Counted from the first letter of the stretch, positions 1 to 60,250 are shown. The stretch is DNA of 60,250 nucleotides from Occultella glacieicola (GCF_004353825.1 NZ_SMNA01000001.1:558001-618250); one strand, 5' to 3'. Numbers and translations: made by a program. Notes: generated by a model from the sequence alone, not told the origin.

Positions 1-328
1 CGTACAGGCAGCCCTTCCCGGTGCTGTGCGGGCCGAGCTCGGCGAGCAGGTCCGTCGAGTTCACGGCCCCGTCCAGGTAGAGGGTGCTGGCCGCCTTGCG
101 CGGGGAGAATCCGATCTCGAACCAGTCGATCTCCCGCCCGCTCTCGTAGACCAGGTGCCGGTCCCCGAAACCGACGATGCTCGGTCCCCAGAGCACCGGC
201 TCGGCGCCGCTCGCCGAGCGCATGAGCCCGACGAGTCGCTCGGCGTCGGCACGCCGGACCTGATCGGGGATCGAGGCGATGAAGGCGTGCACGTCCCCCG
301 CACCAGGGCGGGTCTTCAACTCGGCCAT
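1..328 (-). CDS. DUF1801 (YdhG-like) domain protein, 3' end outside window
   Basis: Translated by hand from ATG at 328: MAELKTRPG...PVLWGPSIVGFG...WFEIGFSPRKAASTLYL...LGPHSTGKGCLY, typical of DUF1801 proteins; not in the ORF track because it runs off the edge. Confidence 0.8.
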   Translation of the reverse strand, partial: MAELKTRPGAGDVHAFIASIPDQVRRADAERLVGLMRSASGAEPVLWGPSIVGFGDRHLVYESGREIDWFEIGFSPRKAASTLYLDGAVNSTDLLAELGPHSTGKGCLY

Positions 329-428
329 GCCGCAGATCCTGCCACCGGGCGCCGACATCCGCGCGGGCTTGGTGGACAAGCAGGGCGGCCGGGCCCGTGG
401 CGGGGCCGACCGTCCTGAGGAACCGCGG

Positions 429-608
429 TCAGGCGTTCTCGTCGCCGACCTTGCCGTCCGCGAAGTCGCGCCCCTGCTGCACCTTGTCCGCGTACTTGCC
501 ACCGGTCTTGTCGTTGGCGAAGTCCGCGGCCCGGTCGAGGGCACTGTCCGTCCGTTCCTCGTTGCCGAGCAACTCGCCGGCCTTCTTCTTCAACTCGTCG
601 AAACCCAT
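429..608 (-). CDS. Small MT0933/Rv0909-like 'antitoxin' family protein
   Basis: MGFDELKKKAGELL...LDRAADFANDKTGGKYADKVQQG; the DKTGGKYADK motif is characteristic; GGAGG RBS upstream of ATG 608. Confidence 0.8.
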   Translation of the reverse strand: MGFDELKKKAGELLGNEERTDSALDRAADFANDKTGGKYADKVQQGRDFADGKVGDENA

Positions 609-759
609 CTGCATCCCTCCCGAACCCGAGCCGGGCGAGTGCCCGGTCAGGGCTGAGTCTCGACCAGGGCGGCTCGATCCGCACCCCGGATCGAGGCTCA
701 GGCTCGTGGTCGCCGGGTCCGGCGGACGGGACGACGTCGGTGTCCAGAGGCCACGGCAC

Positions 760-1974
760 TCACCTCCCCGCGAGTACCAGCCGGCTGGCCGAGCCGGAAC
801 CCGGGTCCGCCACGGCGGTCAGGGCGAGGGCGGTCCCGGCGATGCCCGAGAGCAGCCCGGGGCCGTCGTGGTCGCCCTGGTCGGGCGCGGCGGCTGGGCT
901 GGCACAGCGGGCCGCGAGGGCCTCATGCGCCAGGCCGACGGCGGCGCTGCGGTGGTCGGCGGAGTCCAGTTGGGTGGCGGTCGAGGCGAGCAGGTCCCAG
1001 GTTCCCGCGGCACCGTGGCCGAGGCTCAGGTCGGTGGTGGCGCGTGCGGCCCCGGTGGCCGAGCGTACGGCGGCATGCACGTCGGCGAGCAGGTTGTTCC
1101 TGGGGGTCGCCAGGGCCAGACCCTGATCGCGCAGGGCGAGCAGGCGCAGCCTGGTGAGCCCGATGCCGATGGGGCCGGTCCACGGGTCGTCGGAGGGTCG
1201 GCCATCGAGTGGCGCCGAGGCGATGCCGGGTCCCGCCCCGGGGGTGGCCCAGGTGTCGGTTTCGGGCACGAACCAGGCCGACTCCCAACGCAGTCCGCCG
1301 TCGATGAGGGGGACCAGGTCCGTCGCGAGCACCGGATAGCGGGCGGCCGCCTCGGCCAGGGCGAGGATGACGCCCGAGGTTCCGTGGACGAGCCCGGTCC
1401 GGGCGCGACCGTCGGTGCCGGGCCAACACACGGTCCCGGATGGCAGGCGCCGGGCGCCGGCGCGCAGGCGCCGGGTGGCGGCCGAGACGGCGGTGGCGGG
1501 AGCGTCACAGACGAGCAACCCGAGCAGGTGACCGGCCGTGCCGGAGGCGAGATCGTGCCGCCCCGGCGCGGTCCGCACGGCGCCCGCGGCACGGCGGGCC
1601 CGCTGCCGCAGCTCGGGGGAGTCGGCAGCCGTGCCGACCCGGTGGGCGGCGCAGGCAACACCGGCCAGCCCGGTGAGCAGGCCCGGGGCGCCGTCCCGGA
1701 TGGCACCTTCCAGGGCTCGGGTCGAGGCATCCACCGCGAGGTCGAGCAGGTCGGACCGGTCGAGCGTGCGGCCCAGCTCGGCCAGGGCCCAGGCGGTCCC
1801 GGCGTCGCCGTCGTCGACGGCGTGGGGTGAGGCGCCGCGGACGGTCCGGCCCCGTGGCGAGGACCGGTGCCAGGTGGGTCCGGAGCCGCCGCGCACCACA
1901 CCGGCGTGCAGTTCGTCGGCGAGACCCCGCGCGTACGCCAGGAGGTCCGGTTCGTCGAGCGCGGTCACAGCCAT
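760..1974 (-). CDS. LanC-like (lanthionine synthetase C-like) protein, zinc-ligand motifs degenerate
   Basis: Repeated GxxG helix-barrel motifs (DGDAG, GLLTGLAG, DLASGTAG, GLVHGTSG, SLGHGAAG, GLLSGIAG); start overlaps stop of the upstream HopA1-like gene. Confidence 0.75.
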   Translation of the reverse strand: MAVTALDEPDLLAYARGLADELHAGVVRGGSGPTWHRSSPRGRTVRGASPHAVDDGDAGTAWALAELGRTLDRSDLLDLAVDASTRALEGAIRDGAPGLLTGLAGVACAAHRVGTAADSPELRQRARRAAGAVRTAPGRHDLASGTAGHLLGLLVCDAPATAVSAATRRLRAGARRLPSGTVCWPGTDGRARTGLVHGTSGVILALAEAAARYPVLATDLVPLIDGGLRWESAWFVPETDTWATPGAGPGIASAPLDGRPSDDPWTGPIGIGLTRLRLLALRDQGLALATPRNNLLADVHAAVRSATGAARATTDLSLGHGAAGTWDLLASTATQLDSADHRSAAVGLAHEALAARCASPAAAPDQGDHDGPGLLSGIAGTALALTAVADPGSGSASRLVLAGR

Positions 1975-2897
1975 GGTTCGTCCCAATCTGCGCTGTCGCG
2001 GACCCGGTGTGGCCGGCGGAGGTCGATGCCCTCCCGGGCGAACGCGGTACGGGTCCGACGGATGAGTTCGGGGGTCGCCGGGAACGGGTCCTCCAGCAGC
2101 GTCCGAGCCAGGAGATGGCACCGGAGCTCACCGAACGTGGGCCCCGTGGCCGCGGACTGACCGACACCGACCCCTGGTCCGAGCCGCAGGGTCAGTGCCG
2201 GGGTGGCCGGCCGCAGCAGTGGCGCCAGGGCCTCCACGAGGTCACCGATCAGGCGGGTGCCGCGCATGAACGCCCCGACCGGGACCGTCAGGTGGGTGGC
2301 GTCCGGGCGCCCCGACGCCTCCCGGTCGGCCGGGGTCTCCAGGGCCCACGGTTCGTCCCAGGCCCCGATGCGGGCGGTGACGGCCCGCACCAGGTCGGGC
2401 AGGGTGTCCGCGGGAGCGTTCAGGTGGATCCGGAGCAGGTTCGTGCCCGAGCCCTGCAGGCGCGGCCCCCAGCCGGACCCCCAGGTGCGCCAGCGGTCGC
2501 CGACGGTCCGCGCCGCCAGTTCCCGCACCTCGACGGCATCGGTGGTCTCGACCTCGCGGCCGCCGGATTTGCCGAGGATGTTGGCGGCGACCGTGCTCCG
2601 GGGACGACCGGCGTCGGCCGGCTGCCACGCGTAGCCACCGGCCGCGGTGCGCCACCCGACCGAGGGACGCCACCGGTCGAATCCTGCGTGGGCGACGCGC
2701 AACAGCCCGGCCAGCGGGGGTTCGGCGGGGTCGGCGGCAGGCACCGGAGCGGCCGGCGCGTACCAGTCCCGCAGCAGGTGCTCGGTGAGCTCCGCGACGC
2801 CATGCACCCGGCCGAGGATGAGCATGCGCCGGACCATCGTGATGGCAGCCCCGAGCTCGTCGACGGCCGTGGTCGGTTCCACCATGGTGGTGCGCAT
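1965..2897 (-). CDS. HopA1-like (phosphothreonine lyase-related) family protein, apparently degenerate
   Basis: LLRIHLN...PWALET...GRPDATHL...PALTLRLGPGVGVG...TFGELRCHLLA...FAREGIDLRRPH resembles the HopA1 family found next to LanC genes. Confidence 0.65.
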   Translation of the reverse strand: MRTTMVEPTTAVDELGAAITMVRRMLILGRVHGVAELTEHLLRDWYAPAAPVPAADPAEPPLAGLLRVAHAGFDRWRPSVGWRTAAGGYAWQPADAGRPRSTVAANILGKSGGREVETTDAVEVRELAARTVGDRWRTWGSGWGPRLQGSGTNLLRIHLNAPADTLPDLVRAVTARIGAWDEPWALETPADREASGRPDATHLTVPVGAFMRGTRLIGDLVEALAPLLRPATPALTLRLGPGVGVGQSAATGPTFGELRCHLLARTLLEDPFPATPELIRRTRTAFAREGIDLRRPHRVRDSADWDEPWL

Positions 2898-2940
2898 CGG
2901 GGGCTCCCATCACGGCCCCGGAGTGGGGCCGGCACCTGGA

Positions 2941-2968
2941 GATGAGCGGCCGCGACGGTTCCTGATAC
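2941..2968 (-). promoter_or_regulatory. Putative ECF promoter for the HopA1-like/LanC-like operon (GTATCAG-N15-CTCATC)
   Basis: Minus strand reads GTATCAG (2968-2962), 15 nt, CTCATC (2946-2941); mirrored by a copy on the plus strand. Confidence 0.5.
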
Positions 2969-2999
2969 GTCGCGGCCGGCATCCGCCTCCGAACCGCGT

Positions 3000-3027
3000 G
3001 TATCAGACCCGACCGGAGCGCCTCCTC
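3000..3027 (+). promoter_or_regulatory. Putative ECF promoter for the S8-sigma-CHAT operon (GTATCAG-N15-CTCCTC)
   Basis: Plus strand GTATCAG (3000-3006), 15 nt, CTCCTC (3022-3027); same boxes and spacing as the divergent copy. Confidence 0.5.
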
Positions 3028-3152
3028 GTCAGCAGGTCCGGACCCGCACCGACCCTGGTCGGGCGCGAAGCGCCGCACTAGGCTCGAATCGCGCACGTCC
3101 CCGGAACGCATACCCGTCGCAGTACCCGTCGAGACAACAGGAGAACAAGGAC

Positions 3153-4802
3153 GTGAGTCAGAACATCCCAGGCGAGGCCGGTGTCCCCCTGGTGTCCGAA
3201 CCCCCGATCGGTCTGCCGAACGCGTCCTGGGAGCGCTACCGGGCCCGCGTCCTGGATCCCTCCACCGCGGTCCAGCGAGCGGGTGAGGCGGCCCTGCACC
3301 CGACCGTCTACTCGGTGGACTCGGTCCTGATCCGCGGTGCCGCCGTCGAGGGCGCCCTGAAGGCCCTCGGCAACGTCGCCCGGGAACTCGGCCTCGGCCT
3401 GGTCACCGACGACGAGGCGAGAGCCGAACGTGAGTACCTCGGCCGACCCGAGTTCGGGCCCGAGGTGCGCGGCCTGATCGAGGAGAACTGGGTGGAGAGC
3501 GCCCGGGTGGTCCGACTGGACCCCGCCGCCCCTGCCGAGCCCGTGGACGCGTGGCGCCTGGTGCAGGCCTACCGGGCCGCGACCGGGCGCGCCGACGAGG
3601 TGGCTCTCGACCACCTCGTGTTCTCCGCGACGGACATCGGCGGCACGCCCTACACGATCCCGCACGTCGCCGGTGGTGCGCCGCACGACATCTCCTCCAG
3701 CGGCGGCGGCACCCCGTACACGATCCCGCACAGCAACAACGGGCTCTCGACCTACGCCATGCCCGGTTCCGGCGGTCGCCAGCCGGTGGCCTGGCTCGGT
3801 CCCGAGCCTGCTCCACGCAACGACCCGACGGTGCACCGGCCCGTCGTGGCCGTGCTCGACACCGGGGTCGGCGAGCACCCCTGGCTCGGCTCGGACGTCG
3901 TCATCCGTGACCCCGAGGTCCTCGGCCTGCCCCTCGGCCTCCCGCGGCTCGTGCCGGACACCGAGGAGACCGGCACCGCGAACCCGCTCGTCGGCGGGCT
4001 CGAGGCCGACGCCGGTCACGGCACGTTCATCGCGGGGCTGATCCGCCAGCAGTCCGCGGACGCCCGGATCCTCTCGGTCCGGGTGTTCCGGGGCGACGGC
4101 GTGGTGGCCGAGTCCCAGCTGGTGCGCTCGCTGCGCCGGCTGGTGCTGTGGCAGGTGGTCGCGATGGCGTCCGGCGACCCGGACATGCCGCCCGTCGACG
4201 TGGTGTCCCTGTCGCTCGGGTACTACCACGAGCAGCCGGCGGACCTCGCCTTCGACCCACTCCTGTGGTTGCCGCTGAAGGCGCTCGGAGCCCTCGGCGT
4301 GACCGTCGTGGCGGCTTCGGGCAACGACGCCACCACGCGGGAGATGTTCCCCGCGGCGTTCGCCGACTACCCGGGGGGCCCCGCGCGGACCGCGCCGGAC
4401 GCGTTGGCGCTGCAGGCCGTCGGCGCCCTGAACCCGAACCGCACCACGGTGGCCCTCTTCTCGAACGAGGGACCGTGGGTGCGGCACCGCCGGGTCGGTG
4501 CCGGCCTGGTCAGCACGTTCCCGACCACGATCAACACGTCGCTGAACCCGGTCGCGTCGCTGGCCCACGAGGGCAGGACCCGGGCCACCATCGACCCCGA
4601 CGACTTCGCGTCCGGGTTCGCCACCTGGAGCGGCACGTCCTTCGCCGCCCCGGTGTTCGCCGGTGAGGTCGCGGCCGCCCTGGCCGAGCTGTACGCGGGC
4701 GGCGCCGACTCGGCGAAGGCGGCCGACGCCGTCGAGCGGGGTCGTAAGGCGCTCGCGAACCTGCCCGGCGCGAGCGCCACGGACGGCGGTGCTTCGCGAT
4801 GA
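3153..4802 (+). CDS. S8/S53 family subtilase, no signal peptide
   Basis: Catalytic triad motifs VAVLDTG, AGHGTFIAG and WSGTSFAAP; oxyanion AASGND; AGGAG/AAGGA upstream of GTG. Confidence 0.92.
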   Translation: MSQNIPGEAGVPLVSEPPIGLPNASWERYRARVLDPSTAVQRAGEAALHPTVYSVDSVLIRGAAVEGALKALGNVARELGLGLVTDDEARAEREYLGRPEFGPEVRGLIEENWVESARVVRLDPAAPAEPVDAWRLVQAYRAATGRADEVALDHLVFSATDIGGTPYTIPHVAGGAPHDISSSGGGTPYTIPHSNNGLSTYAMPGSGGRQPVAWLGPEPAPRNDPTVHRPVVAVLDTGVGEHPWLGSDVVIRDPEVLGLPLGLPRLVPDTEETGTANPLVGGLEADAGHGTFIAGLIRQQSADARILSVRVFRGDGVVAESQLVRSLRRLVLWQVVAMASGDPDMPPVDVVSLSLGYYHEQPADLAFDPLLWLPLKALGALGVTVVAASGNDATTREMFPAAFADYPGGPARTAPDALALQAVGALNPNRTTVALFSNEGPWVRHRRVGAGLVSTFPTTINTSLNPVASLAHEGRTRATIDPDDFASGFATWSGTSFAAPVFAGEVAAALAELYAGGADSAKAADAVERGRKALANLPGASATDGGASR

Positions 4803-5410
4803 TCGAGGCCAGCCCGGGCGAGACCCTCGTGGTCCGAGCCAGCGCGGCGTTCGAGCGGTTCCGTGGCGGTGACCGCGCCGCGTTCGACGACCTGGTCGGC
4901 ATGCTCACCCCGTTGCTGTGGCACACCTCGCGTGGGCAGGGCCTGGACCGCACCGAGGCAGAGGACGTGCTGCAGACGGTCTGGCTGAGCCTGGTCCGCA
5001 GCGCGGCGTCGGTGCGGGATCCGCGCACGGTCGTGAAGTGGCTGTTGGTGACCACCAAGCGGGAGTCGTGGCGGGTCTCCCGAGCGCGCGGCAACGAGCT
5101 GGCGCACACCTCGACGCCACGGGCGGACGCCGAGACGGACGAGCTCGACCGGGTCGCGGTGCCGGCCGAGGACCTGCCCGAGCATGTCGCCGTCCGCAAC
5201 GAACGCGACCTGCGGCTGTGGCACCACGTCCGGGAGCTCTCCGACCGATGCCGTGAGCTCCTGCGCGTGATCGCCTTCGCCGACCGGCCCGACTACGCCG
5301 CGATCGCCGAGGCGCTGGGCATGCCGGTCGGCAGTATCGGACCGACACGTGGCCGGTGCCTGGCCCGGCTGCGTGCGAAGCTCTCGACCGACCCGGGGTG
5401 GGTGTCATGA
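4799..5410 (+). CDS. ECF (sigma-70 group 4) RNA polymerase sigma factor
   Basis: Region 2 (AEDVLQTVWLSL...WLLVTTKRESWR) and region 4 (LSDRCRELL...YAAIAEALGMPVGSIGPTRGRCLARLR); ATGA overlap with S8 gene. Confidence 0.93.
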   Translation: MIEASPGETLVVRASAAFERFRGGDRAAFDDLVGMLTPLLWHTSRGQGLDRTEAEDVLQTVWLSLVRSAASVRDPRTVVKWLLVTTKRESWRVSRARGNELAHTSTPRADAETDELDRVAVPAEDLPEHVAVRNERDLRLWHHVRELSDRCRELLRVIAFADRPDYAAIAEALGMPVGSIGPTRGRCLARLRAKLSTDPGWVS

Positions 5411-5910
5411 CGGACAAGGAACGCTGGACCGCCGCGGAGGTGGCCTCGGCCGCCGAACCCCTCGACGACCGGGACGCGGCGATGCTCGCCGGACTGCGCC
5501 GGTTCTACGAGGAGCAGGACCCGGTCCCGGACGGGCTCGTGGACCGGCTCAAGTTCGCCGTCGCCCTGTCCGAGCTGATGACGGAGGTGGCCGAGCTCAC
5601 CCGGGTGCCCACCGTCGCAGCCGGGGTCCGCTCCGAGGTCGCGGTGACCCGCACCCACACCCTGACGTTCTCGGCCGAGTCCCTGACGGCGATGGTCACC
5701 GTGGGGCACAGCGGCACCAGCGCCCGCCTCGATGGGTGGATCGCCCCGCCGCGCGAGCTCGCGGTGCGCCTGCGGATGGACGGTCGCGAGCTGAGCACCC
5801 GCAGCGAACCGACCGGACGGTTCGTCTTCGACAACGTCCCCGAGGGCTTCGTGCAACTGGTCTTCGAGATCGGCACCACTACGGTGGTGACACCGCTCTT
5901 CGAACTGTAG
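5407..5910 (+). CDS. Soluble putative anti-sigma / carboxypeptidase-regulatory-like domain protein
   Basis: ATGA-coupled to the sigma gene; helical N-terminus (DPVPDGLVDRLKFAVAL) followed by a beta-rich domain (TLTFSAE...GRFVFDNVPEGFVQL...VVTPLFEL); no transmembrane segment. Confidence 0.7.
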   Translation: MTDKERWTAAEVASAAEPLDDRDAAMLAGLRRFYEEQDPVPDGLVDRLKFAVALSELMTEVAELTRVPTVAAGVRSEVAVTRTHTLTFSAESLTAMVTVGHSGTSARLDGWIAPPRELAVRLRMDGRELSTRSEPTGRFVFDNVPEGFVQLVFEIGTTTVVTPLFEL

Positions 5911-5936
5911 GAGCCGAACCCTCCGGAGGCCCGCAG

Positions 5937-8528
5937 GTGCTCGACCTGGACCTGGCAGAGCAACGACTCACGGAGGGGCTCGGGCGCAACGCCGAGGGCC
6001 ACTCCGCGGCGGCCGCGCGGATGCTCCGCGACCTGGTCCGCACGGTCGAGACCGCCGCGGACCGGAGACCGGCCGCCGAGCTCGTGCTCGCCCGGGCCTA
6101 CGTCGGCCTGGCCACCTCCACGTTCGACACCGATGCCGACCTGACCGCGGCCCAGACGCTCCTGCGCCGGGCCGCCGACCATGCCGAGGCGGCCGGTGCG
6201 GACGCCGTGCGGGCGGCGATCCGTGGACAGCAGGCGCTGCTGCTGATGCGGTCCGGGCGGCTGGCCGACGCCGCGGACGCGTTCGGGCGCGCCATGGAGC
6301 TGATCGATGTCGCCCTGCCGCGGGACCAGGTCCGGATCCTGGTGAACCGGGGCACGCTCGCCCTGGAGTTCGGCCGGCTGGACCAGGCGCGCGTGGACCT
6401 GCGCGCCGGCGTGCGGATCGCCGCCGCCGAGGGCGATGTGCTCGTCGAGTCGATGGCCCGGCACAACCTCGGCTACACCGACTTCCTGGCCGGGAACCTG
6501 CCGCGGGCGCTGGCGGAGATGTCCGCTGCCGCGGACATCGCCCCGGGCGGGCGCACCCCGGTGTTCTACCTGGACCGTGCCCGGGTGCTCCGGGAGGCCG
6601 GTCTGGTCCGGGACGCCGACGTCGCCCTCGCCTCCGCGGCGGAGGAGTTCCGGGCGGACCGGCGCGGCCAGGAGCTGGCCGAGGTGGAACTGCTGCGCGC
6701 CGAGTGTGCGCTCGTCGAGGGCGCCCCGGACCGTGGGCGCACGCTCGCCCTGGGCGCCGCGAGGCGGTTCCGTCGCCGCGGCAACGTGATGTGGCAGCGA
6801 CGCAGCGAGTTCGTGGCCCTGCGCTGCGAGCGGGCGCTCGCCGCGGAGTCTCCGGCTCGGCTGTCCCGCCTGGCGACCCGGATCACCGACTTCGTCGAGA
6901 CGGTCGCGGCGGAGGGGCGCCGGGACCTCGCCGACGCCGGTGGCCTGCTGCTGGCCGGCACCCTGCTCGCCGCGGGCGAGGACCCGGTCCGTGCCGGCGC
7001 CGAGGGGGCCGAGGGTGCCGAGGGTGCCGCGAAGACAGCGTCGCTCGACGCCGTGCTCCGGCTGCGCCCGGACGACACGTTCCGGACGCGCATCGAACGG
7101 CGTGAGGTGCGGGCCCAGCTCGCCCTCGCCCGGCACGATCCCGCGCGGGCCCGGCGTGAGGTGCGGGTCGGCCTCGCCGAGCTGACCGATCACCGGGCCA
7201 GGTTCGACTCCCTCGACCTGCGCACCGCCGCGGCCGTGCACGGGTCGCGCCTGGCCGGCCTCGGCACGGCGCTGGCTCTCGCCGACGGCGGTGCGGCGCG
7301 GCTGTTCGACAGCCTCGAGTGGGCCCGGTCGGTCCTGGTCCGGGTGCCGGGCGTGAGTGGGCCGGCGGACCCGGAGGGAGCCGAGTTGCTCGGCGCGCTG
7401 CGGCGTGCGGAGGAGGAGTCCCGCGACCTGATCGGTGAGCCCGAGCACGCCGCCGAGCGGGCGCGGCTGCGGGAGCGGGTGGCCGACCTGCAGCGTCAGA
7501 TCCGGTCCCGGGCCTGGGAGCGCGACGGCGCGGCTCCGGTCGACACGGAGGTCGTCACCCTCGGGCGGGTCCGCGAGGTGCTGCGGACCGATCCCGGCGC
7601 CACGCTCGTGAACTTCGGTGCGTACGGCGGCCGGTGGTACGCCGTGGAGGTCACCGCCGGCCGGGCCCGGGTCCGCGAGCTCGGATCCACCACGCAGGTG
7701 GCCGAGCTGATGCGGCGGGTGCGGGCCGATCTCGACGCGTTGGCGCTGCCGCTGCTGCCCGAGCCGATCGCGAGCACCGTCCGGACCGCGCTCGCGGACG
7801 AGCTGGCCCAGTTGGACGAGATCCTGCTCGCCGGCTCCGGGGCGGGCGGGCCCCTCGTGCTCGCGACCGGTGGGAATCTCGCGGCGGTGCCCTGGACCCT
7901 GCTGCCGTCCCGGCGCGGACTGCCTACCGTCGTCGCCCCGAGCGCAACGATGTGGTGGCGCGCCTGGCGGGCCGGCGTGCGTCCGGACCGGCCGTCGGTG
8001 CTGGCTGTCGCCGGTCCCGGCCTGGATCGAGCCGAGGACGAGGCCGCCCGGGTTGGCGCGGCCTGGCCCGGCGCCGAGGTCCTCGGTGGGGTCGGCGCCA
8101 CCGCCGCCCGGGTGCGCACGGCGCTGGCCGACCACGACGTGATCCATGTGGCCGCGCACGGGGTGCACCAGTCCCAGAGCCCGCTGTTCTCCTCGCTGCG
8201 GCTGGCGGACGGCCCGTTGTTCGCGCACGAGCTCGAGGACCAGAACCTGCGCGGCGGCTGCGTGCTCATCTCGGCGTGCGAGGCCGGGCTGGTCAGCGTC
8301 CGGCCCGGCGACCAGCCGCTCGGGCTCGCGAGCGTGCTGCTGCAGCTGGGCACGCGCGCCGTGGTGGCCGGGGTGGCGAACGTGAACGACCGGGCCGCGG
8401 CGGACGTGATGACGGACGTGCACACACGCCTGGCGGCCGGTACGGACTCCGCGACGGCGCTCGCTGCGGCCCTGGCCGACCACGACGGCCCGCCCGCCCC
8501 CTTCGTCTGCTACGGCAGCGCCTGGTAG
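5937..8528 (+). CDS. TPR-repeat + CHAT (caspase-like) domain protease
   Basis: TPR-like helices (RILVNRGTLALEFGRLDQA, MARHNLGYTDFLAGNLPRAL); intact CHAT dyad HVAAHG and LISACEAG; C-terminal APFVCYG; GGAGG before GTG 5937. Confidence 0.9.
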   Translation: MLDLDLAEQRLTEGLGRNAEGHSAAAARMLRDLVRTVETAADRRPAAELVLARAYVGLATSTFDTDADLTAAQTLLRRAADHAEAAGADAVRAAIRGQQALLLMRSGRLADAADAFGRAMELIDVALPRDQVRILVNRGTLALEFGRLDQARVDLRAGVRIAAAEGDVLVESMARHNLGYTDFLAGNLPRALAEMSAAADIAPGGRTPVFYLDRARVLREAGLVRDADVALASAAEEFRADRRGQELAEVELLRAECALVEGAPDRGRTLALGAARRFRRRGNVMWQRRSEFVALRCERALAAESPARLSRLATRITDFVETVAAEGRRDLADAGGLLLAGTLLAAGEDPVRAGAEGAEGAEGAAKTASLDAVLRLRPDDTFRTRIERREVRAQLALARHDPARARREVRVGLAELTDHRARFDSLDLRTAAAVHGSRLAGLGTALALADGGAARLFDSLEWARSVLVRVPGVSGPADPEGAELLGALRRAEEESRDLIGEPEHAAERARLRERVADLQRQIRSRAWERDGAAPVDTEVVTLGRVREVLRTDPGATLVNFGAYGGRWYAVEVTAGRARVRELGSTTQVAELMRRVRADLDALALPLLPEPIASTVRTALADELAQLDEILLAGSGAGGPLVLATGGNLAAVPWTLLPSRRGLPTVVAPSATMWWRAWRAGVRPDRPSVLAVAGPGLDRAEDEAARVGAAWPGAEVLGGVGATAARVRTALADHDVIHVAAHGVHQSQSPLFSSLRLADGPLFAHELEDQNLRGGCVLISACEAGLVSVRPGDQPLGLASVLLQLGTRAVVAGVANVNDRAAADVMTDVHTRLAAGTDSATALAAALADHDGPPAPFVCYGSAW

Positions 8529-8555
8529 CGGGCGGATCGGGTCACGTCGGCCGCC

Positions 8556-9352
8556 TCACCACGGGACCACGCCGAAGCGGTCCGTGAACGTCCCGGTGAC
8601 CCCCGGTCCCGCCTGCGCGGCCGCGACGATGGCGTCCGTACCCTCCATGAGGGTCTGGGTGCCCTCCGGGCTCATGTCGGTCGCCGTGTACCCGGGGTCC
8701 ACGAGGTTGAACTGCACCTGCTCGATGGCACGCGCGTACTGGGTGGTCATCATGTTCAGGGCGGCCTTGGACGAGGTGTAGACGAGGCCTGGATCGCGTG
8801 CTCCATGCGCCTGGGGTCGGACGTGACGGCGATCGAACCGAGGCCGCTGGAGACCATGACCACCCGGGGGCGCCGGGCGGCGCGCAGCAACGGCAGGAAG
8901 GCCTGCGTCACCCGGACCGGACCGAGCACGTTCACCCCATAGGGGCCGAGGAAGTCCGCCGCGGTGGTCCGCGCCGGGTCGCCGGTCGCGCCGAGCACGC
9001 CGGCGTTGTTGACCAGGACGTCGAGGTGGTCGTGGTTCGCGCGGACCTGTTCGACGGCGGCCGTCACGGAGTCCTGCGACGTCACGTCGAGCGCGACGGC
9101 CCTCACGTCCAGGCCCGCGGCGACCAGGTCCGCCGCCGCGGCGTCGCCGCGCCCGGGATCGCGGGCGCCGAGCAGGACCCGCCAGCCGAGCTCGCCGAGG
9201 CGGCGAGCGGTGGTGAGCCCGAGGCCACGGTTGGCGCCGGTGATCAGCACCGTGGTCGCCTCGCCGGCGGGCTCGCGGGCGTCGGGTCGATGGTCGACGG
9301 CGGAGGTCAGGTGGGTCGGTCGGCCTGCGGTGGTCGAATCGGTGGTTGCCAT
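8556..9352 (-). pseudogene. Short-chain dehydrogenase/reductase with a frameshift near 8790
   Basis: ITGANRGLG, LVNNAG and VSSGLGS lie in one frame; YTSSKAALNM...DPGYTATD...VVPW lies in another; one base appears to be missing at ATCCAGGCCTC. Confidence 0.85.
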
Positions 9353-9475
9353 GGCCCCACCGTTGCTCCGGGGTCCGGGTGGGTCCAGGTAGCGCGGATC
9401 CTGGGAGCCGCGGTACCAGGATCCGCGACCGTCGACCCTCGCGGTGGCAGCCCGCCGGGGGGCATGCTGGTGGGC

Positions 9476-10333
9476 GTGAACCGCAACGAGCTGGCCGCCC
9501 TGCTGCGCCGAGCCCGGGAGCGGGTGCGCCCCGAGGACGTCGGCCTGCCGGCCGGGTCCCGGCGTCGGGTGCCGGGCCTGCGCCGGGAGGAGGTCGCCCA
9601 GCTCGCCGGGCTGAGCGTGGAGTACATCGTCCGGCTGGAGCAGGGCCGCGGGCCGCACCCCTCCACGCAGGTGCTGCAGGCGCTATCCCGTGCCCTGCGG
9701 CTGCCCGATCCCGAGCGTGACCAGTTGTACGTGCTCGCGGATGCGGCGCCACCGCGACCGGGACAGATCCAGATGACCGTGCGGCCCGGCCTGCTCCGGC
9801 TGCTCGATCGGCTCACGGACCTGCCCGCCCTGGTGCTCTCCGCGAAGAGCGACGTGCTGGCCTGGAACCCGATGGCCGCGGCGCTGCTCGGGGACCTGTC
9901 CCGGTGGCCCGACCGGGAGCGCAACATCATCTGGCAGCGGTTCCTGGGCACCGGGCCCGGGCGGGTCGCGATGGCTCCGGAGGAACGGGAGGCGGTGAAA
10001 CTGACGTCCGTGGCGACCCTGCGCACGGCGATGGCGCGCTACCCCGAGGACCTCGCGTTGCTGCGCCTCATCTCCGGCCTGCGCCGCGGTAGTGCGGAGT
10101 TCGAACGACTGTGGGGCGAGGGGCACACCTGCGACTGGCGCTCGCTCACGACCACGGTGGACCACCCCGACCTCGGCAGGCTCGTGCTCGACTGCGACAC
10201 CGTCTCGATGCCCTGCGCGGATCAGAGCATGATCATCTACTCGGCGACCCCCGGCACGCCCGCCGCCCAGGCGCTCGCGCTGCTCCGGGTGACCGAGTCG
10301 CAGGACCTCGCCCCGACCGGGGCGTCGTACTGA
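9476..10333 (+). CDS. XRE-family HTH regulator with MmyB-like ligand-binding domain
   Basis: LRRARERVRPEDVGLP...RRRVPGLRREEVAQLAGLSVEYIVRLEQGR; DVLAWN; HPDLGRLVL; divergent from the SDR gene. Confidence 0.92.
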   Translation: MNRNELAALLRRARERVRPEDVGLPAGSRRRVPGLRREEVAQLAGLSVEYIVRLEQGRGPHPSTQVLQALSRALRLPDPERDQLYVLADAAPPRPGQIQMTVRPGLLRLLDRLTDLPALVLSAKSDVLAWNPMAAALLGDLSRWPDRERNIIWQRFLGTGPGRVAMAPEEREAVKLTSVATLRTAMARYPEDLALLRLISGLRRGSAEFERLWGEGHTCDWRSLTTTVDHPDLGRLVLDCDTVSMPCADQSMIIYSATPGTPAAQALALLRVTESQDLAPTGASY

Positions 10334-10353
10334 ACCCATCGATCCCGATCAGA

Positions 10354-10374
10354 GTTGAGTGGAATAGACTCAAC
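10354..10374 (+). promoter_or_regulatory. HAIR element (HspR operator)
   Basis: GTTGAGT-GGAATAG-ACTCAAC fits the TTGAGT-N7-ACTCAA inverted repeat, directly upstream of clpB. Confidence 0.92.
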
Positions 10375-10425
10375 CTTGGGTGGCGTTGTCACGATCAGAC
10401 ACAGCACTGAAATCCGGAGGTTCGA

Positions 10426-13023
<2,598 letters not shown>

Positions 13024-13028
13024 CCTGC

Positions 13029-13066
13029 GGTGACGCCGCGATCGGTCAGCCGATCGCGGCGTCACC
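13029..13066. terminator. Perfect 17-bp hairpin between convergent genes
   Basis: GGTGACGCCGCGATCGG-TCAG-CCGATCGCGGCGTCACC. Confidence 0.75.
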
Positions 13067-13855
13067 CGCGGTGAAGCTGCCGGTGAACTCCAGTCCGTCG
13101 GTCGCGGTGACCAGGCAGGTCAGCTTGCGGTCCCCGGCGTCCCAGGTGTCCTCGGACGGGTAGAGCGTGTGGTAGCCGATGTGCTCGGTGTCGAAGTCCG
13201 AGGGGAGTACCTCACCGATCGCGTCGAAGCAGAAGTCGTCCGCACGGCTCTGGAAGTCGTCGGAGAACTCCGAGTCCTCGACGAGTTGCTCGGCGACGAC
13301 CTCGAAGCCGTGCGGATCGGCGCACGGGACCTGGTCGAGCAGCCGGTTCTCGTTGTAGTCCAGCGTGAACAGGCAGTTGCCGGGGACGAGGTCGACGTCG
13401 GCGATCTCGGTGGGCTCGGACACGTCGTTCGGGTTCGCCTCGGTGCCGCCACCACCGCTGCTCAGCCCGCGCACCACGAAGAACCCGACCACCAGCAGGA
13501 CCACGACGCCGATCGCGATGCCGATGATGGCTCCGGTGTTCCTGGTCGACGGCGGCGTCGGACCGCCGTAGTAGCCGGATCCGCCGGGCTGGCTGTAGCC
13601 GCCGAAGCTCGGTTGCGAGGCCTGGCCGTACCCGGACTGGGGCGGGGCGCCGAACCCGGTCTGGGGCGGCTGCTGCCCGTAGGTGGGCGCCGAGCCCGGA
13701 CCGTAGCCGCCGGGTGGTGGCTGTTGCCCGTAGCCGCCCGGTTGGGGCTGCTGCCCGTACCCGCCCTGCTGCGGGGGCTGCTGGCCGTAGCCGGGTTGCT
13801 GCCCGTACCCGGGCTGCTGACCCTGCTGCTGGTAGGGATCCCACGAGGTGCTCAT
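13046..13855 (-). CDS. Membrane protein with Q/G/Y/P-rich N-terminus and septum-formation-family domain
   Basis: GYGQQP repeats, one TM helix, then GNC...VPCADPHGFEV...C...YPSEDTWDAGDRKLTC. Confidence 0.82.
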   Translation of the reverse strand: MSTSWDPYQQQGQQPGYGQQPGYGQQPPQQGGYGQQPQPGGYGQQPPPGGYGPGSAPTYGQQPPQTGFGAPPQSGYGQASQPSFGGYSQPGGSGYYGGPTPPSTRNTGAIIGIAIGVVVLLVVGFFVVRGLSSGGGGTEANPNDVSEPTEIADVDLVPGNCLFTLDYNENRLLDQVPCADPHGFEVVAEQLVEDSEFSDDFQSRADDFCFDAIGEVLPSDFDTEHIGYHTLYPSEDTWDAGDRKLTCLVTATDGLEFTGSFTAGDAAIG

Positions 13856-13960
13856 GATGCGAACTTTAGGCGCTGCGGACGCGCCCGTCACACGTGTCTC
13901 ATGGGCACTTCGGCCCATTTTCGCGCCACCGGTGCCCCGGTGCCGACGGTCGGAGCCGGC

Positions 13961-15112
13961 TCAGTTGACGAGGTCGCCCTCGAACGGGCCGGTCGCGCCG
14001 CGCACCAGGCAGATCACGGTGGTGTTGCCCTGTTGCCAGCCGTCGGCACTCGGGGCCAGGTGCCACGGGACGACCTCGACATCGCCGGCGTCGAGCGCCT
14101 CGGCGTCGGCGTCGCACAGCTCGGTCGCCTCGGTGGCCACCGCCTCCGGGCCGGGGAAGTCCCCGGTGAGTTCATGGGTGGCGGTCACCTGCGCGATGTG
14201 GGCCTCGGCGCACGGCACCAGTCGCACTTCACCGACGGACTGCGAGGGCGGCAGCGTGTAGATGCAGTTGCCCTCGGCCAGGTTCGCCGAGGCCACGTTG
14301 CGGGCGGTCTCCACGTCTCCGGCGACGGGGCGCTCGGTGGCTCGCGCGACCGTCCCGTTCAGTGTGAGCGTGACGGCGACCAAGGCCCAGGCGACCGTGA
14401 ACAGACCACCGAGAACGATCCCGGTCCAGGCCAGGTTCATGCTCCGGCGACGGGTGCGCCGCACGCGCGGTCGCGCGAGCAGGCCCAGCACCAGGCCGAC
14501 GGGGCCGAGGGGTGAGGTGGCGACGCTCGCGACCGCCATCGGTTCGAGCTTCTGCTTCTCGAAGGCCGGGAAGGTGAACTGCCCGTAACCGCCGCTGCCG
14601 GTCGGCTGCGGGCCGGGGTTCGGTGCCGGGCGGCTGCCGTAGGGGCTCTGCCCACGGGGCTGCGCCGGTGCCTGCGGTCCCGCGTGTGGGATGGGAGGGA
14701 TCACGGCGCCGGGTGCGCCGCCCGGCTCCGGGAAGTGGTAGCCGCCCTGCTGTGGCGCGTATCCGCCCTGCTGTGGCGGCTGCCCGCCTTGCTGTGGCGC
14801 GTATCCGCCCTGCTGTGGCACGTATCCGCTCTGCTGTGGCGCGTACCCACCTTGCTGTGGCGCGTACCCACCGCCCTGTGGTGGCGCATACCCACCCTGC
14901 GGCGGTGCCTGACCGCCCGGTGCCGGTACGGCTACGCCGGACGACGGAACGGGCCCGCCCGGGGCCGCCGGCGCCGACGGGCCGCCCGGGTTCCCCCAGC
15001 CCGAACCCGGGTCGGCCCACCCGCTCGGCTTCGCCGTCGGGTTCGCGCGCCCGGCAGCGCCGTCGGGAGCGTCCGCCCTCGGGCCGTCGGGCCATGGCGG
15101 GGTCTGCGTCAT
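13961..15112 (-). CDS. Membrane protein: PQQGGYA repeats, DUF4190-like TM pair, septum-formation-family domain
   Basis: Heptad repeats; MAVASV...LVLGLLA...AWTGIVLG; GNC...VPCAEAHIAQV...PSADGWQQGNTTVIC. Confidence 0.82.
   Translation of the reverse strand: MTQTPPWPDGPRADAPDGAAGRANPTAKPSGWADPGSGWGNPGGPSAPAAPGGPVPSSGVAVPAPGGQAPPQGGYAPPQGGGYAPQQGGYAPQQSGYVPQQGGYAPQQGGQPPQQGGYAPQQGGYHFPEPGGAPGAVIPPIPHAGPQAPAQPRGQSPYGSRPAPNPGPQPTGSGGYGQFTFPAFEKQKLEPMAVASVATSPLGPVGLVLGLLARPRVRRTRRRSMNLAWTGIVLGGLFTVAWALVAVTLTLNGTVARATERPVAGDVETARNVASANLAEGNCIYTLPPSQSVGEVRLVPCAEAHIAQVTATHELTGDFPGPEAVATEATELCDADAEALDAGDVEVVPWHLAPSADGWQQGNTTVICLVRGATGPFEGDLVN
14742..14867. repeat. 21-bp coding tandem repeat (6 units plus degenerate flanks)
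   Basis: Unit CCGCCCTGCTGTGGCGCGTAT and variants, encoding YAPQQGG on the minus strand. Confidence 0.9.
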
Positions 15113-15165
15113 GGACCGACCTTAACGTCCCCGGCGCCGGGGCGGACCACCGCTCGCTCGCACGG

Positions 15166-15960
15166 TCACAGGGTCGGCGGGTCCAGTTCCAGCACCACCG
15201 GCACGTGGTCCGAGGCGCCCTTGCCCTTGCGCTCGTTGCGGTCCACCGCGACGCCGCGCACCCGCTCCGCGAACCCCGTCGACGTCAGCGCGAAGTCGAT
15301 CCGCATGCCCTCGTTCCGGGGGAACCGGAGCCGCTGGTAGTCCCAGTACGTGTACACCTGCGGCAGGTGCGCGCGGGTCACCTCGGCGAAGCCGGCCGCC
15401 TCGATCGCGGCGAACGCGGCCCGCTCGGGTGGGGAGACGTGGGTGGCGCCCTCGAACACGGACATGTCCCAGACGTCGTCGTCCCGGGGCGCGACGTTCC
15501 AGTCGCCGACCAGAGCGATCATCGCGGCGGGGTCGGCGGTCAACCATCCCGTGCCCGCCTCGCGCAGCGCGGCCAGCCAGGCGAGCTTGTACTCGTAGTG
15601 CGGGTCGCCGAGGGTGCGCCCGTTCGGGACGTAGAGACTCCAGATCCGCAGCCCCGCGCAGGTGGCCCCGATCGCGCGGGCCTCGACTCCTGCGGGATCG
15701 CCCCAGCCGGGCTGCCCGGGGAAGGCGCGGTGCACGTCGGTCAGCCCGACCCGGGACGCGATCGCGACCCCGTTCCACTGGTTCAGCCCGTGATGGGCCA
15801 CCTCGTATCCGAGGGCCTCGAACGGCAGGTACGGGAAGGCATCGTCGGCGCACTTGGTCTCCTGCATCGCCAGCACGTCGGTGCCGGAGCGCTCCAGCCA
15901 GGCGGTGACCCGGTCCAGCCGGGCCCTGATCGAGTTCACATTCCAGGTCGCCACTCGCAC
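15166..15960 (-). CDS. xthA: Exodeoxyribonuclease III
   Basis: MRVATWNVNSIRAR, QETK, YVPNG, GDWNVAP, YTYWDY, RIDF, SDHVPV. Confidence 0.95.
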   Translation of the reverse strand: MRVATWNVNSIRARLDRVTAWLERSGTDVLAMQETKCADDAFPYLPFEALGYEVAHHGLNQWNGVAIASRVGLTDVHRAFPGQPGWGDPAGVEARAIGATCAGLRIWSLYVPNGRTLGDPHYEYKLAWLAALREAGTGWLTADPAAMIALVGDWNVAPRDDDVWDMSVFEGATHVSPPERAAFAAIEAAGFAEVTRAHLPQVYTYWDYQRLRFPRNEGMRIDFALTSTGFAERVRGVAVDRNERKGKGASDHVPVVLELDPPTL

Positions 15961-16015
15961 GCCCTCACCGTATCCGTCGGGGCCGACGCCGCGGTGCGCC
16001 GATACGATGGCGCCC

Positions 16016-16591
16016 GTGACCACCGACACCACGCCCAAACAGCGACTGGCCGAACTCGTCAACGAACTGGCCGTGGTGCACGGCCGAGTCACCCTGAGCA
16101 GCGGCCGCGAGGCCGACTACTACGTCGACATGCGCCGGGCCACCCTGCACCACGAGGCGGCACCACTGATCGGGCACCTGCTCCTGGACGTCCTCGAGGA
16201 GGCGGGCTTCGGCCCCGGGGAGATCGACGCCGTCGGCGGACTGACCCTCGGAGCCGACCCGGTGGTATGCGCGGTCCAGCACGCCGCGGCCAGCCGGGGC
16301 CTCGCGCTCGACGCGTTCCTGGTCCGCAAGGAGGCCAAGGGACACGGCATGAAGCGACAGGTCGAGGGGCCGGACGTGGCCGGGCGCCGGGTGGTGGTCC
16401 TGGAGGACACCTCCACCACCGGCGGCAGCGCCCTGACCGCGGTGGCCGCGGCGCGTGAGGCCGGCGCGGAGGTGGTGGCGGTGGCGTCGATCGTGGACCG
16501 GGACACCGGTGCCCGCGAGGCGATCGACGGGGCAGAACTGCCCTATCTCTGGGTGCTCTCGGCAGCCGATCTGGGACTCGCGCCCCAGTAG
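16016..16591 (+). CDS. pyrE: Orotate phosphoribosyltransferase
   Basis: TLSSGREADYYVD, GGLTLGADP, VRKEAKGHG, VLEDTSTTGGS; probable leaderless GTG after TACGAT. Confidence 0.95.
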   Translation: MTTDTTPKQRLAELVNELAVVHGRVTLSSGREADYYVDMRRATLHHEAAPLIGHLLLDVLEEAGFGPGEIDAVGGLTLGADPVVCAVQHAAASRGLALDAFLVRKEAKGHGMKRQVEGPDVAGRRVVVLEDTSTTGGSALTAVAAAREAGAEVVAVASIVDRDTGAREAIDGAELPYLWVLSAADLGLAPQ

Positions 16592-16677
16592 TATCGACCG
16601 CACGGGGGCCGCACAGGTACCTCGCCGCGGAAGGGGCGGACCCCTTCCGGCATCGACGAGTACAGGAGGTGAGCGCC

Positions 16678-17499
16678 ATGGATGCAGGCCTGATCGTCAT
16701 CCTCATCGTGGTTGCCCTGATTCTGATCGTGGTCATCTGGGCGGTGGCGACCTACAACGGGTTCGTCCGGCTCCGGAACCTGGTGCAGGAGGCCTGGCGT
16801 CAGATCGACGTCGAGCTGCACCGGCGCTATGACCTGATCCCGAACCTGATCGAGACCGTGAAGGGCTACGCAGCCCACGAGCGCGCCGTCTTCGACGAGG
16901 TCACCCGCGCCCGCGCCGCGGCCGCGACGCCCGGGGCCACGCCGGCCCAGCAGGCCGTCCAGGAGGACCAGCTCTCGAACGCGATCGGCCGGCTGTTCGC
17001 CGTCGCCGAGGCCTACCCGCAGCTGCGGGCGGCCGAGAACTTCACCCAGCTCCAGAACGAGCTGACGAACACCGAGGACCGGATCGCCGCGGGCCGCCGG
17101 TTCTACAACGCGAACGTGCGGGACCTGAACACCAAGGTCGAGACGTTCCCGCCCAACATCATCGCGAGCATGTTCAAGTTCTCCCGCGCGGAGTACTTCG
17201 AGGTCACGGACCCGGCCGTGCGGACCGCGCCGCGGGTGTCCTTCCAGGACACCCAGGGCAACGTCGGCCAGTACAACCAGAACACCCCGGCCCCGCAGCC
17301 GCGCCCGACCGACTCGCCCGTGCAGCCAGGCACCCAGCCCGGCGGTCCCGGTGCCCCGGGTCAGGGTGGGTCGAGCGGCTACCAGCCGAACAGTTACCAG
17401 CCCGGCCAGCCGTTCCAGCAGGGCCCCGGCCAGGGTGGTCAGTACCCCGGCCAGGGCGGCAGCTACCCCGGCCAGGGCGGTCAGCCCCCGCAGCGCTGA
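16678..17499 (+). CDS. lemA: LemA family protein with Q/G/P-rich C-terminal tail
   Basis: N-terminal TM, YNGFVRLRN...IDVELHRRYDLIPNL...AVAEAYPQLRA...RRFYNANV; AGGAGG RBS. Confidence 0.93.
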   Translation: MDAGLIVILIVVALILIVVIWAVATYNGFVRLRNLVQEAWRQIDVELHRRYDLIPNLIETVKGYAAHERAVFDEVTRARAAAATPGATPAQQAVQEDQLSNAIGRLFAVAEAYPQLRAAENFTQLQNELTNTEDRIAAGRRFYNANVRDLNTKVETFPPNIIASMFKFSRAEYFEVTDPAVRTAPRVSFQDTQGNVGQYNQNTPAPQPRPTDSPVQPGTQPGGPGAPGQGGSSGYQPNSYQPGQPFQQGPGQGGQYPGQGGSYPGQGGQPPQR

Positions 17500-17514
17500 C
17501 CCGATCGCAGCACG

Positions 17515-17549
17515 GAACGCCCCAGCACCCGCGCGGTGCTGGGGCGTTC
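17515..17549. terminator. Stem-loop terminator after lemA
   Basis: GAACGCCCCAGCACC-CGCGC-GGTGCTGGGGCGTTC, perfect 15-bp stem. Confidence 0.8.
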
Positions 17550-17572
17550 GCCGTCCCAGCGACCCGGGCCCG

Positions 17573-17683
17573 CCGTGGTGAGGGTGCTGTTGTGGCTGCC
17601 ACTTGCGCTCTCTCGAGCCCGGCGTCCGCGAGTCATCCGTGGTGAGGGTGCTGTTGTGGCTGCCACTTGCGCTCTCTCGAGCC
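17573..17683. repeat. Two identical 47-bp direct repeats separated by 17 bp
   Basis: CCGTGGTGAGGGTGCTGTTGTGGCTGCCACTTGCGCTCTCTCGAGCC at 17573-17619 and 17637-17683. Confidence 0.92.
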
Positions 17684-17696
17684 GGATCTGTGCCGG

Positions 17697-18470
17697 CTAG
17701 AGCTCGCCGATCAGGTCGGCGATCCCGTCGTGCACCGCGCTCGGCCGGAACGGGTAGCCCTCGACCTCGGCCCGCTTCGTCGATCCGGTCAGTACCAGGT
17801 ACGTGCGCAGGCCCGCCTCCATCCCGGCCACGATGTCGGTGTCCATCCGGTCCCCGATCATCGCGGTGTGCTCGGAATGGGCCTCGATCCGGTTCATCGC
17901 GGTCCGGATCATCACAGGGTTCGGCTTGCCGACGAAGTACGGCTTGCGTCCGGTCGCGGCCGTGATCATCGCGGCCACGGACCCGGTGGCCGGCAGCGGG
18001 CCCTCCGCGGACGGGCCCGTCACGTCCGGGTTCGTGGCGATGAACCGGGCACCGGCGGCGACCAGCCGGATCGCCCGCGTGATGGCCGAGAACGAGTAGG
18101 TGCGGGTCTCCCCGAGCACGACGTAGTCCGGGTCGGTGTCGGTCAGGGTGTACCCACGCTCGTACAGCGCCGTGGTCAGCCCGGCCTCGCCGATCACGTA
18201 GGCGCTGCCGCCCGGGATCTGATCGGCCAGGAACGTCGCCGTCGCGAGCGCCGAGGTCCAGATCGAGGACTCCTCGACCTCGATCCCGGAGACGCGCAGC
18301 CGGGCGGCCAGGTCGCGCGGGGTGAAGATCGAGTTGTTCGTGAGGATCTGGAACGGGACCTGCTTCTGGCGCAGGGTGGCGATGAACTCGGGGGCGCCCG
18401 GCAGGGCCGACTCCTCGTGGACGAGCACGCCGTCCATGTCGGTCAGCCAGGCGGTGATCGGTTCGGTCAT
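17697..18470 (-). CDS. HAD-IIA family hydrolase (NagD-like)
   Basis: WLTDMDGVL, LTNNS, FIATNPD, VGKPNP, MIGDRMDTDI. Confidence 0.93.
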   Translation of the reverse strand: MTEPITAWLTDMDGVLVHEESALPGAPEFIATLRQKQVPFQILTNNSIFTPRDLAARLRVSGIEVEESSIWTSALATATFLADQIPGGSAYVIGEAGLTTALYERGYTLTDTDPDYVVLGETRTYSFSAITRAIRLVAAGARFIATNPDVTGPSAEGPLPATGSVAAMITAATGRKPYFVGKPNPVMIRTAMNRIEAHSEHTAMIGDRMDTDIVAGMEAGLRTYLVLTGSTKRAEVEGYPFRPSAVHDGIADLIGEL

Positions 18471-18633
18471 CTCGGTGCTCCTTGCGCGCGTGGCCGGCCT
18501 GCCCCCAGCGTAGGCGGTGGAACAGGCCTCCGTGCGCCGAGGCAGGGCCTCCCGCACGAACCGGGAGGACCTGCCCTCGGTGCGGACCGCCTCGGGCGCG
18601 GGCCGGCCTGGCAGCCGAGGCATACTGCCTCAC

Positions 18634-19251
18634 GTGGAGGAGAACGGAGGGGTCGGCGTCGGCCCGTGGCCCGGCGGACCGGAGCACTGGCCCGACGACC
18701 CGCGGCTGGACCCGGAGCTGCTCGCCGCCGGGGACGCCCGCAACGTCGTGGACCGCTACCGGTACTGGCGCCTGGAGGCGATCGTCGCGGACCTGGACAC
18801 CCGCCGGCACCCGTTGCACGTCGCGATCGAGAACTGGGGCCGTGACTTCAACATCGGCTCCGTGGTCCGCACCGCGAACGCGTTCGCGGTCGCGCAGGTG
18901 CACATCATCGGGCGACGGCGGTGGAACCGTCGCGGGGCGATGGTCACCGACCGCTACCAGCACCTGCGCCACCACGAGGACATCGAGGCCTTCGCCGTCT
19001 GGGCGGCGACCGAGGGCGTCCCGATCGTCGGGGTGGACAACATCGAGGGGTCCGTCCCGATCGAGGGTCGGACCCTGCCCCGGGCGTGCGTGCTGTTGTT
19101 CGGTGAGGAGTCGCAGGGGCTGACGCCGGCCGCGCAGGAGGCCAGCGACGTGATCGTGCACATCACCCAGTACGGCTCCACCCGGTCCATCAACGCCGGC
19201 GCCGCGGCCGCCGTCGCGATGCACCAGTGGATCCTCCAGCACGCCCGCTGA
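18634..19251 (+). CDS. TrmH/SpoU family RNA methyltransferase
   Basis: DFNIGSVVRTANAF, LLFGEESQGL, QYGSTRSINAGAA. Confidence 0.92.
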   Translation: MEENGGVGVGPWPGGPEHWPDDPRLDPELLAAGDARNVVDRYRYWRLEAIVADLDTRRHPLHVAIENWGRDFNIGSVVRTANAFAVAQVHIIGRRRWNRRGAMVTDRYQHLRHHEDIEAFAVWAATEGVPIVGVDNIEGSVPIEGRTLPRACVLLFGEESQGLTPAAQEASDVIVHITQYGSTRSINAGAAAAVAMHQWILQHAR

Positions 19252-19366
19252 CGCCCCACCCGACCGCGCGCCCGGCCGAGCGTCCACGCACGGGGCGCGA
19301 CCGCCGTCGGGCATGGGATCCGTGGGAGACTTCAGCGACAGCAGAAATCAAGACACAGGAGAGACC

Positions 19367-20389
<1,023 letters not shown>

Positions 20390-20510
20390 GGGCCTCCGCC
20401 CTCGATCCCTCGTCGGTCGGCCCGTTCGCGCCGTCCGGCGGGGGATCTCGTCGTTCGGTGGCCGACGGCGCAGCATCCGCCGAGCGGGGCGGGTCGCGTT
20501 CGGCGGCCGG

Positions 20511-20915
20511 TCAGGCCGGTTCCGGCGGGGGCGCCGCGGAGTTCGTGGCCGCGGGGGCGGGCTCGTCGGTGTCGACGACGTCCACCATCTCCCCGATCCG
20601 GGTCACCTCGAGCAGGAAGCGGACCACGTCCGGCGGCTTGATCATGGTGAGCCGGCCGGGGGTCCGGCTCGCCAGCCTGGCCAGCAGCGCGATCCCGGAG
20701 GAGTCCATGAACGTGACGTGACGGGTGTCCACCTGGACCGGGAGTCCGGCCGCCTCGGCGTCGGCGACAGCCTCCGTCAGGTCGGCGTTCAGAGACAGGT
20801 CGATCTCGCCGGAGAGGATCAGGCGGGTGCATTCGGACTCGAGGAGGGCGTGTACCGACCCACCGTGATCGGGCACCGAAGACGGCGGGCTGCCCGGGCT
20901 GTTAGCGTCTGCCAC
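20511..20915 (-). CDS. STAS domain anti-anti-sigma factor
   Basis: LSGEIDL...VDTRHVTFMDSSGIALL; GAGGAGG RBS before GTG 20915. Confidence 0.88.
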   Translation of the reverse strand: MADANSPGSPPSSVPDHGGSVHALLESECTRLILSGEIDLSLNADLTEAVADAEAAGLPVQVDTRHVTFMDSSGIALLARLASRTPGRLTMIKPPDVVRFLLEVTRIGEMVDVVDTDEPAPAATNSAAPPPEPA

Positions 20916-20991
20916 ACATGCCTCCTCAGGCTGTATAGGGACGGGCTCACACTCGCCGTCCGCCGACAGGTCACACCGTAGACGATGGAGG

Positions 20992-23157
20992 ATGCAGGTG
21001 ACGAATATCCCGTCCCCGGCCGAGGATGTGGAGGTGAGTTTCGGATCGCCGTCAGGGACTCGCACACGGCAGGTGGCCGGTGGCCGGGACGTGGCCGAGC
21101 GTCGGCTCACCGCGGCCCGGGCCGTGGCCGCCGAGACCGTGCTGAACGGCGATCACGCCGTCGTCGTGATCGGTGTGACCAGCAACGGGCCGGAACTGAC
21201 GTGGATGAATCCGGCGTTCGAGCGGGCCAGCGGGTACAGCCTCGCCGAGGCCAAGGCGCGTGACGGGGACATCCTGAGCCCCGGCTACCGGTCGGTGGTG
21301 CTGGCCCGGCTGGCCGAACATGCGATGGACCGCGAGCCGTTCCCGATGACCCTGCCGACGTTGCGTCCGGACGGCGAGGAGGTGGCCGTGCCCGTGATGA
21401 TCACTCCGCACTTCGATGGGCGGGACTCGCTGGACTTCTTCGTTGCCGTGCAGTTCGGCGCGCTCGAGCCGGTCGCCACTCCGTCGCCGGACCTCGGCTA
21501 CCACTCGAGGCACGCTCTGGAGACCGTTGCCCGGGTCTCCGATATCTTGTCGCAGGTCGGTGACGACCAGGTGCTGGACGCCATCGGTCGACTGCTCACG
21601 CGACACCTGTACCCCTGGTGCGGTTTCTTCGCCGACGACGGTGTCCTCACGCCGATCAGCGGCCTCGCCGGTGGCGTGGCCGCCGGGCAGCGGCCGCCGG
21701 GGCGGGCGGTGGCCGATCAGGACGATCCCGTCGGCCGGCTGCTGGGGGCCACCTTGATGCGGCGCGTCCGCATCGGCGTTGACTCGGTGGAGTCGGCCGG
21801 CAGTCCGAGCGCGCAGCTCGTCGAGCACGCCCGCGCGGCGCTCGGCGGAACGCTCGCTCCGGGCGGTGAGCTGCTCGTGCTCCCGCTGCTCGGGCGGGGC
21901 CGGACCCTCGGGGTCATGGCGGTGGTTCAGCGTGGGGTCGGCGATGACCAGGAGGAGTCCGAGACCGTCCTGGAACTCGTCGCCCGCCGGGTCGGGCTCG
22001 CGATGGACCACTCCCGGCTGTACGAGGCCGAGCACCGGGTCGCCGAGGCCCTGCAGCGGGCGATGCTGCCCGAACAGGACCAGGTCGACGGACTGGACGT
22101 GTGGACGTACTACGCGCCCAACGCCGAGCACGCGCAGGTGGGCGGGGACTGGTTCGACGTGGTCCACCTGGACGAGCGCACCGTCGCGACCGTGGTGGGG
22201 GACGTGGTCGGCCATGACGTGGAGGCGGCCGCCTCGATGGGCCAGCTGCGGTCCGTGGTGCGAGCGTTCGCGACGGAACTCATCGACCCCGGGACCGTGC
22301 TCACGAAGGTGGACGGAATCCTCGAGGGCATGCGGATACCGCGGCCGGCATCCCTGGTCTACGCGACGCTCACGCCGGCCGATGAGGAGACCGGCACCTG
22401 GGTGCTCGACTACACCCGCGCGGGCCACCTGCCCGGGTTGTTGATCAGCGGGGGCGAGGTCCGCGACCTCGATGGCGCCCCCGGCCGGCTGATGGGGTTC
22501 GGAGGGGCCGAACGCGAGACGGCGACGGTCCGGGTCCGTCCCGGTGACGTCGTGATGTTCTACACCGATGGACTGGTCGAGCGCCGGTCCCGGACGATCC
22601 AGGACGGTGTGCAGCTGGTGCGCGGCATCCTGCAGGAGGCGGCGGCCGCCGCGACCGGCGCCGCCGATGTGGGCGAGGCGCTGCTGCGCAGGCTGTCCGA
22701 GCCGCCCGAGGATGACATCGCCGTCGTCATCATCCGGCTCCCGGAGCCGACCGGCCCGGCGGGGGCGCGGAGCCCGAGGCAGGCGCGCTGGCGCCTCTCG
22801 TCGGACACCGACTCGGTGCGCATGGCTCGGCGGCTGACCGTCAGTACCTGCGAGCTCTGGGGGGTGGCCAACGCCGGTGCCGCGGAGCTGGTGGTCGCCG
22901 AGCTGGTCTCGAACGCGGTTCTGCACGGGTGGGGCTCGGTGGTCCTGAGTCTGAAGGATCCGGGGGACGGCCTCCGGATCGAGGTGGAGGACGGCAACCC
23001 CGTCCCCCCGACCTCGCTCGAGGTGCACCCCGCGCGGGTCGGCGGCTATGGCATGCGCATCGTCACTCGGCTGGCCGACTGGGGCTGGCGCCCGTCGGGG
23101 GCCGGCAAGGTCGTGTGGGCGCGGATGCGCCAGGAGATCCCGGAAGGCCTCCTCTAG
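20992..23157 (+). CDS. SpoIIE/PP2C phosphatase with PAS/GAF input and C-terminal HATPase (anti-sigma kinase-like) domain
   Basis: WMNPAFERASGYS (PAS); AEALQRAMLP, VGGDWFD, GDVVGHD, YTDGLVE, DDIA (PP2C); ELVSNAVLHG...GGYGMRIV...GKVVWA; start position uncertain. Confidence 0.88.
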   Translation: MQVTNIPSPAEDVEVSFGSPSGTRTRQVAGGRDVAERRLTAARAVAAETVLNGDHAVVVIGVTSNGPELTWMNPAFERASGYSLAEAKARDGDILSPGYRSVVLARLAEHAMDREPFPMTLPTLRPDGEEVAVPVMITPHFDGRDSLDFFVAVQFGALEPVATPSPDLGYHSRHALETVARVSDILSQVGDDQVLDAIGRLLTRHLYPWCGFFADDGVLTPISGLAGGVAAGQRPPGRAVADQDDPVGRLLGATLMRRVRIGVDSVESAGSPSAQLVEHARAALGGTLAPGGELLVLPLLGRGRTLGVMAVVQRGVGDDQEESETVLELVARRVGLAMDHSRLYEAEHRVAEALQRAMLPEQDQVDGLDVWTYYAPNAEHAQVGGDWFDVVHLDERTVATVVGDVVGHDVEAAASMGQLRSVVRAFATELIDPGTVLTKVDGILEGMRIPRPASLVYATLTPADEETGTWVLDYTRAGHLPGLLISGGEVRDLDGAPGRLMGFGGAERETATVRVRPGDVVMFYTDGLVERRSRTIQDGVQLVRGILQEAAAAATGAADVGEALLRRLSEPPEDDIAVVIIRLPEPTGPAGARSPRQARWRLSSDTDSVRMARRLTVSTCELWGVANAGAAELVVAELVSNAVLHGWGSVVLSLKDPGDGLRIEVEDGNPVPPTSLEVHPARVGGYGMRIVTRLADWGWRPSGAGKVVWARMRQEIPEGLL

Positions 23158-23161
23158 GGCG

Positions 23162-23476
23162 CTAGCACCGGTGGGTGGCGTCGATCTCGAACAGGTCGAT
23201 GGCCCCCGTCACGCTGAGCACGAACATGTCGCGGTCGCTGGCGCCCCGCAGGACCGTGGTGCCGCCGCGGCGCCGGACCCGGTCGGCGAGGGTGATCAGC
23301 CAGGTCGCCCCGCTGGAGTCCATGAAGCCCATCCCGCAGACGTCCAGGACGAGTCGTTCGGAGTCGAGCTGACCAGCCCGGCGCAGGGCCGCCGGAGCGC
23401 TCTCGCTCGCGGACAGGTCAAGATCGCCTGTCACGGTGACGAGCGCCTCGGACGCCGAGGCCGACACATCGATCAC
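23162..23476 (-). CDS. STAS domain anti-anti-sigma factor
   Basis: VTGDLDL...LDVCGMGFMDSSGATWL; GGAGG before GTG 23476. Confidence 0.85.
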   Translation of the reverse strand: MIDVSASASEALVTVTGDLDLSASESAPAALRRAGQLDSERLVLDVCGMGFMDSSGATWLITLADRVRRRGGTTVLRGASDRDMFVLSVTGAIDLFEIDATHRC

Positions 23477-23603
23477 GCCGGACCTCCCGTCCCGCTCTCG
23501 TGCGAGGGTAGTTGCGGTACCGGTGACCCGCATGTCGAGCCCGGCCCACGCCGTCGGGACCGGCCGGGCCTGGTGATACGCGAGTGGTGCGAGACTGGAC
23601 CCC

Positions 23604-24014
23604 ATGGCCGAGAATCTGCTGGGTGGCCCCGCGCCCACCCTCCTGCCCGCCGACCACCCCGACGTCGCGGCGCGTGCCGCGCTCGCGGCAGGCGAGGACC
23701 TGCGCGCCGTCGCCGCCCGCCTGCCCGCCGCCAGCTACGCCTGGGGCATGCTGGCCCGCGAGGCCCTCGCCGCCGGCGACCCGGTCGCCGCCTACGCCTA
23801 CGCCCGCACGGGCTACCACCGGGGCCTGGACGCGTTGCGCCGGTCCGGCTGGAAGGGCCACGGGCCGATCCCCGCCGACCACGCACCGAACCAGGGTTTC
23901 CTGATCGCGCTGCTCGCGCTCGCGGACGCCGCCGAGCAGATCGGGGAGACCGAGGAGGCGCAGCGGTGCCGGACGTTCGCGGACGACTCGGACCCGGCGG
24001 CACGCTCCCTCTGA
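23604..24014 (+). CDS. DUF3151 family protein
   Basis: AYAYARTGYHRGLDALRRSGWKGHGPIP...NQGFL; usual actinobacterial position between fbaA and purA. Confidence 0.9.
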   Translation: MAENLLGGPAPTLLPADHPDVAARAALAAGEDLRAVAARLPAASYAWGMLAREALAAGDPVAAYAYARTGYHRGLDALRRSGWKGHGPIPADHAPNQGFLIALLALADAAEQIGETEEAQRCRTFADDSDPAARSL

Positions 24015-24071
24015 TCCCAGTAACCTAGCCGGGGGCCCGATACGCGGTTCCGCGACGAAAGGGACTCTTCG

Positions 24072-25358
24072 ATGCCAGCGGTGGTGGTCCTCGGCGCCCA
24101 GTGGGGCGACGAAGGCAAGGGCAAGGCGACCGACCAACTCGGTTCGCGGGTGGATTACGTCGTCAAGTTCAACGGCGGCAACAACGCCGGCCACACCGTG
24201 GTGGTGGGCGACGAGAAGTACGCCCTGCACCTGCTCCCCTCTGGGATCCTCTCACCCGGCTGCGTGCCGGTCGTCGGCAACGGCGTGGTCGTGGACCTGG
24301 AGGTCCTGTTCGAGGAACTCGAGGCGCTCACCTCCCGGGGCGTCGACGTGTCCCGGCTCCTCATCTCCTCGAGCGCACACGTCATCCCCAGCTACAACCG
24401 GACGCTGGACAAGGTCACCGAGCGGTTCCTCGGCAAGCGCCAGATCGGCACCACCGGCCGTGGCATCGGCCCCACCTACGCGGACAAGATGAACCGCGTC
24501 GGGATCCGCATCTCGGACCTCTTCGACGAGAAGATCCTGCGGGAGAAGGTCGAGGGCGCCCTGACCCAGAAGAACCAGATCCTGGTCAAGATCTACAACC
24601 GGCGGGCCGCGGACGTCGACGCCGTCACCGCCGAGCTGCTCTCCTACGCCGACCGGGTCCGCCCGATGGTCGCCGACACCTCACTCGTCCTCAACCAGGC
24701 GCTCGACGCCGGCAAGACGTTGGTGTTCGAGGCCGGCCAGGCCACCATGCTCGACGTGGACCACGGCACCTATCCGTTCGTGACCTCCTCCTCGGCCACC
24801 GCCGGCGGGGTGTGCACCGGTGCCGGGATCGGCCCGAGCCGGGTGGACCGGGTGGTCGGCGTCATCAAGGCCTACACCACCCGCGTCGGCGAGGGCCCCT
24901 TCCCGACCGAGCTGCACGACGACCTGGGCGAGCACCTGCGCAAGACCGGCGGCGAGTACGGCGTGACCACCGGCCGCCCACGCCGCACCGGCTGGTACGA
25001 CGCCGTCATCGCCCGGTACTCCGGCCGGGTCAACGGCCTCACCGACCTGGTGCTGACCAAGCTCGACGTGCTCACCGGGCAGGAGAAGGTTCCGGTCTGC
25101 GTGGCCTACGACGTCGACGGGGTGCGCCACGACGAGATGCCCGTGGACCAGTCCGCGTTCCACCACGCGAAGCCCGTCTACGAGGAACTGGACGGCTGGT
25201 GGGAGGACATCTCGCACTGCCGCACGTTCGAGGAGCTGCCGGTCAACGCCCAGCGCTACGTGCTCGCCCTGGAGGAGATGTCCGGCACCCGGATCTCCTC
25301 CATCGGCGTCGGCCCGGACCGTGAGGCCACGATCGTCCGCCACGACCTCCTCGACTGA
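24072..25358 (+). CDS. purA: Adenylosuccinate synthetase
   Basis: [43 protein letters not shown]. Confidence 0.98.
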
Positions 25359-25412
25359 AGCGTCCGGCCCGGACGGCGGGCTCGCCTCGGGCCCCGACGC
25401 GCACCGTGGTCG

Positions 25413-27032
25413 TCACCGACCGGACATCAGGGTCCGCCAGAAGTCCAGGTGGTGCTCGGCGGCGACGTCCACCGGCGCGATCGCACCGGGAGCGAACGAC
25501 TGGACGTACGGCGTGTCCGCGGTGCCGTCGAACCTCGGCCAGGCCGGGCCCGCGGCGGAGCCCGGGTCCCCGGTGGCGGCGAAGGCGGCCCAGTAGTCGA
25601 TCAGCTGGTCCGCGAGGTGCTGCTGCGCGGGGGTGAGCGTCGGCTCGACGCCGCTGAGCGAGAAGAAGGACCAGAGCTCGGAGGTGTGGTAGGCCCCCAT
25701 GTTCATCGGGGCCGGGCTGCTGAACGGCGGGGCTGGGTCGGAGAACTCGTATTGGTGGACGGGCACGTACCTCGACAACGCGGCCGAGGTCGCGTACTGG
25801 CCGGCTGCCCACTTGGAGTCGGTGGCGATCGCGGCCCACGCCGCCGCGCCGGAGGGGTAGGCGCTCCTCGGGTAGACCTCCTCGACGGCCGCCCGGTCCT
25901 CGCCGAACGTCTCGGTCATCACCTCCTCGTAGGTCTGTTCGCCCATCGGCCCGGCGCCGCCCTCGTAGCCGACCACCTCCAGCGTCGACTCGTCGCGGGT
26001 GTGCCCGGAGAGGACCGGGACCCGGTTGAAGGCGCCGGTCGCGATCGCTTCGCTCGGTTCGATGGGGAGCAGGTCGGTGCCGTACGCGGGCTGGATGAAC
26101 CCGTCCATGACCGGCCTGAGGGTCTCCACGGGGAGGGCCCGCAAGCAGTCGAGGACCGCGTCCGGGTGATCGCTCGAGCAGCCGAGTTCCGTGGCGAGTG
26201 CCCGGCCACGCTCCTGGACGGTCGCCACCGGGAGCAGGATGTCATCGGCCGGCTGGCCCTGGTACACGGTGTTCGCCAGCCAGGCCAGGTCACAGGAACC
26301 GCTCTGCATGATCGCCCGGTCGAACAGCCCGGCCGCGCCCGGCGAGGCTAGTTGGGCGCACGTGCTGACGGCACCGGCGGACTGGCCCGCGAGGGTGACG
26401 TTGTCCGGGTCGCCGCCGAATGCGGCGGCGTTGCGCTGCACCCACGCCATCGCGGCCTGCTGGTCGGCCAGCCCGAACGTGCCCGATCCCTCGAGGCCGG
26501 GCAGGCCGAGGAAACCGAACATCCCGAGGCGGTAGTTGATCGTGATCACGACGGCGTCGCCCCGGGTCGCGAGCCGGGTCGCGTCGTAGTTGTGGCTCGC
26601 GCCCTGGTAGAAGCCGCCACCATGCACCCACAGGATCACCGGCAGCGGTTCGTCCGTGGCTCCGGCCGGGGTGGTCACATTCAGGGAGAGGCAGTCCTCG
26701 CTGGTGCTGCCCTCCGGCAGTTCGCCCGGGTTCTGCGCACAGGCGGGCCCCGGGGTGGTGGCATCACGCACGCCGCGCCACGGCTCGGGGGGTTCCGGAG
26801 CGCGCCAGCGAAGCTCGCCAACGGGCGGGGCCGCGTACGGGATGCCCTGGAACGTGCGGGTCCCGTCGTGGAGCGTGCCCCGGACCAGACCGCCGTCCGT
26901 GGCCACCACGGTCCGACCGGGCCCGGCCGCGGCAGGGCCGGGGAGGCCGAGAATGGCGGCGACGGTCAGCACCACGGTGATGATCGGAAGGACCCGCGGG
27001 ATCGGTGGATGTGCTCGCTGCGGTGTCGGCAT
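25413..27032 (-). CDS. Secreted type-B carboxylesterase (cholinesterase fold)
   Basis: Signal peptide; GIPYAAPPVGELRW, SEDCLSLNV, HGGGF, GQSAG, TRDES, GAYHTSE. Confidence 0.92.
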   Translation of the reverse strand: MPTPQRAHPPIPRVLPIITVVLTVAAILGLPGPAAAGPGRTVVATDGGLVRGTLHDGTRTFQGIPYAAPPVGELRWRAPEPPEPWRGVRDATTPGPACAQNPGELPEGSTSEDCLSLNVTTPAGATDEPLPVILWVHGGGFYQGASHNYDATRLATRGDAVVITINYRLGMFGFLGLPGLEGSGTFGLADQQAAMAWVQRNAAAFGGDPDNVTLAGQSAGAVSTCAQLASPGAAGLFDRAIMQSGSCDLAWLANTVYQGQPADDILLPVATVQERGRALATELGCSSDHPDAVLDCLRALPVETLRPVMDGFIQPAYGTDLLPIEPSEAIATGAFNRVPVLSGHTRDESTLEVVGYEGGAGPMGEQTYEEVMTETFGEDRAAVEEVYPRSAYPSGAAAWAAIATDSKWAAGQYATSAALSRYVPVHQYEFSDPAPPFSSPAPMNMGAYHTSELWSFFSLSGVEPTLTPAQQHLADQLIDYWAAFAATGDPGSAAGPAWPRFDGTADTPYVQSFAPGAIAPVDVAAEHHLDFWRTLMSGR

Positions 27033-27237
27033 CGGGTGCGACAACTCCTCGGGTCGGTGGCGCAGGGTGCGCCGGTGGACCGTCAGTCCATCAAGCCTCG
27101 GGCCGCGGGCAACAGCGCCCGAACGTCTGGAGCGCTACCGACGAAGGTCGGGTTCCGAGGTGCTGGGCGAGGAGTCTGTCGATAGCGTGCCCGCAACGTC
27201 GAGTTCATCCCGAACCAGCCGTCGAGGAGAACACCGC

Positions 27238-28953
<1,716 letters not shown>

Positions 28954-28986
28954 CGGCGACGGGACCCCGGACTCGCCCGGCACCCG

Positions 28987-30441
28987 TCAGCGCGGGGCGT
29001 GCGCCTCGAGGAAGGCGTAGACCTCCGCATCGTCGACTCCGGGGAACGTGCCGGATGGGAGGGCGCCGAGGATGTGCGTGTGCAGCTTCGCGCTGGGCCA
29101 GGCGGCGCCCCGCCATTTCGCGGTGAGGTCGGCGGAGGGCTCCCGGCAGCAGGTCGGGTCCGGGCAGCGCGAGACCGAGCGGGATGTGCTCTCGCGCCCA
29201 CGGAACCACTTCGCGGCCGCGAACGGGACGCCGAGCGTGACCGAGAAGTCGCCGTCGGCGCCCTGGCCGGTCTGGGCGCTGCACCAGTAGGTGCCGGACG
29301 GGGTGTCGGTGTACTGGTGGAACTCACCGGCCAGGTCGTTGTGGTCGAACACGGTGCGCGAGGTCCAGTGCCGGCACACCGTCTGCCCCTCGATCGCGCC
29401 GGTGACGTCGGTCGGGAAGTCCACGTCGTCGTTCTCGTAGCCCTTGTAGAGGGTGCCGTCCCGGCCGACCCGGGCGAAGTGCACCGTGATGCCGAGCTGG
29501 GAGGTGGCGAGGTTCGTGAACCGGTGCGCCGCGCTCTCGTGGGTGACTCCGAACGCGTCCCGGAGGTCCTCGACGGCGAGGTCCCGGTTCCGCTTGGCCG
29601 CGAGCAGGAACTCGGTGGCGGCGTGCCGGGGCATCAGCACGCACGCGGCGAAGTAGCTGATCTCCAGACGCTGGCGCAGGAAGTCCGCGTAGGTACCGGG
29701 ATGGGTGTGCCCGAGGACCCGGTGCGCGACCGCCTGCAGAGCCAGGGAACGGAGCCCGTGCCCGCCCGGCAGTGACGCCGGCGGCAGGTAGATCCGGCCG
29801 TGCTCCAGGTCGGTGACGGTCCGGGTGGAGGAGGGCAGATCCCGGGCGTGATGGAGGCTGAATCCCAGATGGGAGACGAGCTGCTCGACCGTGCGGTGGG
29901 TCAGCGGGCCGGAGGAGTACCCGACCGTGACCAGCAGTGCCTCGGCCGCGTCCTCGATCTCCTCGAGGTAGTTGTCCCGGGCCCGCATGGCCCGGCGCAG
30001 CTCGGTGTTCGCACGCCGGGCCTCCTCGGGGGTGGCGCTGGCCTCGCTGGAGCGTCGGGCCAGTTCGGTGTGTAGCCCGACCAGCGCCTCCAGGGCCTCG
30101 GTGGGCAGCCGCTTGCCGGCCCGGACCCGGGGCAGGCCGAGCGCCGCGTAGAGCGGTCCGCGCTGGGCGGCGTCCAGGGCGATCTCGAGGCCGTCGCGCC
30201 GGCTCGGCGGCTCGGCGTCCAGCAGGGTGGCGAGCTCGACGCCGAGCGCGGTCGCGATCGCCTGCAGGAGGGTGAGCCGGGGTTCGCGGTGACCGTTCTC
30301 GATCAGCGAGAGCTGGCTCGGGGCGGTGCCGACCTGGCCGGCCAAGTCGTCCAACGTCATCCCGGCGGTGCTCCGGAAGTGCCGGATCCGCCGCCCGATG
30401 GTCAGGACGGTGGTCTGCGGATCGGTGATCTCGGCGCTCAC
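28987..30441 (-). CDS. XRE-family short-chain acyl-CoA regulator (RamB/PrpR-like)
   Basis: N-terminal HTH (SQLSLIENGHREP), YFAACVLMP, ESAAHRFTNL, Cys-rich C-terminus; divergent from aceA. Confidence 0.8.
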   Translation of the reverse strand: MSAEITDPQTTVLTIGRRIRHFRSTAGMTLDDLAGQVGTAPSQLSLIENGHREPRLTLLQAIATALGVELATLLDAEPPSRRDGLEIALDAAQRGPLYAALGLPRVRAGKRLPTEALEALVGLHTELARRSSEASATPEEARRANTELRRAMRARDNYLEEIEDAAEALLVTVGYSSGPLTHRTVEQLVSHLGFSLHHARDLPSSTRTVTDLEHGRIYLPPASLPGGHGLRSLALQAVAHRVLGHTHPGTYADFLRQRLEISYFAACVLMPRHAATEFLLAAKRNRDLAVEDLRDAFGVTHESAAHRFTNLATSQLGITVHFARVGRDGTLYKGYENDDVDFPTDVTGAIEGQTVCRHWTSRTVFDHNDLAGEFHQYTDTPSGTYWCSAQTGQGADGDFSVTLGVPFAAAKWFRGRESTSRSVSRCPDPTCCREPSADLTAKWRGAAWPSAKLHTHILGALPSGTFPGVDDAEVYAFLEAHAPR

Positions 30442-30581
30442 GCCTTCACGTTAGCGAAAGAGAAGCGAATCTTTCCAACAGTTGACCGTGGAAGGGCACT
30501 GGTTCTTGCAGCAGAGTCGTCAACAGCCGCCACACCCGAGGCGGCCACCGAGCACCGAACGACGCATCCGAGAAGGAGTGA

Positions 30582-31919
30582 ATGACCGTGACGACCACGA
30601 CCCACCAGTCCCCGAACCCGTCCACCCAGCACAGCGAGGAGGGCCGGGCCGTCCGGCTCGACCCGGCCGAGCAGCTGCGCCGCGACTGGGCCACCGACCC
30701 GCGCTGGAGCGGCATCGAGCGCAGCTACGCCGCCGAGGACGTGGTGAGCCTGCGCGGCCGGGTGGCCGAGGAGCACACCCTCGCCCGCCGCGGCGCGCAG
30801 CGGCTCTGGGACCTGATCCACTCGCGCGACTACGTGAACGCCCTCGGTGCCCTGACCGGCAACCAGGCGGTGCAGATGGTCAAGGCCGGGCTCGAGGCGA
30901 TCTACCTCTCCGGCTGGCAAGTGGCTGCGGATGCGAACCTTTCCGGGCAGACCTACCCGGACCAGTCCCTCTATCCGGCGAACTCGGTGCCGGCCGTGGT
31001 GCGCCGCATCAACAACGCGCTGCTGCGGGCGGACCAGATCTCCCACAGTGAGGGTGAGGACGAACGCGACTTTCTTGCGCCGATCGTCGCGGACGCCGAG
31101 GCCGGGTTCGGTGGCCCCTTGAACGCGTTCGAGCTGATGAAGTCGATGATCGCGTCCGGCGCCGCGGGTGTGCACTGGGAGGACCAACTCGCCTCGGAGA
31201 AGAAGTGCGGCCATATGGGCGGCAAGGTGCTCATCCCGACCGCCCAGCACATCCGGACCCTGAACGCGGCCCGGCTCGCGTCCGACATCGCCGGCGTGCC
31301 CACCCTGATCATCGCCCGCACCGACTCCCTCGGTGCGAACCTGCTCACCACCGACACCGACGAGCGGGACCGCCCGTTCCTCACCGGCGAGCGGACCACC
31401 GAGGGCTTCTACCGTGTCACCCCAGGGCCCGAGGCGGCGATCGCCCGCGGCCTGGCCTTCGCGCCGTACTGCGACCTGATCTGGGTGGAGACCGGGAAGC
31501 CGGACCTGGAGTTCGCGCGGGCGTTCGCCGAGGCGATCCACGCGCAGTTCCCCGGCAAGAAGCTCGCCTACAACTGCTCGCCGTCGTTCAACTGGTCCGC
31601 CGCCCTCGACTCCGGCACGATCGCCCGGTTCCAGCGCGAGCTCGGTGCGATGGGGTACGCGTTCCAGTTCATCACCCTGGCCGGCTTCCACGCCCTGAAC
31701 CACTCGATGTTCGACCTGGCGCACGGCTACGCCCGCACCGGGATGAGCGCGTACGTGCAGCTCCAACAGGCCGAGTTCGCCTCGGCCGAGCGGGGCTACA
31801 CCGCCGTGAAGCATCAGGCGGAGGTGGGCACCGGCTACTTCGACCGGGTGGCCACCGCCCTGAACCCGACGTCCGGCACGCTCGCGCTGACGGGTTCGAC
31901 GGAAGAGGAGCAGTTCTGA
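30582..31919 (+). CDS. aceA: Isocitrate lyase
   Basis: [35 protein letters not shown]. Confidence 0.98.
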
Positions 31920-33610
31920 TGACCACGCTCACGCAGCCACGCACCTACGCGGGCGAGCCGACGCCGTCGGCCACTGCTGCCGACCCGACCACGCACCCGA
32001 CCGAACCGGAAGGCACCAGGCTCGCCACGCCGTCGGGCATGACGATCACGGCACCGCGGGTGCCCGGCGACGACATCGTGCTCACCCCGGGCGCCCTGGC
32101 CACCGTGGTCGAACTGCACCACCGCTTCGATGCCCGACGGCGGTGCCTCCTCGAACGTCGAGCGCAGCGTCGGGAGGCGCTCGCCCGAGGAGACGAACTC
32201 GGGCTGCTCGAGGAGACCGCGGACCTCCGCGCCGACCCCACCTGGCAGGTGGCGCCGCCGGCGCCCGGACTGAGCCGGCGCACGGTCGAGATCACCGGGC
32301 CGGCGAGCCGGGCGATGGCCGTGAACGCGCTGAACTCCGGCGCGGACGTGTGGATGGCGGACCTCGAGGATGCGACCAGCCCGACCTGGGCGAACCTGAT
32401 CGACGCGCAGCACAACCTGATCCGGTTCACCCGCGACGAGCTGGACTTCACCGGGCCCGGCGGCAAGGAGTACATCGTCGGTGCGCGCACCCCCACGGTG
32501 CTGATGCGCCCGCGCGGCTGGCACCTGAGCGAGAAGCACCTGCTGATCGACGGGCGCGAGACGTCGGCGTCGCTGACCGACGTCGCGCTGTACTTCCACC
32601 ACTGCGCGACGGCCATGATCGAACGCGGGCAGGGGCCGTACTTCTACCTGCCCAAGCTCGAGTCGCACCTGGAGGCCCGGCTCTGGAACGACGTGTTCTG
32701 CTACCTGCAGGACCGGTATTCGATCCCGCGCGGCACGGTGCGGGCGACCGTGCTCATCGAGACGCTGCCGGCGGCGCTGGAGATGGAGGAGATGCTCTAC
32801 GAGCTGCGCGAACACTCGGCCGGGTTGAACGCCGGGCGGTGGGACTACCTGTTCTCGCTGGTCAAGACGCTGTGGCGGACCGGGGTGACCCTGCCGGACC
32901 GGGACACGATCACCATGACCGTCCCGTTCATGCGTGCCTACACCGAGCGGCTGGTGGCCACCTGTCACCGGCGCGGCGCCCACGCGATCGGCGGGATGGC
33001 CGCGTTCGTGCCGAACCGTACCGACGAGCGGGCCACCGAGAACGCGCTGCGGCGGATCCGGGCGGACAAGGACCGGGACGCCGAGGACGGGTTCGACGGC
33101 TCCTGGGTGGCGCACCCCAGGCTGGTGCCAACGGCCCGGGACGCCTTCACCGGCGTGCTGCGCGGACGTGACCACCAGCTCGAGCGGCAGCGGCACGACC
33201 TCCTGGACCCGGCCGACCTGCTCGAGGTGGACTCGGCGGGCGGCGGGGCCAGTCTGGTCGGGCTGCGCTCGAACATCGCGGTGTCGCTGCGCTACCTCGA
33301 GGCGTGGCTGCGCGGCCAGGGGGCGGTCGCCATCAACAACCTGATGGAGGACGCCGCCACCGTGGAGATCGCCCGGTCCCAGGTCTGGCAGTGGCGTCGG
33401 GCGGGGGTCGTCCTCGAGGAGGGCATCGAGGTCACCGAGCCACTGGTGCGCCGCCTCGTGGCGGAGGAGGCGGAGCGGATCCACGGCGAAGCCGAACCGG
33501 GTGGTCACCCGCTGCTCGCCGACGCCGTCCGGCTGTTCTGCGACGTCGCCCTCGGTGAGGAGCTCGAGGAGTTCTTCACCCTCCGCGGCTACCGCGAGTA
33601 CCTGCGCTGA
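31919..33610 (+). CDS. aceB: Malate synthase A
   Basis: VEITGP, MADLEDA, RPRGWHL, GLNAGRWDY, NLMEDAATVEIARSQVWQW; TGATG coupling to aceA. Confidence 0.96.
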   Translation: MTTLTQPRTYAGEPTPSATAADPTTHPTEPEGTRLATPSGMTITAPRVPGDDIVLTPGALATVVELHHRFDARRRCLLERRAQRREALARGDELGLLEETADLRADPTWQVAPPAPGLSRRTVEITGPASRAMAVNALNSGADVWMADLEDATSPTWANLIDAQHNLIRFTRDELDFTGPGGKEYIVGARTPTVLMRPRGWHLSEKHLLIDGRETSASLTDVALYFHHCATAMIERGQGPYFYLPKLESHLEARLWNDVFCYLQDRYSIPRGTVRATVLIETLPAALEMEEMLYELREHSAGLNAGRWDYLFSLVKTLWRTGVTLPDRDTITMTVPFMRAYTERLVATCHRRGAHAIGGMAAFVPNRTDERATENALRRIRADKDRDAEDGFDGSWVAHPRLVPTARDAFTGVLRGRDHQLERQRHDLLDPADLLEVDSAGGGASLVGLRSNIAVSLRYLEAWLRGQGAVAINNLMEDAATVEIARSQVWQWRRAGVVLEEGIEVTEPLVRRLVAEEAERIHGEAEPGGHPLLADAVRLFCDVALGEELEEFFTLRGYREYLR

Positions 33611-33696
33611 ACCCCGGGGTAGATCGGTGCGCGCGGTCACGGCACTCGTGATCGCGCGCACTCGGGCGCCGGGGTGGGCCGGTAGGCTCGCGTTCC

Positions 33697-34950
33697 GTGA
33701 AGATCCTGCTGATCGGCTCCGGTGCCCGTGAGCACGCCCTGGCCCGCTCGCTCGCCTCGGACCCCGCGACGACCACGCTGACCGTGGCCCCGGGCAACCC
33801 CGGCACGGCCGAGGTCGCGACCAACGCCGACGTGGACGCGAACGATCCGGCCGCCGTCGCCGCGCTCGCCCGCGAGCTCGACGCCGACCTCGTGGTGGTC
33901 GGCCCCGAGGCGCCGCTGGTCGCCGGGGTCGCGGACGCCGTGCGCGCCGCCGGGATCCCCGTGTTCGGACCGAACGGCGACGCGGCCACCCTGGAGGGGT
34001 CGAAGGCATTCGCGAAGGACGTGATGGCCGCGGCGAGCGTCCCGACCGCGATGGCGCACGTGTGCCGCACCGTCGCCGAGGCCGAGGCTGCGCTGGATGC
34101 GTTCGGCCCCCCGTACGTGGTCAAGGACGACGGTCTGGCTGCCGGCAAGGGCGTGGTCGTCACCCGGGACCGTGACGTCGCCCTCGCCCACGCCACCGAG
34201 TGCGTGAACCGCAGCCGCCGGGCCACCGTGGTCGTCGAGGAGTTCCTCGACGGCCCCGAGGTCTCCCTGTTCTGCCTCTGCGACGGCGAGAACGTGGTCC
34301 CGCTCGCTCCCGCGCAGGATTTCAAGCGACTCGGCGACGGCGACTCCGGCCCGAACACCGGCGGCATGGGCGCCTACTCGCCGCTGCCCTGGGCGCCCGA
34401 CGACCTCGTCGAGCAGGTCGTCGACCGGGTCGCACTGCCCACCGTGCGCGAGCTCGCCCGCCGCGGCACCCCGTTCGTCGGCCTGCTCTACTGCGGCCTC
34501 GCGCTCACCTCGCGCGGGCTGCGGGTCATCGAGTTCAACGCCCGGTTCGGGGACCCCGAGACGCAAGTGGTGCTGGCCCGGCTCGAGTCCTCCCTCGCCA
34601 CTGCCCTGCATGCCGCCGCCACCGGGTCCCTGGACGCGCTGCCGGACCTGCGCTGGTCCTCCGGCGCCGCCGTCACGGTCGTGATCGCCGCCCATGGCTA
34701 CCCCGGGCAGGTCCGCTCCGGCGACCCGATCACCGGCGTCGAGGACGCGGAGTCGCTCGAGGGCGTGCACGTGCTGCACGCGGGTACGGCCATGGTCGAC
34801 GGCGGCCTGGTCACCGCCGGTGGGCGCGTGCTGTCCGTGGTCGGTGCGGGCGCCGACCTGCCGGCCGCTCGCGCGGCCGCCTACGCGGGTGTGGAGGCGA
34901 TCACGATCGACGGCGGCCAGTACCGGACGGACATCGCCGCCGTGGAGTGA
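33697..34950 (+). CDS. purD: Phosphoribosylamine--glycine ligase
   Basis: [41 protein letters not shown]. Confidence 0.98.
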
Positions 34951-34990
34951 GCGACCACAACTCGGCCACGGCTGCCCGTGTGTGACGCTC

Positions 34991-35344
34991 TTATGCGGAC
35001 ACCTCGGCGCAGACGTCGATGAGGAGGCGACCCGGCCCTCGGAAGATCGCGCTTCGCATGCCGAAGTCCTGCGTCACGGGTCCGAGGATGAGCTCCCCGC
35101 CGCGAGCCTGGATCTCGTGGGTGCGCTGGTCGACGTCGTCGACGACTACATGCAGAGTGACGCCGTCGACCTGTCCGGACGGGACCGCGGACGACGTGCT
35201 GAACCACAGGTCGACGCCGTCGGCGTGGACGTCTGCGAACTCGTGGAAGTCGCTCTGTCCGCGTGGCCAGCCGAACTGTTCGGAGACCTCTCGGGCGGCT
35301 TCGCTGGCGTCCTCGACGATGATGCTGAGCGCTCTGATGGTCAT
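34991..35344 (-). CDS. VOC/glyoxalase family protein
   Basis: LHVVVDDVD...GGELILGPVTQDFGMRSAIFRGPG. Confidence 0.82.
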   Translation of the reverse strand: MTIRALSIIVEDASEAAREVSEQFGWPRGQSDFHEFADVHADGVDLWFSTSSAVPSGQVDGVTLHVVVDDVDQRTHEIQARGGELILGPVTQDFGMRSAIFRGPGRLLIDVCAEVSA

Positions 35345-35590
35345 CGGACGTCCTTTCGCAGTGCCTGATGGTCGGTGCGCTTGCGACCGTAGTCGGTAGA
35401 ACCCGGGGTCGGTTGAGGATCGGCGCCGTGGCCTGCGTCGCACGAGCCAGCGGAGGCGGTCGCCGTCTGTTCACCGTCCCGACGCTGTGCAAGCCGGGTC
35501 GTCCTGAGTAGTGTCGTCGCGGTCCGCCCCCCGACGGACGCCCCACCCCGGTGGCCCACCAGGCCGCCGGCGATTCGACGAGGAGTCCCC

Positions 35591-37489
35591 ATGGCCCACA
35601 AGCCCACCCCCACCTCCGACGCGAAGACCGCGCACGCCGCCCTCCTGAACTCGGAGGTGACCCGGCGCCGGCTGCTCGGGATGGCCGCCGTCGGCACCGC
35701 GGGCACCGCGGCTGCCGGCATCGTCGGCAGCCCGAGCGCACACGCCGCGCCGGACGGTCCCGGGCGCAACGACGCGCACCGCCGGCGGCTGACCGTCCTG
35801 GGCACCACCGACCTGCACGGCAACGTGTTCAACTGGGACTACTTCAAGGACGCCGAGTACACGGACTCGGCGGGCAACGACATCGGCCTCGCGAAGATCT
35901 CCACCCTGGTCAGTGCGATGCGGACCGAACGTGGTGAGCGCACCACGCTGCTGCTGGACGCCGGCGACACGATCCAGGGCACCCCGCTCGCGTACTACTA
36001 CGCCAAGATCGACCCGATCACGGGCGGGCACGTGCACCCGATGGCCGCCGCCATGAACGCGATCGGGTACGACGCCGCCGCGATGGGCAACCACGAGTTC
36101 AACTACGGCCTCGACACGCTGCAGACGTTCGTCGACCAGTTGGACTTCCCGCTGCTCTGCGCGAACGCCGTCGACGACTTCACCGGGCAGCCCGCCTACG
36201 AGCCCTACGTCATCCACACCGTCCGCCCGCGCGGTGCCCGCCCGATCAAGGTCGGCATCCTCGGCCTGGTCACCCCGGGCGTGGCGATCTGGGACAAGGC
36301 GAACGTGGAGGGCATCCTGCACTTCCCGGGCCTGGTCGAGCAGGCGCAGGTGTTCGTGCCGCAGATGAAGCGCAGGGGAGCGGACATCGTCATCGTCTCG
36401 GCCCACTCCGGCGCGGACACCTCCTCCTCCTACGGGGACGCGCTGCCCTACCCGGAGAACGCCGCCACGCTGGTCGCCGAACAGGTGCCGGACATCGACG
36501 CGATCCTCGTCGGCCACGCCCACGCCGAGATCGTGGAGAGGTTCGTCACCAACACCGCCACCGGCACGCAGGTGCTGCTCACCGAACCGCTGCGCTGGGG
36601 CATGCGGCTGAGCGTCATGGACCTGGACCTGGTGGAGGAGCGGGGCCGCTGGCGCGTGGAGTCCGCCCGCGCCCACCTGCTGAACGCGAACAGTGTGCCG
36701 CAGGACCCGGCGATCGTGGAGATCCTCACCGCCGACCACGAGATCGTCCGCGACTACGTGAACTCGGTCATCGGCACGAACCTGACCGCGATGTCCGCGC
36801 AGACCTCGCGCTATGAGGACACCGCGGCGATGGACTTCATCAACCACGTCCAGTCGGACGCGGTCACCCAGGCCCTCGCCGGAACTCCCGAGGCGGGCCT
36901 GCCGGTGCTGTCCATCGCGGCCCCGTTCAACCGGGACGCCGCCATCCCCGCAGGCGAGGTCACGGTCCGCGACGTCGCCGGCATGTACATCTTCGACAAC
37001 ACCCTGCTCGCGATCACGCTCACCGGCGCCGAGGTGCTCGCCTACCTCGAGCAGTCCGCCGCGTACTTCAAGCAGGTCTCCGGCACCGGCCCGTTCGCCC
37101 CGGACGACGTCACCAACGCCGTCACCCCGACGGCGCCGAACGGTACCCCCGACTACAACTACGACATCATGGGCGGCTTCACCGCGCCGCTCACCTACGA
37201 CATCGACATCGCGCAGGCGCCGGGATCGCGCATCGTCGGCCTGAGCTACGACGGCGTCCCGATCGACACCGCGCAACGGTTCGTCATCGCGATCAACAAC
37301 TACCGCCAGTCCGGCGGCGGGAACTTCCCGGGCGTGACGACCGCCCCGGTGGTCTACAACGCGCAGGTGGAGATCCGTCAGCTCATCATCGACTGGGTCA
37401 CGGCCGTCGGCCAGATCGACTCCTCGACGTTCTCGGCGACCGACTGGCGCCTGGTCGCGAACGGGGAGCCGGTGATCATCCAGGCCTGA
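35591..37489 (+). CDS. Tat-exported 2',3'-cyclic-nucleotide phosphodiesterase / 5'-nucleotidase (CpdB-like)
   Basis: VTRRRLL Tat motif; TTDLHGN, DAGDTIQG, GNHEFNYG, AHSG, GHAH, NNYRQSGGGNF. Confidence 0.92.
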   Translation: MAHKPTPTSDAKTAHAALLNSEVTRRRLLGMAAVGTAGTAAAGIVGSPSAHAAPDGPGRNDAHRRRLTVLGTTDLHGNVFNWDYFKDAEYTDSAGNDIGLAKISTLVSAMRTERGERTTLLLDAGDTIQGTPLAYYYAKIDPITGGHVHPMAAAMNAIGYDAAAMGNHEFNYGLDTLQTFVDQLDFPLLCANAVDDFTGQPAYEPYVIHTVRPRGARPIKVGILGLVTPGVAIWDKANVEGILHFPGLVEQAQVFVPQMKRRGADIVIVSAHSGADTSSSYGDALPYPENAATLVAEQVPDIDAILVGHAHAEIVERFVTNTATGTQVLLTEPLRWGMRLSVMDLDLVEERGRWRVESARAHLLNANSVPQDPAIVEILTADHEIVRDYVNSVIGTNLTAMSAQTSRYEDTAAMDFINHVQSDAVTQALAGTPEAGLPVLSIAAPFNRDAAIPAGEVTVRDVAGMYIFDNTLLAITLTGAEVLAYLEQSAAYFKQVSGTGPFAPDDVTNAVTPTAPNGTPDYNYDIMGGFTAPLTYDIDIAQAPGSRIVGLSYDGVPIDTAQRFVIAINNYRQSGGGNFPGVTTAPVVYNAQVEIRQLIIDWVTAVGQIDSSTFSATDWRLVANGEPVIIQA

Positions 37490-37550
37490 GGCACCCGACC
37501 GCCCGAACGAACCCAGGAATTCGGTTGGTCGCGCTCGGTAGCGTGCCGGT

Positions 37551-38294
37551 ATGCCGGATCCGATCTTCGACGAGCCCCGACTCGCCGCCGTCTACGACGC
37601 CCTCGACCCCGATCGTAGTGACCTTGACGTCTATGTCGCCCTGGTCGCCGATGAGCTCGGCGCCCGCAGCGTGCTCGACGTCGGCTCCGGCACGGGCACG
37701 TTCGCGCTGATGCTGGCCGACCGGGGGATCGACGTCGTGGGAGTCGATCCCGCCCGGGCGAGCGTCGAGGTTGCCCGCGGCAAGCGGGGAGCCGACCGGG
37801 TCCGCTGGCTCGACGGGGACGCGACCACGGTGTCGGACCTGCTGCCGGACCTGAGCGTGGACGTCGCGACCATGACGGCGAACGTGGCGCAGGTGTTCCT
37901 CAGCGACGCCGACTGGGTCGCGACGCTCGCCGGCATCCACCGGGCGCTGCGGCCCGGCGGGCACCTGGTGTTCGAGGCCCGCCGGCCGGAGGCGCGTGCC
38001 TGGGAGGGCTGGACGCCGGAGGCGACGCGTCAGGTCGTCGACTGCGGCCCGGCCGGCCTGGTCGAGGACTGGGTCGAGGTCGTCTCCTACGCGGGCGGCG
38101 TGCTCGAGTTCGCCTCACCGACCCTCTTCCACGCCGACGGCGTCCGCATCGAGTCGACGTCGAGGCTGCGGTTCCGCGGGCGTGAGGAGGTCGAGGCCTC
38201 GCTGGTCGAGGCCGGTTACGTCGTCTGCGACGTGCGTGACGCACCGGACCGGCCCGGCCGGGAGTGGGTCTACGTCGCGCAGCGCCCCGAGTAG
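37551..38294 (+). CDS. Class I SAM-dependent methyltransferase
   Basis: VLDVGSGTG, GVDPA, ALRPGGHLVFE. Confidence 0.9.
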   Translation: MPDPIFDEPRLAAVYDALDPDRSDLDVYVALVADELGARSVLDVGSGTGTFALMLADRGIDVVGVDPARASVEVARGKRGADRVRWLDGDATTVSDLLPDLSVDVATMTANVAQVFLSDADWVATLAGIHRALRPGGHLVFEARRPEARAWEGWTPEATRQVVDCGPAGLVEDWVEVVSYAGGVLEFASPTLFHADGVRIESTSRLRFRGREEVEASLVEAGYVVCDVRDAPDRPGREWVYVAQRPE

Positions 38295-38315
38295 TGCGGC
38301 CTCACGCGCACCGCC

Positions 38316-38705
38316 TCACCGCCGAGCGTCGATGAGGGTGACCGCTGGCTCGAGATGGGCCGTGAGAAGTGCGGCATCGGCAGTCAGCAGGGGCACGCCC
38401 TCACTCACGGCCTGCGCGACGAGCAGGCGGTCGAACGGATCGCGGTGAGGTAGTCCTCGCACGTCACGAGTCGCCCACGAGTGTGCGGCCGTCACCGGCA
38501 GCCACCGTAGCCCGGACCGGTCGAGTCGCTCCGGTAGGTCGTCCGGGACGCCCAGTTTGCCAAGCTCGGCCTTGATCGCGATCTCCCAGAGGCTCGCTGC
38601 CGAGATGAGCACCGCTCCGCTCCCGGCGATCTGCTGGCGGGCACTGCTGCCCAGCCGGCCGTCGTCGGCGGTCAGCCACAGAACGACGTGGGTGTCGAGG
38701 AGCAT
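38316..38705 (-). CDS. vapC: PIN-domain toxin VapC
   Basis: MLLDTHVVLW...SAASLWEIAIK...HRDPFDRLLVAQA...LLTAD. Confidence 0.93.
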   Translation of the reverse strand: MLLDTHVVLWLTADDGRLGSSARQQIAGSGAVLISAASLWEIAIKAELGKLGVPDDLPERLDRSGLRWLPVTAAHSWATRDVRGLPHRDPFDRLLVAQAVSEGVPLLTADAALLTAHLEPAVTLIDARR

Positions 38706-38947
38706 CAGAGCTGCGCCGAGCCCTCGAACGAATCGACGATGTCGTCGAGGGGGTCGTCGAACGTCTCGGAGTCGTAGTGAAGCAACCCGGCCGCGGTCCC
38801 GAACGTGATGTCGGTGCGGCGATGCGGAACGAGGTCGGCCACCGGACGCCCGGCGCGCGCGATCACTACGGACTCGCCCGCCTCCACGAGTTCCAGCAGC
38901 TTCGAGAGGCTGGACTTCGCCTCGTGGACATTGACCTGTCGCGCCAT
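38705..38947 (-). CDS. Phd/YefM family antitoxin
   Basis: VNVHEAKSSLSKLLELVEAGESVVIARAGRPVADLVP; translationally coupled to vapC. Confidence 0.93.
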   Translation of the reverse strand: MARQVNVHEAKSSLSKLLELVEAGESVVIARAGRPVADLVPHRRTDITFGTAAGLLHYDSETFDDPLDDIVDSFEGSAQL

Positions 38948-39024
38948 GCCTGCAGGGTATCGGACTAAGTCGGGCTAGGTCCATGGGCCCGATCCGTTCC
39001 GGTGCCCGCGTGGGACCGGATCAG

Positions 39025-39969
39025 TCAGTCGGTCCGGTCGACCTTGGCGAACGTCGCGGTGGTGCGGACCGGTGTGAAGCCGACCGACTCGTACAGGCGG
39101 CCGGCGCCGGTCGGGTTGATCGAGTCGACGTCGAGCTCGACCAGGTCGTACTCGCCGGTGGCCACGGCCGCCCTCAGGCTCGCGGTCAGCACCTGGCGGG
39201 CCAGGCCCTGGCCGCGCGCGGACGGGCGGGTGCCGACGATGCTGATATAGAGCTCGCGGTCCACCCACTGGCCGGTGATCACGTAGGCGAGCACCTCGCC
39301 GTCCGCCACCGCGGCCCGCGACGTCGCCGGCCGGAGCGAGCGTGCCTCCATGCCCTTGGCCCACTGCTCCGGTTCCTGTGGCGCGGAGCCCCAGTGGCTG
39401 GCGAACGCCTCGTTGTGCGCGAGCCGCAGCGGCTCGGCCAGCTCCTCGGTGACCGGCACCACCCGTGGGTCGGTGACCTCGGGCAGCGGGTCGCCGGGCA
39501 GGGGGCGTTGCATCGCGGTGAAATAGCGGACGATCTCGTAGCCGCGCCCGGTCAGCAGAGGCCGGACCGGGTCGGACTCCAGGCCGCCGGACGCGCGCAG
39601 CTCGAACGGCTCGCCCGGGTGGCGCTCGGCCGCCAGCGCTCGGCCGCGCGGCTCCATCTCGTCGAACATCCGGGTCGCGATGCCCCTGCCGCGCCAGTCC
39701 GGGTGCACCCCGCCGCCGATCATCGCCCGGGCCGTGCCCTCGTAGGTGAGGGCGAGGGAGACCCGGAGCTGGCTGTAGGCGACCAGGGTGTCGCCGTCCC
39801 ACACCGCGATCGAGTCGAGCGCGGGGTCGAAGCCCGGCTCGCCGAGTTCCTCGGCCAGATCCTCCGCCTCGTAGTACTCCTCGGTGCGGTCGACCTTGGC
39901 GAGCAGGTTCGTCAGCTCGGCCCAGGCGGGCACGGAGTCGGTGTCCAGGGTGCTCCAGCGCAGTGACAT
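39025..39969 (-). CDS. Tandem GNAT family N-acetyltransferase
   Basis: Two acetyl-CoA motifs, VHPDWRGRGIA and TRPSARGQGLA; NPTGAGRLYESVGF. Confidence 0.9.
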   Translation of the reverse strand: MSLRWSTLDTDSVPAWAELTNLLAKVDRTEEYYEAEDLAEELGEPGFDPALDSIAVWDGDTLVAYSQLRVSLALTYEGTARAMIGGGVHPDWRGRGIATRMFDEMEPRGRALAAERHPGEPFELRASGGLESDPVRPLLTGRGYEIVRYFTAMQRPLPGDPLPEVTDPRVVPVTEELAEPLRLAHNEAFASHWGSAPQEPEQWAKGMEARSLRPATSRAAVADGEVLAYVITGQWVDRELYISIVGTRPSARGQGLARQVLTASLRAAVATGEYDLVELDVDSINPTGAGRLYESVGFTPVRTTATFAKVDRTD

Positions 39970-40063
39970 CGAGGTGGCCTTCCAGGGTGGATCGAACAGG
40001 TGGGCGTCCCAGGGTGGCGTAGCAGGCCCCCGGGCCGTCAAGTGCAAATGGAGCGCAGCGGGG

Positions 40064-41557
40064 TCAGCGGTCGTCCTCGCACGCGAACCAGCCCATACCC
40101 GCTTCGTCATCGTCGCCGACGTCGAAGTCGTCGACCTCGTCCGTCCGCGAGCCGCCCAGCGTGGCCCGGGTGATCGCCTCGCCGTCGGACATCATCTCCG
40201 CGAGGGCGGAGCGCAACTGCTCGTCGCCCATCCGTTCCGGCGTTCCGGCCTCGGCGGCGAGCAGCACCGCGCGTCGCACGAGTTCCTTGACGAAACTGGC
40301 GGTCGCGCCCGCCGCTCCCTCGGCGACCTCCGCGCGGGCCGCCTCGGAGAAGCCCAGACCATCGGCGTACAGGTCCAGCAGCGCCCGCCGCGCCGCGCCG
40401 TCGGGCAGCGGGATCTCGACGGCGAGGTCCACCCGGCCTGGCCGCTGCGCGAGCGCGGGCTCGAGCACGTCCACCCGGTTGGTGGTGAGCAGGAACGTGA
40501 CGTCGGAGTCGGCGGAGAGACCGTCCAGGGCGTCGAGCACCTCGAACAGCAACGGCGAGGACGTGTGCGGGTTGCGGGCTCCCGCCACGAGGTCGCAGTC
40601 CTCCAGGACCACGATCGCCGGGGCCAGGGTGCGGGCGGTCTCCGCGGCCAGGGTCACCAGCGCAAGGGTCTGCCCGGAGAGCAGGATCACGGTGGCGTCG
40701 CTCGCGGCACCCACCAGGTACCGCACGGTCAGGGTCTTCCCGGTGCCCGGCGGCCCGTACAGCAGCACCCCGCGCTTGAGGTGCTGGCCGGCGCGGGCGA
40801 GCGCCTCGGCGTGGGCGCCGATGCCGAGCACGTGCCGTTCGATCCGGTGCAAGGTCCCCTCGGGCAGCACGATGTCACCGGCCCCGACGGCGGGGCGGGC
40901 ATGGAACGTGACCCCGCCCGCGCTGGGCCCGTACTCGGAACTGGTGAACGTGACGACCTGCCGGCGCAGCACGCTGTGGGCGTTCATCGCGGCGCGAACC
41001 TCGGTCAGGAAGGCGGTCGCGACCTCCCGGTCCGGCGTCAGCACCTCGAGCTTGGCCGCGGCCCCGAACTGCGGATTGCTGCCCCGCTGCAGCACGGCGA
41101 CCGGATGGGTGTCGAAGGTGAACAGGTGCAGGCCGAAGGCGACCACGGAGCGCTCGGCGTCCGGGCCCACCGGGACCGGGCGGAACTCGACCGGCCCGAT
41201 CGGGAACATGCCGTGCTGGCCGGAGTACTGCACGATCTCGCTGAGCGAGTTGTGCCAGCGCTGGTCGCCGCCCCCGATGCCGAGCTGGGTGCCGCCGCCG
41301 TGCGCTGCGATCACGTGCTCCAGGGCGACGTCCGCGTCCGCCGTCCGGAGCGGGCTGATCTCCTCGGTGAGCGTGGCCGGGGTGCGTGGGTCGATGCCCA
41401 GGTGGGCGGTGAGCACGGGCAACAGCGGCTCTCCGCCGGCGTCGTCGCGGGCGTGCAACTCCTCGGCCAGGTGCGCGAGGGCGCGGAAGTCGGTGAGGAA
41501 CGCGGTCACTGCTGCGGGCAGCGTGTCGGGTACGCCGTTGGCCGGCGGAGTGGTCAT
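40064..41557 (-). CDS. AAA+ family ATPase
   Basis: GVLLYGPPGTGKT, VVLEDCD, TTNRVDVLEPALAQRPGRVD. Confidence 0.92.
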   Translation of the reverse strand: MTTPPANGVPDTLPAAVTAFLTDFRALAHLAEELHARDDAGGEPLLPVLTAHLGIDPRTPATLTEEISPLRTADADVALEHVIAAHGGGTQLGIGGGDQRWHNSLSEIVQYSGQHGMFPIGPVEFRPVPVGPDAERSVVAFGLHLFTFDTHPVAVLQRGSNPQFGAAAKLEVLTPDREVATAFLTEVRAAMNAHSVLRRQVVTFTSSEYGPSAGGVTFHARPAVGAGDIVLPEGTLHRIERHVLGIGAHAEALARAGQHLKRGVLLYGPPGTGKTLTVRYLVGAASDATVILLSGQTLALVTLAAETARTLAPAIVVLEDCDLVAGARNPHTSSPLLFEVLDALDGLSADSDVTFLLTTNRVDVLEPALAQRPGRVDLAVEIPLPDGAARRALLDLYADGLGFSEAARAEVAEGAAGATASFVKELVRRAVLLAAEAGTPERMGDEQLRSALAEMMSDGEAITRATLGGSRTDEVDDFDVGDDDEAGMGWFACEDDR

Positions 41558-41606
41558 GGCGCCATCCTGTCAGGCGCGCCGGCCCAGCCGCGCCGCATTC
41601 AGCCTG

Positions 41607-42170
41607 CTACCCGCACTCGTCGCAGATCCCGGACGCGGGCAGTTGCACGAAGCACGTCGGGCAGATCTTCGGGGCCGCCTCGGGGGTCGGCTGCGCGCGT
41701 TCACGGGGTGCCCGAGGCGTGCGCGGCCGGCTCGGGCGAACGCTGCGGGCGCGGGCGGCCTCCTGCGCCTGCACCTCCTTGGCCCGCGCCTCGGCGTCCG
41801 CGGCGGCGATCACCTCGGCGGGGATGTCATCGGCGTAGCGGCGGTAGCAGGTGAGCCGGGCGTGGGCGACGGCCTCCTCGGTCTGCGCCTCGCCATCGGT
41901 GCGGTTGACCACGAGGGACGTCAACGGCGGCAACCCGTCGGCACGCACGCGGGCGACCACGGTCGCCAGGACGCCACCGATCCAGGAGCGGAACGGCGAG
42001 CGGGTGCGCAGTCCGGTGCGCACCTGGACCTGCTCGGCGAGATCGGCGTAGGTGATCAGGCCGGGGTAGTGTCCGGCCACCTCGACGAGGACCTCACGGG
42101 CCGCATCCGCCCACGCGCTCGACGCCTCGTTCGTCCCGACCCAGCGCTGCTGCGACACATCATCCGTCAT
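41607..42170 (-). CDS. Hypothetical protein with wHTH-like N-terminus and C-terminal zinc ribbon
   Basis: ITYADLAEQV...PPLTSLVV; ends CPTCFVQLPASGICDECG. Confidence 0.75.
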   Translation of the reverse strand: MTDDVSQQRWVGTNEASSAWADAAREVLVEVAGHYPGLITYADLAEQVQVRTGLRTRSPFRSWIGGVLATVVARVRADGLPPLTSLVVNRTDGEAQTEEAVAHARLTCYRRYADDIPAEVIAAADAEARAKEVQAQEAARARSVRPSRPRTPRAPRERAQPTPEAAPKICPTCFVQLPASGICDECG

Positions 42171-42223
42171 GGCTCTAGCCTCGCACCCGCCGGCTGCGGA
42201 CCCAAGCCGGCGCAACCACGCGG

Positions 42224-42727
42224 CTAGACGAGCGGGCCGAGGTAGTGCTGCCGGCCGCCGTCGGGCAGGTCGAGAGCGTCCAGCACCGAGATCAGCTGCT
42301 TCTCCTCGAACCGGAAATGGGTCTCCATGACCGCCTCGATACCGTCGAGGTGGCGCAGTGTCTCCTCCCGCAGCGCACCGGCCTCGAGGGTGCGGCCGAG
42401 CTCGCCGATCAGGTGGTCGAGCATCGAGTGGTCCCGGGTCAACCCCTGCAGCACGGGGGCCAGATCCGGATGGGCCGCCTCGATCTGGGGGAACAGGGCC
42501 GCGTCCTCGCTGCGGTGGTGACCGGACAGGGCGGCGCAGAAGCCCCAGCAGTACAGCAGCAGGTCCCGTGAAGCGGCCCCTGCGGTCCCCGCAGGTCCGG
42601 CGGCCCCCGTGCTCCCCATGGCATCGGAGTCCTCGACCGTCTCCCGGGCCAGTGCCAGCGCCTCCCGCAGCCGGGCGTGCACGGCGCGCAGCTCGGTGCC
42701 CCAGGAGCGCAGGCGGTCCGTGCTCAT
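42224..42727 (-). CDS. Hemerythrin domain protein
   Basis: LRAVHARLR, HHRSEDAALFP, RDH, HFRFEE. Confidence 0.88.
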   Translation of the reverse strand: MSTDRLRSWGTELRAVHARLREALALARETVEDSDAMGSTGAAGPAGTAGAASRDLLLYCWGFCAALSGHHRSEDAALFPQIEAAHPDLAPVLQGLTRDHSMLDHLIGELGRTLEAGALREETLRHLDGIEAVMETHFRFEEKQLISVLDALDLPDGGRQHYLGPLV

Positions 42728-43614
42728 GACCGGGCCCCACCCAGGCGGTCGGTGCTGATCCGGCCGGCGTACTCGCGCCACACCCACTCCGGGATGCCGT
42801 CGTCGATCGCGGCCAGGACGCGCAGGTGGTCCTCGAGGATCGACGGGGTCAGGTTCGTGGGGGCGTGCGAGATCAGATAGTCCCCACGCAGGTGGATCTC
42901 GGTGACGGAGGCGTCGGCGTGGTTGAGCAGCTCCATCAGCCGGGGGTGGGTGAACGCGGAGGCGTACCGCGGTTCCTCGGCGTCCACCCGCCAGTGGTGG
43001 TTGAACGCGGCTGACTCGAAGCGCACCTGTTGGCCGGTGAACACGTCGTCGGTGGCCCGGTCCACGAAACTCACCGTCGGCAGCACGTTCCGCAGCCGCC
43101 GGGCGATGATCTGGTCCACCTCAAGCAGGTACCCGCTGCCCCGCTCGAAGTGGTAGGCGAGCGCCTCCCGGCCGCGGTAGGTGCCGGTGAGTAGTTCGGA
43201 GTACTTGGCGCGCTTGTCCTCGTTGTGACCGTTGACCGGCTGGCAGGCCCGCAGCGCAGAGGTGTGCGCGGGCGGGATCTGCTTGCCCTTGGCGAACCAC
43301 GCCCAGCCCACCCGGCCGGCCCACTCCCGCAGCCGGCGGCGCCGCGGGATCCGCACGACGGCCTGCCCGATCAGCACCACCGACGCCCAGATCGCGCCGA
43401 TGACCGCGGTGACGACCATCAGCACGAAGGCCACCGCGATGATCGCGTCGACCGCCGCGAGGCCACCGGAATACGTCGTCTCGAGCGCGCCGCAGGTCAC
43501 CGCGGTGGACAGCACGCCGACGGTGGTGAGGATCGTGCCGAGGGTCCGGGACACGCGTTTGCGGGTACGCGTGCCCGCCGGGGTACGCCTGGGGGTGGGG
43601 GCCGGGTTGCTCAT
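42724..43614 (-). CDS. Hypothetical membrane protein (DUF3137-like)
   Basis: Two TM helices then FESAAFNHHWRV...PRYASAFTHPRLMELL; ATGA overlap with the hemerythrin gene. Confidence 0.7.
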   Translation of the reverse strand: MSNPAPTPRRTPAGTRTRKRVSRTLGTILTTVGVLSTAVTCGALETTYSGGLAAVDAIIAVAFVLMVVTAVIGAIWASVVLIGQAVVRIPRRRRLREWAGRVGWAWFAKGKQIPPAHTSALRACQPVNGHNEDKRAKYSELLTGTYRGREALAYHFERGSGYLLEVDQIIARRLRNVLPTVSFVDRATDDVFTGQQVRFESAAFNHHWRVDAEEPRYASAFTHPRLMELLNHADASVTEIHLRGDYLISHAPTNLTPSILEDHLRVLAAIDDGIPEWVWREYAGRISTDRLGGARS

Positions 43615-43688
43615 CTGGTCCCCAGCCTAGGAGATGCCCGACGGCGGTCGCGGCCCCGGAATGGGCCGTTCTGCCCGTGTCGGGCGGC

Positions 43689-44261
43689 TCAGGGCCGGGG
43701 GTCGGTGGCGAGGCGGGACATGAAGTGCTCGTCGATGCGTTCGCCGTCGAACACCGCGGCATCGCGCTTGGTGCCCTCGTACACGAACCCGGCCTTGGAG
43801 TAGGCGCGGCGGCCGGCCGGATTGAAGGAGAACACGTCCAGGCCGATCCGGTGCAGCCCGATCACGTCGAGGCCGTGGTCGGTCATCAGCCGGGTCGCCT
43901 CGGTGCCAAGCCCGCGGCCGCGGCCGGCCGGGCCGATCAGGATCCGGAAGTTCGCGGAGGACGTCGCGGCGTCGTAGTCGTTCAGGACCGCCTCGCCGAC
44001 GACGGCGCCGTTCGCGTTGTCCACGATGGCCAGGTCGAGGCGGTCGGTCGCCGTGGCGTTGCGCAGGTAGAACTCACGCACGTCCTCGACGCCCGTGTGG
44101 TCGGCCTCGAGTTCCGCGGTGCTCGTGTAGCTCATGGTCATCCGGCCGACGTCCGGGTCGTTGAGGACCTCGGCGATCGCCGGCAGGTCGGCCTCGGTGA
44201 ACGGACGGAGGGTGACCAGCTCGCCGGTCAGCACCGGCTTCGCGGCGAAGTCGTGGCTCAT
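43689..44261 (-). CDS. RimJ/RimL-type GNAT acetyltransferase
   Basis: VTLRPF, GRGRGLGTEA, LHRIGLDVFSFNPAGRRAYSKAGFVYEG. Confidence 0.92.
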   Translation of the reverse strand: MSHDFAAKPVLTGELVTLRPFTEADLPAIAEVLNDPDVGRMTMSYTSTAELEADHTGVEDVREFYLRNATATDRLDLAIVDNANGAVVGEAVLNDYDAATSSANFRILIGPAGRGRGLGTEATRLMTDHGLDVIGLHRIGLDVFSFNPAGRRAYSKAGFVYEGTKRDAAVFDGERIDEHFMSRLATDPRP

Positions 44262-45100
44262 CCGTCGACCCTAAGGGAGGCGGCGAGGTCGAGCACCCGC
44301 CTCGCGGAACGCACCATGGCCACGTCGAGGAAGGTGCCGTCGGCCAGCACCACGGTGCCGGCACCGTCGGCCTGCGCGGCGCCGACCCGTTCGACGATCT
44401 CGCGGGCCCGGGAGATCTGCGCGTCGGTCGGCGCGAACGCCTCCCTGATCACGGGCAGCTGCACCGGGTGGATCGCGGTCCGGCCCACGAAGCCGAGAGC
44501 GCGGCCGGCCGCACAGCTGCGGGCCAGCCCGTCGAGATCCCGGACGTCGGCGTACACGCTCTGCTGGGGCGCCGGGAGATTGGCGGCCGCGGCGGCCACC
44601 ACGAGGCGGGAACGGGCCCAGGCGAGTCCCTGCTCACCGGCCGCAGCCGCCGGGCCGGCGGCGAGGCCGAGTTCGGAGCGCAGGTCGGCCTCCCCGAGCG
44701 CCACCGACGCCACCGACGCCGAGGCGATCTCGAAGGCCCGTTCCAGCCCGAGCGCCGTCTCGATGAGGGCGTGCACCTCCCGCCCGGGCAGCCGCTCGCG
44801 GACGGCGTCGACGTCCTGCGGCCCGGTCACCTTCGGGAGCCGCAGCCCGATCTCGAGGGACAGGTCCGCCACCGCCTCGAGGTCGGCCTCGTGCCACCGG
44901 GATCCGGGTGCGTTCACGCGGACCTGGACCGGCACCGGGAGCGTCCCGCCGAGCGTGTCCGCCAACGCCGCCCGGGCCTGGGCCTTGTGCGGCGCCGCGA
45001 CCGCGTCCTCCAGGTCGACGATCACGCAGTCGGCACCGGAGGTGAGGGCCTTTGCCACCCGGTCCGGACGGTCCCCGGGCACGTACAACGACGTCAGCAT
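44258..45100 (-). CDS. CitE/HpcH-like CoA-ester lyase
   Basis: SLYVPGDRP, DLEDAV, VRVN, LPKV, LIETALG, LGEADL, GRTAIHPVQ. Confidence 0.92.
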   Translation of the reverse strand: MLTSLYVPGDRPDRVAKALTSGADCVIVDLEDAVAAPHKAQARAALADTLGGTLPVPVQVRVNAPGSRWHEADLEAVADLSLEIGLRLPKVTGPQDVDAVRERLPGREVHALIETALGLERAFEIASASVASVALGEADLRSELGLAAGPAAAAGEQGLAWARSRLVVAAAAANLPAPQQSVYADVRDLDGLARSCAAGRALGFVGRTAIHPVQLPVIREAFAPTDAQISRAREIVERVGAAQADGAGTVVLADGTFLDVAMVRSARRVLDLAASLRVDG

Positions 45101-46281
45101 GCACCAGCCTCCCGCATCTCGGCGACCTCCCGCTCGGAGAAGCCCAGTTCGGTGAGCACCGCCGCGGTGTCGGCGCCGGGTGCCCGCCCGGTCCACTCGA
45201 TCCGGGTCTCGCCCTCCGACATCCGGAACAGCGGCCCCTGCATCGACATCTCGCCTAGCACCGGGTCGGTGATCCGGTGCACGGTCCCGAGCGCCTGGAA
45301 CTGTGGATCGGCCGCGATGTCCGCGGCGTCGTAGATCGGGGCGACGGCGGCGTGCACCCGCTCGAACTCCTCGATCACCTCGGTCCGGGTCCGTTGCCCG
45401 ATCCAGGCTCCGACCGCCTCGTCCAGCTCGTCGGCGTGCGCCGCCCGGCCGGCCCCGGTCGCGAACCAGTCCGCCTCCGCCAGGTCGCCGCGACCGACGA
45501 GGTGCACCACCCGCTCGGCGATCGACTGGGCCGAGGTGGACACCGCGACCCACTTCGCGTCCGCCGTCAGGTAGGCGTTGCGGGGTGCGTTGTTCGCCGA
45601 CCGGTTGCCGGTCCGGGGCTGCACGGTGCCGAGCTGGTCCCAGCGGGTGATCTGCGGGCCGAGCATCGCCAGGATCGGTTCGATGATCGCGATGTCGAGT
45701 TCGCGCCCGCGGCCCGTGCGGGCCCGGCCGTGCAGCGCCACCATCACCGCATACGCGGTCGTCAGCGACGCGATCCCGTCCGCGAGACCGAACGGCGGCA
45801 GGGTCGGCGGCCCGTCCGGCTCCCCGGTCATCGCGGCGAACCCGCTCATCGCCTCCGCCAGCGTCCCGAACCCGGGCCGGGACCGGTACGGACCCGTCTG
45901 CCCGAACCCGGTCACCCGCGCCAGCACCAGCCGCTCGTTGAGCGCGCTGAGCCGGTCGTACCCGAGCCCCCACCGCTCGAGCGTGCCCGGCCGGAAGTTC
46001 TCGATGACCACGTCCGCGCGCGCCGCGAGCCGGCGGAACGCGTCCTGCCCGCCGTCGGTGTGCAGGTCGAGCGTGACCGTCTGCTTGTTCCGGCCGAGGG
46101 TCTTCCACCACAGGTTCTCGCCGTCCTTCGCGGGCCCGTGCCCACGGGAGGGGTCCGGCCGGCGCGGGTGCTCCACCTTGACCACCCGCGCGCCCAGGTC
46201 GCCCAGGTGCATCGCCGCCATCGGCCCGGCGAAGAGGGTGGACGCGTCCACCACGAACAGATCCTCCAGCGGCGTGCTCAC
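45094..46281 (-). CDS. CaiB/BaiF family (class III) CoA transferase
   Basis: AGPMAAMHLGDLGARVVKVE, RNKQTVTLDL, ENFRPGTLERWGLG, GFGQTGPY, LADGI. Confidence 0.93.
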   Translation of the reverse strand: MSTPLEDLFVVDASTLFAGPMAAMHLGDLGARVVKVEHPRRPDPSRGHGPAKDGENLWWKTLGRNKQTVTLDLHTDGGQDAFRRLAARADVVIENFRPGTLERWGLGYDRLSALNERLVLARVTGFGQTGPYRSRPGFGTLAEAMSGFAAMTGEPDGPPTLPPFGLADGIASLTTAYAVMVALHGRARTGRGRELDIAIIEPILAMLGPQITRWDQLGTVQPRTGNRSANNAPRNAYLTADAKWVAVSTSAQSIAERVVHLVGRGDLAEADWFATGAGRAAHADELDEAVGAWIGQRTRTEVIEEFERVHAAVAPIYDAADIAADPQFQALGTVHRITDPVLGEMSMQGPLFRMSEGETRIEWTGRAPGADTAAVLTELGFSEREVAEMREAGAC

Positions 46282-48278
46282 GGCCCATCCTCCCAGCCCG
46301 CATCCCAACAGACCCGGAACCCGATCGAGGGCGAGGCGTCCACGCCCAGCCCGGGCAGCAGGAACTTGAGCGCGAACTCGGGCTCCCGGACGCCTCCGTC
46401 GGTGTACCAGTCGGAACCCTGGCTGACATGCTCGGAACCGCCCTTGAGCATCACGAACCGGGTCCGGCCGTCCGAGTGCTCGGACTCGGTCCAGTTCCAC
46501 ACCGCCGGGGTCCGCCGGCCGAAGCCGGGCCGTGCGGCGGCGAGCTGCCACTCGTCCTCGGTGGGCAGCCGCCCCCCGGCCCAGGCGGCGAACTCGCGGG
46601 CGCGCGCGAGGCTCACGCCGGTCGCCGAGCCGGTGCCGATCCCGCCCGACGGCGGTGCCTCGCCGATGTCCTCGAGGAACCTCGCGTAGTCGGTCGCGGA
46701 GACCTCCAGGGCCCCGACCCGGACGCCGGGACGGATGGTCACGGCGCGCTCGAGCGTGCGCTGGTCGTGCAGCCGCGGCGGCAGCGGTTTCCACTCCTCG
46801 ACGTACGGGGCGCCGTCGTACATGCCGGTCTCACGCTGCCGGAACCGGACCGTGAGCACCCGCTCGCCCGCTGGGACCGGCACCGCACCCGACCGGAGCC
46901 CGGCCGCCGCGGCCGGCTCCGCCACCGGACCGGTCCACTCCGGTGCCGCCAGTCGGACCGCGCGCCGGTGCGGGAACGAGGCGTCCGCCACCGGCGGCTG
47001 CCCGGCGAGCTCCCGCGAGAGGTGGGCGACCTCCTCCGGCCACGCACCGCCGTCGGGCACTCGGACCAGGGCGGCGATGCCGCCCGCGGGGACGGTGACC
47101 TCGACCGGACCCGGTCGGGCGACGCCGTCGCCGTCGTGCAGCGGCAGCCACGAACCCCGGCCGCGGGCCAGGTAGGTGGCGTCCGCGGCGGAGGTGTTCA
47201 CGAGGGTGTACAGCCGCACACCGCCGAAGTCGAAGGCGGACGCGTACAGCGGCGGTTCGCACACGATGAGGGGGGTCCACTCACCGTCGGTGAGCCACGC
47301 GTGCAGGGTCCGCTGCACCGGCAGCATCCGCCGCAGCGTGGCCGCGTCCCGGTCGTTCCAGCCGACCCAGACGCCGAAGACGACCTCCCAGACCATCACC
47401 CCGACACCGTTCAGCCAGGCCGAGCGCAGTTCCGCGCCGTGGTCGCGGTTCCACCGGCGGATGTGGTGCTGCATGTGTCGCCGCTCGAACCACCGCGCCC
47501 GCAGCACCCCGGGGATCTCGGAGTCGGCGAACCACTGCGCCCAGGAGAGGGCGTGGTCGGCGATCCGCTCCGTGACGAGCTTCGACTCCCCTTCCAGGCC
47601 GATCCCCGGGCGGGCGGACTCGAGGGCCGCGACGAAGTCAGGGTCGGCCTTCTTCAGGGTGTCCAGGAACACTCCGTCGGCGTCGAGACGGCGGACCACG
47701 GCGGCGAGCTCGACGGCGTCGCTCCCGTCCGCACGACGGGTGCCGGTGTCCCACGGGTTGTAGTCGACGAACACCGCGACGCCCGCCTCGTGCAGGGCCC
47801 GGGCGGCCTCCGCCAACCCGGGGACGTCGTAGAAGTCCCACTGGTTCCGGTCGTCGATGCCGATCACCGGGTAGGCGTGCCACAGGACCACACCGTCGAG
47901 GCCCCCGAACCGCTCGCGGGCGTCGTCGAGGAACCGCTCGGGGGTGAAGGCCTGGGCGTCGAAGTCGAAGAACAGCTCGTCCCACAGCCACACCTGCGCC
48001 ACCGTGAAGCAGCGTGAGGCCCAGGCTGCGGCCGGGTCGTCGTAGCGCGACGGCGTCCCGTACCGGGCCCGCGCGCCGCGGCGCCAGGCGTGCAGCTGGG
48101 CCCGCCACGCGGCGAGCGTGGCCTGGTCCGGGGGGTTGGCCGGGGTGCCGGGCGCGGCGAGGATCTTCGCCTCGTCGAGGACCTCGGCCCGCTCCCCGGA
48201 GGTCAGGTCCGCCCCCAGCGGGACGTCGGTGGGGAGGTCGAGAGGGCGGGGGACCAGCGGGTCGAAGCCGCCACTCAT
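46278..48278 (-). CDS. FGE-sulfatase (SUMF1/EgtB/PvdO) domain protein with large N-terminal barrel-like domain
   Basis: C-terminal FAAWAGGRLPTEDEWQLAA...VWNWT...IGFRV; N-terminal GVVLWHAYP...YNPWD...DGVFLDT. Confidence 0.82.
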   Translation of the reverse strand: MSGGFDPLVPRPLDLPTDVPLGADLTSGERAEVLDEAKILAAPGTPANPPDQATLAAWRAQLHAWRRGARARYGTPSRYDDPAAAWASRCFTVAQVWLWDELFFDFDAQAFTPERFLDDARERFGGLDGVVLWHAYPVIGIDDRNQWDFYDVPGLAEAARALHEAGVAVFVDYNPWDTGTRRADGSDAVELAAVVRRLDADGVFLDTLKKADPDFVAALESARPGIGLEGESKLVTERIADHALSWAQWFADSEIPGVLRARWFERRHMQHHIRRWNRDHGAELRSAWLNGVGVMVWEVVFGVWVGWNDRDAATLRRMLPVQRTLHAWLTDGEWTPLIVCEPPLYASAFDFGGVRLYTLVNTSAADATYLARGRGSWLPLHDGDGVARPGPVEVTVPAGGIAALVRVPDGGAWPEEVAHLSRELAGQPPVADASFPHRRAVRLAAPEWTGPVAEPAAAAGLRSGAVPVPAGERVLTVRFRQRETGMYDGAPYVEEWKPLPPRLHDQRTLERAVTIRPGVRVGALEVSATDYARFLEDIGEAPPSGGIGTGSATGVSLARAREFAAWAGGRLPTEDEWQLAAARPGFGRRTPAVWNWTESEHSDGRTRFVMLKGGSEHVSQGSDWYTDGGVREPEFALKFLLPGLGVDASPSIGFRVCWDAGWEDGP

Positions 48279-49288
48279 GCGTGCTCCTTCGGTGCGCCGG
48301 CGAGCAGATCACGGACCTCGGCGGCGGTTGGCACGGACGCCTGGGCGCCCACCCGGCCGACGGCCAGGGCCGCCGCGGCCGAGGCCGCCCGAGCGGCCTG
48401 CGCCAGCGCGTCGATCGGCGGGACCCGCCGCTCGCCGGAACCGCCTCCGGCACCGGCGAGGGCCGCGGCGAGCACGCCGCAGAAGGTGTCCCCGGCGCCG
48501 GTGGTGTCAACGGCCCTCGCCGGGAAGGCCGGCACCCGACGGCGGTCGTCGCCGACCGCGATCACCGCACCGTCGGAGCCCAGGGTCACGATCAGGGCCG
48601 GGACCCGGTCGGCCACCCGCGCGATCGCCTCCGGCGTGTCCGTGCCTGCCTTGCCCGCTGTGCCCGCTGTGCCCGCCGTGCCCGCCGAGCCGGCCGGGCT
48701 CGGCCCGCCGACGTCCGCGAGCTCGTGCTCGTTGAGCACGAGCACGTCGGTGACGGCGAGCAGGTCGGCGGCGGTGCCCGGGTCGGTCAGCGGCGCGGAG
48801 GGCGCCGCGTTCAGGACCAGGAGGGCGTGGTCGGACCGGGTGCGCGCCGCATCCAGCACCAGCGGGACCGGCACCTCCAGCTGCGCCACCACCACGTCCG
48901 CGGCGGCCACCACGCGGCGCTGGACGTCGGTGAGAGTGCTCAGCGCGCCGTTGGCACCCGGCGCGACCACGATCGCGTTCTCGCCGTCCTGCGCGACGGT
49001 GATCAGGGCCATCCCGGACGGTCCGGGAACCGTGACGAGCCCGGCCGTGTCGATCCCGTCGGCGACGAGCGCGCCGCGCAGCGCCTCGCCGTCGGGGTCG
49101 GATCCGACCGCGCCCACGAACGCGACCGGCACCGCGCCGGCCCGGGCCGCGGCCACCGCCTGGTTGGCACCCTTGCCGCCACCATGCCGGGCCAGATCGG
49201 AGCCGAGCAGGGTCTCGCCGGGCCTGGGCACGTGCGGGACCCGCGCCACGAGGTCGGTGTTCACACTGCCCACGACGACGACGGTCAT
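48275..49288 (-). CDS. rbsK: Ribokinase (PfkB family)
   Basis: VGSVNTDL, GGKGANQAVAAARAG, GENAIVVAPGAN, NEHE, VDTTGAGDTF. Confidence 0.88.
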   Translation of the reverse strand: MTVVVVGSVNTDLVARVPHVPRPGETLLGSDLARHGGGKGANQAVAAARAGAVPVAFVGAVGSDPDGEALRGALVADGIDTAGLVTVPGPSGMALITVAQDGENAIVVAPGANGALSTLTDVQRRVVAAADVVVAQLEVPVPLVLDAARTRSDHALLVLNAAPSAPLTDPGTAADLLAVTDVLVLNEHELADVGGPSPAGSAGTAGTAGTAGKAGTDTPEAIARVADRVPALIVTLGSDGAVIAVGDDRRRVPAFPARAVDTTGAGDTFCGVLAAALAGAGGGSGERRVPPIDALAQAARAASAAAALAVGRVGAQASVPTAAEVRDLLAGAPKEHA

Positions 49289-50670
49289 GCTCGCATCCTG
49301 TCCGGTAGGGCGCGGGTGCGCTCGGCCAGGCCCGCGAGCGAGCGCTCCGGCGGCCCGGGCAACGACGTCGCCAGGCGGCCGTGCAGCGGGTCGGTCCAGG
49401 CCGCCTCGATCCCGTCGCGGCCGTGCAGCGCGCCCAGTACGGATCCGACCGTGGCCCCGGCCGAGTCGGTGTCCCAGCCGGCGGTGACGGCGAGTGCGAT
49501 GCCGTGCCCGAACCGCCCGAACCCGCCGTCGGCCCCCGCGGCGGCAAGGGCGCAGGCGATCAGGGCCGCGTTGTTGAGCGTGTGCACCCAGTGCAGGTGA
49601 CCGAATTCGGTGTGCAGGGCGTCCAGGGCCCCGGCGTCGGTGAGGTCGCCGGCGCGCATGGAGGCGCCGAGTTCGCGGCCGCGGCGCACCACGGCGAGCA
49701 GCCGGGACCGGGGCGGCAGCACCGACTCGCCGGCGTCGAGCACCTCGTCCACGGAGCCCGCCACGAGGGACGCCGAACACAGCGCCGCCGCCCACATGGC
49801 CCCGTACAGGCCGTTGCGGGTGTGGCTGAGCCGTGCATCCACCCAGGCCAGCCGGGCGGCGGCGAGCGGGTCGCCGGGGTGGGCCCAGCCGTACACGTCG
49901 GCACGGATGAGGGCGCCGATCCACTCCCGGAACGGGTTGTGGTGGGTCGCCGTCTCCGGGACCGGGCGGGCCTCCAGCAGGTTCCGGTAGGCGGCGCGCT
50001 CGGCGGTGAACACCCGGCCGGCCGGCAGGTTGGCCAGCCAGGCCTGCGCCACGTCCTCGGTGGTCAGCCCCGGGCCGTGGGCCTCGAGGAGGTCCAGCGC
50101 GAGCAGCGGGAAGTTCAGGTCGTCGTCCTCGGGCATCCCGTCGATGTTCTCGACCAGCGACGTCGGGGCCGACCGGCGGTTCCAGGGCCAGCGCACGGCC
50201 ACGTCCTGCGGGAGTCCGCGCGCCGTGAAGTACCCGGTGACCGGCCAGGTGCCGGTCGCGCGGGCGATCTCCTCGATGCCCTCCCGGGGGAGCTTCTCGA
50301 CCGGTTTCCCGAGCAGGCAGCCGGCGCAGCGACCAAACCAGGCGCCGGCCACCCGGTCCGCCTCGGCCACCCGTGCACCAGGGCCGCGCTGCGCCGTCAG
50401 CAGCGCGGCGATCGCGTCCCAGTCGTCCGGTTCGTCGGGACTGTCGGGAGCCAGGTCGGCCAGCTCGTCCAGGACCGCGCGCGCCCGGGCGCGCAATTCG
50501 GGTCCGGCCGGATCCGAACCGGCACCGGCCCGCTCGGGATGCAGGGAACCGCCGGCCTGCTCCCATCGCGCCGCCACCGCGGCGAGGGAGCCGGCGTCGA
50601 CGCCCTGCTCGGCGAGCGCGACGAACTCATGCGCGACGAGGTCCTCCGGCTGTGCCCAGGTCAGCCTCAC
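49285..50670 (-). CDS. ADP-ribosylglycohydrolase (DraG/ARH) family protein
   Basis: GRCAGCLLGKPVE, PEDDD, EWIGALIRAD, SHTRNG, GWDTDS. Confidence 0.88.
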   Translation of the reverse strand: MRLTWAQPEDLVAHEFVALAEQGVDAGSLAAVAARWEQAGGSLHPERAGAGSDPAGPELRARARAVLDELADLAPDSPDEPDDWDAIAALLTAQRGPGARVAEADRVAGAWFGRCAGCLLGKPVEKLPREGIEEIARATGTWPVTGYFTARGLPQDVAVRWPWNRRSAPTSLVENIDGMPEDDDLNFPLLALDLLEAHGPGLTTEDVAQAWLANLPAGRVFTAERAAYRNLLEARPVPETATHHNPFREWIGALIRADVYGWAHPGDPLAAARLAWVDARLSHTRNGLYGAMWAAALCSASLVAGSVDEVLDAGESVLPPRSRLLAVVRRGRELGASMRAGDLTDAGALDALHTEFGHLHWVHTLNNAALIACALAAAGADGGFGRFGHGIALAVTAGWDTDSAGATVGSVLGALHGRDGIEAAWTDPLHGRLATSLPGPPERSLAGLAERTRALPDRMRA

Positions 50671-51845
50671 GCGTTCCCTCCGAGGAGGGCGTCCAGGGCC
50701 TGCGCGCGTTCGCGGGCCCGGCGGGCGTCGTCCGCGGCGATCGTGCGCACGCTCCCGGTCATCGACGCGATCACAGCGTCCAGGTCGAGTCTGCTCGCGC
50801 GGGTCACCTCGCTCACCCACTCGGCCGGCACCGCGTCCAGCCCGCCCAGGCCGCCGCAGATGGCGGCCGCCATGGTGGCGATCGAGTCGGAGTCCCGGCC
50901 GTAGTTGACGGCGTCCAGGACCGCGCCGCGCAGGTCACCCCGGTGGGCCAGGACCAGCCCGAGGGCGACCGGCAGTTCCTCGATCGACTTCGTCCGAGAC
51001 GGCAGCCGGGCGTCCATCGACGGCGCCCGGTAGGTCTCCCCGACCGTGTCGAAGGGCGCGACGGCGGCACGCACCACCCGGTTCAGCTCCCGTGGGTCCT
51101 CGGCCCCGCCCGTGGCGGTGAAGGTCTCGACCGCGGTGAGCACCGCGTCGATCGCGGCGGCGGTGCCGTCCTTGGCGAGCCTGCGGCACGCCGCCATCAC
51201 GTCGCTCACGCCCGCACCCGGGGTGCACGCGGCGGCGACCGCCGCGGCGAACACCCCGGCGGCCTCCCGGCCGTAGGAGGACTGGTGCGCCGCCGCGAGC
51301 TCGATCGCCTCGGCGTAGGCGCCGTCCGGGTCGCCGAGGTTCACCAGGCCCACCGGTGCCATGTACATGGTGGCGCCGCAGTTGACGATGTTGCCGACGC
51401 CGGCCTCGCGCGGGTCGACATGCCCGTAGTGCAGGCGGGCCACGAGCCACTTCTCGGCGAGGAACACCCGCTGCAGGATGAGGGCTTCGTCCTCCAGCTC
51501 CGGGACCCAGCGCCGCTCGCCGATCATGAGCGGCACGAGGTCGCCGGCGATGTGGAACGCGTCCAGATGGCTGCGCCGTGTCGCGTACACCTCCACGAGC
51601 GCGTGCGTCATGAGGGTGTCGTCCGTGACGTGCCCGTCGCCCTTGTGGTACGGCGCGATCGGGCGTGCGGTGCGCCAGTCCGGCAGGAACGGGCCCACGA
51701 TGCCGGTCACCCGGCCGCCGTGCCGCTCCTCGATCTGCTCGGGGGTCCACCCCTCGGTGGCGCCCCCGAGCGCGTCGCCCACGGCGGCGCCCGCGAGCAC
51801 GCCCGCCACCCGATCCTCCAGCCAGGTCACGCTGGTTGCCTCCAT
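50667..51845 (-). CDS. ADP-ribosylglycohydrolase (DraG/ARH) family protein
   Basis: GAAVGDALGGATEG, TDDT, NCGATM, GRDSDSIATMA. Confidence 0.92.
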   Translation of the reverse strand: MEATSVTWLEDRVAGVLAGAAVGDALGGATEGWTPEQIEERHGGRVTGIVGPFLPDWRTARPIAPYHKGDGHVTDDTLMTHALVEVYATRRSHLDAFHIAGDLVPLMIGERRWVPELEDEALILQRVFLAEKWLVARLHYGHVDPREAGVGNIVNCGATMYMAPVGLVNLGDPDGAYAEAIELAAAHQSSYGREAAGVFAAAVAAACTPGAGVSDVMAACRRLAKDGTAAAIDAVLTAVETFTATGGAEDPRELNRVVRAAVAPFDTVGETYRAPSMDARLPSRTKSIEELPVALGLVLAHRGDLRGAVLDAVNYGRDSDSIATMAAAICGGLGGLDAVPAEWVSEVTRASRLDLDAVIASMTGSVRTIAADDARRARERAQALDALLGGNA

Positions 51846-51935
51846 CGTCGTTCCGTTCCTTCCGGGGGTGCGCGGTGCGTCACCGTGGCGGGCCCCGCCG
51901 CCCGGGAGCGGACGGCGGGGCACTGCGGTCTCGGG

Positions 51936-53225
51936 TCAGCCCCAGCCCTCGGTCAGCTGCTGGGCCAACTGGTCCGCCGTGATCTGGTCCCCGAGGTATT
52001 GCTGCAGGGCCGGGTTCAGCACGGTGTCCTTCCAGGCGGCGTACGCGTCCGCGTGCAGGAACGGGGCGCCGACGAGGCCGTCGGCGCTGGCCAGGATCTG
52101 GTCCCAACCGTTCTCCCCGCCGGTCTCGGTGGCCACGATCTCCCGCGCCGAGGTCGAGGCCGGGATGAGGGCGTCGGCCTGCGCGATCGCGCCGATCGTC
52201 TCGCCCGAGGCGAAGTAGTTCAGGAACGCGGTCGCCTCCTCGACGTGGGCGGAGTCGATGTTCACCGAGTACGTCTGCGGGTTCGCGGCCTGCAGCGCAC
52301 CCTCGGACCCCGCGAGCGGCGGCAGCGTGACCCAGTTCAGGTCCTCGGGGGCGTCGCCCGCCATGTTCGCCGCCTGGAACGAGCCCTGCACGGTCATCGC
52401 CACGGTGCCGCCGTAGAAGGAGGCGAGCACGTCCGAGCCGGACTGGGTCAGGCTGACCGGGTCGAGGGACGCGTCCTCGTACGCCATCTGGTGGATCCGT
52501 TCCGGAACCTCGAGCTCGTTCGGCCCGACCTCGATCTGGACGTCGTCTCCGGAGCCGCTGAAGAAGTCGCCGCCGAAGCCCTGGGCGAGGGTCATCACTG
52601 TCGCCGCGGGCGAGCCCAGACCCCAGCCGAGGCCGTACACGTCGGCCGTGGTCGTGGCCTGCGCGATCTCACGGAGCTGGTCCCAGGTCATCGAGTCACC
52701 GGTGGGCACCTCCACCCCGGCCGCCGCGAGCAGGTCGGCGTTGGCGAACACCATGTAGGACTGCATCGTGGACGGGTAGGCGATGATCTGATCGTTCACG
52801 GTCACCGAGTCCCAGATCCCCTCCGGCACGTCCGCGAGGACCTCGTCGCTGAGCCCGTCGGAAAGGTCGGCGAGGTAGCCGTCACTCGCGAACGGGACGA
52901 TGCTGGCGGCGTCGAAGTGGATGATGTCCGGTGCCGTGCCGCCGGTGAACTGGGTGATCAGCTTGTCGTACGCCCCGTCCCAGCCGGCCTGGAGGATCTC
53001 CACCTGCACGTCCGGGTTGTCGGCGTTCCAGGAGTCGACCGCCGCGCTCACGGCGGCCTGCGCACCCGGCTGGTCGGACAGCGACTGGAACTGCAACGTG
53101 ACGGCGCCGTCCCCACCGTCGCCGTCCTCACCACCCCCACTCGCGCTGCCCTGCTGGCAGCCCGCCAGGGCGAGGGTGCCCGCGCTGAGCAGAGCCAGGG
53201 CGACGATGCCGTGGTTCTTCTTCAT
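51936..53225 (-). CDS. Carbohydrate ABC transporter substrate-binding lipoprotein
   Basis: Lipobox LAGC; GTAPDII; follows two CUT1 permeases. Confidence 0.92.
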   Translation of the reverse strand: MKKNHGIVALALLSAGTLALAGCQQGSASGGGEDGDGGDGAVTLQFQSLSDQPGAQAAVSAAVDSWNADNPDVQVEILQAGWDGAYDKLITQFTGGTAPDIIHFDAASIVPFASDGYLADLSDGLSDEVLADVPEGIWDSVTVNDQIIAYPSTMQSYMVFANADLLAAAGVEVPTGDSMTWDQLREIAQATTTADVYGLGWGLGSPAATVMTLAQGFGGDFFSGSGDDVQIEVGPNELEVPERIHQMAYEDASLDPVSLTQSGSDVLASFYGGTVAMTVQGSFQAANMAGDAPEDLNWVTLPPLAGSEGALQAANPQTYSVNIDSAHVEEATAFLNYFASGETIGAIAQADALIPASTSAREIVATETGGENGWDQILASADGLVGAPFLHADAYAAWKDTVLNPALQQYLGDQITADQLAQQLTEGWG

Positions 53226-53245
53226 GGTTGTCTCTCTTTCCGGGT

Positions 53246-54079
53246 CTAGCCCTTGACGGCACCGGCGAGCATGCCGCCGGTGAGCTTCTTCTGGAGGAAT
53301 CCGAAGACGATCACTGAGGGGATCGTCGCGAGCACGGCGCCGGCCGCGAGCGGACCGAGCTGGGTCTGACCCTCGGCGCCGAGGAAGGAACGCAGCGTGA
53401 TCGGCAGCGTGTACAGCTCCGGGCTCTGCAGCAGCACCAGTGCGAGGAAGAACTCGTTCCACGCCGAGACGAAGGTGAACATCGCCGTCGCCATCAGGCC
53501 CGGGCGCAGCAGCGGGAACACGATGTGCAGCAGCACCCGGAACCGGTTGGCCCCGTCCATGGCGCCGGCGTCCTCGAGTTCGCGGGGGATGGCGGCCACG
53601 TAGCCCTGCATCATCCACAGCGTGAACGGCAGCGTGAACGTGACGTACACGAGGATCAGCCCGAACAGGGTGTCGTTGAGCATCACGGTCCGCAGCACGA
53701 GGAACAGCGGGATGATGATCAGGATCTGGGGGAACACCTGGGTGGCGAGGATCCACACGGTGCCGGCCGCGCGGAGCTTGCCACGCAACCGCGCCAGCGC
53801 ATAGGACATCGGCAGGGTCAGGACGACCCCGAGCACCATCGTGCACACCGCGACCAGGAACGAGTTGGCCGCCGACCGGAGCAGGTTCTGCCGTTCCAGC
53901 GCCTCGGTGAAGTTCGTGAACACCCACTCGTTCGGGATGAGGCTCGCACTGAGCGAGTTGAGCTCGGCCGAGGACTTGAACGAGGCCGAGACGATCCACA
54001 GCACCGGGAACCCGAGGAACAGCAGGAAGCCGGCCAGCAGCACGTACTGCCCGGCCCGCACCCGGGGGCTCGTCCTCAT
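53246..54079 (-). CDS. Carbohydrate ABC transporter permease (MalG-like)
   Basis: IPRELEDAGAMDGA, FVSAWNEF, LTGGMLAGAVKG. Confidence 0.93.
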   Translation of the reverse strand: MRTSPRVRAGQYVLLAGFLLFLGFPVLWIVSASFKSSAELNSLSASLIPNEWVFTNFTEALERQNLLRSAANSFLVAVCTMVLGVVLTLPMSYALARLRGKLRAAGTVWILATQVFPQILIIIPLFLVLRTVMLNDTLFGLILVYVTFTLPFTLWMMQGYVAAIPRELEDAGAMDGANRFRVLLHIVFPLLRPGLMATAMFTFVSAWNEFFLALVLLQSPELYTLPITLRSFLGAEGQTQLGPLAAGAVLATIPSVIVFGFLQKKLTGGMLAGAVKG

Positions 54080-55038
54080 GACCGCCCCTCCTTCTGCTGC
54101 CGGAACTGGACCACGATGTAGACGGAGAGGATCAGCAGGATCGCCAGCACGAGGACGTCGCCCATCGCGGAGGCGTAGCCGATCTCCCGGTTCCGGAACG
54201 CCTCCAGATAGGTGAACAGCGGCGGGATCATGGTCCGACCGCCCGGCCCGCCCTCGGTGAGGACGTAGACGATGCCGAAGTCGTTGAAGTTCCAGATGAA
54301 GTCGATGCTGGTGATCGCGATCAGCACCGAGCGCAGCCCCGGCAGGGTCACGTGCCAGAACCGGCGGGCGCCGTTGGCCCCGTCCATGGCCGCAGCCTCG
54401 TGCAGTTCGGTCGGGATCGACTGCATCCCGGCCAGCAGCAGCACGGTGGTCTGGGGCAGGCCGGACCAGATGCCCACCACGATCACCGCCGGCAGCGCGG
54501 TGGAGAAGTCGCCGAGCCAGTTCACCGGGCCCAGCCCGAACCACCCGAGCGCGGCGTTCAGGGGACCGGAGTTGACGTCGTAGATCATCCGCCAGACGAT
54601 CCCGGTCACCACCGGCGGCATCGCCCATGGGATCAGCACGATGATGCGGGTCAGCGGCTTGAACCGCAGGTTCGCGTTCAACAGCGAGGCCAGGGCCAGC
54701 GCGCAAACCCCGGTGAGGACGGCCACCGAGGTCGCCCAGACGATGCCGATGCCGAACGAGTTCCAGAACGCGGTGTCGCCGGCGAGCTTGACGAAGTTGT
54801 CGAACCCGATGAACTCGATTGTGGCGTTGCGGGCCAGGGTCGCGTTCGTGAACCCGAGCGCGACGCCCACCGCCAGCGGGATCACCGAGAACACGATGAT
54901 CGGCAGCAGCGCCGGGATGACGAGCGCGATCGCCTCGCGCCGCTCCGCGCGCTGCCGGGGACCGCTCGGGCCGCCGGACCGCCTGGACCGTGCGGACCGG
55001 GCGGACGGCGTGGCGACAGCCGCCGTGGCGGCGCTCAC
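54076..55038 (-). CDS. Carbohydrate ABC transporter permease (MalF-like)
   Basis: FIGFDNF, IPTELHEAAAMDGA, LTEGGPG. Confidence 0.93.
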   Translation of the reverse strand: MSAATAAVATPSARSARSRRSGGPSGPRQRAERREAIALVIPALLPIIVFSVIPLAVGVALGFTNATLARNATIEFIGFDNFVKLAGDTAFWNSFGIGIVWATSVAVLTGVCALALASLLNANLRFKPLTRIIVLIPWAMPPVVTGIVWRMIYDVNSGPLNAALGWFGLGPVNWLGDFSTALPAVIVVGIWSGLPQTTVLLLAGMQSIPTELHEAAAMDGANGARRFWHVTLPGLRSVLIAITSIDFIWNFNDFGIVYVLTEGGPGGRTMIPPLFTYLEAFRNREIGYASAMGDVLVLAILLILSVYIVVQFRQQKEGRS

Positions 55039-56084
55039 CGGACCCGCCTCGAGCCGGGCACCGCGGCGGGGCCGCCCGGCCGGGCGGCACCGGCGAGTGC
55101 CGCCGTCGAGCCGCGCTCGTGCAGGGACGGTGCCACCCGCACGGCCCGCGGCGGCAGGTCGCCGTCCTCCATCCGCGCGAGGATCAGCCTGGCCGCCTTG
55201 TGCCCGCGCCGAGCGGCGCCCAGGTCCACGCTGGTCAGGCCGGGGTGGCAGACGTCCGCGAGGGTGGTGTTGTCGATGCCGATCACGGCCAGCTCGTCGG
55301 GCACCGCGATGCCACGCTCGTGGGCGGCGTGCAGGATGCCGATGCCGACGAGGTCGTTGACGGCGATGACCGCGTCCCACTCGTCGGCCGCGAGCATCAC
55401 CCGCGCCGCGGCGTAGCCGGCGTCGATCGTGAAGTCCTCGGCGTGGAACTCGCCGGTCACCACCTCGGTGCGATCCGCCGTCGCCTCCCGGAACCCGAGC
55501 TGCCGGAACCGGCCCGGCGTGGTGTCCACCGGCCCGTTCAGGAACGCGATGCGACGGGCACCGGTGCGGATCAGGTGGTCGACCGCCAGCGCCACGCCGC
55601 CCTCGGAGTCCGCGAGCACGGTGTCCACGCGGGCACCCTCCGGCAGGCGGCCGACGACGACCGTCGGCACGGTGGTCTGCTCGAGGGCCTCGACCAGGGC
55701 CGGGGTCACTCGGAGCGGGGAGAGGATCAGCCCGTCGACGTAGCCCTGGTTGAGGTCACGGACGAGGTCGAGGGTGGCATCGGCGTCTCCGGTCCGGGAG
55801 ACCACCAGGCGATATCCCTCGGCGGCCACGACGGACTCGATCTCGCGCATCATCTCGACGTAGACCGGGTTGCCGATGTCCGCGACGGCGAACGCCAGCT
55901 GTCCGGTGCGGCGCAGTCGAAGGGACCGGGCCGAGGCGTCCGGGATGTACCCGAGTTCGTCCGCGGCCCGGCGCACCCGTTCCACGGTCGCGGCACTCGC
56001 CACCTGCCCGTTCAGTGCCCGCGACGTCGACGCGAGGGAGACGCCGGCTCGGCGTGCCACATCCGCCAGGGTGACCCTGCCCAT
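55035..56084 (-). CDS. LacI family transcriptional regulator
   Basis: VTLADVARRAGVSLASTSRALNG...LGYIPDASARSL...VPDELAVIGIDN. Confidence 0.95.
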   Translation of the reverse strand: MGRVTLADVARRAGVSLASTSRALNGQVASAATVERVRRAADELGYIPDASARSLRLRRTGQLAFAVADIGNPVYVEMMREIESVVAAEGYRLVVSRTGDADATLDLVRDLNQGYVDGLILSPLRVTPALVEALEQTTVPTVVVGRLPEGARVDTVLADSEGGVALAVDHLIRTGARRIAFLNGPVDTTPGRFRQLGFREATADRTEVVTGEFHAEDFTIDAGYAAARVMLAADEWDAVIAVNDLVGIGILHAAHERGIAVPDELAVIGIDNTTLADVCHPGLTSVDLGAARRGHKAARLILARMEDGDLPPRAVRVAPSLHERGSTAALAGAARPGGPAAVPGSRRVR

Positions 56085-56112
56085 CTTCACCTCTGTTCGT
56101 CGTCGAACGGCT

Positions 56113-56142
56113 GTGGAAACGATTCCACTGGAAACGATTTCA
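56113..56142. promoter_or_regulatory. Tandem LacI-type operators
   Basis: GTGGAAACGATTCCAC (56113-56128) and TGGAAACGATTTCA (56129-56142): near-palindromes with central CG just upstream of the LacI gene. Confidence 0.85.
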
Positions 56143-56203
56143 ACCGTAGCATCGGCGATCCGGTCCCGGCAAGGGTGCCGGGTTGCCGGCGACGGGTCCG
56201 GTC

Positions 56204-57091
56204 TCAGTCCTCCAGGTAGAACTGCGCCAGGGGCAGGTCGCGGCAGGCCTGAGGCAGTTCGGCGGGCAGCATGCTCTCGGCGAACTCCCGGTTGCCGTAC
56301 CCGCCGCCGCCGCCGACCACGGAGGTACCGACGGGCACCTCGGTCCCGTTCGGGAACGTCACCGCGAGACCGTCGCCCACCTGGTCGATCGTGGTGCCCG
56401 GCGGGAACGCGGTAAGGGTGAAGTGGTCGTTCGCGAACCGGATGCCGACGCATCCGTCCTCGGTCACCTCCAGCACCCCCTCGATGCGAGCCTGCATGTG
56501 GACCTCGCCGTGGTCCTCGACAAGGACGGGCAGAGGGGCGGCTGCCACGGCGGTCGGACGGAACTGCACCAGCGGTAGGGACCGGCACGCCTGCGGCAGG
56601 TCGTCCGGGAGCAGGGAGTCCACGTAGGCGCGGTCGCCGTACCCGCCGCCGACGCCGGTCACCGGCTCGCCGTCACGGATCCGGGTGCCGTCGGCGAAGT
56701 CCACGAACACGCCGGCGGAGTCGCGGCCGACCTGGGTGCCATGCGGGAACGCGGGCAGGGCCCCCCCGATGACGACGCACCCGTCCGCGGTGACCTCAAG
56801 GGTGCCCACGATGCCCGCCTCCATGACACTCCCCACGGAAGCCGGCTCGACCACGATGACGGGCAGCGCTGCGGGCTCTGTGGGCTCCGCGGGCGGGCTG
56901 GTGCGGTTCGGCCCGCCGAGCTGGACCAGTCCCAGGACCACCGCCACGATCAACGCCACGCCGCTCGCCATGGCCGCGAACGCCGACCGCCGTCGGCCGC
57001 GCCGTCCTCGGGCCACGATCGCCGCCGGGTCGAGATCCGGCTCCGGCAGCGTGGCCGGAGCCTCCCGCAGGAGTTGCTCGACGTCCTTCAT
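56204..57091 (-). CDS. Putative membrane-anchored anti-sigma factor with two repeated extracellular domains
   Basis: Coupled to the ECF sigma gene; ARGRRGRRR then a TM helix; two ~100-aa repeats GxLEVTxDGCV...GGGYG...LPQAC. Confidence 0.75.
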   Translation of the reverse strand: MKDVEQLLREAPATLPEPDLDPAAIVARGRRGRRRSAFAAMASGVALIVAVVLGLVQLGGPNRTSPPAEPTEPAALPVIVVEPASVGSVMEAGIVGTLEVTADGCVVIGGALPAFPHGTQVGRDSAGVFVDFADGTRIRDGEPVTGVGGGYGDRAYVDSLLPDDLPQACRSLPLVQFRPTAVAAAPLPVLVEDHGEVHMQARIEGVLEVTEDGCVGIRFANDHFTLTAFPPGTTIDQVGDGLAVTFPNGTEVPVGTSVVGGGGGYGNREFAESMLPAELPQACRDLPLAQFYLED

Positions 57092-57618
57092 GACTCCTCC
57101 AGACTGTTCTGCCGACCGGCGCGCATGAGGGCGAGGGCCCGCGAGCTCGTCGTCTTGACATTGCTCTCGCTGATCCGCAGTTCCCGGGCCACCACCGCCA
57201 CGGGAAGGTCCAGCACGTAGCGCAGCACGACGACCCGCCGCTGCTGCAGGGACAGCCGGTCGAGCAGTCCGGCCAGTTCGGCGCGGTCCTCGACGGCCGA
57301 CGGCGCCTCCGCCGGCCGGGTCCCGCTCAGGTACTCCTGCAGCGTCGCGGACTCGCGGCTCCGCCGTCGCCAGCGGTCCACTCGCAGGTTCACCAGGGCC
57401 CGGCGGGCGTAGGCGAAGGGGTCGGCGCCGCTACGCCGGATCCGTCGCCAGTGACGGTAGGTACGGGCCAGCACCTCCTGCGTGAGGTCCTCCGCGTCGG
57501 CCGGGTCGAGCGCAAGCGCCCAGGCCGCGCGATAGAGGGCCCCGCCCCGCTCGCGGACGAACGACTCGAACGCGGCGTCCGGGTCCTCGTCGGCGAAGGT
57601 GAGGTCCGGTCCCACCAT
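57088..57618 (-). CDS. ECF sigma factor (Streptomyces SigE-like)
   Basis: AEDLTQEVLARTYRHW...YARRALVN; LSLQQRRVVVLRY...VKTTSSRAL; start uncertain (57615-57651). Confidence 0.92.
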   Translation of the reverse strand: MVGPDLTFADEDPDAAFESFVRERGGALYRAAWALALDPADAEDLTQEVLARTYRHWRRIRRSGADPFAYARRALVNLRVDRWRRRSRESATLQEYLSGTRPAEAPSAVEDRAELAGLLDRLSLQQRRVVVLRYVLDLPVAVVARELRISESNVKTTSSRALALMRAGRQNSLEES

Positions 57619-57653
57619 GACGCCTCCGTCTCGTGTGCGCTCCACACCCACCT

Positions 57654-57680
57654 ACACGCACGCCGTCGCGATGAGGTGAC
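57654..57680 (-). promoter_or_regulatory. Putative autoregulatory ECF promoter GTCACC-N16-CGTGT
   Basis: ECF-like -35/-10 boxes directly upstream of the sigma gene. Confidence 0.45.
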
Positions 57681-57687
57681 AGCGCGG

Positions 57688-58806
57688 TCACCCCATCGGC
57701 AGGACCTGACGCAGCACCCCGGCGCGGACCAGGTCCCGCACGCCGCGGCCCCTGCCCTCCACGTGGAAGCGGATGCCGCCGCCGGGCTGGTCGAACCACG
57801 GTGGCACGATCTCGGCCTGCACCTCGACCGGCTGCACCGCCATCAGGATGATCTCCTGCGCGCCCTCGCCGCCGGCCGCCGGCGGCAGCGAGCGCTGCTC
57901 CCAGGGCGTGCGCCACGGGTAGAAGTAGAGGCCGTCGAGGACGCCGATCCGGTCGTACGGCACTCCGGCGGCGAGGTTCGTGATGATGCCACCGGGGCCT
58001 GCCTGCAGGAGGCGGCGGTGCAGGTCGGCGTAGCTGGCGCCGGCGGCCTGCGCGCGCTGGGCGATCTCCGCCGTCGCGACCCGCAGCGGTTCCGGCATCG
58101 GTGCGGTCAGGTAGCCCCAGACGGTGGCGCACGCGTCCCGCTCGGTGAAGTGTTCGGCGAGGAGCTCGTGCTGGCCGTAGTCCTCGATCTGGACGCCGTA
58201 GTGGCGCGGACCGTAGCGGACCACCTCGATCGTGCCCTCGAGCGCAGCGTTCGGGTCGTCCCCGGGAAGCACGACACCGCGCTGCGGGTACCCGATGGTG
58301 CTCAGCGCCGCACGCAGCCGGGCCGCCTCTTCGCCCTCCACGACGTCCGGGGTCAGCCAGGCCGGCACGTGCTCGCGCTCGCGCGGGTGGCGCCGCAGGT
58401 CCGCGAGCCAGCGCTCGTCCGTCGGCACGGGCGGCTCGTCCGGCGCGTCCAGCATCGAGCCGCCGGTGGCGTTCCAGTAGGGCCGGCGGTCGTAGTTGTA
58501 GATGACCTCGAGCGGGCCCGCCGGCGTGACCGACGCCGCCGCAGACAGCCACGCACCCGTGCTCGGCGTGCTCATCCGCGTCCGCAGCGCGGCGAGCGCA
58601 CTGACGGCGTCGTCCGGCACCCGCACCGCTCGCGGCGCCGCGTGACCGGTGTCGGTCAGGAACGCCCGACCGCTGTGCTGCGTGCCCGCCTGGGACCACT
58701 CGACGTCGATCCGCAGCCAGGCGTGGGTGCCCGCATCGATCGTCGCGGCCGTGATCAAGGCCCGACCCAACTGCTCCGTGAGGTCGGAGAGCGCGTCGGG
58801 TGCCAT
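57688..58806 (-). CDS. TNT (NAD+ glycohydrolase-like) domain protein with N-terminal immunity-like domain
   Basis: C-terminal DRIG...PWEQRSLPP...PWFDQPGGG...VRDLVRAGVL; N-terminal GAWLSA...YNYDRRP...DLRRHPR...VPAWL. Confidence 0.82.
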   Translation of the reverse strand: MAPDALSDLTEQLGRALITAATIDAGTHAWLRIDVEWSQAGTQHSGRAFLTDTGHAAPRAVRVPDDAVSALAALRTRMSTPSTGAWLSAAASVTPAGPLEVIYNYDRRPYWNATGGSMLDAPDEPPVPTDERWLADLRRHPREREHVPAWLTPDVVEGEEAARLRAALSTIGYPQRGVVLPGDDPNAALEGTIEVVRYGPRHYGVQIEDYGQHELLAEHFTERDACATVWGYLTAPMPEPLRVATAEIAQRAQAAGASYADLHRRLLQAGPGGIITNLAAGVPYDRIGVLDGLYFYPWRTPWEQRSLPPAAGGEGAQEIILMAVQPVEVQAEIVPPWFDQPGGGIRFHVEGRGRGVRDLVRAGVLRQVLPMG

Positions 58807-59148
58807 GCCCGGCATTATGCCGCCCGAGTGGCCGGAAACCATCCCGCGCGCGGGGTCACCGCCAACCCGTGGTCGGTCCCGAACGCGACCGCGTACATCC
58901 TGCTTGGGAACGGAGTCGAGGTCGCATCGGGTGAGCCGGCGGCTGCGAGCCCGTCCGCGCAGCAGTTCCAGGTCGAGTTCACCGACCGGGTGCCTGGAGC
59001 CGGGTGCCGGGCACCGGGTACCTAGGAGCGCGTCGTGGAGTCCTCGTACGCGACCGACACGCACAGCCCAGTGCGGTGACCGTCGTCGTCGAGGAGCCGC
59101 CGCCTGCCGCCGTGTTCGCACTCTCCACAAGTGGTGGTTCGCACTCGT

Positions 59149-59183
59149 TGCGCCACTGACCCGGCTCCCGGGTCAGTGGCGCA
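59149..59183. terminator. Perfect 16-bp hairpin downstream of the HNH gene
   Basis: TGCGCCACTGACCCGG-CTC-CCGGGTCAGTGGCGCA. Confidence 0.75.
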
Positions 59184-59283
59184 TGGCGCTGAACCGCCCG
59201 TCGCGGTCCCTGCCGGGTGAGCCGCGGTCGCTGGGCACGCGGTCGCTCTGCCGTGCTGTCCAGAGCAGGCGCGAGCCGTGGTG

Positions 59284-60250
59284 TCACCAGGTGGGGTTCG
59301 TGGGGTGGATCTCGGTGCCGTCGGGTCGGTAGAAGTGCCAGTGGCCGGCTTGTCGGGTCATGGTGATGTTGTGGGTGTGGACCCAGCGGTGGTGGTAGTA
59401 GCACAGGAGTGCGGCTTGGTCGAGGTCGGTGTCGCCGCCGTTGCTCCACCATCGGGTGGCGTGGTGGGACTCGGTGCGTTCGGGTGGGACGGTGCAGTCG
59501 GGTGCGGTGCAGTGGCGGTCGCGGGTGATGAGGGCTCGGCGTTGGGAGGGGGTGAACAGTCGGTGCGCGCGGCCGTGGTTGATGACCTCGTTGTCGGGGC
59601 TGAAGATGATCCGGTAGACCTCGCCGGAGCAGTTGATGATCCGTTCGAGTAGGTCGCGGGGTACTGGGCCGGTGTTGTCGGTGAAGGTCGCGGGTCCGCG
59701 GGTGAGTAGCCCGGCCCAGTCCTTGGTGGCAGGAGCGGCAGGAGCGGCGGCGGGAGTGGGCGTGGGTGCGCCGGTAGCGGGCGGGGTGGCCGTGGGCGCA
59801 GCTGTCCCGTTGGTGCTGGTCGCAGGTTCGGGCGCTTGCGCGGAGGCCTCGCTCGGGCCTGCCGCACCGGAGGCAGCCGCGGCAGGCGGGATGACGGTGG
59901 GCACAGCTGTCTCGTCGGGGCCGGTCGAGGGCTCGGGCGCTTCCGCGGAAGCGGTGACCGGGCCTGCTGCACCGGAGGCAGCCGCGGCAGGCGGGACGAC
60001 GGTGGGCACACCTGTCTCGTCGGGGCCGGTCGGGGGCTCGGGTGCTTGGGCGGGAGCCTCGGTCGGGCCTGCTGGAGTCGCGGCAGCGGTGGCAGCGGCG
60101 GCAGGCGGGGCGGGCGTGGGCGTAGTTGTGCCGTTGGTGCTGGTCGGGGGCTCGGGTGCTTGCGCGGGAGCCTCGGCCGGGCTGGCGGGGTCGAGTCCGG
60201 GCAGGGGGTCGGCCACCGGTGCCGCACCGGCCGCGGCGGTGCCGGCCGCG
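59284..60250 (-). CDS. DUF222-like (13E12 repeat family) HNH endonuclease, 5' end outside window
   Basis: GRAHRLFTPSQRRALITRDRHCTAPDC...ESHHATRW...GGDTDLDQAALLCYYHHRWVH, preceded by a long Pro/Ala/Thr repeat linker. Confidence 0.88.
   Translation of the reverse strand, partial: AAGTAAAGAAPVADPLPGLDPASPAEAPAQAPEPPTSTNGTTTPTPAPPAAAATAAATPAGPTEAPAQAPEPPTGPDETGVPTVVPPAAAASGAAGPVTASAEAPEPSTGPDETAVPTVIPPAAAASGAAGPSEASAQAPEPATSTNGTAAPTATPPATGAPTPTPAAAPAAPATKDWAGLLTRGPATFTDNTGPVPRDLLERIINCSGEVYRIIFSPDNEVINHGRAHRLFTPSQRRALITRDRHCTAPDCTVPPERTESHHATRWWSNGGDTDLDQAALLCYYHHRWVHTHNITMTRQAGHWHFYRPDGTEIHPTNPTW
59740..60185. repeat. Coding repeat of ~105-bp units inside the HNH gene
   Basis: Four A(P/S)A(Q/E)APEP units; the central two are near-identical with 105-bp period (GCACCGGAGGCAGCCGCGGCAGGCGGG at 59864 and 59969). 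Confidence 0.8.

Follow-up and report, generated by a model that had tools for sequence, protein, structure and literature searches.

A variant ECF54 locus of Occultella glacieicola that may encode an autoregulated, protease-gated transcription switch

Results and Discussion

Overview of the locus

The soil-type actinobacterium Occultella glacieicola carries a six-gene locus that, judged by its gene context and promoter, is an ECF54 locus and represents a novel variant of a known but uncharacterised system. Taken as a whole, the locus is best explained as an autoregulated cytoplasmic transcription switch gated by proteases, a reading that we hold with slightly better than even confidence. The locus was analysed within a stretch of 60,250 nucleotides (NZ_SMNA01000001.1:558001-618250, hereafter the window), and its features are as follows:

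760 to 1974, minus strand: LanC-like gene, 404 aa, probable pseudo-cyclase (Pfam LANC_like, 1e-17)
1965 to 2897, minus strand: HopA1/LanY-like gene, 310 aa, probable pseudo-lyase (Pfam HopA1, 5e-13)
2942 to 2968, minus strand: ECF54-type promoter GTATCAG-N15-CTCAT (CTCA variant), facing the HopA1/LanC-like operon
3000 to 3026, plus strand: ECF54-type promoter GTATCAG-N15-CTCCT, facing the S8-sigma-partner-CHAT operon
3153 to 4802, plus strand: leaderless S8 pro-subtilase, 549 aa (Pfam Peptidase_S8, 9e-15)
3639 to 3731, plus strand: S8-linker repeat, two copies of GGTPYTIPH
4799 to 5410, plus strand: ECF sigma factor, 203 aa (NCBIfam TIGR02937, with context and promoter)
5407 to 5910, plus strand: 167-aa sigma partner, probable soluble anti-sigma factor (predicted structure, fold search, weak CarboxypepD_reg match, ECF adjacency)
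5629 to 5631, plus strand: Arg75 codon of the 167-aa protein, candidate CHAT cut site
5937 to 8528, plus strand: TPR-CHAT caspase-like protease, about 863 aa from an inferred start (Pfam CHAT, 3e-24, and TPR)

All six reading frames translate without an internal stop. The S8 and sigma genes, as well as the sigma and 167-aa genes, share ATGA overlaps, and the HopA1-like gene has 10 nt in common with the LanC-like gene, in agreement with the two tightly coupled divergent operons described in an earlier note on this DNA. The start of the TPR-CHAT gene was placed by inference at the GTG at 5937, with GGAGG upstream. The intact active sites claimed in the same note were also recovered: the codons at positions 3858, 4017 and 4638 encode the Asp, His and Ser of the S8 triad, those at 8157 and 8277 encode the His and Cys of the CHAT dyad, and all 32 aligned homologues of each protein share them. 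The hydropathy scan revealed no N-terminal hydrophobic stretch (the best 19-residue mean within the first 45 residues is at most 1.08), and the overall maximum (1.83) lies inside the S8 catalytic domain, which agrees with the previous view that the products lack a signal peptide or TM helix. No sigma-70 promoters or terminators were found in positions 1 to 9500. Three features had been overlooked before, namely the back-to-back ECF54-type promoter pair, the S8-linker repeat, and the missing catalytic residues of the two left-hand genes.

Relationship to ECF54

The sigma factor scores 48.4 bits against the NCBIfam model sigma70-ECF (TIGR02937; cut-off 42.9), while its Pfam Sigma70_r2 match (2e-4) falls under the cut-off. 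The work of Huang et al. from 2015 is reportedly the paper named for group ECF54 of Actinobacteria, and the 54 loci closest to ours are all labelled Actinomycetota. According to the passages on ECF54 in Casas-Pastor et al. 2021 (PMC7826278), a carboxypeptidase-regulatory-like protein is encoded at +1, a subtilase at -1 or +2, and a CHAT protein with TPRs nearby; the main text also mentions a nearby 4Fe-4S protein, and the promoter motif in the supplement is GTATCAG (-35) and CTCC (-10). The window shares with this description the ECF sigma factor, the carboxypeptidase-regulatory-like protein at +1, the subtilase at -1, the TPR-CHAT protein downstream (+2) and the GTATCAG/CTCC promoter. The system had been proposed as undescribed, which does not hold, since the four-gene neighbourhood of S8, sigma, 167-aa protein and TPR-CHAT and its promoter are already in print as ECF54. 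The published ECF54 passages report no putative anti-sigma factor (PMC7826278) and contain no S8 repeat, HopA1/LanC-like genes or experimental mechanism, so far as those passages extend; unlike the ECF54 loci described there, the window has a divergent second promoter, which reads into the LanY/LanC-like operon. The ECF54 switch thus appears from these passages to have been catalogued with its mechanism never tested, and no paper on the six-gene set, the S8 repeat or a protease-fused precursor was found in the open-access literature.

Promoter pair and regulon

The plus-strand promoter matches the ECF54 motif exactly at 3000-3025, and the minus-strand one is the CTCA variant, at 2968-2943. Only these two sites were observed in the whole window, compared with 0.15 expected, and in three of three congeners both boxes are kept while the spacer has changed. 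Because the pair lies between the operons and is kept in the three congeners, the sigma factor probably drives both of them, as suggested earlier, and through the plus-strand promoter it would also regulate itself. Five sites with a spacer of 15 to 16 occur genome-wide, versus two across the other 16 spacer lengths. Further sites of this genome lie at C11:191929, C18:247458 and C20:268539. Across genomes, 55 sites were counted in 21 genomes with the partner gene versus nine in 20 genomes without it (reversed-motif control, 9 versus 9), where the pattern had been refined using related loci and kin among the genomes are non-independent. Three sites were dismissed as chance matches: C22:4591, which resembles a sigma-70/TetR promoter, and C1:23807 and C16:18213, both of which lie inside genes.

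The 167-aa partner of the sigma factor

The partner is predicted to consist of helices (residues 9-66), a flexible linker and an Ig-like sandwich (82-167), with pLDDT values of 53-66 in linker residues 61-80. The sigma gene adjoins the partner gene in 40 of 40 class-wide loci and in 19/19 and 52/54 of two other locus sets. Pfam CarboxypepD_reg matches the partner of the window at E 0.052, and 44 of 54 homologues weakly at E <=0.05 (best 1e-4); no Pfam domain was found in any of the best 120 homologues. In fold searches, VIA-align returned Ig-like sandwiches alone for residues 82-167 (best Z 9.3, rmsd 2.3 over 85 residues), with no anti-sigma fold in the list for that region, and Foldseek gave no match to the model at E 0.001. 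One lead, a zf-HC2-bearing cluster, came from the Atlas feature search (score 0.86, 36% of members), which with residues 1-75 as input had given no usable hit, and with those residues it returned nothing usable. Sequence comparison detected no anti-sigma homology: a profile of the N-terminal part failed to single out the anti-sigma factors encoded in the genome, the best of which ranked 224 among 1845 scored, and the one zf-HC2 protein compared gave a negative result. On its modelled structure and its place beside the sigma gene, the partner is probably a soluble anti-sigma factor.

Among partner homologues, 111 of 117 have Arg at the position of Arg75, a candidate CHAT cut site; of 39 loci that have no CHAT gene in the vicinity, 35 retain this Arg too, and it may therefore be structural.

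The partner could instead be an adaptor or co-activator, with the proteases acting as outputs or as direct degraders of sigma. This is in line with a review (PMC8999054), which proposes control through proteolysis of sigma itself without an anti-sigma factor, and with the missing anti-sigma sequence signature in the partner. Several peptidases (S8 x3, C1, M4 with emfourin, weak M12) are found among the motif-preceded genes of other genomes, one of which carries S8 and CHAT 9 kb away from sigma with their own motif upstream. However, sigma and partner are translationally coupled and almost perfectly linked, and this, the helical N-terminus with its flexible linker, and a partner dN/dS of at most 0.03 speak against this arrangement, which we consider unlikely.

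The TPR-CHAT protease and its relatives

The TPR-CHAT protein reaches 30.1 bits against the Csx29-family model, for which the cut-off is 300, and the best 60 matches listed in its profile search are TPR-repeat matches. Among sigma-partner loci without CHAT, a TPR-CHAT match was found elsewhere in the genome in 10 of 10 tested (one broken, one partial). Cas1 has no match anywhere in the genome and there are no cas genes among the six proteins, so that this is apparently a CRISPR-independent and cytoplasmic protease-sigma module, as first proposed.

There is precedent for a TPR-CHAT protease cutting the inhibitor of an ECF sigma factor in the type III-E Craspase, with Csx29, Csx30 and CASP-sigma (passages in PMC10028731). 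Craspase, as described there, and the window have in common a TPR-CHAT protein with a His-Cys dyad, an ECF sigma factor, a two-part partner and sigma sites within the locus. They differ in that the window belongs to a genome without Cas1, its protease stays at about 30 bits of the Csx29 model, a subtilase is present in the operon, and no Csx30 match was reported for the partner. In Myxococcus xanthus, the ECF sigma factor DdvS is controlled through a TPR-CHAT-containing protein, DdvA (PMC11506125), as proposed for the sigma factor of the window. According to the same paper DdvA is a single membrane protein in which a zinc anti-sigma domain is combined with a periplasmic TPR-CHAT part whose active site is incomplete, whereas the window has separate soluble parts and a complete dyad.

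These relatives, as described in PMC10028731 and PMC11506125, make TPR-CHAT with an ECF sigma factor a theme of defence, and the locus could accordingly be read as a Craspase- or DdvS/DdvA-like anti-phage or programmed-death system. An ECF54-type site precedes a BTAD regulator adjoining a contractile-injection cluster in four of four congeners (exactly in two, and with a single mismatch in the others), and the motif precedes a patatin and a WhiB in single other genomes. However, PADLOC returned nothing but a weak S8 match, Cas1 is missing, and the majority of motif-preceded genes are hydrolases or transport/metabolic genes. The neighbours of the locus, for example ClpB, are also what we take to be ordinary genes. 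A general link from ECF54 to injection systems was rejected, as no such site precedes the relatives of the regulator in any of 10 more distant loci. We regard a defence role as unlikely.

The S8 subtilase and its linker repeat

The S8 model (pLDDT 81.8) comprises a prodomain at about residues 10-160, a disordered linker (162-200, pLDDT <50) and a catalytic domain (230-535), and its closest fold is pro-Tk-subtilisin (E 2e-12). The linker holds the nine-residue GGTPYTIPH, which contains Thr and no Cys. The unit is uniform within one protein and varies among lineages, and an exact repeat of at least 5 residues is present in 34 of 56 scored S8 homologues; it is absent from the other 22, which include 11 lower-scoring class-wide ones. 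These lineage-specific linker repeats are candidate signals. Their uniformity within each protein, and their position in the disordered stretch that separates the prodomain from the catalytic domain, would suit a loop in which S8 maturation frees repeat peptides that bind the TPR part and activate TPR-CHAT, giving self-specific positive feedback. RRNPP regulators are TPR proteins that bind short processed peptides, which counts in the same direction. The 22 homologues without an exact repeat, and the absence of an export signal and an importer from the locus, count against such a loop, and we judge its existence improbable; it would extend the protease-gated switch and does not exclude it.

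The HopA1/LanY-like and LanC-like pair

The LanY-like protein has Glu187 at the Lys column of its family and Thr204 at the Tyr column; of 128 family representatives, 102 have the Lys and 100 the Tyr. In the CaoK/CaoY system the K219A variant of CaoY is inactive (PMC9486802), and equivalence of these columns to CaoY K219/Tyr is deduced from spacing (31/10/7 versus 32/10/7). The lyase Lys is absent in nine of nine kinase-less LanY-like genes adjoining ECF54 operons. The LanC-like protein has kept its acid His motif, and both zinc-binding Cys positions are replaced. The zinc ligands of LanC are two Cys and one His, a motif present in the alignment of intact relatives. The WCHG and CHG motifs are replaced in four of four congeners, and the cysteines are present in 4/4 more distant homologues and 6/6 complete Knoellia-type genes. 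Both proteins are, from their residues, probable pseudoenzymes.

The class Vb lanthipeptide machinery consists of LanK, LanY and LanC (SmoA system, Pei et al. 2022, as summarised in PMC11186320 and PMC12328550). The window resembles it in its adjacent PF17914 and PF05147 genes and LanY-LanC order, and differs in that no linked kinase or precursor was found and that the lyase Lys/Tyr and both LanC cysteines are lacking. No kinase is linked in the locus of three congeners or present among the genes of the window, and the 36 APH matches in the genome are all unlinked. The 20-kb scan around the locus gave no convincing small Cys/Ser/Thr ORF as precursor; each of the four candidates listed is embedded in another coding frame, runs opposite one, or has the base composition of non-coding DNA. 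A search of solved structures by sequence gave no match for the LanC-like protein. A working class V lanthipeptide cluster was rejected, because the catalytic residues are absent and no linked kinase or precursor was found, and the left operon would be unable to make lanthionine.

Seven Knoellia-type loci, on the other hand, have an intact kinase-LanY-LanC operon at the equivalent position with the same promoter pair upstream; like class Vb they possess all three enzymes with intact motifs. Instead of a free peptide, these enzymes probably act on a Cys/Thr-rich tail that is fused to a trypsin-like protease. Descent of the window LanY from this type finds no support, as the two fall apart in a midpoint-rooted FastTree with long branches, built on 287 columns from 73 LanY sequences (220 aa or longer, with representatives up to P0080).

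HopA1/LanC-like genes occur in 0 of 40 class-wide loci, and apart from three congeners only the Knoellia-type loci have a LanC-like gene beside the module. The set is thus lineage-restricted, and the six-gene conserved system of the earlier note did not survive this neighbourhood comparison. Its idea of repurposed RiPP folds fits better, given the residue pattern of catalytic loss under apparent purifying selection.

The pair might also be a decaying, now functionless relic of a Knoellia-type lanthipeptide operon, which we find doubtful. Besides the lost residues and unlinked kinase and precursor, the Knoellia kinase is unmatched in the genome (tblastn, E 0.01), and identity to congeners is 74-80% versus 94-99% for the core. 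The dN/dS values (LanC-like 0.18-0.31, HopA1/LanY-like 0.14-0.34) are such that, at 0.2-0.3, slow decay would also fit. Measured against the congeners, dS amounts to 0.5-0.6 for the left-hand genes and 0.2-0.3 for the core, a roughly twofold difference that points to a different history from the core. Nevertheless, these dN/dS values also count against decay, as do the absence of a stop or frameshift in all four congeners and the kept promoter boxes. Further, five other loci have a solitary Lys-less LanY-like gene next to an ECF54 operon, such genes form two supported clades (0.98, 0.998), and in the same tree the LanY of Knoellia is placed apart from the window protein.

Proposed mechanism and significance

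In the protease-gated switch that we favour, the partner would keep sigma inactive through its N-terminal helices until activated TPR-CHAT cleaves the linker at Arg75. Freed sigma would then transcribe both operons and a few distant genes. S8 would mature through prodomain removal, its repeat linker being the best candidate for a signal or cleavage site that couples both proteases. The left operon would be a lineage-specific regulon member rather than part of the core, derived from a class Vb-type LanK/LanY/LanC set, and its proteins are probably kept as non-catalytic binders of peptides or phosphopeptides. A rather speculative combined picture is a widespread two-protease, peptide-gated ECF54 switch, in which the repeat peptide activates TPR-CHAT to cut a hidden soluble anti-sigma factor at the conserved Arg. 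Its regulon would have recruited class V machinery, both intact (Knoellia type) and dead but binding (window), and in this genus it may reach the contractile-injection cluster via the BTAD regulator.

The partner family is present in 100 of 301 actinomycete genomes searched, and the switch is therefore common, although the published passages on ECF54 give no tested mechanism for it. What makes the locus directly testable is a pair of promoters ready for reporter fusion, a candidate inhibitor that contains a single candidate cut site, and a candidate signal peptide. If the favoured reading is true, it would reveal a role of free-standing TPR-CHAT proteases outside CRISPR, and the conserved dead LanY/LanC pair would be a case of RiPP enzymes reused as non-catalytic regulators. 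Likewise, the Knoellia-type operon hints at sigma-controlled lanthionine chemistry on a protease-fused tail.

Gene content of the locus

The locus comprises six genes in two divergent operons, with the following family matches.

760-1974 (-), LanC-like protein, matching LANC_like
1965-2897 (-), HopA1/LanY-like protein, matching HopA1
3153-4802 (+), S8 protease, matching Peptidase_S8
4799-5410 (+), sigma factor, matching ECF sigma
5407-5910 (+), 167-aa partner protein, faintly matching CarboxypepD_reg
5937-8528 (+), TPR-CHAT protein, matching TPR-CHAT

Clean translation of 6/6 genes, together with these matches, shows the genes to be real as described in the earlier note, and the five catalytic codons given there for S8 and CHAT are right when checked codon by codon. 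The catalytic residues are invariant in 32/32 aligned S8 and 32/32 aligned TPR-CHAT homologues. No N-terminal hydrophobic stretch was seen in a hydropathy scan of the locus proteins. Each of the six genes has a single tblastn match in its own genome, in which two further CHAT-domain genes are present besides the TPR-CHAT gene of the locus. The G+C content of the window is ~72%, and Occultella records are the closest named relatives of both left-hand proteins.

Two small (-) genes lie downstream of the LanC-like gene. The one at about 480-610 presumably encodes a short, acidic protein resembling antitoxins or CsbD, and the one at 1-330 a protein like DUF1801. The right-hand neighbours look ordinary; judging from sequence features, they are presumably a short-chain dehydrogenase and, in divergent orientation, an XRE/MmyB-type regulator (8556-10333), followed by a ClpB-type chaperone (10426-13023).

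Assignment to ECF54 and conservation of the neighbourhood

According to excerpts of PMC8999054 and of the Casas-Pastor et al. 2021 supplement (PMC7826278), the actinobacterial group ECF54 always has a carboxypeptidase-regulatory-like protein at +1, a subtilase at -1 or +2, CHAT and TPR domains close by, and no putative anti-sigma; its promoter is GTATCAG/CTCC (PMC7826278). The right-hand operon matches every listed trait, and the locus is, by gene context and promoter, a member of ECF54. The earlier note had called the system a candidate undescribed one; its right-hand operon is already in print as the ECF54 neighbourhood (PMC8999054, PMC7826278).

The partner family was found in 21/41 relatives and in 100/301 class-wide genomes. 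Gene neighbourhoods were counted in three sets (58 sigma-anchored loci, 19 of 20 other matched relatives, and 40 loci picked from >100 class-wide matches) using home-made profiles, built from the first two sets and used on all three, in windows of <=20 kb on contigs that are short in part. In the sigma-anchored set, 54/58 exceeded the sigma threshold; the partner was present in 52, all four core (right-hand) genes in 28 and a LanY-like gene in 4, with LanC or kinase in none. Sigma and partner occurred together in 19/19 relatives (all four core genes in 16, LanY-like in 4, LanC-like in 3) and in 40/40 class-wide loci (all four in 27). With these profiles and windows, LanY, LanC or kinase was detected in 0/40 class-wide loci, and the six-gene linkage proposed earlier thus reduces to a core with an accessory left operon. 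Therefore, the counts point to sigma and partner as a fixed unit, with the proteases as usual companions. Genomes with a CHAT-less locus carried a TPR-CHAT match elsewhere in 10/10 cases checked, one broken and one partial.

Promoters and putative regulon

Two GTATCAG-N14-17-CTC sites, 3000(+) and 2968(-), lie back to back between the operons and are the only ones in the 60-kb window (0.15 expected; two reached in 1/100 shuffles). A stricter pattern gave 5 sites genome-wide with spacers of 15-16 vs 2 over the other 16 spacer lengths. Three congeners retain both promoter boxes with divergent spacers. Across 41 genomes, 64 motif sites were found vs 18 for the reversed control; the 21 genomes that carry the partner gene account for 55 and the other 20 for 9 (control, 9 and 9). 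These counts are support rather than a statistic, since the motif was adjusted on related loci and closely related genomes do not count as independent. Both operons thus appear to share the promoter of the sigma factor and would be regulated by it.

Among 41 downstream proteins scanned, picked from 84 listed, matches included S8 (three), C1, M4 with emfourin, weak M12, CHAT, patatin, WhiB and radical SAM; other motif-preceded genes are transport or metabolic, and some sites are surely chance. Proteolysis, more than defence against phages, links these genes: PADLOC returned only a weak S8 match, and Cas1 was not found in a search of the genome.

Outside the window, a contractile-injection cluster adjoins an AAA/BTAD regulator in the same genome.

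G000:C11:171000-192000 (L094, L095), injection cluster: Pvc16, AAA, eCIS core, sheath, tubes, baseplate

A strict ECF54-type site lies upstream of this 1024-aa regulator and is kept in 3/3 congeners, two with one mismatch; it is absent before relatives of the regulator in 10 more distant loci checked. Strict sites also precede a GH127 hydrolase (G000:C18:247458(-)) and a deacetylase-like gene named by eye (G000:C20:268539(+)); in genome G001, too, a site is followed by a GH127 gene. In other retrieved loci, ECF54-type sites precede a 396-aa uncharacterised protein and its 137-aa partner directly upstream of the S8 operon (L016:6423-8048), the former with a Cys-His peptidase-like N-terminal start by eye and no Pfam match; an uncharacterised protein with a radical SAM gene (L108:2457-4023); and a coiled-protein pair with no Pfam match (L100:575-2090).

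The 167-aa partner and the S8 protease

The partner is the most conserved of the six genes (dN/dS <=0.03). In its model (mean pLDDT 89.6, pTM 0.56), three helices spanning residues 9-66 are joined to an Ig-like sandwich by a linker modelled with low confidence. That linker contains Arg75, a residue shared by 111/117 homologues (76/78 with CHAT in the locus, 35/39 without). Separase, a relative of CHAT, cleaves after Arg, and Arg75 is therefore a candidate cut site for CHAT. No anti-sigma sequence signature was found in profile, zf-HC2 and homologue-domain comparisons, and the sole positive comes from the Atlas, which pointed (score 0.86) to a cluster in which 36% of the members have zf-HC2. 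From its position, coupling and shape, together with the precedent of Csx30 (excerpt of PMC10028731), we infer that the partner would inhibit the sigma factor.

The S8 model resembles pro-subtilisins. Its disordered segment 162-200 carries two copies of a 9-residue unit; homologues carry differing units in 2-10 copies, with an exact repeat in 34/56 scored homologues and none in a lower-scoring subgroup. The repeat would be the leading candidate for a signal conferring specificity.

Left-hand genes as probable pseudoenzymes

According to an excerpt of PMC9486802, HopA1-like proteins of RiPP clusters are LanY phospho-Ser/Thr lyases partnered by an APH kinase, and CaoY requires Arg187, Lys219 and Arg229, with K219A inactive. 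Columns matched to CaoY by spacing alone hold Arg in 122, Lys in 102, Arg in 116 and Tyr in 100 of 128 family representatives. The LanY-like protein of the window has Glu187 in the Lys column and Thr204 in the Tyr column, and Lys is missing from 9/9 kinase-less LanY-like genes adjoining ECF54 operons. The LanC-like protein retains the GxxHG motif; both zinc cysteines are gone in 4/4 congeners and present in 4/4 more distant homologues. The two proteins are probably dead enzymes.

Read by eye, most class-wide LanY matches outside ECF54 lie beside kinase-like genes, and several also have short ORFs that resemble precursors. No kinase or precursor-like ORF linked to the window pair was found; the Knoellia kinase (see below) has no match in this genome, which holds 36 APH matches. 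A working class V lanthipeptide cluster in the window was rejected, given the lost catalytic Lys/Tyr and zinc cysteines and the lack of a linked kinase.

The pair is not in free decay, as it has no stop codons and dN/dS of 0.18-0.31 (LanC-like) and 0.14-0.34 (LanY-like) against 0.00-0.13 for the core; a slow decay may be under way. The dS to congeners of the left-hand genes (760-2897), 0.5-0.6, is about twice the 0.2-0.3 of the core, which suggests recombination or a separate history. The repurposed RiPP-enzyme folds proposed earlier fit the loss of catalytic residues in this conserved pair, which is accessory to the core.

Intact Knoellia-type counterpart

Seven records (L138 (= L164), L139, L165-L169; six Knoellia and one labelled Rothia) carry a comparable operon.

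L138:5555-10195, divergent from the S8 gene: trypsin-like protease, APH kinase, LanY, LanC

Two of the contigs stop short, one within S8 and the other within LanC. Intact kinase and LanY motifs were seen in 7/7 and intact LanC zinc motifs in 6/6 complete genes, and 7/7 loci have two ECF54-type promoters, GTATCTG-N15-CTC, placed back to back. At its C terminus the protease carries a tail, about 70-80 residues long, that contains 8-9 Cys and 14-20 Ser/Thr. LanK, LanY and LanC together define class Vb (excerpts of PMC11186320, PMC12328550), and the operon looks like class Vb machinery acting on a protease-fused precursor. At L159:7200-12200 (G143:C21, a further genome), the S8 protease seems to be frameshifted and has a Cys-rich Cys/Ser/Thr repeat tail; kinase, LanY and LanC follow it, with no ECF54 module within 17 kb. 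An ordinary class V-type cluster (L135:4981-9054, G036:C2; precursor, kinases, HopA1-like, flavoprotein) is unlinked to the ECF54 locus of its genome.

In a quick tree, the window LanY and other proteins lacking the Lys form one group (support 0.98), a further Lys-less clade stands apart (0.998) and Knoellia LanY is placed elsewhere; the two architectures are therefore parallel, and any direct descent would be hypothetical.

Implications

A Craspase identity of the locus was rejected, with the TPR-CHAT protein at 30.1 bits against the Csx29 model (cut-off 300) and no Cas1 found in the genome. Within the open-access papers searched, three points are new: conserved pseudo-LanY and pseudo-LanC genes are linked through their promoter to an ECF54 locus, Knoellia-type loci hold an intact version of that operon together with a tail fused to a protease, and the 167-aa partner offers a defined candidate site for cleavage. 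The locus would most likely act as a soluble protease-gated anti-sigma switch.
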